The notes beneath the pieces are model-generated. The model was given only the letters and a program-made list of their open reading frames with translations. It searched no databases and had not been told where the DNA came from. This document shows positions 1 to 64,000 of a DNA stretch of 64,000 nt, piece after piece; position 1 is the stretch's first letter, and the number at the start of each line of letters is the position of its first letter. The stretch lies in contig CBFDEM010000058.1 of NCBI GenBank assembly GCA_965603825.1, positions 783,424 to 847,423 on the forward strand, written 5' to 3'. Made by a program: the position numbers and the translations under genes. Source of the stretch: Blepharisma stoltei ATCC 30299. Taxonomy: Eukaryota > Protista > Ciliophora.

Positions 1-2
1 TA

Positions 3-1652
3 AGTGAGCAGATTTATTTCGGGACTAATAATGGATCAATAATTACATACACCCTACGCAGTTACAGAATGATCCAAGAATTTTCTCCATTAAAGCTATG
101 CCCTATAAAATCTATATTTTCCAGCTGATATCTTTATATAAGCTACTCAGACGCAAATTTCCAAGTAATTTCCCTTTCCCAGAGATCAATCATATGTGAA
201 ACCTATGGCCATAACACCAAAATTATCTCTTTATCCTGATATGACAGATGAAATGTCATCACCGCTGCAAAATCTTTAAATATTTGAAGGCATTCAGGCA
301 AAGGCTGGACTCCTCAAACACTAGAAATAAATGACGAAATTTCTGCCTTAGGGGTGCACCCATTAAAAAAGGCTTTTTGTTTAGGGACTTTTAATGGGGT
401 TTTGCGGCTCTATGATTTTAAAGCTCAGCATCGGCTAATCCAAAGCTTCCAAATAGGCGCCTTACCAGTTTATGATATTGCTTATACAGATGATGGAAAT
501 TTTATAGGAATTGGTTTTACGTCTGGACAAGCTGTATTAATGGACCAATATTGTCAGCAAATTCTGGTTAGACTAGAAGATACCTGGTCTAGAAATGGGC
601 CTTGTTTGCAGACTGTGCAGCATTTGACTAATGCTTCTCAGGTAAAATTTTTGACTTTGCATGAAGAAGGATGTCTGCAGCTTCACCATATGGAAATTCG
701 GTATAATCAGCTGAATAAAACACAGTTTAATTTATTTTATATTGAAGGGAAATGTACAGGGTATTCATTACATGTGAGTGGGAATTATGCAATTGCGGTA
801 TCTGATATAGGAGCAATATATATTTTTAATGTGCAGCTAGGAAATATTACTGGGGTCATATCAATTGAACCGGAGCCTAAAGGATGTTTTCAGGATCCCT
901 CAGGATTATATATAGGAATCCTCATAAAAAATCCTGAAAATTGCTATACAACTCTAGTGTTATATGAAATTGGCACAGGCAGAAAAGCTGGAGAGCTATC
1001 GAAACTTGACAACTGCGATTCTTTAAATTCAATTAAATGGAACTTTGACGGACGATTCATAGTCATAGGCGGCTCTTCAGGAATTCTCTCTTTATGAAGA
1101 ACACCTGATCAAATTATCAATAAAATTACAGAAATGAATGACCATCTGCGCAGAGATAAAGAGTTTTGGACCCATTTCCCATTGGAACTTAATAATAAAT
1201 CATTGAGAAATGGGACAAATCCCTTGGTTTTTGATGCTACAGCTGAACTAAATGATACACAAGGAGCCTTTTATAACTCAATTGTAAAGCTAAAGAAGCA
1301 GCCACAGAGAAATTTGGTAAGAAATGAGCAGCTTTATGTGGTCACTGACGCGCCAGTAACATTGACAAGAAGGTCAAGATCTTCAAACCCTGTCAAAAAA
1401 ACTGTAAATAATGACCCAAATTTGTATTATTCATCAGCAAAAACAAATACTCAGTTCAGACCTAGAGGCATAACCAGTGTAGATTCTTTTACTATTGAAA
1501 GTGTAAACCAAACAGTGATGGAAGACCCAAGAGATATAGACATAGAATGCGAACAAATTGGAGTGAACAACGATTTTGAGTCTTTTTCAAACGGCACCAA
1601 TAATACAGAAGAAAGAGAACAGCTATATGGAGGTATTGATAGATTTTTATAA
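3..1652 (+). CDS. WD40-repeat protein, 3' part (begins upstream of the window)
   Basis: One frame is open from nt 3 to TAA 1652 when TGA=Trp. It joins ORFs 354-1097 and 1134-1652. WD motifs GHNTKI...LNI-W(TGA) and GGSSGILSL-W(TGA). Confidence 0.85.
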
Positions 1653-1679
1653 TTATGAAAAATTATCTCAGATTAATTA

Positions 1680-2234
1680 TTAACTATTAAGATCTGGCGT
1701 CTCATTACTCCTTTTTCCAATGCAATTTTTACACACCCTTACCTTTGTATTGTAGCCTAGCTCAGGAATGATTTCACGCTCCTTTGAGTCTTTTTTGCAT
1801 ACAGCCAACCCACATTTTCTACAATGATGCTGCCTTGTGACAGCTGTGAATTTCCCATTGCAGATTTTACAGCTGCTTGATCCTCTAGGATCATCCCAGT
1901 TCGGCCTTTGGGCGTGCTTAATTATAAGGCTCCAGGCTCGGTATTCTTGGACTGTTTCGCATTTAATTATCCATTGCTGAGTTTTCCCTTTTTTGTTTAC
2001 GACTTGGCACTCAATTGAGTTCTCTGAGCTGTTATCATAAGTAACTCTGAATTTATTATTAATTGTGGTGGAATTTTTGGGAGGAGTGCCAAGGGATAAG
2101 GAATAGCTGAGCTTTTTGTCGGAAAGGACAAGCCACCTTCGCTTTTCTTTGCTTTTGGAGACCATGATTACGTAGCCTTCTTTTTTTAGGTTGTCGCGAT
2201 GGAACTCAGGATGCTTTGATTGATTATGTCCCAT
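1680..2234 (-). CDS. PH + FYVE zinc-finger protein
   Basis: PH domain (KEGY..KRRWLVL...W), then FYVE motifs WDD..C..C...RQHHCRKCG..VC..RVCKNC. Confidence 0.9.
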   Translation of the reverse strand: MGHNQSKHPEFHRDNLKKEGYVIMVSKSKEKRRWLVLSDKKLSYSLSLGTPPKNSTTINNKFRVTYDNSSENSIECQVVNKKGKTQQWIIKCETVQEYRAWSLIIKHAQRPNWDDPRGSSSCKICNGKFTAVTRQHHCRKCGLAVCKKDSKEREIIPELGYNTKVRVCKNCIGKRSNETPDLNS

Positions 2235-2561
2235 ATTACAGATTTAATTAATTGATATTCGGTTTTTGGGAGAAAAAATTACAGTAAGAGGTTATTTAGA
2301 AAAATTATTAATTGTAAATTAATATAAATTAAAAATTAATCATAAATAGTTCAAATTTTAGCTTGATTAATTACTAATAAACTATTAGAAATTTGCAGAT
2401 ATAATTATTATTCGATTAATTGTGGTTTTTGTTTGCTTATGTCAAAAGAAATTTCAGTATTTAGAAGCCATTTTTCTAAAATCATATCAGAAAAAGCTCA
2501 TTATGAAACATTTTAAAAATAAATATGCATTAATTTATCAGAATAATTCTGATAATAAAAA

Positions 2562-3212
2562 ATGGCTTCAAAACTTATCTTCATTATTTGTATACTATCT
2601 CTAGTTCTCGCCCAACCTTCTCAAAATGACACAAGCACAAGCCAAAATACCACAATTCCAAGCCAAAATGTTACAAATTCATCATCCTCTTCTAACCAAA
2701 TCAACTCTTCTGGTGAGTCAAACATTTCTTCAAGCAACCAATCAAATATTTCTCAGTCAAATAGTACTTATTTTTATCAAGGAGGCATCGCTGAGACTCT
2801 TCTTGAGATGGCAAATGGATTTTTCGTTGGACTAAAGCGAAATCAAAGCCAAAGTTCTTCTTGTTATAATGACTCTGGAGTTTTAACTGAATTATCACAG
2901 GTAGTTTATATGGACATTATGGACTATGCGAGAGGAAATTCTTCAGCTAAAAACCAAATTTATATAAATTATGATAATTTGGAAAATTATTTTAATGATC
3001 GTGCAGAAAATGACTGTGATTGGGACTGGTTTTTTAAACTTTATGTAGAGATTTCTGTCGAAGGGCTGAGAAAAATTATTGATAGAATAGTAGGGAATAT
3101 CAATAGTGTAGCTAGTGAGTGGATGTCGCTAGATAACTGTACAAGCAACTATACAGCCTGTGGAGAAAACTGGGGAAGTTTGACGAGGCAGCTTGTTTTG
3201 TGGGAGATTTAA
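2562..3212 (+). CDS. Secreted/granule-type protein with signal peptide, S/N/T-rich linker and Cys-containing helical C-terminus
   Basis: N-terminal hydrophobic signal MASKLIFIICILSLVLA, many NxS/T sequons, TAA stop. Confidence 0.75.
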   Translation: MASKLIFIICILSLVLAQPSQNDTSTSQNTTIPSQNVTNSSSSSNQINSSGESNISSSNQSNISQSNSTYFYQGGIAETLLEMANGFFVGLKRNQSQSSSCYNDSGVLTELSQVVYMDIMDYARGNSSAKNQIYINYDNLENYFNDRAENDCDWDWFFKLYVEISVEGLRKIIDRIVGNINSVASEWMSLDNCTSNYTACGENWGSLTRQLVLWEI

Positions 3213-3515
3213 GTAGATAAATAATAATTTGAAAATTTTGAAATTAGAGTAACTTTTGTTAAATATCATAATGGAATATTAATCTCTTTAAAACCCCTCC
3301 ACAGACTGCATAAAAATGCCCACCTTATATAAAGATCTGTGATTAAATAAAAAATTACGATTAAAATAAGAATTTAATCAATTCATTACAATTAAAGTAA
3401 ATAATTTAAGGGTTTCGGTAATCTTGCAATGTCTTAATTTTATCTAGCAGTTTCTCGATTTCATCAGTTAAGTTTTTTCTCAAAGGTTTTTGGAAAAATT
3501 TTGTCTATAAATCAT

Positions 3516-3800
3516 ATGGATGAAGTAGTACGTAATATATTTCTTGGAAATTTATTAGCAGCTACTAATGAAAAGTTGCTAAGAGAAATTGGAATAAAAT
3601 ATATAATAAGAGTTTTAGATGACGAAAAAGTTGAGCTACTACCAGGATTTATATATTTTATATCAAAGCTAAGGACACTAAAACAGAAAATATTACAGAA
3701 TATCTATCTGAAGCCCTATATTTTATAGAAAAGCAGTTAAAAGCTGTACATTGCTATGCAAGAATTTCAAGAAGTCCTTAGCAAGTGATAACCCAGGTGT
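3516..3800 (+). pseudogene. Decayed dual-specificity phosphatase
   Basis: MDEVVRNIFLGNL..A.N..L...GIKYII is a DUSP N-terminus. A frameshift near 3655 leads to ...ENITEYLSEALYFIEKQLKAVHCYARISRSP (degenerate HCxAGxSRS), then TAG at 3779. Confidence 0.7.
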
Positions 3801-4634
3801 CCATGGCATCAGGATCCATATAAGAAAGAAGAGATCGTTGGACCTAATTTGCTGGCGAGACAACTCAACTGTTCAAGCCCCCTTCAGCAAATCGCAAAGC
3901 GGATTACACTGGCGGGATTTTCTGCTTAACAAATAAGACAGACCAACCTTGAACTAGTTAAGTCAAGCTAAGGCTTTAGATCATAGCGAAAGAGCACTAA
4001 AGAATTTTTTGATTAGCAACTGTGGAACGCTCAGAGATTGGTATCAAGCAGAAAATCCTTAAGATCTTTCAGAACTAGCAGCATTTGATTTCATATTAGA
4101 AGCCATAAACAGCTTAAACTTCGAGGAAGACGATAGGGAAATTACAAAGATATTGAAGCTTATAAATTGTTTGGCATATCTCAAACTAGTCGCAAACTTG
4201 TTTTTTAGTGATATAAACGAATTTTTGAACTCTAAACACAAAGAATCTATTATAAGCTTGCTGATTCAATCTTTGGCCAGCCTGCCTGAAGGTGTTATGC
4301 ATAAAGTTATAAATGCTTTGAAGTCAAGAGAAGTGTTTTCATTAATAGCGAATAGTGCTGACCCTATATATGAAAATCAATTGGGTCATTCAGTATAATG
4401 AAATTAGCACAATTACTATAAGGCTGTTATGCAATCGCACTGAGCACTTATATACTTCGCCACTATATGTTTTACTAAGTTTTATTCTTATCTTATAAAG
4501 CAAGTGTGCCAGAAGATTCCTAAAATTCATAAACCTATATTTCATAGTAGTTTTCTGCCCAAAATTTCTTATTTTCTTCTCATATTAGAAAAATTCCTTT
4601 ATTTCAATTCTATCTATAATCCTATTATCTAATA

Positions 4635-5876
4635 ATGAAGCTTTCTCCTGACTCTAAGTCAAAATCAAGCTCAAAACCCATCATCTCTTCTCGCCTTCCT
4701 AAAGCTTTTTCACAGCCACAAAAGCTCAAGAAAAAAGAAGAGCCACTTCTCCCGTCTGATGATTTTCAAAGTGTTTTGTCTCCGTTAAAGCATGAGCCAG
4801 GCCAATTTATCAAACTCTCAAAAGCTCTTAAACAAATAGAAAAAATCCCAGACAAGCCAGCTTCACAAGACCTTTTAGGACAATTTTCTAATCAAAATGC
4901 TTCACATTTGCCTCACATTCAGTTGGAAGATATGATTACCTTATCAAAATTAAACTCTTCATCGCTCAAAGGAACAGCAAGAAAGGTCCTGCATGCTCCA
5001 ACGCTAAAATTATATACAATAACACAAATCCCTATCAATTCAAGAGAAGAAGGGGCTGAACTGAAAGACTGGGTTGGAAAATGGCAGAGAGCACAGCAAA
5101 GACATAGAAGACTTGTAAAAATCATGGCCACCTTTTGGAATTCCCCTGAAGGCTGCTTAAGTGTGGTTGAGGAATTCATAGAAGGAGGAAGCTTGAAGGA
5201 TTTGTTGGAAAATGTAATTTGTATCCCTGAAAAGCAGCTTGCGAGAATTGCAAAAAAAGTTTTGGAATGCTTAGTATATTTTCATAAAAAGAATCGATAT
5301 TTAGGGACTATTTCAGCAAGCCAAATCCTCTTCACCAAAACTGGCTCAATTCGTCTTGGTCCTTGTCTGTCCCAAAGACTTGAAACAACTACCTTTTCAG
5401 AATCCTCCGATGTCTTTTCTCTAGGCATAATTGTCCTCTCTGCCCTTTGTAGTGATTTTGAAGTTTTAGAGCCCAAAACCTGCTGTATTTTTCATTCAAT
5501 CCCTCACAATCCTCTCTTAAGCAGATTTTCCCCACAAGTGAAGCTATTTTTGTGCCAAACCTTGCAAATTGATGAAAGATCTCGGCCTTCTTCTCAAGAA
5601 TTATTAGCCCAAGAATGGCTTGAACTTGTAGAATACCCAGGACCTTTGGTACAAATTCAAGACTTAATCAATATAAATTCTCCTATGGGAAACAGAGAGT
5701 ATTGGGAAGCGGCTGACGCACAGCTAGATAGGTTATGTGAAGCCTTGAAGGTTGTAATTGTAGGGCAGGGATATGGGAAGCCTGCTGAGGTAGCAATAGA
5801 ACAGCTAGCTGATGAGCTTGAAATTCCTGTACAGACAGTAGCAGAAAAAATACATAAAGTTTATGAAGAAATATAG
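4635..5876 (+). CDS. STE/MAP2K-like pseudokinase
   Basis: Kinase fold is recognisable (VVEEFIEGGSL, SDVFSLGI, RPSSQELL), but there is no Gly loop, beta3 Lys, HRD or DFG. Confidence 0.75.
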   Translation: MKLSPDSKSKSSSKPIISSRLPKAFSQPQKLKKKEEPLLPSDDFQSVLSPLKHEPGQFIKLSKALKQIEKIPDKPASQDLLGQFSNQNASHLPHIQLEDMITLSKLNSSSLKGTARKVLHAPTLKLYTITQIPINSREEGAELKDWVGKWQRAQQRHRRLVKIMATFWNSPEGCLSVVEEFIEGGSLKDLLENVICIPEKQLARIAKKVLECLVYFHKKNRYLGTISASQILFTKTGSIRLGPCLSQRLETTTFSESSDVFSLGIIVLSALCSDFEVLEPKTCCIFHSIPHNPLLSRFSPQVKLFLCQTLQIDERSRPSSQELLAQEWLELVEYPGPLVQIQDLININSPMGNREYWEAADAQLDRLCEALKVVIVGQGYGKPAEVAIEQLADELEIPVQTVAEKIHKVYEEI

Positions 5877-6108
5877 AGGATATGAAGGTAATTAAATTTG
5901 CTAATTTACTTTTAAAATCTTATAAAATTCTTTCAATAATTCAGGACATTTTTAAAAAAACATTTTTATTGGTAAAATATAAGATTATTAATTTATTGGG
6001 ATTTTAGATATCTAACTGAGTGCTTTAATAATTTTTTATAAATTTTATAATCAATGAGACTAAGCCGTTTTGGCAGGTAAGCTCAAAATTGCTAAAAACG
6101 CTTATAAA

Positions 6109-7569
6109 ATGGGAGCTAGTGTCAATTGTATGAGAACTCCAAAAGACAATATTGAAAAAGTTGAATTTAATATGCTCAATCGTCCTCTTTCTAAAGTCCA
6201 GTCAGAAATAATTGAAAAATCTCAAACAAAAATTGTTATTCATGGCATTACTAAGGCTTTTTTAATTAGAAAAAAAATTCAGCCTCATCTGGACAAAATC
6301 CGAGCAAGAAGAAACAAATTTAAACAAATAATCATTCAAGCACAAATTAAAGGCTTTTTAAAACGAAAGGAAATGATTCCGAAAATTATGGAAATTCGAT
6401 CAAAAAAATACGGTAATTTAGGATCTTTATTACAATTAATTGCAAAAAGCGTTTTGATTCGTAAGAAAAATTATCCAGCATTAAGAGAAATTGCAAATAA
6501 AAAATTGTCCCATTCTTTAGCTATAATAAAATCAATATGCAAATCTCACGTCGTACAAAAAATGATAAAACCCAAATTAAAAAAACTTAGAAGAAGAAAA
6601 TATAATTCACTCGGAATCCAGCTTCAGTCATTAGGGAGAAGTTTTTTAATAAGAAAAAGAAGCAAAATCCTTCTGAAAGAATTATATGAGTATAAAAGAA
6701 CTCACCCAAGACTGCCTTATGATTATTATAAAGGGAAAGTAAATGGTTTGAAAAGTGATAAAGTCAAAGAAATAGAAGAAAAAATAGGTAGATTTAAAAG
6801 ACCAAAATACCATGGGAAAGTCAAAGTAAATTATAGAAAACCTTTACAGCTAGAAAATTCTGTATATGATGGATACTGGGATTTAGAGACAAATAAAAAG
6901 CATGGAGTCGGAAAAGAATTCTTCAATGATGGAGCATTTTATTATGGACAATATAAAGCAGGATTATATCATGGGGAAGGAAGACTGATTTATAGCAATG
7001 GAGACTATTATCAAGGAAAATTCAAAAGAGGACTATACTCAGGATACGGAATTTTAATTAAAGCAGATGGAAGTATTTATAAAGGCTATTTCATTGACGG
7101 CATTAAAAACGGCGCTGGAAATGAAATATTGCCAGATGGGACTAGCTATGATGCCACTTATGTAAACGGCTTAAAAAATGGTCCGGGTATATACAAATCT
7201 CCAGATGGAAAATCGTATAAAGGTGACTTTCAGGATGATCTATACCAAGGAAAAGGGACTTTTCAATGGCCAGATGGAAAAGAATATACAGGCGATTGAT
7301 ATAAAGGAAGAATGCATGGGAAAGGAGAATTTAAATGGAGTGATGGGAGAAAATATGTAGGAGATTACAATAATGACAAAAAGCATGGTTTAGGACTTTT
7401 TATATGGCCAGATGGGAAAAAATATGATGGAGAGTGGGTGAATGGAAACCAGCATGGAGCAGGGAATTATACATTTTGGGATCCAAAGAGAAATATTTTT
7501 AAAACTTTACCTGGGACTTGGGCTGATGGAAAAAGAGTTTCTTGGACAACACCAGGTGATAGTAAATAA
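6109..7569 (+). CDS. MORN-repeat protein with IQ-like repeats
   Basis: ATG 6109 (MGASVNC). IQ-like repeats, then YxGxW/FxxGxxxGxG MORN repeats. TGA 7297 is the Trp in YTGD-W-YKGRMHGKG and joins the two track ORFs. Confidence 0.9.
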
Positions 7570-8509
7570 TTAGCTAATTTATTAAATGAAATAGACACTA
7601 ATATTTTGGAGCACTTATATTTAACACTAAAGGCTAATAGTAAATGAAATAATAAATAGTCTCTTGCCTTAATTATTATAATAATAGCCAGAGACGAAAT
7701 CTTAAAGTCTTCTATATATTTTCATACATACATTTATCTAGGTTTATATATGGCGTCATTAATTCAAGCGATAATCAATGATCATTCTGAGCATTTAGAC
7801 TACACTCTCAGCTGAAAAATGCAAGCGCTCTTAGATTTCTGACCCAAACAAAAAGGCAAAAAAAAAGATATTCATAAAAAATGTGATCAAAAGGATGAAT
7901 AAGGAAACAAATTTAATAAAGAATTTAAAGAGGAGGTGGTGGTTAAAGAAGAAACATGCAGAAAGACTTATAATAGCAGAAAAATGGTAGATTTGATTGA
8001 ATTAACACTAATATACGAAAAAACTTGCAATCTCAAGAGAGGCAGATAAATCAGAAAGATGCCCTTCTGAAATAAATGGACCTAAAAAATTAAAGGCTAC
8101 TAAAATAAAATGCTATATTAAAAGGCTTTATCGAAAGAGCGATGCTTATATTGAAAGATACGATGAAAGAGCCAGAAATACTTGTTCGATCACATAAAAT
8201 AGTTCTAATTTAATATTTGTAATAAAATTTTGATTGTTAAATACAAAAAATACCCTATAAATGGTACAATATAGAAAAAATCAAGATAAATAGGTTAATA
8301 GCAGCAAGTAAAATTAAAATCATCTTTGCTTTTTTATTTTGCCATAATCTAAGGAGAAGGTAAAATACCATTTAGTAAATTTTGTATGATAAGTGCTCTG
8401 GCCAGAATCATAAAAATAATTTCATTTATTTTCATATTCATAAGCCAAAATTTAACAATTTTGGCAGCTTTTATGTTCAGACTATTCTGTAGCATAAGTC
8501 TAAATAAAA

Positions 8510-10723
8510 ATGTCTTTAGCGGGACACATTCGAATTTTTCTTAGAGTTCGCCCAACTGAGCGACCATCTCGAGGAGTTTCCTTATCCGATGATAGCACCA
8601 CCCTAGATGTTCACATCCAAAAAAGAGACGCCAGAGATTACGTAAACAATCAAAAAGAAGACTATAAATTCCAATTTGATGAAATTCTCCCTATGAAAAC
8701 AAAGCAAGAAGAAGTCTTCGAAAAAGTCGCCAAAGAAATCGTGGACTCTGTGATGGAAGGATATAACGGCACAATCTTTGCATATGGACAAACTGGGTCT
8801 GGAAAAACTTATACCATTACAGGAGGCGCTGAAAGATATGCAGACCGAGGGCTGATCCCTCGTTCTATTTCTTATATATTTTCAGAAATGAGGAGAAAAA
8901 CAGATGCAAACTACAGAGTCAGCATTTCTTACTTAGAAATTTATAATGATGATGGCTATGACTTATTATACGAAGACCAGTCAGCTAGAAATCTGCATGA
9001 CCTCCCAAAAGTAATCCACAGAGAAGACGCCAATGGAAATATAACATTAAGCAATTTATCATTGAGAAGGACAGACACAGAAGAAGACGCCCTTAACTTA
9101 TTATTTATAGGTGACACAAATCGTGTTGTCGCTGAAACTCCCAAACACGACGCCTCTACACGGTCTCACTGCATTTTTATTATACAAATTGAAGCCCAAA
9201 AGCTTGGCAGCGACGTAAAAACAGTTTCCAAGCTTCATTTAGTAGATCTTGCAGGATCTGAAAGAGTCGGAAAAACCAACGTTGACGGCGTTTTGCTTCG
9301 AGAAGCCCGCTTTATTAACCAATCTTTACATTACCTTGAACAAGTTATAGTATGTCTCCAGAAAAAATCACAAGGCGAACAGATTTTTGTCCCTTATAGA
9401 AACTCTTTTATGACTTTAGTATTAAGAGACTCTTTAGGAGGGAACTGTAAAACTACTATGATTGCTGCTATGAGCTGTGAAGAAGGGGACATGGACGAAT
9501 CCGTTTCTACCTGCAGATTTGCCCAAAGGGTAGCTTGTATTAAAAATGAAGCTTCTAAAAATGAGCAGCTTGACCCTTCGTTGATTATACAAAGACTTAA
9601 AAGCGAAGTCGCTGAGCTTAAAGCAGAAATTAAGCTACTTAAAGGTGGAGAAGATGGAAGGGACCATTTATCAGCTGACGAGCTAGAAGAATGCAGAAAA
9701 ATGGTAGAGGAGTATGCAGAAAATCGAGACCCATATGCAAAATTAGTACTGAGTGATATGCTGAAAATAAATGAGTGCTTTTTGCATCTTAAAAGGCTTT
9801 ATAATCAGCTGAAATCACAAGGGGGAAGCACCAAAGGAGGGAACTATAAGCAGATTGACCAAGTTTCTAATGAAGAAGTAGAAAGACTGAGACTTTTAGT
9901 ACAGCAGAGGGATAATGAAATTGCTATATTACTAAGCCATTTAAATAAGCAAAAAAATGAGATGGGATCCCTAGTTTCTTTTCCTCAGCCAAGCTACTCA
10001 GAAGAAACCAAAGTCCCAGATTCTCCTCCAAAAAAAGTGGATATGAGCATGAGGATAAGGGAAAGAAATGCAGTAGAAAATCGGCAAAGCTTAATGGCCC
10101 CTACAAATATTGACGTCACTCCTGAGCAGCTGCAGGACAGGAATAAAGCTTTTGATATTTTCAGAAAAAGCTATAGGAAAAATGAAGCCATGGAAGAAAA
10201 TAAAGCACTTTTGAAAGAAAAAATCCAGAGGGCAAAAGACTTGACTGTGATTATTAATGGAGCAAGAGGCAGGATTGAGTCAATAAAAAATGAAATAGAG
10301 CAGCTGAGGAAGGAAAATGCTTTGCAAGGACTTGTGGATAAAAATAATGTACCTTTAGAGCATCCCAGAGAAGAAGGAATGAGAAATCAGCTGGAAAGCG
10401 ATAAACTGACTTATCGTGATGGTGTCGCTGAGTTGAAGGATCTAAAGGTGGAAATTGAAAGAATACAGAAATTGCTTAATGCGAGTAGAGAAAGAATGCA
10501 GGCTGATTTTGAAGCGTGGATACAAGTGATGCTAACTCAAACTAGGCAGACTCCGTCTACTACTATAAGAGACTCGTCAGTAAGAGACTCTGCAAGTATA
10601 AGGGAATCGTCAGTGAGAGATTCTGCAAGCATAAGGGAATCGTCAATTAGAGATCCAAGCGTAAATGACAACTTAGAAGCTTTTTATAAGGCTCGTGACC
10701 AAATTTATAATAGAATGAATTAA
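8510..10723 (+). CDS. KIF6: Kinesin-9 family motor (KIF6-like)
   Basis: GQTGSGKT P-loop, STRSH, LVDLAGSER, coiled-coil tail. The GGAERYADRGLIPR motif is typical of KIF6. Confidence 0.9.
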   Translation: MSLAGHIRIFLRVRPTERPSRGVSLSDDSTTLDVHIQKRDARDYVNNQKEDYKFQFDEILPMKTKQEEVFEKVAKEIVDSVMEGYNGTIFAYGQTGSGKTYTITGGAERYADRGLIPRSISYIFSEMRRKTDANYRVSISYLEIYNDDGYDLLYEDQSARNLHDLPKVIHREDANGNITLSNLSLRRTDTEEDALNLLFIGDTNRVVAETPKHDASTRSHCIFIIQIEAQKLGSDVKTVSKLHLVDLAGSERVGKTNVDGVLLREARFINQSLHYLEQVIVCLQKKSQGEQIFVPYRNSFMTLVLRDSLGGNCKTTMIAAMSCEEGDMDESVSTCRFAQRVACIKNEASKNEQLDPSLIIQRLKSEVAELKAEIKLLKGGEDGRDHLSADELEECRKMVEEYAENRDPYAKLVLSDMLKINECFLHLKRLYNQLKSQGGSTKGGNYKQIDQVSNEEVERLRLLVQQRDNEIAILLSHLNKQKNEMGSLVSFPQPSYSEETKVPDSPPKKVDMSMRIRERNAVENRQSLMAPTNIDVTPEQLQDRNKAFDIFRKSYRKNEAMEENKALLKEKIQRAKDLTVIINGARGRIESIKNEIEQLRKENALQGLVDKNNVPLEHPREEGMRNQLESDKLTYRDGVAELKDLKVEIERIQKLLNASRERMQADFEAWIQVMLTQTRQTPSTTIRDSSVRDSASIRESSVRDSASIRESSIRDPSVNDNLEAFYKARDQIYNRMN

Positions 10724-10970
10724 AAATATCAAAATTATATATAATACTTAGCAGATGGCTATTGCTTTAAGTTTGGTAAGCAATAATCTTAGTAAGTATT
10801 TAAGGCGTGGGCACACTTTTGATGTGATCTTATGCTCAGCCCTTCACTGCTCTCCTTAGAGACATGCTAACCTTGCCTGAAAAATCAATCCTTTGCTCCA
10901 GAATTTGTTAAACTGCTAAAAGATTGAGCTAAAGAATGCCTACAGTATGCTTAAACCCCGAGAGAACTAT

Positions 10971-11345
10971 GCAGCTGAGGAAGGAAAATCTTTGCAAGGG
11001 CTTGCGAATAAAAATATTATGCCTTTAGATCATCCAAAAACTAGAAAGTGGTAAAATAACTTATTGTGATGGCTTGAAGAGTTCAGATACTGTAAATACG
11101 ATAAAGAAAGGATGTAAGCAGATTTTGAAGCTTGGACGCAAGTGATGCTTGCACAAGCTAGGCAGACTCCATCAAACTTCATAAGTACTCCTCAGTAAGA
11201 GAGTCTGCAAAAAAGACTCTCCAAGTATAAGGGAACCGTCAGTAAGAGACTCTGCAACTGGAAGAGAATCGTAGAGTAGAGATCCAAGGATAAAAGGCTT
11301 GTTACCAAATTTATAAACGAATAAATTAATAAATAATATAAAATT
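10971..11345 (+). pseudogene. Degenerate tandem copy of the kinesin 3' end (about 10300-10740)
   Basis: GCAGCTGAGGAAGGAAAAT..TTTGCAAGG, GATTTTGAAGC.TGGA..CAAGTGATGCT and TCAGTAAGAGACTCTGCAA all recur, with indels and stops. Confidence 0.85.
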
Positions 11346-11507
11346 ATACCTATTTTAATGTTTATTTTTTATAATTAATTAATGCCAAAACAATAAATAA
11401 AAAATCCACATAAGGTCAGAAAATGCACCTTTATGAGATTTAGCTAAGACTTAGATTATATGTAACTCAATACCTTAAAAATATTTTGTGAAATAAACTA
11501 AATTTTA

Positions 11508-13202
11508 TTAAAAGGTCACTTTCTTTCCTTGGAATGCCTGAATTGATCCTTTTTGTTTTGCATTATCCCTAGGTGGGGCAGCTCTTGGGCCTCCAAACCC
11601 TCTAGGTCCTTTTTGAGGTGAACTTCCGCCTGATTTATTTCCTGCATAATCCACCCTGATTGCTCTTCCATCAAGTTCGCTTCCACTCAGCTGAATGGCT
11701 TTTTCAACTCCGTCAGGAGCGAAAAACTCAATGTGAGCGAAACCTTTGAGATTTCCTCCAGAGTCCATGGCAACTCTTACGCCCTTGATTTCTCCACAAG
11801 TAGAAAAGAATTGCTTAATGGATTCTTCTGTCGAGCTATAAGAAAGACTACCAACAAAAACGGTGGTTGAGTTGTCTTGGCTTGGTCTTGCCCCAGCAGT
11901 TCTTGGGCCTGTAGGCTTGTCACTTGACATGTTGACTCTGAGGGTCCTTCCCATATGTTGTGTGCCGTTTAGCTCTAGGGCTTTGTTTACAGCTTCTCCA
12001 TCAGCGAAATTCACAAATGCGATGCCTTTTGAATTTCCTGATTGGTCGTAGAGAAGTCTAAGTTCTGTGATTTCTCCACAGCTTGAAAAGTGGTTGCGTA
12101 GGTCGTCTTCGGTAGCTTGGTATGATAATCCACCGACGAAAACTTCTGTTTCTCCGGTTTCGTTAGCTCTGGCTTGTTTGGCTGGGAATGTGACGGTAGG
12201 GGCTTCGTTTACTTTGCGCTTTAAGTCAGAAACTGGCTCTGCAGCAACTGGGGCACGTTTGGTTGGCTTGCCATTTTCTTCATCACTGTCTTCAGATGAG
12301 CTGTCTTCAACTTTAGCTGTCTTTTTGAGGGTTTTTGAGGCTGGAACTTTGACCTCTTCTTCACTTTCAGACTCACTTGAGCTTACCTTTTTAGCTGCAG
12401 CCTTTTTGCCTGGGGTCGGCTTTTTGACTTCTTCTTCACTTTCAGATTCTGACTCGCTTGAAGCTGGTTTTTTAGCTGGCTTCTTTGCGGCTGAGGCTGG
12501 CTTTTTTGGTTTTTCTTCCTCACTTTCGCTGCTGCTGCTGGCTGCTTTTTTTACAACTTTTTTGCCTGGGGTTGGCTTTTTGACTTCTTCTTCGCTTTCG
12601 CTTTCAGAAGAAGCTTTGGCTGGCTTTTTAGCAGGGGTTGGCTTTTTGACGTCTTCTTCGCTTTCGCTTTCAGAAGAGGAAGCTTTGGCTGGTTTTTTGC
12701 CTGGAGTTGGTTTCTTTACCTCCTCCTCACTTTCGCTGGATGAATCTTTTTTGTTGGTCTTTTTAGCTGGTGTAGGCTTTTTAGCTTCTTCTTTAGGTTT
12801 TACTTCAGGTTTTTTGGCTTCAGCCTTGCCTTTAGCTGGCGTCGCTTTTTTGGCTGGCTGCTTTACGTCTTCTTCACTTTCTGAGCTGGATTCTTTTCCT
12901 TTTTTCACGACTTTTTTAGGCTTGGTGTCTTCTTCGCTTTCTGAGCTGGATTCTTTTTTGCCTTTTTTGGCAGGTGTTGGCTTCTTTGCAGAAGTTTTCT
13001 TGGCTTTTTCAGCTTCAGAGTCGTCGGAAGATTCTTCGGAGTCAGATAATTGCTTTTTTCCTTTTGTTTGAGCTTTTCCTTTTATGTCTTTCTTTGAGGC
13101 GGAAGTGAAAACTGGGCCTTCGTTTTCAGAGCTTTCTTCAGAAGACTCCTCTTTTTGGAGTTTAGCCTTCTTTTTGCTATCAACGATTGCTTGTTTTCCC
13201 AT
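11508..13202 (-). CDS. Nucleolin/NSR1/Gar2-like protein (two RRMs)
   Basis: Alternating basic and acidic S/E repeats, two RRMs (VFVGGLSY/KGIAFVNF; VFVGSLSY/KGFAHIEF), C-terminal GSIQAFQGKKVTF. ATG at 13202 (MGKQ). Confidence 0.9.
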   Translation of the reverse strand: MGKQAIVDSKKKAKLQKEESSEESSENEGPVFTSASKKDIKGKAQTKGKKQLSDSEESSDDSEAEKAKKTSAKKPTPAKKGKKESSSESEEDTKPKKVVKKGKESSSESEEDVKQPAKKATPAKGKAEAKKPEVKPKEEAKKPTPAKKTNKKDSSSESEEEVKKPTPGKKPAKASSSESESEEDVKKPTPAKKPAKASSESESEEEVKKPTPGKKVVKKAASSSSESEEEKPKKPASAAKKPAKKPASSESESESEEEVKKPTPGKKAAAKKVSSSESESEEEVKVPASKTLKKTAKVEDSSSEDSDEENGKPTKRAPVAAEPVSDLKRKVNEAPTVTFPAKQARANETGETEVFVGGLSYQATEDDLRNHFSSCGEITELRLLYDQSGNSKGIAFVNFADGEAVNKALELNGTQHMGRTLRVNMSSDKPTGPRTAGARPSQDNSTTVFVGSLSYSSTEESIKQFFSTCGEIKGVRVAMDSGGNLKGFAHIEFFAPDGVEKAIQLSGSELDGRAIRVDYAGNKSGGSSPQKGPRGFGGPRAAPPRDNAKQKGSIQAFQGKKVTF

Positions 13203-14001
13203 CTCAAATATTATTTGTGGCCACACATATGTCCCCAAAAAATGGTATTTTAGGTATCTAAAGTGAAAGATCGCTATAGAGCAATAACTTCATAATTCTT
13301 TTAAGCCTTAAACTTTATAAAAACTCGAGTTATTCCAGCTAAGTTTTATATGCATATATTTTAGACTGATTGATTATGAAAAGACAATAATTTTTTATTT
13401 ATAAGCCAAGCTATATCAACTTTAAAATAATTTTTTTGCCAGTTGAAGATATAAGGATTTAACTTTGACTAGATAAGAAATTCATCTGTTTTCATCTAAA
13501 AAACCCTATAAACTTTTTTAATACAAAACTCGATATAAAGCCACTTTTTAAATATTTACTCAATGAAAAATTCGTAAGGGATTCCAAAGATTATTAAATT
13601 TTCAATCAATTTTATACATATCCTATCAAGGATACAAAAAAATTGCTATGATTTATTTTAAAAGCCTCAGATATCTTAAGGCTATTTATTAGACAAAATA
13701 ATTGACTTGCTAAAATAAAAACATACACATTTTTATTAATATTTAGATAGATATCTAAAATAGTCCCCATCAATCTATGTGTTAATTTACAAAAAACAAC
13801 TAATTAAAAGAAAATTATTTAGAGAGTGATATTAAGGTATGATTATGCTCGATCCTATCGTATAAATCAACATCGATATTTTAAAATCATTAATATTGAT
13901 GCTAAAAACATAATTAAAATTGCTAATTATTTTAAAAAGGCTTTAATAAGTACTTACAATATCTTTATTTTAGATATTCTATTGTGTCTTTTATCATACC
14001 C

Positions 14002-15048
14002 TTATCTAAATTTTCTATTTAGCGTTGACTCCAAAACATCTTCCATAGTAATTATCCCAATAATTCTTTTACCATCACTTTCAGTCACAAACGCCATATG
14101 CCTATTCTGCTTCTGAAACATATTAAAAACCTCTAAAATCGTGGCTTCTTGCCCCACAAGCATAACCCGCTTTAATTTTACCCCAGAATTTTCTATAGTA
14201 CAATTTTCATCAACCCCTACTAAATTTTTCATCAATAAAACTCCCATAATTTCCTGGGGATTATTTTTATAAAAAACAGGGACCCTTGAATACCCTTGCC
14301 CTGTAATATTTTTCAAAGTATTCCTCGTCAATACTAAATCTGAGGACAAGCAATAGGCTTTATTAATATCAATCATATAAGACTTCACTAATTTTTTCTT
14401 CATATCAATTGCGCCGTTAATTATATTAATTTGGCCTGGAATAAAAGAATCTCTATAAGATGAGCTTGAATTTAGTCTGATAATGGATTTTAAATGGTCA
14501 TTGTCTAAGCTTTTGCTGTGATTCAAGCCTAATCATCAATCTAATAGCCAAGCAGAAGGCTTACTGATAGGGTAAAAAATGTACATAAGGATTTTTACTA
14601 TTGGAACGGATTTACTGGCAAGGTAAAATTTTTTAGGTCCAGTCAGGATTGACATAGGTAGGACTTCTCCAAATATAAAAATCAAGAAAGTGCTTAAAAT
14701 AACAGCAATGATTCCACAAGTCATATAGCCAAGGATAATAGGAAGAGCTTCAGTCGCTAATGCGTTAGAAAGCAAAAGGGTAACTAAAAGCCAATGGTGC
14801 TGGGAGATGACTGGTAATAGCCTTTTAGCCTGTTCTCTTTCTTCTTGAAAACCGACTGCTAATTTTAGATAAAGGTCATTTTCGTCAATTCCCATTAGGC
14901 CTACTGTTAGTCCTGACATAAAGCCTGCAAAAAGAACTAAAGAGACTGAGATAAAACAATACAAAGCATAATCGCCGAATGCTAATTGTACGTCTTCTGT
15001 TTTCTTGTCAATTGAAATACCTGCTACAAATAAAAGAACTGAAATCAT
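14002..15048 (-). CDS. CNNM/DUF21 + CBS-pair metal transporter
   Basis: AGFMSGLTVGLM, LLVTLLL.NA, FGEVLP, GYSRVPV, GIITMEDVLE. Tandem TGA TGA at 14533-14538 reads LLD-W-W-LG. Confidence 0.9.
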
Positions 15049-15440
15049 CAAGGAAAATTAGATAAATAAATAATTTTATTGTCAAAACAAGCGCTTTAAT
15101 AGAATATGGTCTGCAGATTAAATTTCTATTTAGCACCAAAGTTGTTTCATTTTAAAAATATATTACTTTTAATTATTTGTATTATTTACATCAATTCATT
15201 TCTCTTTCAAAAATCATATAACAAATTATTTTTCCGATCAGATAAGAGCTTTTGATTATAAATACAAAGCATTATTTATATGAATAATATGATAAGATAT
15301 AATTGAATTTGAAATACAACAAAAAAACATAAATTGCTAACCTAAATTTTGCGAATTTTTATTATAATAATTAAATTCCTTAGCTAAACCCCTTATCTTT
15401 ATTTTAATATATTCTTATATGAAATATCAATGTCTTAAAA

Positions 15441-18005
15441 ATGGATCGAAAATCATGCTCAAAAGATTACGAAATTCTTAATAAGCTTGGTCAAGGCAGT
15501 TTTGGTACAGTTTACAAAGTTCGGAGAAAGTGTAATTTTTATGCAGCTGATAGAAGCATTTATGTGATGAAGTCCATAACCATTTCAGGGTTGGACCGTA
15601 AAGGTCAGCAAGAATCAATCAATGAGGTCAGAATTTTAGCTTCTTTAGACAATCCTTATATAGTAAAATACGTTGACAGCTTTATTGAAGAAAAGACAAT
15701 GCACATTATCATGGAATTCTGCGACAAAGGCGACTTAGGGCAACACTTAAAAGCCCAGATGGGAAGAATGATGCAGGAGCCAAAAATTTGGAAATTTTTC
15801 ATCCAATTATTGATAGGACTCGAATATATCCACTCCAAAAAGATTCTGCACAGAGATATCAAGTCAATGAACTTCTTCCTCGCCAAAGAAGATTCAATTA
15901 AAATTGGAGACTTAGGAGTCGCAAAGGTATTGTCAAGCACAGTAGCCTTTGCGCATACTATGGTAGGAACGCCTTATTACTTATCACCAGAGCTGTGTGA
16001 AGAGAGGCCATATAATGTAAAAAGCGATATGTGGGCATTAGGATGTGTTTTATATGAAATGTGCAGCTTGAGACATCCTTTTGATGCACCTAATCAAGGT
16101 GCATTAATCTTAAAAATTATAAGGGCTAATTATCTGCCAATAAGCACAAATTACTCAGCTGAACTAAGAGAAATGATAAGCTTATTGCTAAGCAAAGATT
16201 ATAAGAAAAGGCCTTCGACTACAACTATACTAAAGCGGCCTGGGATGAAAGAAAGGACTATTGGGCTAAATATTGACATCCCTGAAGGGTGCTCGCTATA
16301 TGAATCACAGATCCTTATTAATAAAGAGCCAAGAGTGGCAGAAAAAGAAGAAGAAAAAGCTAAGCCTCAGCCGGCTGAAAATATAAGCAATGAAAATGAT
16401 AAAAAGAAGCCGGCAGCCCAAAAGCAGGCTTTAACTAAGCCACAGCAACCAATAGTTAATAAGTCTCCAAGCCAAAAAATTGAGCCTAAGTCTGTCCCTT
16501 CTCCTCAAAAACCAAAAGAAATCCCAAAGCAAGTTTCGCCTCCTAAAGACCAAATAATAGTCCATTCTCCTCTTGAAGTCCACAAAGTATCACCCCCAAA
16601 AGAGCAGCCAATAGTCCATTCATCTCCTTTTGAAGTCTATAAAAAAGCTCCAGCCCAGCCTAATGAAATTCATAAACAAATTTCTCCTCCAAAAGACCAG
16701 CAAAAAATCAATCCTCCAGAAATTCATAGACAAAATGCAGTTCATAAAGACCAAGCCCCACAAGAAATCCCTGTTTTTAAGCTACAAAATGAATATAAGC
16801 CAGTTGTCCAAAAAATCGACTGGCCAATTTCCAAAAGTCCTGCCCCAAAAGTAGAGCCAGTTGCAAAACCAACTCCAAAACAAAATATTTCAGCACAAAA
16901 AATTAACCCAAAGCCAGCTCCAAGTCGACCTAAAAATCAGCCAGCCCCCCAGCGTATCAGAAAAGGAGCACCTACAAGCCTAGCTCTTTATGCCCAGCGG
17001 CAAAAAATCATAAAACAAGGCGTCCCGTCCTCACAAGCTTTTCGGCCTCCAGCTCGGCCAAAATACTCCAAGCCAAAATCCACGAATTTTTCCCAAGAAG
17101 AAATCGACGAAATCCGAGAAGTTGAAAACCTCCCAGACACCCCTAAAAAAATCAGTGTCCAAGACCTCAGAAACCTTGAACTTCCTCGAGACCATACCAT
17201 AAAAACTCGAAATAAAAGCTTTAGCACCGCAGATGAGTCAAAAGTTAACGAAACTTTCGAGCCTGAAGACATAGAATCCAGTCTAAATGACGTAGAAGAA
17301 AGGCTTGTTTTTGAGACCTGCTCAGACAAAGAATCATATGGCTCAAACAGTTTTGAAGAAGAAAACGGAGAAGAATTAATAGAAAACGGCAAAGAAGAAG
17401 CCAAAGAAATAGAACCAGATACCAATACACTAGGATCAGCAGATTGGAATTACTCACGAACTGAAAAATTCCCAAGCGCTGATATGACGACTGCAGATGA
17501 AGAGGAAAAAATTCCTGTTGTAGAAGCTGCAGAAGAAGAATACAAAATAAATTACATGGAAAAATCAAATTCTCCACAAAATTCTGACAGTGAAGACCTT
17601 TTTTATGATAAAAGTAGCAGCGATGAAGGTCTTGAATGGATTGAAGAGGACGAACAGGAAAATTTAGAATGCACAGTAGAAGCTTTACAGTTTAAACTGT
17701 CAGAAGTACAGAGAAAAGAAGCAAATTTGCAAAGACAGCTTGGACTGAAGCGAAAAGAAATCATTGACAGAATTGGGGATGAGCTTTATAATGAGTTTTA
17801 CGAGCTTTTCAGAATGGGGATTAAAAATGAAGACAAATTAGAAGAAGAGGAAACTAGCAATTCAGCCCTAGACCGCTTTGTGTGTACAAGACTGAACGTA
17901 GAAGACTCTGACCTGATATTTGTGATGTATAAAATACATAACCTAGAGCTTGATATTGCGCAGTGTCAAGAAGCTATAAGCAGCATAAAATTTGAATTAA
18001 TATAA
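15441..18005 (+). CDS. NIMA-related (NEK) Ser/Thr kinase with long P/Q-rich and acidic tail; one 15-nt intron
   Basis: GQGSFG, HRDIKSMN, IGDLG, GTPYYLSPE. Confidence 0.92.
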   Translation: MDRKSCSKDYEILNKLGQGSFGTVYKVRRKCNFYAADRSIYVMKSITISGLDRKGQQESINEVRILASLDNPYIVKYVDSFIEEKTMHIIMEFCDKGDLGQHLKAQMGRMMQEPKIWKFFIQLLIGLEYIHSKKILHRDIKSMNFFLAKEDSIKIGDLGVAKVLSSTVAFAHTMVGTPYYLSPELCEERPYNVKSDMWALGCVLYEMCSLRHPFDAPNQGALILKIIRANYLPISTNYSAELREMISLLLSKDYKKRPSTTTILKRPGMKERTIGLNIDIPEGCSLYESQILINKEPRVAEKEEEKAKPQPAENISNENDKKKPAAQKQALTKPQQPIVNKSPSQKIEPKSVPSPQKPKEIPKQVSPPKDQIIVHSPLEVHKVSPPKEQPIVHSSPFEVYKKAPAQPNEIHKQISPPKDQQKINPPEIHRQNAVHKDQAPQEIPVFKLQNEYKPVVQKIDWPISKSPAPKVEPVAKPTPKQNISAQKINPKPAPSRPKNQPAPQRIRKGAPTSLALYAQRQKIIKQGVPSSQAFRPPARPKYSKPKSTNFSQEEIDEIREVENLPDTPKKISVQDLRNLELPRDHTIKTRNKSFSTADESKVNETFEPEDIESSLNDVEERLVFETCSDKESYGSNSFEEENGEELIENGKEEAKEIEPDTNTLGSADWNYSRTEKFPSADMTTADEEEKIPVVEAAEEEYKINYMEKSNSPQNSDSEDLFYDKSSSDEGLEWIEEDEQENLECTVEALQFKLSEVQRKEANLQRQLGLKRKEIIDRIGDELYNEFYELFRMGIKNEDKLEEEETSNSALDRFVCTRLNVEDSDLIFVMYKIHNLELDIAQCQEAISSIKFELI
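15532..15546 (+). other. 15-nt spliceosomal intron GTAATTTTTATGCAG
   Basis: GT..AG with A at position 10. It is in frame, and removal turns RRKCNFYAADRS into the normal-length RRKSDRS. Confidence 0.75.
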
Positions 18006-18014
18006 TATTTAGTA

Positions 18015-19049
18015 TTATGAAAAGCTATTCAGCCTTGGTTTTTTCGTACATACTAAAACTTTGTCAACGTCAAATCCATTTAATTCTCTCGGCAGAGGAG
18101 ACACCTCAATAATGTCACAAGCCCATTTGTCAGGACTGGAAGGACTCATCAGTTCTTCAATATGCTCAGTTGGGACCTCTACTTCGTCTTGGCAAGGAGA
18201 AGCCAACGCTCTTAAGGCATTAATTACGTCAGGCATAATGGGCACGTCTTCTTCGCTTTCTTCCACAAAATCAAAGCGGCTGCTATCTTGTTCCACATCT
18301 CTTGAATAAATTCTTGGCCTTGCTAATTTCACTGGCGTCAAAGTAAAGGACTCACTTGCTGCTCTTTCTCTGATAACTCTGGCAATCGGCAATTTGTAGC
18401 ATCCATCAGGAGGCAGAATCCTTATACCAAGACAGTCCAATTTGGCATGTTTAGGCTGTATGTGTCTGTTTTGTGGCATCGTGTCTCTTGCTAATGTGTC
18501 ATAATCTGGAGCTAGCTTGTGCAGGTATAAACAGTCAGGTTTTGCACAAGCTCGACCTCTTAAAAAATAAGTGCAGTATTTTGTAGTTCCATAAGTTGCA
18601 GTTAATTTTTTCCCGTCTAATTCAAAACCATTGCAGGCTTTAATACATATTGCAGCTTCTTCATCTGTAGAGAATGTGACATGAACCCCATAGCTTGGGC
18701 CGTTTGGGGTGTTTGTGTAAGCAGTGCCTTTGTTAATTACGCATTTTTTGATTCTTCCATACTGTCCAAAGTATTCTTGACTTCTCAGCAATTCTTCGTC
18801 AGCTGTAGGAGCTGGGAGATTGATTATGTAGACCAGGTTACTTTGTATTACACGAGCTTTCGCCATCTCGTCTATATCTTGAAGAGGGATTTTCGGCAAA
18901 TTTGTAGTCCTGAGTAAGTCTTACGGTTTGTCAGGTGAAGTTGTGTTTGAAATTTTGTAAGGAGAAAGACTTGATGGGTTTTCACCCTTTTTGGTTGAGA
19001 TTGTTATGGGAGAAACGTTAAGGTTTCGGGTCTTTTTAAGAGGTTCCAT
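18015..19049 (-). CDS. NOT4/CNOT4-like RRM + C3H1 protein lacking the N-terminal RING; one 15-nt intron
   Basis: RVIQSNLVYI..L, YFGQYG.I.K, YGTTKYC.YFLRG..C..PDCLYLH. ATG 19049 connects in frame after intron removal. Confidence 0.85.
18910..18924 (-). other. 15-nt intron GTAAGACTTACTCAG
   Basis: Contains the in-frame TAA, has A at position 10, and removal restores the ORF. Confidence 0.9.
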
Positions 19050-20264
19050 GTATTATTTCTAATAAAAATACAACAGAATTGAGCATTTGTTTTTATTTAG
19101 ATGATTTAAGTTTGAATTAGTAATGGAGAAACAAATAATAGTTGAAAAATTATAATGATAAGTAAAACTATCAAAATGGTATCAGAAATAAAAACAAACT
19201 TGCAGATAGGAACTGAAGTTAAAATACAATAATAAATTAGCTAAAAGGAGATCGCTGTGAATTAGCTCAAGCTATAATAAGTATAACTTGATTTAATTAG
19301 TTTGCTTTATGGTGTTCTTCAGTTAAAAAATTCAATAAACAAAGTTAGTATTAGTATATAAATTAAAATTTATTAAAGATATATAGATTCTTAAAGATAC
19401 GCTTTAATCGAGCAATTTTAAATAATTTTACCATAACCCTTAATAAAGTTAAATGGCAGCTATGCTCATCCCTAAGCCTTTTAGCATAGCTGTATTTTAA
19501 ATTGATTATTCATGCTTATATAAAATTATATAGCTTATATAAAATATGGTAAATCAAAGAATGCTTATGTGCGAATATAGAAGTCATGTAAATAATTAAA
19601 AATAAATTAAATTTGAAAATATAGTTAATTAAATTATGAAAACCAGAAATTTTATCTTAAAAAAAATTAGCTATTTTTATACTAAAACGGATTAAAACAC
19701 ATAATTATATTACCTTAAGGTCATTTCCCAGTTTTTTTAGACCAAAACTTTTTCCTTCCTGGTTTGAAAATAAATGATTTTCAAATTTAATCATTTGAAA
19801 AATATTTTTTCGTTTATTACTTATGCTAATTATTTATAATAGACCGACCGAGCAATTAAAAGTTTTTTTTCCTTTACGTTTAAGCGCTTCGCACTATTCG
19901 AAAAATTTATTTTGTTGGGTTGTTTATTACAACAAACAAGATTTTAAATTCTTTCTCGTTCTTGGCCAAGAGAAAATTATAAGTATTTTAATTAGTTAAC
20001 AACTCTTAAAGCAAAATGGGATACTCCTTGTTCAAATAAAATAAAACTTATTTCAAAACATAGTTCAAAAATTCAATCAAGACTATTAAAAATTTCTAGA
20101 TTAAAAATCGCATAATATAACAGTGACTTCACTATTAAACATAATAAAATGGCGACTGTAACAAATATACAGATAAAAAAATGGAATTAGCGAATTATCT
20201 AGAATTGTAACCCAAATTTTAGCATTATTTAGAATTTATATAAACATCGAAACGATAACATTAT

Positions 20265-20999
20265 TTATTGATTCGCTTCAATTTTCTGCTTTTTCCTTGG
20301 CTTGGCATCTAGACCAACTTTTCTTGCTTTGACCACTAAATTTTCAATGATAAGTGGTTTGATATAAGGAGCTTCCTTTGGTGCTACTACCAAAAAGAAA
20401 CTCCCATGCCTATAATGTGAAGTAACCTCTTTAATTACAATTTTCTTATAATTCAGAACACTGTCTGACTCTACATCCACCGTCCCTCTCATGATTTTGT
20501 CCCCATTTGTGGTCGTTTCCATCAGCTTAGGTGGGTTTTCATTTGTGAATAACAGAATTTTAAAATGTACAGGGTTTGGTAGGGTGGTTTTGTTCCCTTC
20601 CTGGTCTGTTATTTGCGCTACTATAGAAAAGGCTTTTTCTTTGAATACTGGGTGAGGAATATCGTTTAGTAGCTCAAGTGAGTACTGTCAGTCTGGCGCC
20701 TCTCCACAGAGTTTTTCAAGTAAAAACTCGCTTGCAATTGGTTCTTCCCTTGGTATTATAACCGAATAATTTTTGTTGCCAGCTTTTAGGGAATTTATTT
20801 CAGATGTTATTCATTGTAATTTTCCCATGTTGGAGTTGCACTGTTCAGAAAGCATTCTGAGCACAGCCAACTGGTCTTGGTAGCCTTTTAGTAGATATGA
20901 TAAGGGCGAGTTGTCCACCCCAATCGGGCTACTGCTTGCTGCCTGAAGTTCTTGATTTAACAAATTTAGATACTCAAAGCATCCGAATAAAGAAGCCAT
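20265..20999 (-). CDS. 244-aa protein with coiled-coil N-terminus, beta-sandwich-like domain and basic C-terminal NLS
   Basis: Single ORF when TGA 20811 and TGA near 20688 are read as Trp. Ends KPRKKQKIEANQ-TAA. Confidence 0.8.
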
Positions 21000-22354
21000 T
21001 ACTTTAGAATTAACTCCATTTAAGAAATCGAAATTCTAGAAAACATGGAAGAATTAAAATAAGTAAAGAAAACGCTCTCTTAAAATTGGCCAAAAAGCAG
21101 CAAATAATGCTTAATCGCATTATTTGTTATGCAGCACTCAACACCGCAATTAATTTTGCTATCGAGGTAAAAGTATTTCTAAATAATTAGCTTAGAAAAA
21201 GAAAAAAAAATCGTTGTTTGTTTTTCTATTCCAAGAACTGGTAGATAAAATAGGCGTGATAAATGCAAAGTATTCCCTTGATGCTTTAATTTTTATAATT
21301 ATGCTACTGAATATTAAGGCCTATACAAAAAATATGGAATTTGTTGCCTTTGAGAGATAGAATTAATGTTTTTAGAAAGCATCAGTAGCAAAGGAAATTT
21401 TACCTGTACTAATAATATTAGATATAAGATAGCCGAATTCTAATATAATGAATCACCATTTTGAATATTTATTATTGATGGGGAAAAGTAATATTTCATA
21501 TTTCAGCTTTTCATGAATAAAGCAGATGAGATGCAAGTCAAAAATTCTTTGGAATGATTTATTTAGTTTTTTTTATCTTAACTATTATAAAGCTACTAAA
21601 GATTCGTAATATAAACATATGATAGAAAAAGAAATATTATTGAATTGGTTTTAACTATAGGGTACAAGAAAGATGATGCCATACAAAACAATTATATAGC
21701 ACACTAAGAAAACTTTGCTAATCAAAATCTTTACCATTTTTCAGTATTCTGATCAGTGCTTCGCTCAGAAAAGTAAAAAAAATGAAATATAAATCTAAAG
21801 ACTGCATTGAGCATTTTGTAAATGTTTTTTGCAATTAAAATGAAGATCGATTTGCATTTGAGTTTTAAAAAATATAGCTAGCAAAAAAGGACATAATCAA
21901 TTGGCTGAAATTCTTAATTAATTTATAATTTTTTAAGTATCAGTTAATTGGATATTATGAAGAAATAAATAAAAATAAATTTAAGACGATTAATTATATG
22001 ATTTGAATAATTAGTCACAGTTGCTTTATTCCTGAATTGCTTCATGTCTAAAAAGTATGATATTGTTTAAATAAAATGTCATAAATTATAAGTATATTAT
22101 AGGATTTTTAAAATAATTCTATATTGAAAGCACTGCTCAAAAATAAAAATCTATAATTTTTAAGGTCTAAGCCGATTTAAAGAGCTTTAGTGATTACTTA
22201 TATGGCTTTAAGTAAATGATACTACAAAGAATAAGCTAAAACCACAATAAATCACTCTATAACTGTTGCAATCCTTTACTATATAACTATTGTCATAGAG
22301 CCGAATTTTCAAAAAAAATTTAGAAATTAGGATATAAACTACACATATAATTAT

Positions 22355-23026
22355 TCAAGTTAAAGCTTCATCAGTATTTAGAGATACATCCACTCCTAGA
22401 TTCTTCTTTCTCGCAATCTTGTTAAAAACGACCTTTTTGTGCAAAGAAAATCCTTCAGGAGAGTCCGAAATATTTTTTATATGAGAAGTAACTGAGTAAT
22501 CATCAGATGATAAACTATAATCTTGACTGTGCTTGTGGCTATGGGAGATTTTCGGGAAAAATACTTTTGATTTTGTTTCTGAGGATTTGGCAGAGTAATT
22601 TTCAGGGAAATTTAATTTTAAATCAGTTGGTACCCTCTCACTTCTAGGCTTTTTAGGCTTCTTTTCTGTGTAATCTGAATTTCTTGAAGATTCTATAGGG
22701 ATTTTTGATACAAATTTTGGTAGGAGATCGGGTGATTTTCTTCCTCTATTTAAATTTTCTATGTTATGGCTTTTTCTAAGAATTGTATAAGTGCTATTGA
22801 GGTCGTTTAAATTCGCTTGAAAATTAAAAAGAAACTCTCCCATATTCGCTAGATTCGTTGAGCCTCGAAATTTTGATAGCTTTTTATTGCTAAAATGCTC
22901 AACATACGGGAATATTGATCGAGGAGAATCTCTGGCTATTTCTTTTAAATTGGATGCTTCTAATTCTGAAATGATCTTTCTTATATTTAGCTGTGGCCTG
23001 ATAAAGTAAGTTTTGTTTTGTTCCAT
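22355..23026 (-). CDS. Hypothetical basic low-complexity protein (3' end ambiguous, see findings)
   Basis: 223-codon ORF with ATG, ending in TGA. The next in-frame TAA is at 22208. Confidence 0.65.
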   Translation of the reverse strand: MEQNKTYFIRPQLNIRKIISELEASNLKEIARDSPRSIFPYVEHFSNKKLSKFRGSTNLANMGEFLFNFQANLNDLNSTYTILRKSHNIENLNRGRKSPDLLPKFVSKIPIESSRNSDYTEKKPKKPRSERVPTDLKLNFPENYSAKSSETKSKVFFPKISHSHKHSQDYSLSSDDYSVTSHIKNISDSPEGFSLHKKVVFNKIARKKNLGVDVSLNTDEALT

Positions 23027-23640
23027 TATAATTTTTTCAGGACTCAGCTGGTTTCATATTCTTTGTGAGAGGTTCTTATTACTCAATCTGGAAAAATCGA
23101 CGATTAAATGCTGAACAGAAAAATATATTTCACGACAAATCAATGATGTCTTTATTAGATTTTTTTATATGTGATTGTATAGAAAGCTTATTGCGCTGTT
23201 AAAATAGTTTAGATTTTAATCTTTTTGTCAAGCTAGAAAACCTTTATTGAGCTCAATAAATAAATAAATAATCAAAAAAATAGAAAATTTTTTTAAGAGC
23301 CACATTCATTTAATTAGCAAAAAATAAATGAAAAATTTCACGATTTTTACATCTAATTCTCAAAGAAACTGCAAAAGTGTCCTGACAAGAATTTTAGATG
23401 AGTACGACTAAGTATTATATCTACTGAATAAAGGTCCATATAAAAGGCCAAAAGTAATATAGCAAAATAGCTAGATTTTTAGCTTAATAAACTGAAAATG
23501 ATTAAATTTATGCTTCCTAGAATGTCAATTGAGCTTAAAGATTTTAATCAAAATATTTATTAGCTCAAAGCAAATGAGAAACATCTTAAAAATGGGAAAA
23601 AAGCTAAACAGTAAATGAACATGCCTTTTATAATTTTAAT

Positions 23641-25903
23641 ATGAACAAAGACACAATTCTCAGCCTAACAAAATCCACAAATATTCAAGGTCTGAAACTT
23701 TCTGTCTTATCTCACCTTGCAGATCACCCTCATCTAACAGATAATCTTATCGGTGAGCTGCAATTATCTTTATCCCATTTCATCAAGCAAGGCTACACAA
23801 CTAAAAATTTCACCGAAGTCGGGATTATTCTTGACTTAGTCACATGACTATATGAAGAAAAAAAAATTGACCTGCTTCAATGTTTATCAGTTATCGAAGA
23901 TACCTTTGAGAAGCTTGACACCTTACATATAGAAGAATTTTTCCCTCATTTAGAAAAATTAGGCGCCAAACAAATCGTATCATTTACTTTAGACTGAGGA
24001 AAAAGCGAAAACAGTGATGCTGAGGATCAACAATAGCCTTTTAAAGCGGCTAAGCAAAAGATGCCAAGCCAAATTCAGGTTTCGTGTGCAGCTGCTGCTA
24101 GCGTCTTCAATTGCATTGATTTCTGAACGGTCTGGCGTTAATTTTAAAGGAAACTTTGCAAGCAGGGCGACAAAAACCCAGATTAGCAATGATACAGTGT
24201 TTTCTTGAATCCTCAATGTTTTGAGTTTTTCACGTGATCCGATCACCCTTTTTAAGGATTCAGATAAATTTGACAGATGTTTAGAGCATATAGAAAACCT
24301 CCTGGAGCACTTCAAGACCATTAATATTGAAAAATCAAGCATGGCTTTTTATCTTCCTGAAGCCAGGCTATTTGAATTCCAAGTAAAAGACTCAGAGTTC
24401 ATATGCTTTATCGTCACTTTAATTATGCTGCTAGCTCAAACTTTAACGTCACCTGCAAACCAAGTACAAACTTCTGTGTTTATCTTAAGCGAATTACAAA
24501 AAAACAAGCTGGGATCAATTGTACTGAAATCTAAAGACATTTTAAATGAAATAAACCCACCCATACTAAAAATCATAGAATCATCACTGAATAATGAGCT
24601 ATTCTGGGTTAAGTGGAAACTAAACCAATGCCAAGCTTTTGAAAAAGAAAGCTGCATTGAAGTCCCTTCTAAACATGAAATTGAGCTTGAAGAAGGAGAA
24701 GTTGGGAATGACGAAGTCAAGACAAATAAATCTGAGCCTCTTTTTGATGAATATTTACAAGAGCCGACTATGGAGAACTACTTGGAAAGAGTTTATGCAG
24801 ATTTAGACCCTGACGAAGGGATTGAAGAAGAATATAAATGCAAAAAAGACCCTGTCTACTCTTGGAGACTATTAAGGCTAGTTTCTCAAAATAGAATTGA
24901 TATTTTTGGCAGGCTGGATAATATTGATGTAGAAAAAGTTGCCATTGAAATCAAAAAAGATGCAGGAGAATGGGTAGAGCCAGAGGAAAATGGAGAAAAA
25001 GAAGGAAGCAATATTGATATTGTAGATGAAATTATGGAAGAGTCAAATAATGGATTTTCAGAAGAAAAAGAAAATGAGGAAATGATAAAAGGAGTTGAAA
25101 GTGAAGGGTTTGAGGAAGGAGAAGAATTAAAAGATGAAGAAAATGATGAAGAGGAAGGAATGGAATTAGAAAAAGAGGTAAAAGAAAAAGTTGAAAAAAT
25201 TGAGAGCAAAAGAGAAGGGATGGAATTAGAAAAAGAGATAAAAGAAAAAGCTGAAATAATTGAGAACAAAAGAGAAGGGATGGAATTAGAAAAAGAGATA
25301 AAAGAAAAAGATGAAAAAATTGAGAACAGAAGAGAAGGGATGGAATTAGAAAAAGAGATAAAAGAAAAAGCTGAAATAATTGGGAACAAAAGAGAAGGGA
25401 TGAAATTAGAAAAAGAGATAAAAGAAAAAGATGAACAAATTGAGAACAGAAGAGAAGGGATGGAATTAGAAAAAGAGATAAAAGAAAAAGCTGAAAAAAT
25501 TGAGGACAAAAAAGAAGAGATAGAAATTCATGATATAATTGAAATAGAAGATAGGAAAATAAATGAGAATGCTGAAAAAATCACGAGCAAAAGAGAGGTT
25601 ATAGAAATTCATAGCTCTCCAAGAAAGTCGCCTAAAATGGATGAAGAGAAAACAAAAACTGAAGAAAAAGAAAAAATTATAAGCAAAAAAGAAATTTATA
25701 TATCTTCAAGAAAGTCACCTAAGAGAGAGGAAAAAATAAGAGAATCAGAACAATTCAAAAAAAATGCAAAGGAGATACAAGATTTTTCAAGAAAATCACC
25801 TAAGAAAGAGGAAAAAGAAGTCGAAAAAATCCCAATCAAAAGAGAAGGGAAAGAAATTCATGATTCTCCCAGAAAATCACCCAAAATTGACAAGTCTTCA
25901 TAA
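23641..25903 (+). CDS. THOC1: THO complex subunit 1 (Hpr1/THOC1) with repetitive acidic tail; one 16-nt intron
   Basis: VMLRINNSLLKRLSK...FRFRVQLLLA...ERSGVNFKGNF, LNNELFWVKWK..C..FEK and YSWRLLRLVS are THOC1 motifs. TGA 23845 and 24206 = Trp. Confidence 0.85.
23977..23992 (+). other. 16-nt intron GTATCATTTACTTTAG
   Basis: Removal corrects the frame between the THOC1 exons (QI|TEEKAKTVMLR). Confidence 0.85.
25154..25513 (+). repeat. Coding minisatellite, 6 x 60 nt (EGMELEKEIKEKAEIIENKR)
   Basis: Near-identical 60-nt units at exact periodicity. Confidence 0.95.
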
Positions 25904-25935
25904 TTTTCATAAATTAATCCCATGATTTTTTAAAT

Positions 25936-27996
25936 TTACAAATAATCTCTTTCTTCAGTTCTCCTCGTTTCTCTTTCCCATGTCTTTTCGTCTGACTGCT
26001 GCCTTGACATTTCTGGCTGTTTTACTATCATTGATTTCAGCACACTTTTAATCGGCCCAATTGTTGACTGTTTTTCATTTATCAGCTCAATTGCCATATT
26101 TACATTAAGGCATGGGATCCCTTCGTCTACTACATCAATTACTGTGTCTTCGTCAAATCCCAGCCTGACTACGTCTTCAATAAACTGATTCCTCATATTT
26201 TTCAATAGCATGCTGCTAGGGTGCGGATTTTTAGGAGACGGCAGCATCATTCTTTGAGAATTTATTTGGTTTTGACCTCTTGCACTTCCAATGGTGTCTA
26301 GAACCTCAGTTTTTGAAGGAGGATTTGGCTTGATGCCTTTATTTTTCATATACCCGATCATCTGTTTAGGAATTTCAAACAGCACCTCTTTAGCAAGCTC
26401 ATGTGGCATTCCTTTAAACTGGCTAAAAGGGACGAACTGAACTATATCCCTTTCCATCCCGCGATTCTGTTTTTTAGAAAACAGCGGATTTGAGTCAGCA
26501 TCCAAAAATTCCATGACTGTAAAGTCCTCGTGGCCAATCCCCACAATAATGATGCTAAAAGGCAAAAAACTCCCTGACACAATTTCGTCTACTGTGCTTT
26601 CAACGTCATTAATAATCCCATCAGTCAGTATTAAAAGGATAAAATATTGTTGGGCTTCTTGGGAAACTTGGACACTTGAAGCGTAATCTGAAGCTGTTTT
26701 GATAAGTTCATGAAAAATGGTAGGGCCGTGGAAAATGATGGAATTTATGGTAGACTTGTAGACGTTTAAGACGCCATCAATGCCAGTGACTTCTGGGTCG
26801 AAAATATTTTTGTTAAGGGCAAAACAGTGGGAGACTATGTCAAAATATGGAGGAAGACGAGCACCAAAGCCATAGGCAGGGATACGCTTATCGGAGTCGT
26901 AGTATTGTAAGATGTCGCCGACTGCTTTGATAGCTTGAACGTACTCGTTAGGGTTTTCAGTCGAAAAGTAATGGAGGGAGTTTGGTGAGGTTGGGACGCC
27001 ATTGGATTTTGTAAAGTCAATTCCTATGATGAGAGAAATTTCACAGCCGCCAAAGACATAGTCTAAAAATGTGCAAACTTCTTGGTAAATGAATCGATTT
27101 AATTTAAGAATTCCTATAGGCTTTCCGTTATTTCTAATAGTGGTTTCAAAGTTTCCATTAGTTTTCAGCTCTTCTAGGGTAAATTCGCTTTTTCCAAGAA
27201 ATTTGTGCACAAGCATTTTATCAATTTTATAAACTCCTACAGTGACAGGCTTTCTTTCATCTCCTTTACATAGACGATTTATAGTCAATTCAAACTGCTC
27301 TCAGACCCTCGGGATTTTCGCAAGACCTTCAGTTTGATATATACAAACTTCGTTATTTTCAGTAATTCTTGATAACTTTAAGATCAAATGTCCTTTGATT
27401 TTTTGATTGATAAATTCCCACTGCATTTTGATGCGATGTTTCAGTCTACTCATTTCTTCACTGGAAACTGAAATGGTTCCACCGTTTTCTGTCCTTACGT
27501 TAGAGTTGATAAGATCTCTTGTAATAGAATGCGAAGGAGAGCACACAAGTTCATGAATATTAAACTTGGCTGAGCCTATCTGTGTTTGCCACTTGAGGCT
27601 TTTGGAATCTTGCGAATAATTGATATTGTAAATATCAAAGCGAAATCGCAGCTGCTTTTCAAATGAGTAAGAAATTTTGAAAGATTTGATAAAAGAAGGA
27701 TTTAGATTATTTCTTTGAATTTCTGTGCGACCTTTTTCTACTCAGTTTCCGATACCATCATCTATATAAAATACAGCAGTAGGGTCTACGGTTACGCCTT
27801 TACCAGCAAAAAGGTTATTGCAGGATACAGAAAGCTCAACAGCTGAGACAAGGTCAAAATCTTCATCTTGGGCACGGATGGGAAGCTCAGCAATTTCTTC
27901 GATTTCGCTGTCTTCGTCTGGATTTGGTTTGTGAGTCAAATGGATGCTGCCTGAAACAACTGAGCCAGGGGATCTTCTGCTAGTCACACATCCCAT
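25936..27996 (-). CDS. Copine (C2-C2-vWA), 686 aa, MGC N-terminus
   Basis: AVELSVSCNNL, GRTE, IGIDFTKSNG.P..SLH, YDSDKRIPAYGFGA, LLILTDG, RDIVQFVPF. TGA 27742 and 27301 = Trp. Confidence 0.92.
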
Positions 27997-28268
27997 AAAT
28001 TGCAATTTTACTTATTCAAAATTATTAATTGTACAACTTATCAGATTGTGCATTATAGAATCGCTGCTTAAATAGTCATATTTAAGATCATTTGAAGCAA
28101 CAAAACTTAAAGCATAGCTCATTCGCTTATTCTCAATTAAAAATATGAATATAATTTTGTTCATTTATGTCTGAAATTGTTTGAATTTCTCACAGTTTCA
28201 GCTGTGATCTGTATACAAAGAAATAAAATTAAATAAAAATAGATCTTTAAAAACAAGATAGCATTAAA

Positions 28269-28610
28269 TTAAGTGCGATCAATAGACTGGCTGCCACGTT
28301 TATCTTCCAAATGCTTTTCATTTAAAAGCTGTTCAATTCTCTCATTTTTCCTATTGATGTCTTGGCAGAGCTCTTGAATAATTTGATCCTTTTCTTCAAT
28401 TTTACGAGTCATACCTTGGCAGAGCTCTTGAATCATTTCAATTTTCCGAGTCATCTCTTCAATTTTCCGAGTCATCTCTTCAATTTTCCAAGTCATCTCT
28501 TCAATTTTTCGATTTTTTTCCTCAATTTCTTTTCCTTTTTTTTTCAGAAGCTCTCTAAGATGCTGTAAATCTGATATCAAGGCCAATTGCTCTGAAGCTT
28601 CTTTTGTCAT
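28269..28610 (-). CDS. Small coiled-coil protein with 21-nt (KIEEMTR) repeats; possibly the 3' part of a longer or decayed gene
   Basis: 113-aa ORF with heptad repeats. Confidence 0.5.
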   Translation of the reverse strand: MTKEASEQLALISDLQHLRELLKKKGKEIEEKNRKIEEMTWKIEEMTRKIEEMTRKIEMIQELCQGMTRKIEEKDQIIQELCQDINRKNERIEQLLNEKHLEDKRGSQSIDRT

Positions 28611-29471
28611 ATTTATATTATATATTGGACATAGATTTAAGCTTCCAACCCCCTTCAGAATATTTGACTATTTAATATTTTTGTTTTGAATAGCACCCTT
28701 TATTAGAGCTTTAAAATAAATTTAAATTATTTCTACCAAAAGGGTAACTTCTTTAACTTCATCTCAAGACATGCCAAGAGGCTGGTTTGATTCCGCTGAA
28801 TTTTCAATTTCTTCTTCTCCTAAGTTTGGGATGAGAGGACTTAAAGGAGGCAATAGCGGAGCGGCTTGCTGTTGAAGATTACTCGAGTTTATGCTCGGAT
28901 TTGACATTAATATTTTACAATTAGCTTTTTGGCTCGTTAAAAAATGGACCAAAAATAGTGTAGGCTTTAGCAATAAGTTAAAGTATGGTATAGCAAAAGC
29001 CTAAAATTTTTAGTTTTATTTTATTTAAAATCAATAAATAATAGAAATATATTGATAGACAGATTACTTGCAAATTCATGAGTTCAAAATTTCATATTGT
29101 ATTTTGGCTAACTTTTTCTCCATAAATCCACATTGGCAGCTTTTAATCCTTGCTGTCAGTTCATGTTTAAATCTTCGAAATATGCAACTTTCATATAATT
29201 TAACTATAAACTAATTAATGCTATTGGCCTGTAATTTTCAGGTTTTGATTAATCACCATTTTTAAAAATTGAAACGATTAGGCTCGATTTTGCTTTCCTG
29301 CACTTTTATTTTTAGTTCAGCTTCTAAATGTCATTCTATAATATTGTTGAATTCATCAGGAAAATGGTAATTAGAAATGACATCGGGCCTGAGCATTTAT
29401 TTGGATTAAGTAATAACTATTTTCTCTAATTTCTTCAATAAAAATTTTCTGTGAAAGAATATAAAATCCTA

Positions 29472-30549
29472 TTCATGAATATTAAACTTGGCTGAGCCTA
29501 TCTGTGTTTGCCACTTAAGGCTTTTGGAATATTTGAATAATTGATATTGTAAACATCAAAGCGAAATCGCAGCTGCTTTTCAAATGAGTAAGAAATTTTG
29601 AAAGATTTGATAAAAGAAGGATTCAAATTTTTCTTTGAATTTCTGTGCGACCTTTTTCTGCTTAGTTTCCGATACCATCATCTATATAAAATACAGCAGT
29701 AGGGTCTAAAAGTTATGCCTTTGCCAGCAAAAAGGTTATTGCAGGATACAGAAAGCTCAACAGCTGAGACAAGGTCAAAATCTTCATCTTGGGCACGGAT
29801 GGGAAGCTCAGCAATTTCTTCGATTTCGCTGTCTTCGCCTGGATTGGGTTTGTAATTCAAATGGATGCTGCCTGAAACAACTGAGCCAGGGGATCTTCTG
29901 CTAGTCACACATCCCATAAATTACAATTTTACTTATTCAAAATTATTAATTCTGCAACTTATCAGATTGTGCATTATAGAATCGCTGCTTAAATAGTCAT
30001 ATTTAAGATCATTTGAAGCAACAAAACTTAAAGCATAGCTCATTTGCTAAATCGCCAATAAAAAATATTTCTGAAATTTTCTATGTCTCAAGGTCTCAGA
30101 ATATCTGTATAAAAAAAATAAAAATTAAAAAAAATAGATCTTTAAATAAACAAAATAACATAAAATCAAACATAATCAATAGATTGACTGGAGCTTTTAT
30201 CTTCCTAATGCCTTTCTTTAAAGGTATTCAATACTCTCATTTTTTTGATTTATATTTTGGTAGAGTTCTTGAATTATTTGATCCTTTTCTTTAATATGTT
30301 GGTAGAGTTCTTCGATTTCCCGATTCTTTTCTTCAATTTCTTTTTCCTTGCTCTTCAAAAACTCCCCAAGACGGTGCAAATCTGCAATTAAGGCCAATTG
30401 CTGTGAAGCTTCTCATATTAATATTATATATTGGACATAAATAAAGTTTAAAAGCCCCTTCAACATTTTTTTGGGTTTTAGAATAACATCCTTATTAGAA
30501 CTTCTTAAATTATTTCTACCAAAAGGATAACTTCTTTGACATCATCTCT
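29472..30549 (-). pseudogene. Decayed duplicate of 27550-28765 (copine 5' end, promoter and coiled-coil ORF)
   Basis: Long near-identical stretches. There is a +1 frameshift near 29708, and the Trp TGA of the parent is TAA in the copy (about 29662). Confidence 0.9.
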
Positions 30550-30644
30550 AGTTTATTTAAAGAATAAAATTATTTTAATAGTTTCATTATTTGCTAAAAA
30601 ATAAATAGATTGAGGGGCTTTATAAAAATCAGATCATAATTTTA

Positions 30645-31046
30645 ATGAGCTTACTTGAAGAAGCAGCAAAATTCAATCGCGCCCAAGCTTTCAGACTAAT
30701 TGATGATTATAACACTAATCTAAATTTTAGCGATTTCAGCTTATTTTACTTAGATAAACCTGAAGATGTAAAAAGATGAAAATGGACTATTTTAAGTAGT
30801 CCTGATTTAGAGTTAGAAACGAAGCTAAATCTCGCAACTTATGTTGATGAGCAATATTCAACCACCAAAGGATTGAGGTTTGCTTTTAAACAAACCCTAA
30901 TAAACACTGCATTCTCTTATGGAGCTATAGCCTTCACAGTTACTCTTATGCTATCTGTTTATGTGTCTGAGTCAATAAAAGCCTTATTTTATTGTCCGGT
31001 TTCACTTATGATTTTCATTATCGGTATTTTGTACAATTATAATTAA
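30645..31046 (+). CDS. 133-aa hypothetical protein with two C-terminal TM helices (absent from the ORF track)
   Basis: MSLLEEAAKF...KR-W(TGA)-KWTIL...AFSYGAIAFTVTLML...LMIFIIGILYNYN-TAA. Confidence 0.65.
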
Positions 31047-31069
31047 TACATTTAATGCAATAATAACCT

Positions 31070-31665
31070 TGATAAATAAAATTATTGTTAGAGGGAAAGC
31101 TATTGTCATAGAATATTAAATAATTGTTAAAATCAATAGGATTTCTTTCTTTTAGATCAGTTTCCATACAAAATGTATTTTCCCCTTCACTAAGTTTACT
31201 AACTGTATATACTGCTGATTCTCATCAAAACATTAGTTTAAAATCTCCAAATCTTTATTCTGATCATCTTTTCATGAACTCATCATAAAAAAGGACTTTA
31301 ATCTTATAGTTTAGGCTGGCTAGCATATGTAGAACAGTCATTTCTTTGTCGCATTATGTTCTTCGAGGGTGGCATCTTTAAGACAAAATAAAAAGCGAAA
31401 CTAGCTCAATACATTTTTATTTAAATACTTCTTTTCAACTCCACCTCCTACTAACCCAAATTTATGCAATGTATTTGCAATTGACATTAGTTTTCTGTGA
31501 TTGTTTCAATAAAATCATCGTTTTTCTTTGATAGCGTCTCATATATATTATAAACTTTTTCAGAGGTATTTCGGAGTATAACGCCGATCTTAAATAATAT
31601 AATTATATTAAATTATTTTGGTAATATTTAATTAATAAGAAACAAGGGGACAAATTTTATTGTAA
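31070..31665 (-). pseudogene. Decayed tandem copy of the 31996-32547 gene and its upstream region
   Basis: Shared blocks (TCTGATCATCTTTTCATGAACTCATCAT; GCCGATCTTAAATAATA; ACAAGGGGACAAATTT) with indels and a lost ATG. Confidence 0.85.
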
Positions 31666-31995
31666 ATTAGAAACCCAGCTTTTCTAATAATGACTGTAGG
31701 TTTATTAAACTAATATTTTAGTACTTTTTAATAAAATATATAAGCTAAATATTATGATATCTACTATCCATATCATAGAAAAGCAGAAGCCTATCATGAT
31801 TATATAGAAGAATTGAATGCAATTTAGGGCAAATAGAGCAGCATGTTAACAAGTTGTAAAAAGCATAAAAATCATTAGAAGATGAATACTCAGAGATTTA
31901 TGTGATAAGAGTAGAGGGAAGTAAAAGAAAACAATGAAAAATTTTTATCAGAAATTTGGAAATGTTTCAACAATGTTTTTATCTTTTGCAAAATA

Positions 31996-32547
31996 TTAAT
32001 TAATATCAAGTAAATTATTGTCAGAGGGGAATCTATTGCCATAAGAATCTATATAAGTTTTAAAATCAATAGAATTTCTTTCTTTTAATTCTGCTTCCAA
32101 AAAAACGGGAGTTTCTCCTCTAATAAGTCTACTAACTGTATATACTGCTGATTTTCTGTAAAACATTATTTCAAAATCTCCAAAGCTTCATTCTGATCAT
32201 CTTTTCATGAACTCATCATCAAAAAGGTCTTTAATATTGTAGTTTAGGCAGGTTAGCATATAAAGAACAGCCATTTCTTCATCGCATTCTCTTGTTTGAG
32301 GGTAACATCTTAAAGACAAAATAAAAAGCGAAGCTAGCTCAATACACTTTTGTTTAAATACTTCTTTTTCAACTCCACCTCCTACTAACCCAAAATTATA
32401 CAATGTATCCGCAAGTGACATTAGTTTTCTGTGATTGTTTTCAATAAAATCATCGTTTTTCTTTGATAGCGTCTCGTCTACATTATAAACTTTTTCAGAA
32501 GTATTTTGGAGTCCGAGGTATTGTAATGCCGATCTTAAATAATACAT
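31996..32547 (-). CDS. 183-aa hypothetical protein
   Basis: The track ORF extends through TGA 32197 and a second TGA (KR-W-SE-W-SFG) to TAA 31996. Confidence 0.7.
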
Positions 32548-32639
32548 TTATATTAAATTATTTTGGCAATATTTAATTAATAATTGAGACAAGGGGACAA
32601 ATTTCATTGCAAATTGAAAAAGGATTTGGGCTTTTATCA

Positions 32640-33420
32640 CTATTAACCTGAAACAAATGCAATAACCATCTATACGTACACGACAGAGAATCGTCCCTAT
32701 TTAAGATGTAGCGTATGCAACATCACATTCTCGATAGCAAGAAGATCTTTCTTTAACGACATGATAGTCCTATAAATAAAATTCTAAAGTTGATATTTTT
32801 GCATTTCGTCAAGGGGAAAAGGAAACAACTGCTGGTGAAGAATTGGAATTAAATTCCAGTACAGTTTCTACCACTTTTAGAAGACTTAGAAGCATTACGA
32901 ACTCATATAGATAATTCCTATTACAATGATGAACAGTTGAGCTACGAAAATAAATATGGAGAGAATCATCCAACAGTTGAAATTGACGAGAAAAAGTAAT
33001 ATCATTAAATGGGAAACTATTGAATCTTTGGGGTTATTGATAGGGCGAGTTTGAGATTCAGAATGCTCTTTGCTGGAAATGACAGAACCTGGAACCAGCT
33101 TAGTTACTTAATTCAGCTTGCAATTTATAACTATCCCAAAATCCCACAGAATTTTTTTTCTTCAGATGGATGAGCTCCATATAAAAAGAATTCAAACATT
33201 AGAATATAGACATACTGTCGTGAATCACAATTGCTCATTTGGATTAGGCCGCTTGACCATGAATCGATAGAGAACTTATGGTCAAGTCTTAAGAGACTCC
33301 CAACGTTTGTGCATAATTTCAGAGTTATAGATGAAGATAGCTTGGAGGATTATGTGTTCTACTTTCAGTGGCTATTAGAATGCAACAGCAAGCTGAAATT
33401 GCAATTCAAATTAGTGTTAC
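32640..33420 (+). mobile_element. Merlin/IS1595-family (DDE_Tnp_IS1595) transposase fossil
   Basis: Ordered motifs across frameshifts and stops: KCNN..LRCSVCNITFSIARRSFF (Zn ribbon), TVEIDE (32976), W(TGA)IFGVIDR, NDRT..L..LI, SDGW(TGA)APY, YRHTVVNH, IENLWSSLKR, LEDYVFYFQW. Confidence 0.85.
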
Positions 33421-34208
33421 ATTAAATTATTTTCGCTTTTTCTTCGACGATGACCTTTAATTGATTTTTGTTTAAAAATAGCACTTTCTTCTGGGTATTT
33501 CGAGATAGCCTTTGAAATACAAGCATTGTATGGAGTATCTTGCATTATAAAGCAACCAAATTCGTTGTGTGCTTTACTAGATGCAGTGCTTATCATATCT
33601 TCTCTGCCAAATAAATCTGACTCAATGCTTCCTTCCTTATTCATACTCTCTAACAGTAAATATTTTATTTTCTTCAAGTTTTCTGCCTTCATGTGCTTAC
33701 TTTTCTCATCTTCTTTTTCAATCATATGGATTATATTTTGAAATTCCAAAGTCTCCTTATTAGAATTTTCTTCATCTTCACTTTCTTGACTGACTAATCT
33801 GGGCTCTTCTATTTTTTCTTCTATTTCTCTAAGATGTGTAAGATTTATTTCTCCGCTGTGTTTAGCTGTTTTTACTGGGGATTTCGTCTTATGACTCTGA
33901 TCTGTGTCGATTTCCAGATTTTTGTAAGAAAGGGCTGAAAAGTATGCTTGATTTCCAGAAATCGTGCGCTTGTGACTGGGCTTGGGGTGCTTTGGAAGAG
34001 GAGGCTTCAACGAAAACTCATCCATAGAATAATTACTTCTATGAGATGGGCTTCGCTTTGGCTCAGTGAATATGAGTCTTGATTCCTGCTTATTTGGGAG
34101 TTGCAAAAATTGTGAATTTTCGTATTGGTCTGGTGAATATCTGGATTCTGGTGTAAGGTTGTATGGTCTGTCTTTGGGAGTGATTATAGCTGGGTTATGA
34201 GATCTCAT
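33417..34208 (-). CDS. Hypothetical low-complexity protein
   Basis: Stop-free ORF from ATG 34208 (MRSHNP) to TAA. Confidence 0.65.
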   Translation of the reverse strand: MRSHNPAIITPKDRPYNLTPESRYSPDQYENSQFLQLPNKQESRLIFTEPKRSPSHRSNYSMDEFSLKPPLPKHPKPSHKRTISGNQAYFSALSYKNLEIDTDQSHKTKSPVKTAKHSGEINLTHLREIEEKIEEPRLVSQESEDEENSNKETLEFQNIIHMIEKEDEKSKHMKAENLKKIKYLLLESMNKEGSIESDLFGREDMISTASSKAHNEFGCFIMQDTPYNACISKAISKYPEESAIFKQKSIKGHRRRKSENNLM

Positions 34209-34468
34209 TTTATTATTAGAAGTCAAATTTTACACGAAAATGGTGGAATTAACAAGGAATTAATACAACTTGTGGGAAATTTTGCTTTAATATTTCCAAA
34301 TTTAATCTAAAATTGAATATAGAAATTGGGGCATATAAAAAGGATCTGATTTGCCACAACATATGAAAAAAGACTCAGAATATTTGAAATTGAAAAATAA
34401 ATCAATACTAAATCAAGATATTATCAAAAAGAGAGTAATTATAAAGAAAATAATTTGTGAAAGAAATG

Positions 34469-35648
34469 TTATTGTTCTATAATTGGATATAATATAGCTG
34501 CACAGTAGTTATATTTTCCTGTCATATATTGAACACGGCTTGGGAAAAAACTCGGATTCGTGATTTCTGTCTTTTCCGGATATTCCATCTGAGTGCTATA
34601 ATAATTCTTCGTAAAAGGCCCACCATAATACATAACCCTTGATTCCTTAAAAAGCACTGAAAAATAATCCATCCCACAGCACATCTGCTGCACCTCCAAC
34701 TCTGCTGGGACATCAAATTTCTTAGGATATCTCCATATCTTCAGCCCTACAACATAGATATGTCCAATATTACTTTTTAGCATCATAGTATTGGTCCCTA
34801 AGCACATTTCTTTAATCACATTCAGTTCACTAATTTTAAGCATAGTCGGGGTGTTAGCACAAATTGTTTCAAAAAATTCTTCCTCGTCTCCTACCCCAAT
34901 TTCATAATTTTCGTTATTTCCCCACGCATAGATTTTGCCTGAAGATGTTAATGCAGCACTTGAGTTTTCTCCAGCAGCAATTTTAATCACTTTATCAGCT
35001 TCCAGTTTTTCAAAAAAAGGGATTTTTCTAGGAACTTCTAAATGGCTGTCAAAATCCATTTCACCGAGAGCGCCAACTTCGTTATTTCCTCATGCATAAA
35101 TGTTGCCTTCATCAGTTAAGGCTAAACAATGCCGGCTTCCTGAAGCAATTTCTATGATATGGTCCTGGATTGCATCGATTTTTTTTGGGTAGCTCAGCTT
35201 TATTTTCTGAAAAATATCCTAAAGTATTGCGTGAGCGCCATTTAAAGATCTTGCGTAATGGATTTTGAGAGCTTGCATAGCCCCATGAGTAGACCTCTCC
35301 AGATTCTGAAAGGGCTATGGTGTGCAATTCACCACATTCAATTTGCTTCATAGGTGGAACTGAGGGAACTTTCATTGGACCTAAGGTGAAATTAGATGTA
35401 TGGCCTAGCTGAAGATGGTTGTTTTTTCCAAATGTGTAGACATCGCCTGAGCTTGTAATAAACCCACAATGAGAAGGACCAGTTGAGACATAAATTACAT
35501 CTTCATTGAAATCTTGGTTATCACCTGTCTTTTCTATTCGTTTTGGAGTAAATAATTTTGTGCCTGGAGGTTTATTATGGCCAAGGTATTTCCCTTCACC
35601 CCAGACGTAGAGAGAACCAAAATTCCTTAGAAACTTTGAAATCTTCAT
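34469..35648 (-). CDS. RCC1-repeat protein, possibly mitochondrial; single frameshift in an A8 run
   Basis: LYVWG, VYTFGKN..QLG, CGELHT.AL...GEVYSWG, SGSRHCLAL..GNIYA-W(TGA)-GNN. The frame changes at 35179-35186. Confidence 0.85.
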
Positions 35649-35847
35649 TTTACTCTTAACTAAAAAGTATAAATTTTAAATGCATATTTTGTTGTATATT
35701 ATTAAAACGCCAAAACTATTATTTCACTCATATCACAGAATAAATTTAAAATAAATTCTAATTATCTGATGATTACTAAAGACCTATTATTAGCAAGTTT
35801 ATTAATTATGTTTAATAAGCTTATTCCTTGTGGAAAAAAATTATTAA

Positions 35848-37080
35848 ATGGAAGCTTGGAAACTTATTTCAAAGAAGCTTGAACCTTTTCAGTACACAGT
35901 ATGAACTGAGTTTACACCTCTTGCTATAAAATATAACGCAGTAAATTTAGGGCAAGGTTTCCCTGCTTTCAAATGCCCTGAATTTGCGAAACAAGCCTTA
36001 ATTGATGCAACAAACTCTGATGAAAACCAATACTCAAGATCACAGGGCTACCTCCCTTTGTGCCAAGAATTAGCTAGAGTTTATAGCTCGAAATATAATA
36101 GAGAGATTAATCCTCTGACAGAAATAGCAGTCACAATCGGTGCTTCCGAAGGAATCATGTGTGCCCTCTTAGGCATGGTTAACCCTGGAGATGAAGTTGT
36201 TATGATAGAGCCTTGCTTTGACCTTTATATACCCCAAACAGCAATATTTGGAGGAATTCCAGTTGGTGTGCCTTTAACTCCACCAACTCCTGGAGAAAAT
36301 CAATGGACATTAGATTTTGACAGACTTGAAGCAGCTTTTAACGAAAGGACTCGTGTTTTTATGATAAATACACCCCACAATCCTATTGGGAAGGTTTTCA
36401 CAAGACAAGAAATCGAAAAAATTGCAGAGATTTTAGAAAAATGGCCAAATGTTTGCATAATTTCTGATGAGGTATATGAGTATATCACATATGATGGCAG
36501 AGAGCATATAAGTATAGCCAATTTTGGAAACCTCTGGGATAGAACAGTTGTTTTTGGAAGCGCTGGAAAAATCTTTTCAGTGACTGGATGGAAGACAGGA
36601 TGGGCTATAGGTGGAGCTGACGCTATAAAAAAAATCACGACAGCCCATATGTGGAATACATATTGCTCAAATACAGTCGCCCAAGGCGCTATTGCAAGAA
36701 TGCTTAGAATCGCTGACGAGCCTTACATCGGCTTCCCTAACTATTATGAATGGATGAAAAACGAATATACAAGAAAACGAGAAATACTTCATAACTTGCT
36801 GAAAAATGCTACAAAAATTGGAGTTGATCCAATTATTCCAGAAGGAGGATATTTTATGTGTGCCAGAGTGAACCCTTCGCTTATTGAGTCAAGTTACCTT
36901 GAAAACACAACCTATGACTTCGCATTTTGTAGATGGATGACTGAAAAACTAGGCGTTTGTGCTATTCCTTGTTCAGCATTTTATTTAGATCATCACAAGC
37001 AGGATGGAGAAAACCTTGTGCGATTCGCTCTATGCAAAGATTATAAAGACTACGAAGCTGCAGAAAAGCTACTAAGCTAA
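35848..37080 (+). CDS. Kynurenine/glutamine aminotransferase (PLP class I)
   Basis: ATG 35848, V-W(TGA)-TEFTPLA..NAVNLGQGFP, NTPHNP.GKV, SDEVYE, SAGKIFSVTGWK.GW. Confidence 0.93.
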
Positions 37081-37322
37081 AGCTAATAATTATATACCAT
37101 TTCTAGGTATTTTTATTTAAATTTACATCGTTATAAGAACTTAAATTTAAATTTAACTAATATTTTGATTTTGAGAGCAGGGAATAACCCCTATAAATTA
37201 AAAAAATATAGCACTAATGATAAGTCACAAGCCAACAGTAATGAAAACGCTATAATGCTTATATATAATTTAAATCTAAGAATTAGCATCTATTATGTAC
37301 TTTTTTGTGAATCGATTTGTAT

Positions 37323-40300
37323 TTAATTTGACACCATATCAGAAGATTCATAAGTATTTTCTCCTGGAAAAACTATGTCAGAAAACTGCGGAGTCACACT
37401 CGAGCTGCTTGCCCTCTCTTTTCTATTTTTCACCCAATTTCTCCAGCTGCGAAAGACAGTTCTCGCATAAAGCATAGCAAAGAAGAAATTCACCTTGCTA
37501 CCTTTGCTTTCTGATTCGATACTTTGTGACTGAAACTGGACTTTTTCTTTTGCCCTCAGCCTGCTAAGCTTTTTCAGGGTCGAATTTTCTTCTCTTTTCA
37601 TCAGCTTCTTAGAATTTCCTGTCACATTTCTGACAAGTAGCCTTTCGTGCTTCCTTTTCATCACTGCAAAAAGCATGTCATTATAATAAATATAGCCATC
37701 TTTATCTATTTCTAACCCCATAATTGACAAAATCTTTATCGCCCTTTCGTGTCCTACCTCTGGGGCTATTCCAAGTCCTTGGCCTAGATCATACATAAAA
37801 TTTGTCAGGTTTTTATAGTGGATTCTTTTCCCTCTGCTTTCTTTTGTATAATTCGCCCAGCATTTTTTGAACTTTTTTACGTCACCGTTGAAGATATTGA
37901 TGACGCTTTCCGGGTTGTTTTCGTAGTCTTCATAATTTTGGAGGATCACCATGACGAATAAGTTTAGCATGACAAAAGTAGTTGAGGAAATAAAAGAAAT
38001 AAAGAAAATGTAAGGCACAGCCTTTCCAGTCTTGTGAACACAATCATACATGATGGTCGGCCAGTCCTCTCCTGTAGAGCACCTAAATAGAGTGACCATC
38101 GCTTTATGGAAATTCTTGAAATTTGTATAGTCGTCGATAATGTTTCCACTGTCCACAGAGTGAAATAGATAGACACCGAGGATTGAGTAAACGGAGTAAA
38201 TGAGTATCAAAATCCCTGATACATTTAAAATAGCAGGCAATGAATAGGAAATAATTGTCAGCAAATCTCTTAGAGATTTCAGGAATTTAAAAAGCCTTAA
38301 TAAGCGTGAAACTCTAAAAACTCGGACAACTCGGATTAACTGAGGGCCAAGTTTCATATAGGCATTATCCGACTTCAAAATATATGTAGAAATCAAATCA
38401 AATGCTGAAGCTGCAGCCACGATAAAATCAAATTTATTTCAGGTATCATGAAAATATGCTTTCGGCCCATATGCAATTAATTTAATAATAGCTTCTGCAA
38501 TAAAAATAAGTGCGAAAATCGAATTTATATAGTCAAGAACATCTGTATACTCAGACGGCGCAGTATCATAATACATCGCCATTTCAATCATGTTTAATAA
38601 AATACAAGCCATTATAAACAGTTCAAATCCCCAATGCTTGCTCAGAGTATACAGCTTTGATCTAATTATATTTTCCGGCCTTTTAGATATATCAAGTGCA
38701 GGCTTGGACTGCACAATCAAAGATTGCAGCTCCACCCACACCATTTGTTCATTGGTCAAAATCAGTGCAGCAAGCGAGCTCTCGTTCCTTTTAGCTTCTG
38801 TGAATTTCTCAAAAATGACACCTGAAACCAAATTCACGAAGAATATCGAAGAAATAAAGATATGAAAAATAAAATAATAAGCAGCGCTGGGGTTATTTTC
38901 TCTAATCGGTGATTTTCCTTCGGCTACAGCGTCCACTGCAGCGTACATGTCATCAGGCCAATTTTCTTGTGAAGCCATTATAAACAAGGCAACCATAGCT
39001 TCTATCACATTATCATAATTTATGTCATAGCTCACCCATGAGTGACCATAAATCAAGCATTCTTTTTCTGTATGAATATTCGGATTATCGCAGGTATAGA
39101 GCTTCCCTCCAAATAGAGACACCCCTAATATTGCGAAAATCAGTCAGACTATAAGCATCACACAGGTGACGTTGAAGACAGAAATCATGGACTCCAAAAG
39201 AGCAGTGATCACAATTTTCATAGAAATGTTGTGGGAAATAAACCTCAGCGGCCTTAAAGTCCTTAAAAGCCGAAGCGCTTTGATTGCTGAGAAGTTGAAC
39301 CCAGAAAGCGACAAGTCAATTATAGAGACAATAACAATAAAAAAATCCAATTTATTCCAGGTTTCTCTTAGATAAGAGCCTTTTCCTAATATAAATCCCA
39401 TTGAAATAGATTTTATCACGTATTCAGATGTAAAAATAACAGCAAAAGCTATGTCAAAATAAGTAGAGACTTCTACTTCAATAGAGTCTGAAGGCTCATC
39501 CAACAAATATGTGTCTCATATTAGTTTTATTGTGCTGGCAGCAATAATAAAGTATATGCAGGTCTCAAATTTCTGGTTATTTGAAACAATATAGCAGAGT
39601 TTCCTTATAAAATTATTTTTCGAAAATATAAAATAGCTCCGCTCGATATCTATTCCATCGTACATCACTTTTGTTTTCCTTATTTCACTTTCTTTGCGCA
39701 GGAGTTCAAGCGTTTTGCTGTCAGCACTTTCGCTGACTTCAAGCTCTTCAATCATTTTTAGCTTTTCCTCTCTTTTTTTCTTGTGTCGTTCTCCAATTGA
39801 TCCAAAAATACTGTCTCTTCTATTAGAATTTCCATTGGAAGAAGTAGCATAGGATGTGTCTCCATCTTTATTACTAAACATATCAAGAACCAAGGCCAAA
39901 AATAAATTCATGAGTATGTAATTTCCTATCACTATTCAGAATACGCAAAATAGTCCTGAGCTGTACCCTCTGTCACTTCTCATTGTATTGTAGAGAATAG
40001 TTTGTCAGTTTTCCTCAGTCAGCATTTGGAAAGTACTGAGAAAAGAATAATGAAAATTATCAAAGTTATATCGGGGATGGCCGTCTGAAAAATAAAATCG
40101 TCCTGAAAATAGCTGAATTCCAATAATGGCGAAGATCAACACAAATAGAAGCAAAAATAAGATGATGTAGATAAGGCTTTTGAAGTTTTCTCTGAGTTTT
40201 CTCATAATGTGGTTCATTGAGTGCAAGTAGCGAAATAATCGGACAACTCGAACCACTCTGATAATCCTAAGCACTCTTAAGGCTCGTAATGCTGTAATAG

Positions 40301-43052
40301 TGGAAAGTGTATCAACTGTAAAAACCATCTCAATCAGGCTTATTATTGTGATTACTCCATCAAAAATATTCATCTTATCTCTTATATATCCAATTATTCC
40401 AAGTCCCAGCATTTTGAAACCCATTTCTACAATAAATATGATTGTAAATGCATAATTAAAATCAGAAAGCAAACTTGAAGTCTCCGAATCCATTCCATAA
40501 TGATAAGCTGCCAAAATTGCTGTATTCGTGAAAACACATAAAATCAAAAAATAATTCACAATTTTAGACTGCACCAAATCTCGAAACGGCGACTGAATTT
40601 TTTCTCATTTCCCCCTCACCCCTTTATGTCATAACTTAAAGTTATTTTTTAAGTAATCTTGGTACTGTGCTACTCTGGCAGTCTCACTTTCAAAAACGTC
40701 GCTTCCAGATCAATCTCCTATTATATACATTGATTTTCTGTCCTGCTCATTGATCTTTTTCACAAACTCATTTACATGGATATTTACTTTAAAAAACGCA
40801 AGATAAGGGTCTTTTTTAGTAGCTAAATAGTTGAAAACCTCCGTCTTGGTCTCAAACTGCTTGTATTTGTCTAGGTTTTCTTGGATCACGTACTCTTCAT
40901 TTTTTGTTAGAGTGTCAAGGCCTGACAAAATATTGCTTGAGCCTCTATAGGTGAATTGTTCAGCATAAGCTGCTTGGGAGTCTTCTATTTTCCATTCAGG
41001 AATGACGTCATAATAAGAATTGGACGACATATCAAAATGCTCTTCAATGTGAGCTTTAATTCTGATGGTTCGATGGTTGATTTCACGTGTAAGAAACCTC
41101 TGAGTGCTTGAAGCCGTCCTGCTGCAGTTCGATCTAAATTCAGTTCCATAAGATTTAATTGTCCTTCTCAATTTCCCTCCATTGTCTTTGGACAGGCTGA
41201 TGCGTGATTCATCAAGATTGACATCAGGAATTATGTATTTTTCGTGGCCTTTGTGAGGAGTGTCATCTTCTAAGAAATTTGGGACTTCTTTCAGTATGGC
41301 TGCGCCCATATTTTCATATTTAAATTTTAGCTTTGTGTTGACCAGGGTTGAATCAGGCCGCTGTGTAGTTGCAGCTGGGTCTATTGAAGAGCTTCTATCA
41401 AATTCTTCATTTTTCCCATCTTCAATGAGTGAATCAATTGACTCATCCCGAAGATGCACCAGGGGTATCACAACTGCCTGTCGTTTTATGTTTTCCAGCT
41501 TCAATAACTTTTTGGAGTTGCCTATATATTTAATCGGGCTTATTTCTACCCCTTCTTCATTAATCATAAGTGTGTCTCTGTTGACCATAGGGACAGATGT
41601 GCTTTCTTGGTTGTTGATTTGGTTTGTTTTGATATCGCCTTCGTCGTAAAGATCTTCAAATATAGAGGACTGAAACGAGTCTTCTAAAGACTCCTCTTTT
41701 ATTGAGTTTACCTTCTTTTTTCTCACAGTGTCCATTTCTCTTCGGAAATTTGAATATAAGATGACTCCTGTTAAATTCAAAATTAGGTAGGTTCCTACAA
41801 AAATCATAGGGACGAAGAAAATGATCACAAGCTGGCTTAAGGCTTTTTCAGCAATAATCATGTCGTGAGCCCAGCCTTCTTCGGTGAGGCATTGAAAGAT
41901 AGCTAAAAGTGCAAAAAAAATGTTATCAAAATTGTACATCCCATAAAAAGGGTTGTCCAAGCCTTGCGAGCACTTGTATCCTTCTGGGCAGGACATATTG
42001 CCACAGACGCTTTCGCCTTTAATTGAGGTCCCTATCTCAATATTCAAGCAATGATACTTAAATAGTCCCATAAATAATTGCAGCCCTGCTATAGAAAAGA
42101 TAAAAATAAAGAAAAATAGAATCAAAAAAGCATTTAAAAGAGGCCATGTTGAGCTTATCAGGGATGTAAAAATCACTTTTAATCCTTCAATTGAAGAAAT
42201 GCTTCTTAGCGGCCTGAGGACTCTAAAAACTCTTAACGCTGATAAATTCACTGAGTTTTGGCCTATTTGTATAAGTCACGCGGTCGCCACAATGACAAAA
42301 TCAAGGATATTTCAAACATCTCTGAAATACGCATTTCTCGTAAAAATCACTCCAAATGCTATCAATTTCAAGCCACATTCAGCTGTATATACATATAGGA
42401 AAAATAAATCAAGACTGGCCAAAGCACCAGTATCATTGGAATTCGGGTCTTCTATTGCCAGCACAACGGCATTAAATAAAATAATAATTACAATGAAAGC
42501 TTCAAAAATCGGGCTTAATACGATAACTCTAGCAAGAACCGACACTCCATGGACGATTCTTAAGGCCGCCTTCCTGATATGAAAGAAAATATTTCCATCA
42601 GGCAAATCATCAATTGTTTCAAAATATGTCATTTCTCTCACTTTAATAAAATTTTTCAACAGATCATGATCTTTGATAGCTTTTTCAAAATTCGAGGTCC
42701 CAATACGCTTTACCACGTCAAAAGACTGCACTAAAGTGTAGCTCCTCAGAAATTTTTTGTCTTTCGAGTCCTCTTGAAAAACTGAGAGTCTATTAAGGTC
42801 GACTGAATTTTCTTCTGGCTTGATAGAAAGCTGGGTTGAATCAAGATAAAATTGATCTTGGATGGAGGATGCAGAAGGACTAAGATTCAAAAAATCTGGG
42901 TTAGGTTTAGCATTCAGTAAGCTTTTATTGGCTGCCTCAATTTGAGCACTGAAATTTTCAGTTTCGATTAATTGGGAGGAGTATGAGCGAGGCTTCGAGG
43001 TTGGGGTTTTTATTGACTCAAATTTGTAGTCGAGTAGGCTGTCACGTTTCAT
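37323..43052 (-). CDS. Four-domain voltage-gated Ca2+ channel alpha subunit (1909 aa, apparently intronless)
   Basis: Seven track ORFs share one frame and are joined by TGA=Trp. Four Arg-rich S4 segments. P-loops LTEEGW, LTEENW, ASQENW, STGEDW (EEEE). Confidence 0.92.
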
Positions 43053-43494
43053 TTTGACTAATGATTATGTGAGATTAATTATATATTACTATTCATATTA
43101 GGATGCAAAAACAGCAGAATTCAATGCAAAAAAGATGAGCAAGTGCTTCTTTGGGAGTAAAAAAATGAAAAAGCGTATTATTTGATCCTGGAGTAAGCAC
43201 GATTAATGATTCTTATTATAGCAAATAAATAAAACTTTACTGAGCCTTCTTACTTCCAGTATTATAGAAAAATGAATATTTAAAAACCTTTCTTTTTAAG
43301 AAAGGATCATGGTCTTTTAATAATACCTTTCACCTGGGAACTGTCAAAATCAGTTCAATATTTTTCCTCATAAATGGTTATGCCCAAGTTAATATTCTGC
43401 AAATTGTATTATTAGGATAAATGCCTGCTTCTGTGCAGTCATTTAAATAGAATAAATATTTATTAAGATGGGATCTTAATAAATAATTAAGAAC

Positions 43495-44376
43495 ATGTCT
43501 TCATCTATTGATCCTACGCTCCAGAATACGCTTAGGTTTTGACTCAGAATTGATTTTGGGGACAAGAAATTGCAAACAATTAATGACGAGCTTGATTCGG
43601 CTTATGAACAAATGAGGACTAGCGTTCGAAGGAAAGAAACTACTACAGCAATGCTATTAGGATGCGGAATCGGAGCCTTTTATGGGATGTATTTAAAGCC
43701 TATATTAGGAAAAGGAAACTATCTGAGAAAAACAATTTGTGTCATGTTTGCAATATCATTTATAGATGCTGCTGAAGGAATTGTCTTGAAAAAGTATACG
43801 AACTATGACTTAGAAAATAAAATGATTGAAAGATATCAGTCTCAAATTTTGCAAAATCACCCAAAGATCAAGGAAAAATTGAAAGGGACAAATCCTCATG
43901 GAGGGATCCCATTTGGAAATCCACAAGGTTCTCTGATAAACAATAGCCAGTATCAAAATAATCAGAACTTCAACTGGCAGCCTTCTCAAAGCCAAAATTT
44001 ATGAAGTCAGGACGCAAACAATCGCCAGATAGAAAACTGGAATACACAGAATATTCAAGAAAACCAAAATTATCAAAATCCTAGAGATTTAGTGTGAAAC
44101 CCTGATCCTCAAGGTCAATTCAATGATTATTTAAAGCCTCAAGCGAACGACTGAAATTCTCAAAATAGCTGGGACAAGGAAAACCTGAGCAAGCAAGACC
44201 TTGGATATCCGAATTTCTCGAAGTATGACAGTTTGGGTAACAGAAAACCTGTAGATTATAAGAATAGCTTGAATAATCAGAATAATCATTACCCAGGAGC
44301 AACTGGCACAGATGAAATTAGCGTTCCTTATTATCCTGGAGTGCCTCCAGCAAGAATGCCAAACCAAAGACACTAA
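43495..44376 (+). CDS. 293-aa protein with two short hydrophobic segments and an N/Q/P-rich tail
   Basis: ATG 43495 to TAA 44376, open when four TGAs are read as Trp. Confidence 0.75.
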
Positions 44377-44456
44377 CAATAAATTTATTTATCAATATAA
44401 CAAAAATTCATATATAAAATATTAATAGTTTCCCAATAATAAGATCCTCAATAATA

Positions 44457-45359
44457 ATGGACTTTTGGGTTATCCTTCTCCTCTTTACCATCCCAGTCCT
44501 TCTTTTCAAGCTCTACAAGAAAACTCGTCCCATATCTTTTGCTGGAAAAACAGTGTGGATCACAGGAGCATCTTCAGGAATTGGAGAATTTTTAGCCTAC
44601 GAATTTATCAACAAAGGTGCATCTGTAATTTTATCAGCCAGAAATGTTGACGAGCTCAATAGAGTCCGCAATAATTTAGGTGTACGAAAAGAGAAAGCAA
44701 CTATAATCCCTCTCGACTTGGCAAATGGAGACTCAGCACTCCTCAAGGCGAAAGAAATCATGAAGCAGCATGAAATCGACATTCTGATTAACAATGCAGG
44801 TGTCAGCCAACGGTGCACTTTTATGGAGTGCCTTGACAGCTTGACTGTGGAGAGAAAAGCGATGGAATTGAACTATTTTAGCGTCGTTGCCCTCACAAAA
44901 GCTGCTGCTGAGGTTATGGCTAAAAGAGGATCAGGGCAGATTGTAGTGATTTCAAGCTTGGCAGGACTGGTAGGGTCTCCTTATAGAACGGGATACTCTG
45001 GCTCGAAGTTTGCGATTTCTGGGTTTTATGAAAGTCTGAGGAGTGAGCTTCATGATTATGGAGTCCAAGTCTCATCTATTTACCCTGGATATGTCAACAC
45101 CAATATAGCCAAAAATGCACTCAACTCTAAAGGAGAAGAATTTGGAAAGTCAGACCCAGCCAATGCAGAAGGGATGAGCGCTGAGCGTTTTGCGAAGAAG
45201 GCAATAAGAGGGATATTCAACAAGGATGCGGATTTACTTGTTTGTCCATTGAAGTATCATTTGATGTTTTACATCAAAGCTTTTTGCCCAGCTGCATTTC
45301 ATTATTTGTTGAGAAGCTATAGCAAAAAAGTCTTGAAGAAATTAAAGGAAGCATCATAA
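44457..45359 (+). CDS. Short-chain dehydrogenase/reductase (DHRS7-like)
   Basis: N-terminal anchor, WITGASSGIG, LINNAG, YSGSK catalytic motif. Confidence 0.92.
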   Translation: MDFWVILLLFTIPVLLFKLYKKTRPISFAGKTVWITGASSGIGEFLAYEFINKGASVILSARNVDELNRVRNNLGVRKEKATIIPLDLANGDSALLKAKEIMKQHEIDILINNAGVSQRCTFMECLDSLTVERKAMELNYFSVVALTKAAAEVMAKRGSGQIVVISSLAGLVGSPYRTGYSGSKFAISGFYESLRSELHDYGVQVSSIYPGYVNTNIAKNALNSKGEEFGKSDPANAEGMSAERFAKKAIRGIFNKDADLLVCPLKYHLMFYIKAFCPAAFHYLLRSYSKKVLKKLKEAS

Positions 45360-45508
45360 TAAATAAATATCATTTAGTTTATTACAAGATCTTCTTAAAA
45401 TGGTTAAATAATCTTATTAGATCTAAAGGAGGAATAATTACTATGAATAGTATACAGAATTTTTATCACTTTATTCTTTTTTATAATGAAATAAATAAAA
45501 ATTTTATG

Positions 45509-48247
45509 CTATTTTATTCTGTCTATAAAATAGTGATATGGCAATCCTAAAATAGATTTTAAGGCTTTCTCTGATATAATAGCATCAAGAAAACTGCAGT
45601 TAAAGACATGCATATTTCCAAAGTTTAAAATATGCTCTAGAGACAATTCCAGAGGCAAACCCCTGGTAATGGTATCGAGGTTTCATATTTTTATTGCTCC
45701 GTCATTTCCTGCACAAACAAAATAACTGCCAGCGCATGCTAAGTAATTATTATCAGAATAAACATCATACATATTTAAGGCCTTACCATAAAATTTGCTA
45801 TGTGAATCAAAATGAGTAATTTGCTTCTTAGTTTGGGAATTTCAAATACTCAAAATTATTTTTTCTTCTGTTCTGGAGTATTTGTGATAGCATATCATAT
45901 ATTTGCCAGATGGAGAATATGTGAAGCTAAAAATATAACTATCAATATCGTGCAGCTTTATTTCACTTGTTTTCTCGAAATTATTTAATTCTCATATTTG
46001 AATTGAGTACCCAGTACTCAAGATCGCTAAAAATTGTTTGCAAGGAGAAAAGTCAAATGCAGCATCAAAGGCTTCGAAAGAAGTAAATATTTGGTTTTCA
46101 AAGCTTCATAAGCGGACAGAGTTTTTATAACTATATGCCAAGTATCTTTGACATGGAGAAAAGAGCACTTTACTTCGCATGCATTGGCCAGTCTCAAATG
46201 TTCTAAAGATATCAGAATTAACGAAATCATATATCCAGCAGAATCCACTGCTTTCTGCATATGCTATGTATTTACCACAGTAAGAGATTGCCATTGACAA
46301 AACTTGCAGGTAGATTGTTGGATTAACAATGTCGAGCTTCTGCTTTGTAAAAATGTCGTAAATATATATTTTTCGTGACATTTCAAATGCAAGATATTTT
46401 TCAGATGGTGAAAAGGTAATTGATAAAACATTGGTTTGGCTGCTATCTTCCAGCTCTCCAAAGGATCCAATAAGTGCAAAGTTTTTCATATCTCAAACCT
46501 TGATTTTATAGTTAAAATGACCTGTAGCTAAATATCGACCTGATCCAGACAAAGAAACACAGGAGACCCCTAAAGTGAAATTACTGGGTCTAATACGGCT
46601 TTTGTCTGGCACTTTTACAACTTTAATTAAGCTATCGAATCTGCTGAGTGCTATTCATTTTCCACATTGAGAAATTGCTATCAGCTCGTGTTTACTCATG
46701 CATTTTTCAAAAAGTTCAATCTGTTCATTTGATTCAATATCTCAGATCTTCAATTTCTGACTGAGACACAACAGCAGGGCAAACTTTCCACATGGTGAAA
46801 AATTAATCTGTTTAATGTCCGAGCAAATATTAAGTTTCATGAGTCTTCCTTGATGGTTGAAATCTCAAAGCTCAGCACGATTGTCACTCGTAATAGAGAG
46901 ATACCTTTCGTTTGGAAAAAAAGATAAGCCCAGATAATTGTTAAATGGCCATGCGAGATCAATTTTTCTTTTTGTGGCAACTTCTCAAATCGTGATTACC
47001 CAACCATAATATCCTGCAATATATTTAGAGTTTCTGGAAAATCTTATAAATTCTCTCTGCACAGCTCAATTATCAAGCTTTGAAAGCAATTCAAAAGTTT
47101 CTGGGTTCCAAAAATAAGCAGTATTTTTTGACATTGCAAAAAGATAAGCATTGCTTGGAGAGAATAAAACAAAATCAAATTTCCCCTTGAGTTTGTGTAT
47201 AATTTTTTCAGATTCTATATCTCTTATTTGAATATGGCTTTTAATACACATCGCAATATAACTTCCAACATTTGAAAAAGAAAACGATAATACTTGTTTC
47301 AAAATTTTTCCGAATTTATTTACCTCCTTTTGATCATCAACACTCCAAATATTAAATTTCGAGTCCATAAATCCAAGATATTTCCCACAAGCTGAAAAAC
47401 TAAGATAACTGATTATCCCAAACATAGCAGCTTTTATGTGTAAAATTTCATCAAAAGAAATATCAGATAGATTGCAGCCATTAAAATTTGCAAATTCAAT
47501 TGAGGATTGCTGGAAATTTACTCCTTGCAAGTCGCTATTTTCAAAATTGACATTGATGAAAAGCCCTCTTGAAAGGTCAGCAAAAGGAATTTTTATACCT
47601 GACAAATCCAAATTCTTTCAAGTAAAACTTGAGCGATTCAAGATTGTTGCTGCATTACTTGCGGCAAGCGAAACTGTACCTGATTCTTTTGAAAGCAAAA
47701 TTATTTTATATAGAAGTTCTTGCAGCTCAGGAGTTAAATAATCTGGAATAAGAGCCAATAAGTCGCTTTGACAGATGAAGGAAGTTTTATTGAGAATGCT
47801 TACTTCAATAAAAGCAGCATCATTGCAAGAATTAATTTCACGTATCAGCCTCTTTATTTTTGAAAGCTCGATATCTTTCTTAGAAATCATCACACTCTTG
47901 CCCAAAGTTTTACTTTTTGCCAGTTTTCAAAGAAGCTGATTATCTGGCTCAGCTATTGGCTGATATAAACTTTGAGAGCATTTCTCATGATTTCTTATGG
48001 TGATTGAATTAATCAAGCCAATTAGTAAAAGAAGATCCTTGCAATAATCTATTCTTTCGTTCGTTAAGCAAATTCTCGTAAATAATTTATTGGAGATATT
48101 TCTGAAGAGTGCTTGTTTTGGCAATATTATTGAACCCATGAGTAATTCATCAGATTTTATTTTTTCTTCTGCTATCATTGTTTCTTTTAGATAACTACTT
48201 AAGATCTTCTCTTTATATCTTGAGGTTATCTGTTCATTTCTGTGCAT
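45509..48247 (-). CDS. Pentapeptide-repeat + WD40 beta-propeller protein (912 aa)
   Basis: Continuous frame ATG 48247 to TAG 45509. Many TGAs fall at WD Trp positions (ITI-W-E, LKI-W-D, IKV-W-D, IKI-W-N). Contains AASNAATILN..DLSGIKIPFADLSRGLF..SDLQGVNF. Confidence 0.88.
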
Positions 48248-48399
48248 TTTTTATATAATTAAAGGATGAAATTTTCCAATAGGAATTCGAATAAAACAGG
48301 ACAATTTCATCTAAAATAATATATTGATTTTATTTAATTACACTTATTGCCAGTATATTGCTGTCAAGCCAACAAAATTTCATAACTTATTTAATACTC

Positions 48400-49050
48400 C
48401 AGAAACTAAGTAATCGCCATGGGGAGAATAGAAATGGATTTACTTCGATTGCATAGGCTTTGCTTCACTCACTAAATATAAGCTGTCTATATTTGAATTT
48501 TTATCGTATGGTCTTGTCCTTCTGTAATAAAAATCTACCGCATGGTGAAGTTTTCCTTCGTGAATTTCTATCTAGAAATTTTCATAAGAGAATCACTCTT
48601 CTATAGAGAAAATATTATTGACCCAATTTTTCAGTCTATTTTAGGGATTTTCTGATCAATGTGTGTTTCAAGTTCCAAAATTTAAAACAAATTTCTTTTC
48701 GTTAAGTGAGGCTAAGATCTTCTTATTTGGTGAGGGGAATAAAGGCTTTTATATCAGATTTCGGAATTCCAAGGTTTTTCCGTTCCATGTCGTAGTTCTT
48801 GAAGTTGACGAAATTTAAGTAGGTGCGTGGAAGGTTAGTTTCTCTCAAATTCTCCTTCAAAAGCACATTAATTACTAAATTATTAGAAAATCCACTCATG
48901 GAATTCGGAACATTTCATGTTTCTATTTTTCATCAAAAACCGCACTATTTTAGAATGTAGCTGTATTGCTTTCTGCTAACGATATATTTTCAGAGTGTTT
49001 GGTTGCCAGTATTATATCAAATAGCTGCTTTTTTAAATTATCTGTCAAAA
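48400..49050 (-). pseudogene. Decayed paralog of the pentapeptide-WD40 gene
   Basis: LTDNLKKQLFDIILATKHSENISLAESNTATF* aligns with LTPELQELLYKIILLSKESGTVSLAASNAATIL. Further broken WD-like pieces follow (SPNKKILA, SPCGRF, FSPHGDYLVSG). Confidence 0.7.
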
Positions 49051-49663
49051 AATTTTAGATGTGCGATCATTTATTTCTTGGCTCACTTGATTAAAATGCA
49101 ACCTTACAGAACTTTTGTATTTTTTATTGAGGTAGATCACAAGTAATCGTTTTAAATGAATAGATCCACATCAATTAAAGAGGAGAATTTTTAATAAGAT
49201 TATCATAACACTCTGAATTAGATAATCATTTCCATGCAATATTTATAGATCTACTTTAATTGTCATTTTTTCCTAATTTTCTATCAAGCATCTTAAAATT
49301 TTTGTTTATTAAAAGAAGATTCATCATATATCAATTATAATTAATTAATCTAAGAATTAGAAATTTATCAATTTGTTTAGGCGATAACTTATTGGCATAT
49401 TTTATTAAATTGATAAGAATCAATCTGCATATCTTAGTTTATTAGAAAAACTATTATACATAAAATATGGAGATAAAAATTGTATCTAATAAATAGCAAC
49501 CGTTAGGAAAGAGTTAAAATTAAAATCAAAATTAATAGATGTTTTAAATGACGATCCACCAAATTTGTTAAAAAGTCTCACATCAAGCATTTTCAAAAAT
49601 TTAGTTAATATTTTTAGGTAATCAACTTAGCTGATCCAATAATGAGCAAATAATTAATATTTA

Positions 49664-49984
49664 ATGCTAAGCAATCCCAGCAATTCCAACGGGAGAAGAA
49701 ATGAAAAAGCTGAAAAGTATGTTTTTTGAAAAGAATTCGTTGTTCCAAGATCAATTTTACCTCTAAAAAACTCGAAATTTCACGAATTGTGCGGATGTCG
49801 CATGATTGTAAAACTTAGCCCAAAAGATGAGAATACCAAAATATCATTTTATAAGCGGTCAGCTGAACCAATCAATGCTAATGAGTTTAATTATGAGGAA
49901 AGCACATCTAAAATGCTTAAAATTGATGAAATCGCTCATCTCTCACCTCCAGAGAGCCCAGAAGGCTACATATTCGAATCCTAA
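49664..49984 (+). CDS. 106-aa hypothetical protein
   Basis: ATG 49664 is in frame with the track ORF through one TGA. Confidence 0.5.
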
Positions 49985-50037
49985 TTGATTGTATGGATAA
50001 AAACATTAATTAAGTCTCAACTATTGCATGGAAATTC

Positions 50038-51306
50038 TTAACTTTGGCTTAATTTAAGTTTCAGCTGCTCCAAGAGTTCAGCCTGCTGTGATTCTGTCAT
50101 TCGCATCACCTGTGCCATCATATAAGCTACGCTTGGAGCTTGCTTAATTACAATTGACTGCACCCACACGCAGGTAAACATTCCCATCATGAGTTGGCAA
50201 TCCATTCTGTCTGTCATTCCACCATGTCCTGGTATCGAGTTTCCAAAGTCCTTTATATGAAAAGCTCTCTTCACTCCCGAAGCGAAAAATCCTCCAAAAG
50301 GAGCGATGAAGCCTGCGAAAAATCCCAAAACCATTGAGTGGACTTCTAAGCTTGTAACATTCACATAAGGCAGCCCAATGTAACTGAAAATCCACGGCAA
50401 CTCTCTAACTTTTCTTATTAAAAGCTCTCCAGTGTCACAGTGCAAAGAGGTGAAAGGTGTAAGCGTGAACGAGCTTTGAGGGCACACCATGTACTCGAAT
50501 TGTGCCAAAAAGTGAGAGAACTATGTTAAAATTACGAAATAAGCCCACACTATTGTTGAAATCAAACCGCCTATGAAGCCTTCCCATGTTTTGTTTGGAG
50601 ATAGTTTGATCAAAGGCGTTCTTCCCAAAAAGACTCCAAATATATAAGCAAAACAGTCATTTGTGATGACCAGTGAGGCAGGAAGCAAGAACCAAATCAG
50701 CCCATTGTAAGCGTTGATTATAACAGTTGTGCCTTGTGTAACCACAAGCATGCAGGTAATGTGTGTCCATCCAAAAATCCTAAACTGGTATCTATACTGC
50801 CCTTTCCTCAGCGAGATTACAAAAAGGCAAATTCCTATAACATACATGATAAAGCTGAGTAAGTAGCTGTAATTGTAGACAAACTAACTAGGAATTACTG
50901 CAACTGCATCGTATTCGTGCAAAAATCCGCGGTCCTTGAGGAACATTGCTGTTACGAAGATTTCAGTCAGAACAAAAAAGTATCAATTAATTACAAAGAA
51001 AAAGGGCAATTTTTGGTCTCTGTGCTCATCTCTCTTTAAAGAAATGATTTCTTTAAAAATGCACGTGTTGATGAAAAGGACTAGTAAGCAGCAATAGAAG
51101 TGCCCTGCAGCCACGATCAATAAGAAGCTGCCGATCATAATAAAAGTTGTGATTGTTCGGGTCTTGAAACTTGAGAGTCTTGCACTTAATGGGGCTCTGA
51201 TTTTAGTCACAGGAGCATCTGATTCAGAAGTTTGAGAGTCACTTGCGTATTTCATTTTGTTTGCAGGCTGCCGTGGAGGCTGGGCATCAGACATCTTATC
51301 TTTCAT
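50038..51306 (-). CDS. CDS1: Phosphatidate cytidylyltransferase (CDP-DAG synthase); two 15-nt introns
   Basis: LIKLSPNKTWEGFIGG, FGGFFASGVKRAFHIKDFG.SIPGHGGMTDRMDCQ. Confidence 0.93.
50521..50535 (-). other. 15-nt intron GTAATTTTAACATAG
   Basis: Contains the in-frame TAG; A at position 10. Confidence 0.9.
50884..50898 (-). other. 15-nt intron GTAATTCCTAGTTAG
   Basis: Contains the in-frame TAG; A at position 10. Confidence 0.9.
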
Positions 51307-51910
51307 AATATGTTATTACAATTATATTAAAAATAGGAAGATTTCATAGTTTTTGCTGATAAGGGAAATGACTATTCTGGCATCAAAAATATATAGTGAG
51401 GTAGAGACATTGATTTTGGCTTTAATTAGTTATATTAATGCAGCACTAATTTAGCCAAGTTTTGATAACTACTGCTTCGTTTAGTATTCACTGCGAAAAG
51501 AAATTTAATCACTTAATTGCTGATTTCGCTTTATAAATAAGACTTATAATCAGCTATATCATAATAGAATGCTGATGACGTCATGCTTCACGAGCTCTTA
51601 GATTTTTATGTATGTAAGTTCAATATGAATAAATTCATTCTCAATGCTTCAATTTTCAACTTTTTATACTCAAAACTTTTACTCAAAAGTTCAGTAATAG
51701 CAATATCATCTTCCTCAAAAAAAGGATTAGAGTTAATTAAATAGCTCTCTCTAGTTATTTAAATAGTTTAAATTAATCTTATTTTTCAAATCAGTAATTT
51801 GATATTGCTTCCCATTTTTATGGCAATTAAAGAACACTGGATTAATATAATAATTCAAAAATACTCTTTAAAATTCTCATTTCTGATATTTAGATATGAT
51901 AGGATTTAAT

Positions 51911-53800
51911 ATGATGGATGAGAATCGAACTTCCTCTGAAAACACTGCACCCCAATTTCGACGGCACTCTAAAAGGCGATTCACCGAAACCAACGCTGGC
52001 CATTTTGAGGCAGAAGCCATCAAAAAGACTTTGAATTCTTTACCCAAACTTCCGGATGGCCAAAGGCTTGGCATTTATAGCCTTTTCGCAGTCTACGCCA
52101 ACACCAGTGATATTAATCTGAATATTCCAAACACCCTAATAAGGATCGATAACGAATCGACGTATTTGCTTAGAACTAACGACTCTGGAAAAATTGTGTC
52201 TCGCTCTTGCAACGATGACGATTTCTTTCATTTCTTACAGACGAAGAGAGCTTCAACTTTCTTCTACAAAACTCTTTACAAAGAAAGCATGGTCTTTAAT
52301 TCCAAAAGCAGCGCAGAAGTCTTTTGAAAATCATCCAAGGACTGGCCAGCTCTTATTCAGTCTTGCATTCAATGCAAAACGAAGCCCAATTCAATTACAA
52401 GAGCACTCTGAAGGGCTGGCATGAAAACTAAATACTACACAATTATTAATCGCCAACAGCAGACTGAGCCGAAAACCCCAAGAAAATGCACGATGCCAAG
52501 CATGTACCATAGTAGAAAAAGTCAAGTAGATTTTAAGTACACAAACATGATCCTCAAGACCTCCCGATCGATGAACAACCCTTACAAAGTCAACCTGACG
52601 TCTCGAAAGAGTCTTGAAAAGGTAAAGATTGAAAAAGCTGGCACTTTGAAAAACAGGGAAAAGCCTGCGCCTGATCCTCAAGAGCCGACTGAAAAGCCGA
52701 ATGAATTGATAGTGAACACAAGAGCCCCAGAAAGTCTTTTCGTGGTTGAAGATCCTCTCAAGGAAAACGACCTCGAGCAACTGGTAAATGAATTAATTGA
52801 TTTTTTGAATATCAATATTTATCGAGACCAAAAGCTGATTGGGATTGTTCTTGATTTTATCCGCGATCAAGATGAAAATTGGTTTCTATTAGATTGCAAG
52901 GAAATTTCAGCGGTCAATAATTATATTGCCACAAAAGGCAAAAGAAAAGCACAGATGATTGGGCAGGAATCGAGAACGAGGCTAAGTATAGACACCACGA
53001 AGCTGAAATTCAAAAATCTTAAGACCGGGGTGGATGAAGACATTGATGAAAAGCAGGCCTGCCCGTTTGTAATCAGATCTCCACCTCCACCGCCATCTTC
53101 AGGCTTGATCAAAAAATCAACGCAAGATTTAATGGAGCATTGAAATAAAGTCAACCAAAAACTTGAGACAGTGCTCAATAAGAAGCCTTCAAATAAGTTT
53201 AGCAATGCTAGCGTCCAAGAGCAGAGCATTAAAGCTTATCAAGCAAGATTCAATTTAAAAAATGGGCTTTTAGATGTCAGTGAGCAGTCAAGTTCTAATG
53301 ATATATCACCTCCACAACTGTCTCCACCCACTTCGAACTCATTGTGATCTGATGATAAGGACGAACACATCAATAAATGCCTGTATAATGTTTTAGAAAA
53401 ATTCGAAGAAATGAATATGAACGCTGAGCTATTGAAGGTGAGGCAGCAAAATTTAATTCGCAAATATGGAGGAGAAGATTTTTGGACAAGATTTATTGAC
53501 AGCTTATATAAGAAAATCATGTCTACTGACTGCCCGCTTAAAAAGTATTTTTTGAGCTCAAGCCTGACAATGATAACAAATGGGATGCATAAGGTCTTCA
53601 ATGGCTGCGCAAGCTTGCAATTTAGAAGAAAAATAAAAGCTGCACATCAAAATATGGGAATTCAAGAGAGTGAATTTTTGACCTACTCTAGCCTCTTTGA
53701 AGAAACACTCAATGAGTTCAATATTGAAGAATGCGACAAAGAGATGATTGTTTCACAAATAAGGATGATGAAAACATTGGTATGCCAGCAGCCAACATAA
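51911..53800 (+). CDS. ATP-grasp-like + C-terminal truncated (2/2) globin protein, paralog 1 (629 aa)
   Basis: Single frame through four TGAs, each aligned to a TGG in paralog 2. C-terminus has KYGG..F...LY....D..LKKYF...AAH.NMGI.E.EF. Confidence 0.85.
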
Positions 53801-54524
53801 AAATAATAGCTAGTCTATATTAATTTAATTAATACAATTTAAAGTACTTTCGTTATAAGAAAAAGAATACTATGATATATCTTTAAGGTTTAAATAAAAT
53901 CTTTTGTTTAAATTGATATCAATTGATTATTAACCCAGTAGCCTGTAGACAATTATTACATAAAATATGAAATTTTCCATCATAGAATCTAAAAGAAAAG
54001 CTATTAGTTTTAATCCAATTCAGAGCTGGATCTAGCTCAGCATTTATCTGCTGATTAAGATCCATTCTTGAAGACTTATGAGGCCTACTTAATCGAGTGA
54101 AGCATGCAAGCAAGCAAGCAATATATAATCCATAAGAGCATGCACAGTCCATTCAAAATACAATGTTTCTCATTCAACCTACCATAATTTTAAGAATTGG
54201 AAATCTTATAAATCCAATGAATCTTTTGAATTTATATAGATTTTGAGCAGAACTTAGTTCTTAGGCAGTGAAAGCCATCATTTTATAAAAATTAAATCAA
54301 TGCTGATTAAATATATCAATAGTTAGTCAAATTAAATAATTATGAAATATTTTGCAAAGATGTTGAATAATTATTATTGTTAACTTAATTTAATTTCCTT
54401 AATAACTTTCAATCAAATAGCAGACCACACAATTTAACGAGTTATGAGGAGGAAATTTAAATGTTATATAAGATAGGATTTCATATTTCTGATGGTCTTG
54501 GATAAATAAAATATCCAAAATTAC

Positions 54525-56459
54525 ATGGACGAACGCAAATTTCTCTCTGGAACATTGAGCATTCCTCATCCGAGGTCCTCCTTCAGAAGCATCACAACTG
54601 CAGTAAATAACCATTTGGAAGAAGAAGCAGCCAAGAAAAGCTTCAACTCTCTGCCCAAGCTCCCAGATGGGCAACGGCTTGGTATATATAGCCTTTTTGC
54701 TGTATATGCCAATTCGAGCGACATCAATGTGAATATTCCTATAACATTAATCCGAGTGGACAACGCTGGATCTCTTTACCTGCTGAAAACAGACGAAAAT
54801 GGGACAATTGTCTCGAGAGCATGCTCTGATAATGACTTCTTTTACCCTAATGGGAACATGAAAAAAGCGAAAAGTGAGATCTATTTTTATAAAACTTTAT
54901 ACCGAGAAAGCCATGTCCTGAACTCGAGAGAAAGTGCAGAGCTCTTTTGGAAGCAGTCCAAAGACTGGCCAGCAATGATACAGTGCTGCGTTCAATGCAA
55001 ATCCAAACCGACTTCAGTTACAAGAGCTGTCTGGAGGGCAGGCGTGAAAACCAGGTATTGTACAATAATAAACCGTCAGCAAGTCAGCGACTCCAAAGCC
55101 AAAAAGTCGTCTCCCAACCTGTACCAAAAGAAAAAGAGTTTGTCTATTTTAGGTGATTTTAAGTACACTAATATGATTCTCAAAACCTCAAGATCAGTTA
55201 ATAATCCATTCAAAGTCAACTTAACAGGACGAGCAAGTGTTAATGAAAAACCCAAATTCGAAAGAACGATGACAATGAAAAACAAGGACAACCGAAATGC
55301 TGATACAAAGGAGCATCATCATGGGCTCATTGTCAATACACGAGCTGCAGAAAGTATTCTTGTTGTGGATGACCCAATCAAGGCTGGTGGCCTAGATCCC
55401 ATTGTGGCGGAGATTATTGATTTTTTGAATATCAATATTTATAAAAACCAAGAATTAAAAGGAATTGTGCTTGACTTCGTCCATGATAAGGATAATAGAT
55501 GGGTCCTTTTGGACTGCAAAGAGATTTCTACTCACAACCGTTCTCCGTCAATCACCAGCACTAAAAAATTCCAGTCAATAAGCCAGACTAGTAGGTCTCG
55601 TCTTGGCTCAGAACCTGAAACCGTTTCTACAAGCAGCCGAAAAAGTTCAGAAAGTTCGCCATTAAAGTATAGGTCTTCACAACTAACTATAAATGCATCA
55701 GAAGAAAAGCAAGCTTGCCCATTTGTGATTCGGTCTCCTCGTCCTCCTCCAAGCCCTGTCAGCAACTCTGCCCAAGGACTTGTCGATAGATGGAATCGGG
55801 TGAATCAGAAACTTGAGCTTATATTAAACCTGAAGCCTTCAAACGAAATTAAAAATGCAAACATCGAAGAGCAAAGCATCAAGGCTTATAGCACAAGATA
55901 TATCCTAAAAAATTCAGTAGCTGAGACTGGAGAGCAGTCAACTGAAAGCGAAAGGTCAGCTCCATCTCCTCCCCATATGTCTCATCCAACCTCTAATGCT
56001 TTGTGGACAGACGAGAACAATGATCATATTAACAGATGCTTTACAGACGCCATCGGCAGAATTGAAGAAATGAACATGAACACAGAACTTTTAAAAGTGA
56101 AGAGCCAAAATCTAGTCTTAAAGTACGGAGGCGATACCTTTTGGAATAGCTTTATTCAAAGCTTATATAAAAAAGTGATGTTTGAGTCCACACTCAAGAG
56201 ATATTTCACAAGGTCAAACATAGACATGATCATGAATGGGATGAATAAAGTTTTTAACGGATGCGCAACTTTGCAGTTTAGGAGGAAAATTAAAGCTGCT
56301 CATCAGAATATGGGGATTCCAGAGAGAGACTTTTCTATATATTCAGCACTTTTTGAGGATACTCTGAATGAGTTTAATATTGAAGAGAGAGATAAGAGTA
56401 TGATAATGTCGCAGATTAAGTCTATGAAGTGCTTGATTTGCCAAACTCCGAATCAATAA
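54525..56459 (+). CDS. ATP-grasp-like + C-terminal truncated (2/2) globin protein, paralog 2 (644 aa)
   Basis: Intact ORF, colinear with paralog 1. Globin domain at about 56109-56459. Confidence 0.88.
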   Translation: MDERKFLSGTLSIPHPRSSFRSITTAVNNHLEEEAAKKSFNSLPKLPDGQRLGIYSLFAVYANSSDINVNIPITLIRVDNAGSLYLLKTDENGTIVSRACSDNDFFYPNGNMKKAKSEIYFYKTLYRESHVLNSRESAELFWKQSKDWPAMIQCCVQCKSKPTSVTRAVWRAGVKTRYCTIINRQQVSDSKAKKSSPNLYQKKKSLSILGDFKYTNMILKTSRSVNNPFKVNLTGRASVNEKPKFERTMTMKNKDNRNADTKEHHHGLIVNTRAAESILVVDDPIKAGGLDPIVAEIIDFLNINIYKNQELKGIVLDFVHDKDNRWVLLDCKEISTHNRSPSITSTKKFQSISQTSRSRLGSEPETVSTSSRKSSESSPLKYRSSQLTINASEEKQACPFVIRSPRPPPSPVSNSAQGLVDRWNRVNQKLELILNLKPSNEIKNANIEEQSIKAYSTRYILKNSVAETGEQSTESERSAPSPPHMSHPTSNALWTDENNDHINRCFTDAIGRIEEMNMNTELLKVKSQNLVLKYGGDTFWNSFIQSLYKKVMFESTLKRYFTRSNIDMIMNGMNKVFNGCATLQFRRKIKAAHQNMGIPERDFSIYSALFEDTLNEFNIEERDKSMIMSQIKSMKCLICQTPNQ

Positions 56460-56584
56460 TGCCAAATTAATAAAAATTCTTCGTTTAACGGAATAATTAT
56501 AAATCATTATAAGGGTTCTATTTTGTAACGGACTTATATAAAAGCGTAAAATGATTAATTAGCTTACATTAGAAGTGATATAGC

Positions 56585-57550
56585 TTATCTGCATATAAGA
56601 CACTTCATCGACCTGATTTGGGACATTATTGCAACTTTATCCCTCTCTTCGACTCCAAATTCAACTAGTGTACTTTCAAAAAGATCACAATAAGTGTTAA
56701 ACTCTTTTTCTGTAATTCCCATATTAATATGTGCTGCCTTGATTCTTCTTCGGAACTGCATTGTCGCACAGCCGTTAAAAACCTGAAACATCCCCCACGT
56801 GATCATCTCCAAATTTGACGAGCTAAAATACTTGTCAAGTCCATAGTCAGGAGACATTATTTTTTGGTACAAAGATTCAATAAATTCTTTCCAAAATTCG
56901 TCACCACCATATTTTCTCACAAGGTTTTGAGTTTTTACTTTCAAAAGTTCTGTATTCATGTTCATCTCGTCGATTTTTCCTGCAATGTCTGCGAAGCATT
57001 TTTTTACATGCAAAGCTGTCTTGTCGTTCCATATGGTGCTGACTGGAGGAGACTGAGCAGGCGGGACCTCACTGTCTGGCTCTGATTCACTTGAGTTTAA
57101 GGTTGGGTTTCCTCTTATGTTATATCAAGACTGATAAGCCTTTATGCTTTGCTCCTTAATGTTTGAGCTTTTCATGCTTGGAGATGGTTTTAGGCTTATA
57201 ATTTGCTCTAGTTTTTGATTCACTTTGTTTCATCTTTCGAATAGATCTTTCTCTGAAAGGCAAGTAGGACTGTGAGCTTGCTGCCGAGGAGAAAGTTTTA
57301 GCTTAAAAGGGCAAATTTCAAGTTGCTCTTCAGCAGAAGCTGCAGGGATATCTTGAAGGTCTAAAGAAGTCGGGATTGCAAGAGAAATCTTTTTTCGAGG
57401 CGTTCGAACTTGTGTAGGGGACTTGGGACTTTGTAAATCATGTTCGGAATCTGTCCTACCCTTAATAGGAAGTTTTAAATCTTTTCTTTTAAAAATAAAT
57501 CTTGGGGAGCCTTTAGATTTCACGCTCAGGAGATTTAAATGACGATCCAT
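56585..57550 (-). CDS. Truncated-globin protein, paralog 3 (321 aa; lacks the ATP-grasp-like domain)
   Basis: ATG 57550 (MDRHL). Shares CPF..SP, W-NKVNQKLE, EQSIKAY and the globin domain with paralogs 1 and 2. Two TGA=Trp. Confidence 0.85.
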
Positions 57551-58224
57551 TGTATAATAAATTTGGAACTTAAAGTTGAAAGAATCTATCAAAGAGTTAA
57601 AGAGAAAATAAACTTGTGAACAAAAGATGCTAGTTAAGAAACTTACATAAAAATAAATGGTTCATTTATTTAGCAAGGCTTTTAATTATTATTGTAGTAG
57701 ATTGCCAATTATATCTAAATGAAATATAATTGTGATTAGTATTTCATTAATTAATTTGTGTCGAATTTCTAATAAAAAGTATTGTTGTTCTAATATTTTT
57801 GATGCTATTTTATAAGCTAGAATATTAAATTAAGAGATTTTGATTATATAATACATGGTTTATGTTTAAATATTTTTTGTCAAAATCATATATAAATATT
57901 TTTGGAGATCTTGCTAAAATATGCTAGAAAAGTCAAAGAATTGCTACTAAATTAGTGGAAAAGCAAATATAAGCTAAAAATGCCTAAAATGGGCTAATAA
58001 TCATTAAGCTATTAACTATCAGGCACAAAAAGACTCAGGCCTTTTCCCTAAACATTTAAATTAATCGAATCAATTTTCTCAAAACACAGTTTTAAACTAA
58101 ATAATATCAATCAAATCACTAATTTTAAATTCTCTTGTGAAAATGCTATTCTCTCACCTACCGCTTATAAAATTAATCACAAAAAACAAAAAGGCTATAA
58201 ATATAAGCAAATCACAATTAATAA

Positions 58225-59978
58225 ATGGAGCCCAAACAGTGTTCAGAAGGAAGCTGCAATCTTGAAGCGAGCTATGTGTGCAAATGCACCTTCCCTAAAA
58301 CTTATTGGTGCGAATTGCACTTTGAAAATCATTCTAAATTGATCAGCCAAACTCATGTTTTAAGCCAATCTGTTTAGAGCCCATTCAAGGAACTAAAGAT
58401 GCAACTCTCAAATTTCTTGCAAAACAAAAGTATAAGCAAAACAAAATAAAGAACAAAATGCTTTCTTCATTCAGTCAATATACTAGTAACTCAGAAAGCT
58501 ATTTTTATGATACCATAGAGAAGTTAGATTCTAATTTATTAGAAATAAACAATTGCTTTGATAAAATTACTAATGCACAAAAAATTTCAAAACTGGAGAA
58601 AGACCCAATATTGAAACTAATGACTTTGAACGCCGATGAAGCTATTACAAAAGTAAAAAAAATTATCCCTGAAAATCCTTCTTCATATAATAATCCTAAA
58701 TTATTTTATGGACTAAGTCAAGAGCTTGAGAGAATAATTGAATGTTTCATTAAAGACAAATTTGAATCTTTTTTGAACGCAAGGCTCTCAAATATTGAGA
58801 AAACACTTGAAGAACATGATAAAGCTATCAATTCAAATACAGAGCTATCTAGCAATCAACAGTCAGAAGTATTTTCTGATTTATTGAGCCAAATTGAGAA
58901 GAGAAATAGAGAATTCGATAATTGGAAACTTGAGCTAGAAAATAAAGCGATATCTGTTAATCCTCAAATTAATCAAATAGCTGAAGACATTGAAAAAAGG
59001 CTCTCCATATTAAATGAGAAACAAAAAATCGTTGAAAACTGAATTAGAGATCTTCAATTGCAGCTGCAAGACAAAACCTCTGAGCTTTTAAATACAAATA
59101 ATGAATTGAAATTAGAAAGAGATTTCAGAAAGGTTTGTTTTCCATACGAGAACGAACTAAGATCGATTTGTTCTTCGATTGCACCACTCAGCCAAGCTTA
59201 TCAAGACTACATAAAGGCATTCCACCACAAATCATCACTCTATCTTGTTGCTAAAGTCAATGATTCTACTAATTTGTTTATATATGATACTGAAAATGAA
59301 AGAGAGGAAGTTAAAGTGCTAAAAACTCCAGAAATTTTAAGCACTGGCACTTGCTGGGCCAAAATTCCGAATGGTGGGTTGTTCTGCTTCGGAAATTATC
59401 CATCTTCAGGCATTTCGCTAATAATATCAGAAAACGGTGAAGTTCAAATGCTACCATATGGAACGCCTTGCCATTTATCATCAGCTGTATACTTCAATAG
59501 AAATGTTTATTGCTTTGGAGGCGTATACAATGGAATTCCATCAAATATATCAGATAGATTTGATTTAGAAAGAAATCAATGAGTTAAATTAAATTCACTT
59601 CCTCAATTTGATTACAAATGCAGCTGCATACTGGTTAACGGGTATATTCTGATAGCTGGATGCGTCAGTAGAAATCTTTGGAGATACTCAATTTCCCTCA
59701 ACTGTTTCGAGAGAATCTTATACAAATTTGCAGGAGAAAAGAGAAAATTGTTGATAAATCTGGGCAAATTGTACTTAATTGAATGCGATGGATCAATTTA
59801 TGAGAGTGGTTTTAATGATGACAATAATTGAAAACAAATCGCAAACGCAAAAATGAGTTCTAATGTTCCTTCTCAAGTTGGATGCTCATTCAATAAAGGA
59901 ACGGTATATATCGGAGCCTCTATAGATGAACGATACTTTAAGTTTAATTTGAGCGAAAACGTAATGCTTAGACTTTAA
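58225..59978 (+). CDS. Cys/His zinc-finger + coiled-coil + Kelch-repeat protein; one frameshift near 58358
   Basis: MEPKQC....C.....C.C.....C..H...H, coiled coil, Kelch blades (LFCFGNYP, VYCFGG, RFDLERNQ-W(TGA)). Ends TAA 59978. Confidence 0.8.
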
Positions 59979-60985
59979 TAAGCAAATAATAGCATTCCTT
60001 CATTAAACCTAAAATTTAATTGTGGAAGCAAAATATTCTTTAAGCAGGAATAAAATTTAAAAGAGCTAAAAATACAAAGTTTAGCCAATTGATAGCATGG
60101 AAACTCTTCATTCAGAGCATGGATTAGGAGCAGGATTATTATACAAACTAAATAAAACTATAATGTTAAATTATCTGATAATTATTATTCTTTTACTTAT
60201 TTTTTCTATATTAATCTTTTTTGTATAATTTCCAAAGAATATTTACTAATGCTGCAGCAAATTCCCTTCAGAATTGCTCTTTGAAAGCGTAAATTAAATT
60301 AAAAATATGAGAAAAAATTGATTATTTATAAGTTTCAATTTAAATTATGTAAGCATATTCAAGGTGCTCGAAAGTTGTAAATTTATTTTAAGTTGATTCA
60401 GCTTTCTTTAAAGTTACGTAAGATAATGCTATAATTCCATTTAAATCTTTAAATCGAGTGCACATCTCAACCTTTCAGCTTTTCCCCAATTTTTTAATAA
60501 TTGCATCTTGTCTTATAATTACTTCCCTTATAATAAATGATTTTTAATATCCCTTTTACTATTCTAATGGGTCTGTGACTTTATTGCAAATCTTATATGC
60601 TCAACAGCAGTTTCACCACTATTGGCAAGTTCATAGTTTTGGATTCAAAGTTATTTGAGTATGTGCCACCAGCATCATAATGCTTTGGTTTCATCTTCTG
60701 CTTTATTTTTATAATAGATCAATTTCCTCCGTGATTTATCTTTAAATTAGTATAAATTTGTAATTTAAAAGTATAAATGTTGCTTTAATGTTATATTTAA
60801 AAAATATATATACTAATAAGAACGAAATCTATCAGAATATTTTAAATTGCTGATAAGATTAAGCATTTATAAATTTGCGTCAATATTAGTTTGTTATATG
60901 CAAATAAACGTGCATTTGGTCAGAAGTTAAAACAAAATTATTATTTTATATGCAGCTTAATAATTATTTATAGCTCAAATACTGC

Positions 60986-61630
60986 CTATCCCATAATCAT
61001 TCTGCATTCTTCTCCTCTTTCTCTAACTTCAACATTAATCCAAGACCAGCTTTCTCCATACTCCTCAAAAGTGGTATAGCTATCTATCCCAGCTTCAAAG
61101 GTTTCAGATACAATTGGCATGCTAATTTCGTCACTTCTATGCATCTTTACCCTCCATTTGCAGTCAAAAAATCCACAATTTTCTGCATTTCCTGCTTTTC
61201 GCTTGCAAACTGGGCAATATAAATTAGTCACAGTTTCCCCAATATTAAAAACCCCAAATCCTTAATTGACTAAAATAAACCCTTCTCTTGAGGCTTCACA
61301 TTTAGGGTTATAGCATTTAGTTTTAAAAGAAATTCCTCTTTTCGCAGTTCTCCAGACTGGAGCATTTTCATCAAATTTCAAATGGACTTCTTTTTCATGG
61401 GAAAGATTGGCAAATATGAAGCCAGCATTTGTGGCCCCACCTAAGGCTCTATGCTGCGCTTCAATAATGTCACCATCTTTAATGCCTAGGTTTTCGATTG
61501 CTTCATTATCATTTAAAAGCATGTTATTTTTGACCAGTCGATCGACCTTTTTACCTTTGCATGCTAGAATTCATTTTAATTTTATGATTTTTGATTGTCC
61601 TTTGATGTACTAATTAGTTTTTTTAGTTCT
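60986..61630 (-). pseudogene. Ubiquitin-like (…ALGG) + Cys-rich domain gene, 5'-truncated at the telomere, with a premature TAA
   Basis: LKWILAC..RLVKNNMLLNDNEAIENLGIKDGDIIEAQHRALGG, then APVWR..RG...CYNPKC..GFG.F...CPVC...CGFFDCKW. In-frame TAA at 61262. No ATG for the Ubl start before the telomere. Confidence 0.7.
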
Positions 61631-64000
61631 TGTTAGGGTGTTAGGGTGTTAGGGTGTTAGGGTGTTAGGGTGTTAGGGTGTTAGGGTGTTAGGGTGTTAG
61701 GGTGTTAGGGTGTTAGGGTGTTAGGGTGTTAGGGTGTTAGGGTGTTAGGGTGTTAGGGTGTTAGGGTGTTAGGGTGTTAGGGGTGTTAGGGTGTTAGGGT
61801 GTTAGGGTGTTAGGGTGTTAGGGTGTTAGGGTGTTAGGGTGTTAGGGTGTTAGGGTGTTAGGGTGTTAGGGTGTTAGGGTGTTAGGGTGTTAGGGTGTTA
61901 GGGTGTTAGGGTGTTAGGGTGTTAGGGTGTTAGGGTGTTAGGGTGTTAGGGTGTTAGGGTGTTAGGGTGTTAGGGTGTTAGGGTGTTAGGGTGTTAGGGT
62001 GTTAGGGTGTTAGGGTGTTAGGGTGTTAGGGTGTTAGGGTGTTAGGGTGTTAGGGTGTTAGGGTGTTAGGGTGTTAGGGTGTTAGGGTGTTAGGGTGTTA
62101 GGGTGTTAGGGTGTTAGGGTGTTAGGGTGTTAGGGTGTTAGGGTGTTAGGGTGTTAGGGTGTTAGGGTGTTAGGGTGTTAGGGTGTTAGGGTGTTAGGGT
62201 GTTAGGGTGTTAGGGTGTTAGGGTGTTAGGGTGTTAGGGTGTTAGGGTGTTAGGGTGTTAGGGTGTTAGGGTGTTAGGGTGTTAGGGTGTTAGGGTGTTA
62301 GGGTGTTTAGGGTGTTAGGGTGTTAGGGTGTTAGGGTGTTAGGGTGTTAGGGTGTTAGGGTGTTAGGGTGTTAGGGTGTTAGGGTGTTAGGGTGTTAGGG
62401 TGTTAGGGTGTTAGGGTGTTAGGGTGTTAGGGTGTTAGGGTGTTAGGGTGTTAGGGGTGTTAGGGTGTTAGGGTGTTAGGGTGTTAGGGTGTTAGGGTGT
62501 TAGGGTGTTAGGGTGTTAGGGTGTTAGGGTGTTAGGGTGTTAGGGTGTTAGGGTGTTAGGGTGTTAGGGTGTTAGGGTGTTAGGGTGTTAGGGTGTTAGG
62601 GTGTTAGGGTGTTAGGGTGTTAGGGTGTTAGGGTGTTAGGGTGTTAGGGTGTTAGGGTGTTAGGGTGTTAGGGTGTTAGGGTGTTAGGGTGTTAGGGTGT
62701 TAGGGTGTTAGGGTGTTAGGGTGTTAGGGTGTTAGGGTGTTAGGGTGTTAGGGTGTTAGGGTGTTAGGGTGTTAGGGTGTTAGGGTGTTAGGGTGTTAGG
62801 GTGTTAGGGTGTTAGGGTGTTAGGGTGTTAGGGGTGGTTAGGGTGTTAGGGTGTTAGGGTGTTAGGGTGTTAGGGTGTTAGGGTGTTAGGGTGTTAGGGT
62901 GTTAGGGTGTTAGGGTGTTAGGGTGTTAGGGTGTTAGGGTGTTAGGGTGGGTTAGGGTGTTAGGGTGTTAGGGTGTTAGGGTGTTAGGGTGTTAGGGTGT
63001 TAGGGTGTTAGGGTGTTAGGGTGTTAGGGTGTTAGGGTGTTAGGGTGTTAGGGTGTTAGGGTGTTAGGGTGTTAGGGTGTTAGGGTGTTAGGGTGTTAGG
63101 GTGTTAGGGTGTTAGGGTGTTAGGGTGTTAGGGTGTTAGGGTGTTAGGGTGTTAGGGTGTTAGGGTGTGTTAGGGTGTTAGGGTGTTAGGGTGTTAGGGT
63201 GTTAGGGTGTTAGGGTGTTAGGGTGTTAGGGTGTTAGGGTGTTAGGGTGTTAGGGTGTTAGGGTGTTAGGGTGTTAGGGTGTTAGGGTGTTAGGGTGTTA
63301 GGGTGTTAGGGTGTTAGGGTGTTAGGGTGTTAGGGTGTTAGGGTGTTAGGGTGTTAGGGTGTTAGGGTGTTAGGGTGTTTGGGTGTTAGGGTGTTAGGGT
63401 GTTAGGGTGTTAGGGGTGTTAGGGTGTTAGGGTGTTAGGGTGTTAGGGTGTTAGGGTGTTAGGGTGTTAGGGTGTTAGGGTGTTAGGGTGTTAGGGTGTT
63501 AGGGTGTTAGGGTGTTAGGGTGTTAGGGTGTTTGGGTGTTAGGGTGTTAGGGTGTTAGGGTGTTAGGGTGTTAGGGTGTTAGGGTGTTAGGGTGTTAGGG
63601 TGTTAGGGTGTTAGGGTGTTAGGGTGTTAGGGTGTTAGGGTGTTAGGGTGTTAGGGTGTTAGGGTGTTAGGGTGTTAGGGTGTTAGGGTGTTAGGGTGTT
63701 AGGGTGTTAGGGTGTTAGGGTGTTAGGGTGTTAGGGTGTTAGGGTGTTAGGGTGTTAGGGTGTTAGGGTGTTAGGGTGTTAGGGTGTTAGGGTGTTAGGG
63801 TGTTAGGGTGTTAGGGTGTTAGGGTGTTAGGGTGTTAGGGTGTTAGGGGTGTTAGGGTGTTAGGGTGTTAGGGTGTTAGGGTGTTAGGGTGTTAGGGTGT
63901 TAGGGTGTTAGGGTGTTAGGGTGTTAGGGGGTGTTAGGGTGTTAGGGTGTTAGGGTGTTAGGGTGTTAGGGTGTTAGGGTGTTAGGGTGTTATGGGTGTT
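61631..64000 (+). repeat. Telomere (TGTTAGGG)n / (CCCTAACA)n, about 295 units
   Basis: 8-nt tandem array to the end of the window with the G-rich strand pointing outward. This is the heterotrich (Blepharisma/Stentor) repeat. Confidence 0.98.

Follow-up and report, generated by a model that had tools for sequence, protein, structure and literature searches.

The window, a 64 000-nucleotide stretch of the Blepharisma stoltei genome whose end is the end of the contig, carries three related genes (genes 1 to 3) and a telomere (table 1). Their open reading frames were translated with UGA read as Trp (code 4). Read in this way the three genes are intact and encode proteins of the lengths listed in table 1, in keeping with the first-pass annotation, which had described three paralogs, two on the forward strand and a convergent one on the reverse strand, and had proposed this translation as a check. 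Gene 1 holds both of its domains within one reading frame, and an alternative start ATG at 51896 would give a protein of 634 aa; its four in-frame TGA codons, at positions 139, 167, 411 and 479, fall on tryptophan sites conserved among paralogs. Gene 3 has two in-frame TGA codons and converges with gene 2, the stop codons lying about 125 bp apart. It consists of linker and globin only, as noted at the outset, and no N-domain coding sequence was found in its upstream frame. Both the TGTTAGGG telomere repeat and the UGA=Trp code have been described for B. stoltei (PMC9942806). Since the telomere begins at 61631, approximately 4 kb separate the cluster from the end of a macronuclear chromosome.

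Table 1. Positions of genes, predicted domains, pocket codons and telomere in the window.
Feature	Position	Strand	Details
Gene 1	51911..53800	+	629 aa, full-length member; translation
Gene 1, predicted N-terminal DC4-like ATP-grasp-fold domain	52004..52930	+	N-domain HMM 401 bits, ORF residues 45-353
Gene 1, pre-A helix and predicted truncated-haemoglobin domain	53366..53797	+	Tyr B10 53507-53509; His F8 53645-53647
Gene 2 (P0001)	54525..56459	+	644 aa, full-length member; zero TGA codons
Gene 2, predicted N-terminal DC4-like ATP-grasp-fold domain	54615..55556	+	AF2 model, structure and profile matches
Gene 2, linker	55557..56024	+	conserved CPF motif, RWN.VN.KLE helix, EQSIKAY motif; alignment of 13 paralogs
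Gene 2, pre-A helix and predicted truncated-haemoglobin domain	56025..56456	+	profile, AF2 model, Foldseek
Gene 2, Tyr B10 codon	56166-56168	+	
Gene 2, Phe CD1 codon	56205-56207	+	
Gene 2, Ile E7 codon	56229-56231	+	
Gene 2, EF-loop Cys codon	56262-56264	+	
Gene 2, His F8 codon	56301-56303	+	
Gene 2, Tyr G8 codon	56340-56342	+	
Gene 3 (P0033)	56585..57550	-	321 aa, short member: linker and globin domain only
Gene 3, predicted truncated-haemoglobin domain	56588..57013	-	Tyr B10 56867-56869; His F8 56729-56731
Telomere	61631..64000	+	~2.4 kb; 288 exact TGTTAGGG copies and variant units

Transcript-like contigs from four runs, whose labelling as 'RNA' was guessed by the software, span exactly the three gene bodies and are intron-free. 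They cover gene 1 from 51916 to 53811 without joints, gene 2 from 54490 to 56478 and gene 3 from 56553 to 57540, with nothing beyond. The spacer from 53967 to 54360 is empty of such contigs in the four runs.

Size, spread and age of the gene family

Genes 1, 2 and 3 are members of a large B. stoltei gene family. At least 50 full-length copies are intact in the genome. Most of them lie in two arrays, each with about 15-16 genes, and the three genes near the telomere are a subtelomeric outpost of this larger family. The idea of a self-contained three-gene sensor system, put forward from the window alone, does not survive this count. Full-length proteins of approximately 630-700 aa have three predicted parts: an ATP-grasp-fold domain resembling DC4 (about 300 aa), a conserved linker of some 150 aa and, at the C-terminus, a globin domain of roughly 120 aa. 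Gene 3 is the sole clean copy in the genome that has lost the N-domain, and transcript-like contigs cover it; elsewhere, one copy is degenerate and truncated at its 5' end, and in another the globin domain is cut.

Homology searches yielded one ortholog in the heterotrich Stentor coeruleus (SteCoe_12330), a comparison also suggested by the first-pass annotation, and more distant relatives occur in environmental eukaryotes. Among the homology matches the only named organisms were B. stoltei, Stentor coeruleus and Perkinsus olseni. The environmental contigs L029 and L030 showed no telomere repeat at the ends examined, and L029 is GC-richer, so the clade of ~530-aa proteins may not be heterotrich. 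The identifier of the Stentor ortholog was absent from the paper texts and from the searched supplements and gene lists of a Stentor regeneration study, which is a weak negative. The literature searched on Blepharisma and Stentor did not report the architecture beyond one general statement on chimeric T1 globins. As chimeric group I globins in ciliates were previously noted in silico (PMC7475203), the fusion as such has a precedent.

Comparison of coding sequences showed that the copies are old and, judged by their substitution patterns, under strong purifying selection. Proteins of the closest paralog pairs are 76-85% identical with saturated synonymous sites (pS 0.72-0.86). Where it could be estimated in these pairs dN/dS was ~0.05, a value to be read only as a bound because dS is saturated in most pairs. 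The linker keeps an amino acid identity of 0.73 with its synonymous sites saturated or nearly so.

The C-terminal globin domain

Profile and model comparisons support the assignment of the C-terminal domain as a divergent group I truncated-haemoglobin (trHb) domain fused to other sequence. Searched against the PDB, the domain profile returned only group I truncated haemoglobins as top matches (4xdi, E 1.8e-5; 3aq5, E 3.6e-5), and among 1.84 billion proteins the family profile matched single-domain proteins of 118-122 aa with E-values of 1e-13 to 1e-9. The AF2 model of the globin domain (pLDDT 74) takes the 2-on-2 alpha-helical globin fold, and the first 26 Foldseek matches to it are all trHbs, group I first, with probability 1.00 and a TM by target of 0.70-0.78. 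Both lines bear out the group-I 2/2 globin proposed earlier, and its motifs (YGG, SLY, YF, IKAAH, MGI.E..F, NGCA..QFRR and those of the linker) are all present in the window genes. Of the checks suggested with that proposal, the structural ones gave this fold match, whereas the Pfam family Bac_globin (PF01152) scored under its gathering cut-off (21 bits) for all window genes: 19.3 bits (E 0.0013) for a 142-aa piece of gene 3, and 12.6 bits for the gene 1 piece and for the domain of gene 2. Pfam matched no family on full-length gene 2. When Bac_globin was applied at E<=1, 13 of the 15 family members searched matched, the best with 1.5e-4.

We then counted pocket residues over 52 distinct genomic copies. 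The proximal His F8, which aligns to His F8 of HbN, THB1 and the Tetrahymena trHb, is kept in every copy, and also in Stentor and in the environmental clades. Tyr B10 is found in 48 copies and Phe CD1 in 51, so that all three residues are retained as originally claimed. The AB motif Y-G-G is present in 52, 52 and 50 copies at its three positions, and Ile at E7 and Arg86 are invariant (52/52 each). Met occupies E11 in 45 of 52 copies in the HbN register, in which the alignment of the E helix is ambiguous by 3-4 residues; with that same uncertainty, the polar distal Gln/Thr at E7 and E11 of characterised trHbs are missing. In the EF loop the GGP..Y.G stretch is replaced, and an N-G motif (Asn in 40 and Gly in 48 of 52 copies) is found. 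The EF-loop cysteine, which the first-pass annotation took for a conserved residue near the haem, occurs in only 17 of 52 copies, all from one subclade. By reading of the sequences, B10 varies (Cys, Leu, His or Thr) in distant environmental clades, and some distant N-domain paralogs, for example P0087, seem to be without the histidine.

The closest known proteins are the group I trHbs of Tetrahymena pyriformis (3AQ5), Paramecium caudatum (1DLW), Chlamydomonas (THB1, 4XDI) and M. tuberculosis (HbN, 1IDR), which gave the best profile and structural matches. They have in common with the family the 2/2 fold, the AB-hinge Gly-Gly, Tyr B10, Phe CD1 and His F8. Unlike in these proteins, the family globin is the C-terminus of a 630-700-aa protein, has NG....(F/L)RR in place of GGP..Y.G and a 3-4-residue deletion around the CD/E region, and carries Ile and Met in place of Gln E7/E11, with an aromatic residue (Tyr) at G8. 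A second group is formed by small YGG..FW globins found in ciliates and environmental eukaryotes, among them those of the B. stoltei genes C18, C38, C32 and C41 as well as P0121, P0123 and P0128. They share the KYGG..FW signature with the family, also lack GGP..Y.G and match the family profile at the E-values of 1e-13 to 1e-9 given above; they are single domains of 118-135 aa, without linker or N-domain. These small globins probably gave rise to the fused domain.

The N-terminal domain and DC4

The fold of the N-domain, as modelled, is ATP-grasp-like, and the nearest relative by structure and profile is DC4 of the trypanosomatid outer dynein arm (ODA) docking complex. The core of the AF2 model has a pLDDT of ~85-91, and the domain of gene 2 contains a predicted disordered insertion with a conserved DFKYT...KTS.S.NNPF motif. 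The best structural match was DC4 chain 9e78_5K (Z 16.8, rmsd 3.5 A over 212 aligned residues), followed by 9e5c_7c (Z 15.3); the next family reached Z 11.7, and TTL, TTLL6, Ddl and RimK gave Z ~10-12. A broadened profile (A5) searched against the PDB had the distal DC4 (ODA dDC4) as its only match below E 0.01, a weak one (E 0.0047, 19.4 bits), and the motif ..LQKF..P.....S..RV.W is common to the N-domain and dDC4. The Blepharisma-only N-domain profile (A4) gave no match in the PDB, Pfam returned nothing useful on the N-terminal pieces, and the Foldseek list contained no such fold among solved ciliate axoneme chains.

The DC4 family (dDC4/pDC4; LtaP31.0090; 9E78 chain 5K and 9E5C chain 7c) was reportedly named in trypanosomatids in 2025, and the present assignment would extend it to ciliates. 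The distal protein has been described as ATP-grasp-like; it binds DC1/DC2, makes contact with the alpha heavy chain of the ODA and is required for normal swimming speed (PMC7617938). DC4 has two paralogs, proximal and distal, compared with more than 50 genes in the Blepharisma family. The PDB chain of DC4 (492 aa) was unmatched by the globin profile at E<=1, and a 2006 census found no globins in the trypanosome genomes that it covered (PMC1457004). An axonemal location is demonstrated for DC4 and not for the Blepharisma family, since homology does not show location.

We rejected an assignment of the N-domain as TTL by sequence. When 49 N-domains were compared by hhalign with 12 genuine TTLs of B. 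stoltei, whose genome has at least 57 such genes, the probability was 0.2%, and Pfam TTL (PF03133) had no match at E<=10. TTL/TTLL and the N-domain thus have the ATP-grasp fold in common with an undetectable sequence relation. A Gln, an Arg and an Asp (Q153, R167 and D317 of gene 2) vary little or not at all over the wide family; by motif reading, they would lie at the nucleotide/Mg contacts of TTL. The ATP-grasp Mg-ligand pair W..E.N is W..L.C in the family.

Candidate functions of the fused globin

The explanation that we favour combines the family architecture with a haem-responsive globin on a cytoskeletal docking scaffold; taken as a whole we hold it tentatively, a little short of an even chance. 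Judged by its residues, the globin domain would bind haem b via the invariant His F8. Its distal pocket is predicted to be unusually rich in hydrophobic and aromatic side chains (Tyr B10, Ile E7, Tyr G8, and Met at E11 or close to it) and to lack the Gln residues of characterised ciliate trHbs. In DC4 the corresponding fold rests on the coiled coil of DC1/DC2 and makes contact with a dynein heavy chain of the outer arm; by analogy, the N-domain may be a non-catalytic docking scaffold. Predicted haem binding and a scaffold together would bring an O2-, NO- or redox-responsive haem group to a site on the cytoskeleton, perhaps the dynein dock of the axoneme. A ligand or redox change in the globin could pass through the linker to the scaffold, and gene 3 would be a free haem module. 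Several observations weigh against this explanation: one would not expect more than 50 paralogs of a fixed structural subunit, the N-domain shows weak sequence similarity to DC4, the globin has neither the polar distal residues nor the EF-loop GGP..Y.G of characterised trHbN, and Bac_globin stays under its cut-off.

By the same analogy, the architecture hints at an O2- or NO-responsive part of the motility machinery. In its most specific form, which we regard as fairly unlikely, the protein would be a haem O2/NO/redox sensor within, or docking on, the heterotrich ODA docking complex, so that gas or redox state tunes beating at the motor; the many paralogs would specify different ciliary territories, and the product of gene 3 would be soluble and serve as a competitor or modulator. 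We know of no gas-binding haem protein in the ciliary dynein-docking machinery and, to our knowledge, the coupling of oxygen, NO or light-generated oxidants to ciliate swimming is largely unknown. The architecture is therefore a concrete, testable candidate: it couples a probable haem site to a domain related to a dynein-dock subunit, is conserved in both Blepharisma and Stentor, and is found in more than 50 Blepharisma genes. The ciliate chimeric T1 globins, previously only counted in silico, also gain an assigned partner domain. Should the globin turn out to carry no haem, or the protein to lie outside cilia, the finding would reduce to a large, lineage-specific family of genes with no assigned role.

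Among the alternatives, the one with most weight, although we consider it unlikely, is a tethered haem enzyme or buffer that carries out NO dioxygenation, peroxide/ROS chemistry or local O2 buffering, possibly as protection from the photo-oxidative stress of the pigment, while the N-domain only positions it. Group I trHbs of the M. tuberculosis HbN type are NO dioxygenases, and HbN is among the best matches; Tyr B10 is conserved, and so many copies would fit a bulk or stoichiometric role. However, we saw no reductase partner or domain, the Gln E7/E11 of characterised trHbN chemistry are missing, and the pigmented Stentor has one copy only. A haem-free globin fold that serves as a structural or oligomerization module, comparable with bacterial non-haem globin domains, would account for the sub-threshold Pfam scores, the non-canonical distal site and EF loop, and the apparent loss of the histidine in distant N-domain paralogs such as P0087. 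It is hard to square with a His F8 present in all copies and a Phe CD1 and Tyr B10 present in nearly all, despite saturated synonymous divergence, and we rate it as quite improbable.

The N-domain could also be an active ATP-grasp ligase, which would make the protein a true sensor-enzyme. Still able to bind ATP, it would attach an amino acid or peptide to a target such as tubulin, with the haem globin as its regulator. Its fold, with Z ~10-12 to TTL, TTLL6, Ddl and RimK, and the near-invariant Q153, R167 and D317 are consistent with such an activity. The hhalign result against the 12 TTLs, the unmatched Pfam TTL family, the change of the Mg-ligand pair to W..L.C and the description of the closest relative, DC4, as a structural docking subunit all argue the other way, leaving ligase activity a slim prospect. 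That the three genes are decaying duplicates or an annotation artefact, as their subtelomeric position and the truncated and cut copies elsewhere in the genome might suggest, is already contradicted by the intact UGA=Trp reading frames, the transcript-like contigs over them and the strong purifying selection; we give it almost no credence.

Two further known systems were compared with the family. Globin-coupled sensors (HemAT, DosC/YddV and AfGcHK) have an N-terminal 3/3 sensor globin of the S family and a C-terminal transmitter (MCP, GGDEF or kinase). With them the Blepharisma family shares the idea of a haem globin coupled to a second domain under its potential control. Unlike them, it has a C-terminal 2/2 globin of the T family and an ATP-grasp-like partner that is probably non-catalytic. 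No C-terminal transmitter was found, the full-length protein having no Pfam domain and its other domain being N-terminal. In the Foldseek search the sensor globin of DosC ranked 41 and 45 with a TM of only ~0.5. We thus place the family outside the globin-coupled sensors, to which the first-pass annotation had assigned it as a candidate, as its globin is 2/2 and C-terminal and resembles that of DosC so little. Androglobin, a metazoan protein of ciliated and flagellated cells, has a circularly permuted 3/3 globin, a calpain-like domain and an IQ motif, and its origin is unrelated to that of the Blepharisma family. Like the family proteins, it carries its globin inside a large multidomain protein (PMC7475203).

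The subtelomeric trio and its family

The window (G000:C58:783424-847423) is the end of its contig in the B. stoltei genome, and the trio of globin-fusion genes is subtelomeric, since the window closes there in telomere repeat; the distance from this repeat to the g3 start codon is about 4 kb. The repeat unit, a permutation of CCCTAACA, is the one described for B. stoltei, in which UGA is read as tryptophan and introns measure 15-16 nt (PMC9942806). The top database matches are proteins of this species. Telomere-like runs were found nowhere else inside the window.

Features of the window, with the spans covered by contigs of a single study (four public runs)
Feature	Position	Strand	Run contigs	Remarks
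Phosphatidate cytidylyltransferase gene	50038-51306	-		Pfam CTP_transf_1
g1	51911-53800	+	51916-53811	629 aa (634 aa with earlier ATG); four in-frame TGA; intact, code 4
Spacer	53967-54360		none	
g2 (protein P0001)	54525-56459	+	54490-56478	644 aa; zero TGA; intact, code 4
Conserved motif in g2	55100-55290			residues about 195-255
g3 (protein P0033)	56585-57550	-	56553-57540	321 aa; two TGA; intact, code 4
Telomere	61631-64000			about 2.4 kb; 288 exact TGTTAGGG units and a few variant units

Translation with UGA as tryptophan recovered the three intact paralogs that the first-pass annotation had placed at 51911-57550, two on the plus strand and one on the minus, and every motif it had listed was found in the proteins and their alignment. 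The TGA codons of g1 fall at tryptophan columns that are invariant or conserved among paralogs, which confirms its reading frame and code, and the length of g3 is identical in the public annotation. Contigs of the public runs span each gene exactly, with no joints. This coverage looks like the pattern expected of transcript assemblies from three intron-less genes, the RNA type of the runs being an automatic guess. The neighbouring cytidylyltransferase gene falls into three ORF pieces (profile positions 1-56, 87-190 and 198-262), presumably because very short introns or shifts of frame interrupt it; a functional tie to the globin genes is not evident.

The trio is an outpost of a larger family. 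With a globin profile, the genome yielded 53 strong loci (E<=1e-40) plus four canonical small globins; an N-domain profile yielded 51 strong loci. Both domains occur together in 52 ORFs (code 4), a few being truncated at a locus end or retrieved in duplicate, and distinct full-length genes number about 50 (630-716 aa, code 4). Two arrays hold most of them, arranged head to tail: about 16-17 genes at C58:651-690 kb and about 15-16 at C22:175-213 kb. The member said to lack the N-terminal domain is g3, the sole clean version of this kind in the genome. Another short copy (L015, G000:C36:1044700-1047600) retains no more of the N-domain than a degenerate tail, has an altered C-terminus and looks like a truncated relic; in array member L003 (ORF L003_-2_1379) the globin domain is cut after about 57 residues.

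The nearest paralogs of g1 and g2 form a pair on contig C59 (L005, G000:C59:45800-51000), g1-like then g2-like, with an overall protein identity of 76-77%. This pair is an old block duplication of g1-g2, and no g3-like gene was detected on C59. In the globin domain, g2 and its C59 copy share 85% identity. Synonymous differences between the pairs are saturated (pS 0.72-0.86), and dN/dS is about 0.05 where dS is computable. The g3 globin domain is 66-70% identical to those of its paralogs, with synonymous sites saturated too. These duplicates are ancient and have been retained.

In Stentor coeruleus the family has a single ortholog (OMJ86194.1, 699 aa) of the same architecture, with Tyr B10 and His F8 kept, and environmental eukaryotes supply more full-length relatives of about 500-720 aa. 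A 20 kb Logan contig (SRR19603261; L029) that is gene-dense, eukaryotic and GC-richer encodes a relative of roughly 570 aa with both domains in this arrangement, adjoined by genes for Arf, Sec6, NAC and HAD proteins, so the fusion may predate the heterotrichs.

A truncated haemoglobin at the C-terminus

Searched singly, the sequences gave a weak globin signal. Pfam Bac_globin, a check proposed in the first-pass annotation, stayed under its cut-off of 21 bits (g3 19.3, a piece of g1 12.6), Pfam found no match in full-length g2, and phmmer against the PDB gave E values of 0.07 and worse, the top matches all being group I truncated haemoglobins (trHbs). The match became significant with a profile of 15 family domains, which found Chlamydomonas THB1 (1.8e-5) and Tetrahymena pyriformis trHb (3.6e-5), followed by C. 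eugametos Hb, M. tuberculosis HbN and cyanobacterial GlbN; below E 0.3, group I trHbs alone were retrieved. A full-length family profile run against 1.84 billion representatives matched 118-122-aa single-domain proteins via positions 543-653 (E 1e-13 to 1e-9). Two environmental relatives carry the IMG names "truncated hemoglobin YjbI" and "hemoglobin", and a paralog from B. stoltei is named in UniRef as a globin-profile protein. In the proposed structural check, with the AlphaFold model of the domain (pLDDT 74), the first 26 Foldseek matches in the PDB were all trHbs, group I first (probability 1.00, TM by target 0.70-0.78). Sensor globins such as DosC reached a TM of only about 0.5. The candidate globin-coupled sensor system of the first-pass annotation is not one in the family sense.

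Every family locus of the genome was fetched and 52 distinct globin domains were aligned (g2 domain numbering). His93 (F8), Tyr34 and Gly35 of the AB hinge, Phe39-Trp40, Ile69 and Arg86 are present in all 52 copies, followed by Phe61 (CD1) and Gly72 (51 each), Gly36 of the hinge (50), Arg87 (49), Tyr48 (B10; 48), Met73 (45) and Tyr106 (G8, F8+13; 44, the remainder Phe). Ile69 and Met73 are E7 and E11 in the HbN register, assignments that are uncertain because HMMER puts the gap for a 3-4-residue length difference in the E helix or the EF loop, depending on the alignment. Whichever alignment is used, the domain has neither the Gln residues known from characterised trHbs of ciliates nor a GGP..Y.G motif. 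The EF-loop cysteine described as conserved is not, Cys80 occurring in only 17/52 copies (Asn in 14, Ser in 5). His F8 is retained in Stentor and distant clades, while B10 varies in the latter.

The closest small relatives, four single-domain B. stoltei genes and environmental 118-aa proteins, have KYGG..FW in common with the family and also lack GGP..Y.G; the fused domain probably derives from this subgroup. The four single-domain globins (L020, L026, L027 and L028, on C18, C38, C32 and C41) measure 121-135 aa, the C41 copy 160 aa stop-to-stop, and in two of them His replaces Tyr at B10.

The N-terminal domain and a proposed working

Pfam gave no match for the N-domain. Its AlphaFold model has an ATP-grasp fold whose core reaches a pLDDT of about 85-91, while residues 158-237 of the model form a disordered insertion. 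Foldseek and an in-house structural aligner rank its matches alike. The best is Leishmania doublet microtubule chain 5K of 9e78 (E 2.7e-8, Z 16.8, 212 residues, rmsd 3.5 A), with T. brucei 9e5c chain 7c at Z 15.3 and TTL, D-Ala-D-Ala ligases, RimK, LysX, synapsin and TTLL6 at about 10-12. With an N-domain profile that includes Stentor and environmental members, the same chain (9e78_5K, "distal DC4", "ODA dDC4") was, at E 0.0047, the sole PDB sequence match to pass E 0.01; in the alignment, ILQKFIFPKGYQNSVIRVVW lies opposite the motif that the family conserves best. The dDC4 model covers residues 11-276, that is 266 residues (PMC7617938 supplement), the chain length of 9e78_5K. This ATP-grasp-like protein sits on the DC1/DC2 coiled coil, touches the outer-dynein-arm alpha heavy chain and is required for normal swimming speed (PMC7617938); DC4 orthologs occur in other flagellates, Chlamydomonas included (PMC11971395).

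Membership of the tubulin ligases was rejected: when 49 N-domains were compared by hhalign with 12 genuine TTLs of B. stoltei, the probability was 0.2%. The usual W..E.N metal-ligand stretch reads W..L.C, and both results count against a catalytic reading. The domain may still bind nucleotide, as three of its residues (Gln, Arg and Asp) vary little or not at all in the wide family. B. stoltei itself has at least 57 genuine TTL/TTLL genes, a very large set of tubulin-modifying ligases. Within the insertion predicted to be disordered, all paralogs carry a strongly conserved motif, DFKYT.M..KTS.S.NNPF, which may be a binding or phosphorylation site.

In the working that we propose, the globin would hold haem via His F8 within a hydrophobic, aromatic pocket and the N-domain would act as a DC4-like docking scaffold. 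Between them they would bring a haem that reacts with gas or redox state to a site on the cytoskeleton, possibly on the axoneme. Sensing is the reading we prefer for such a haem; the protein could possibly instead do chemistry on NO, O2 or ROS, or be merely structural. The axonemal idea calls for caution given the paralog number, the fact that the Foldseek match list contains no solved chain of a ciliate axoneme with the N-domain fold, and the absence of the Stentor ortholog from the regeneration gene lists searched.

Our literature search found no description of the N-terminal partner domain, the DC4 link or the Blepharisma expansion. According to a review, in silico work has already turned up T1 globins of chimeric and multi-unit form in ciliates (PMC7475203), and the family is a chimeric truncated haemoglobin, a kind already known there. 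Multi-unit truncated haemoglobins were also seen in a perkinsid, Perkinsus olseni, whose proteins P0113, P0137 and cluster members (1,375-2,375 aa) each match the trHb profile in as many as six stretches.
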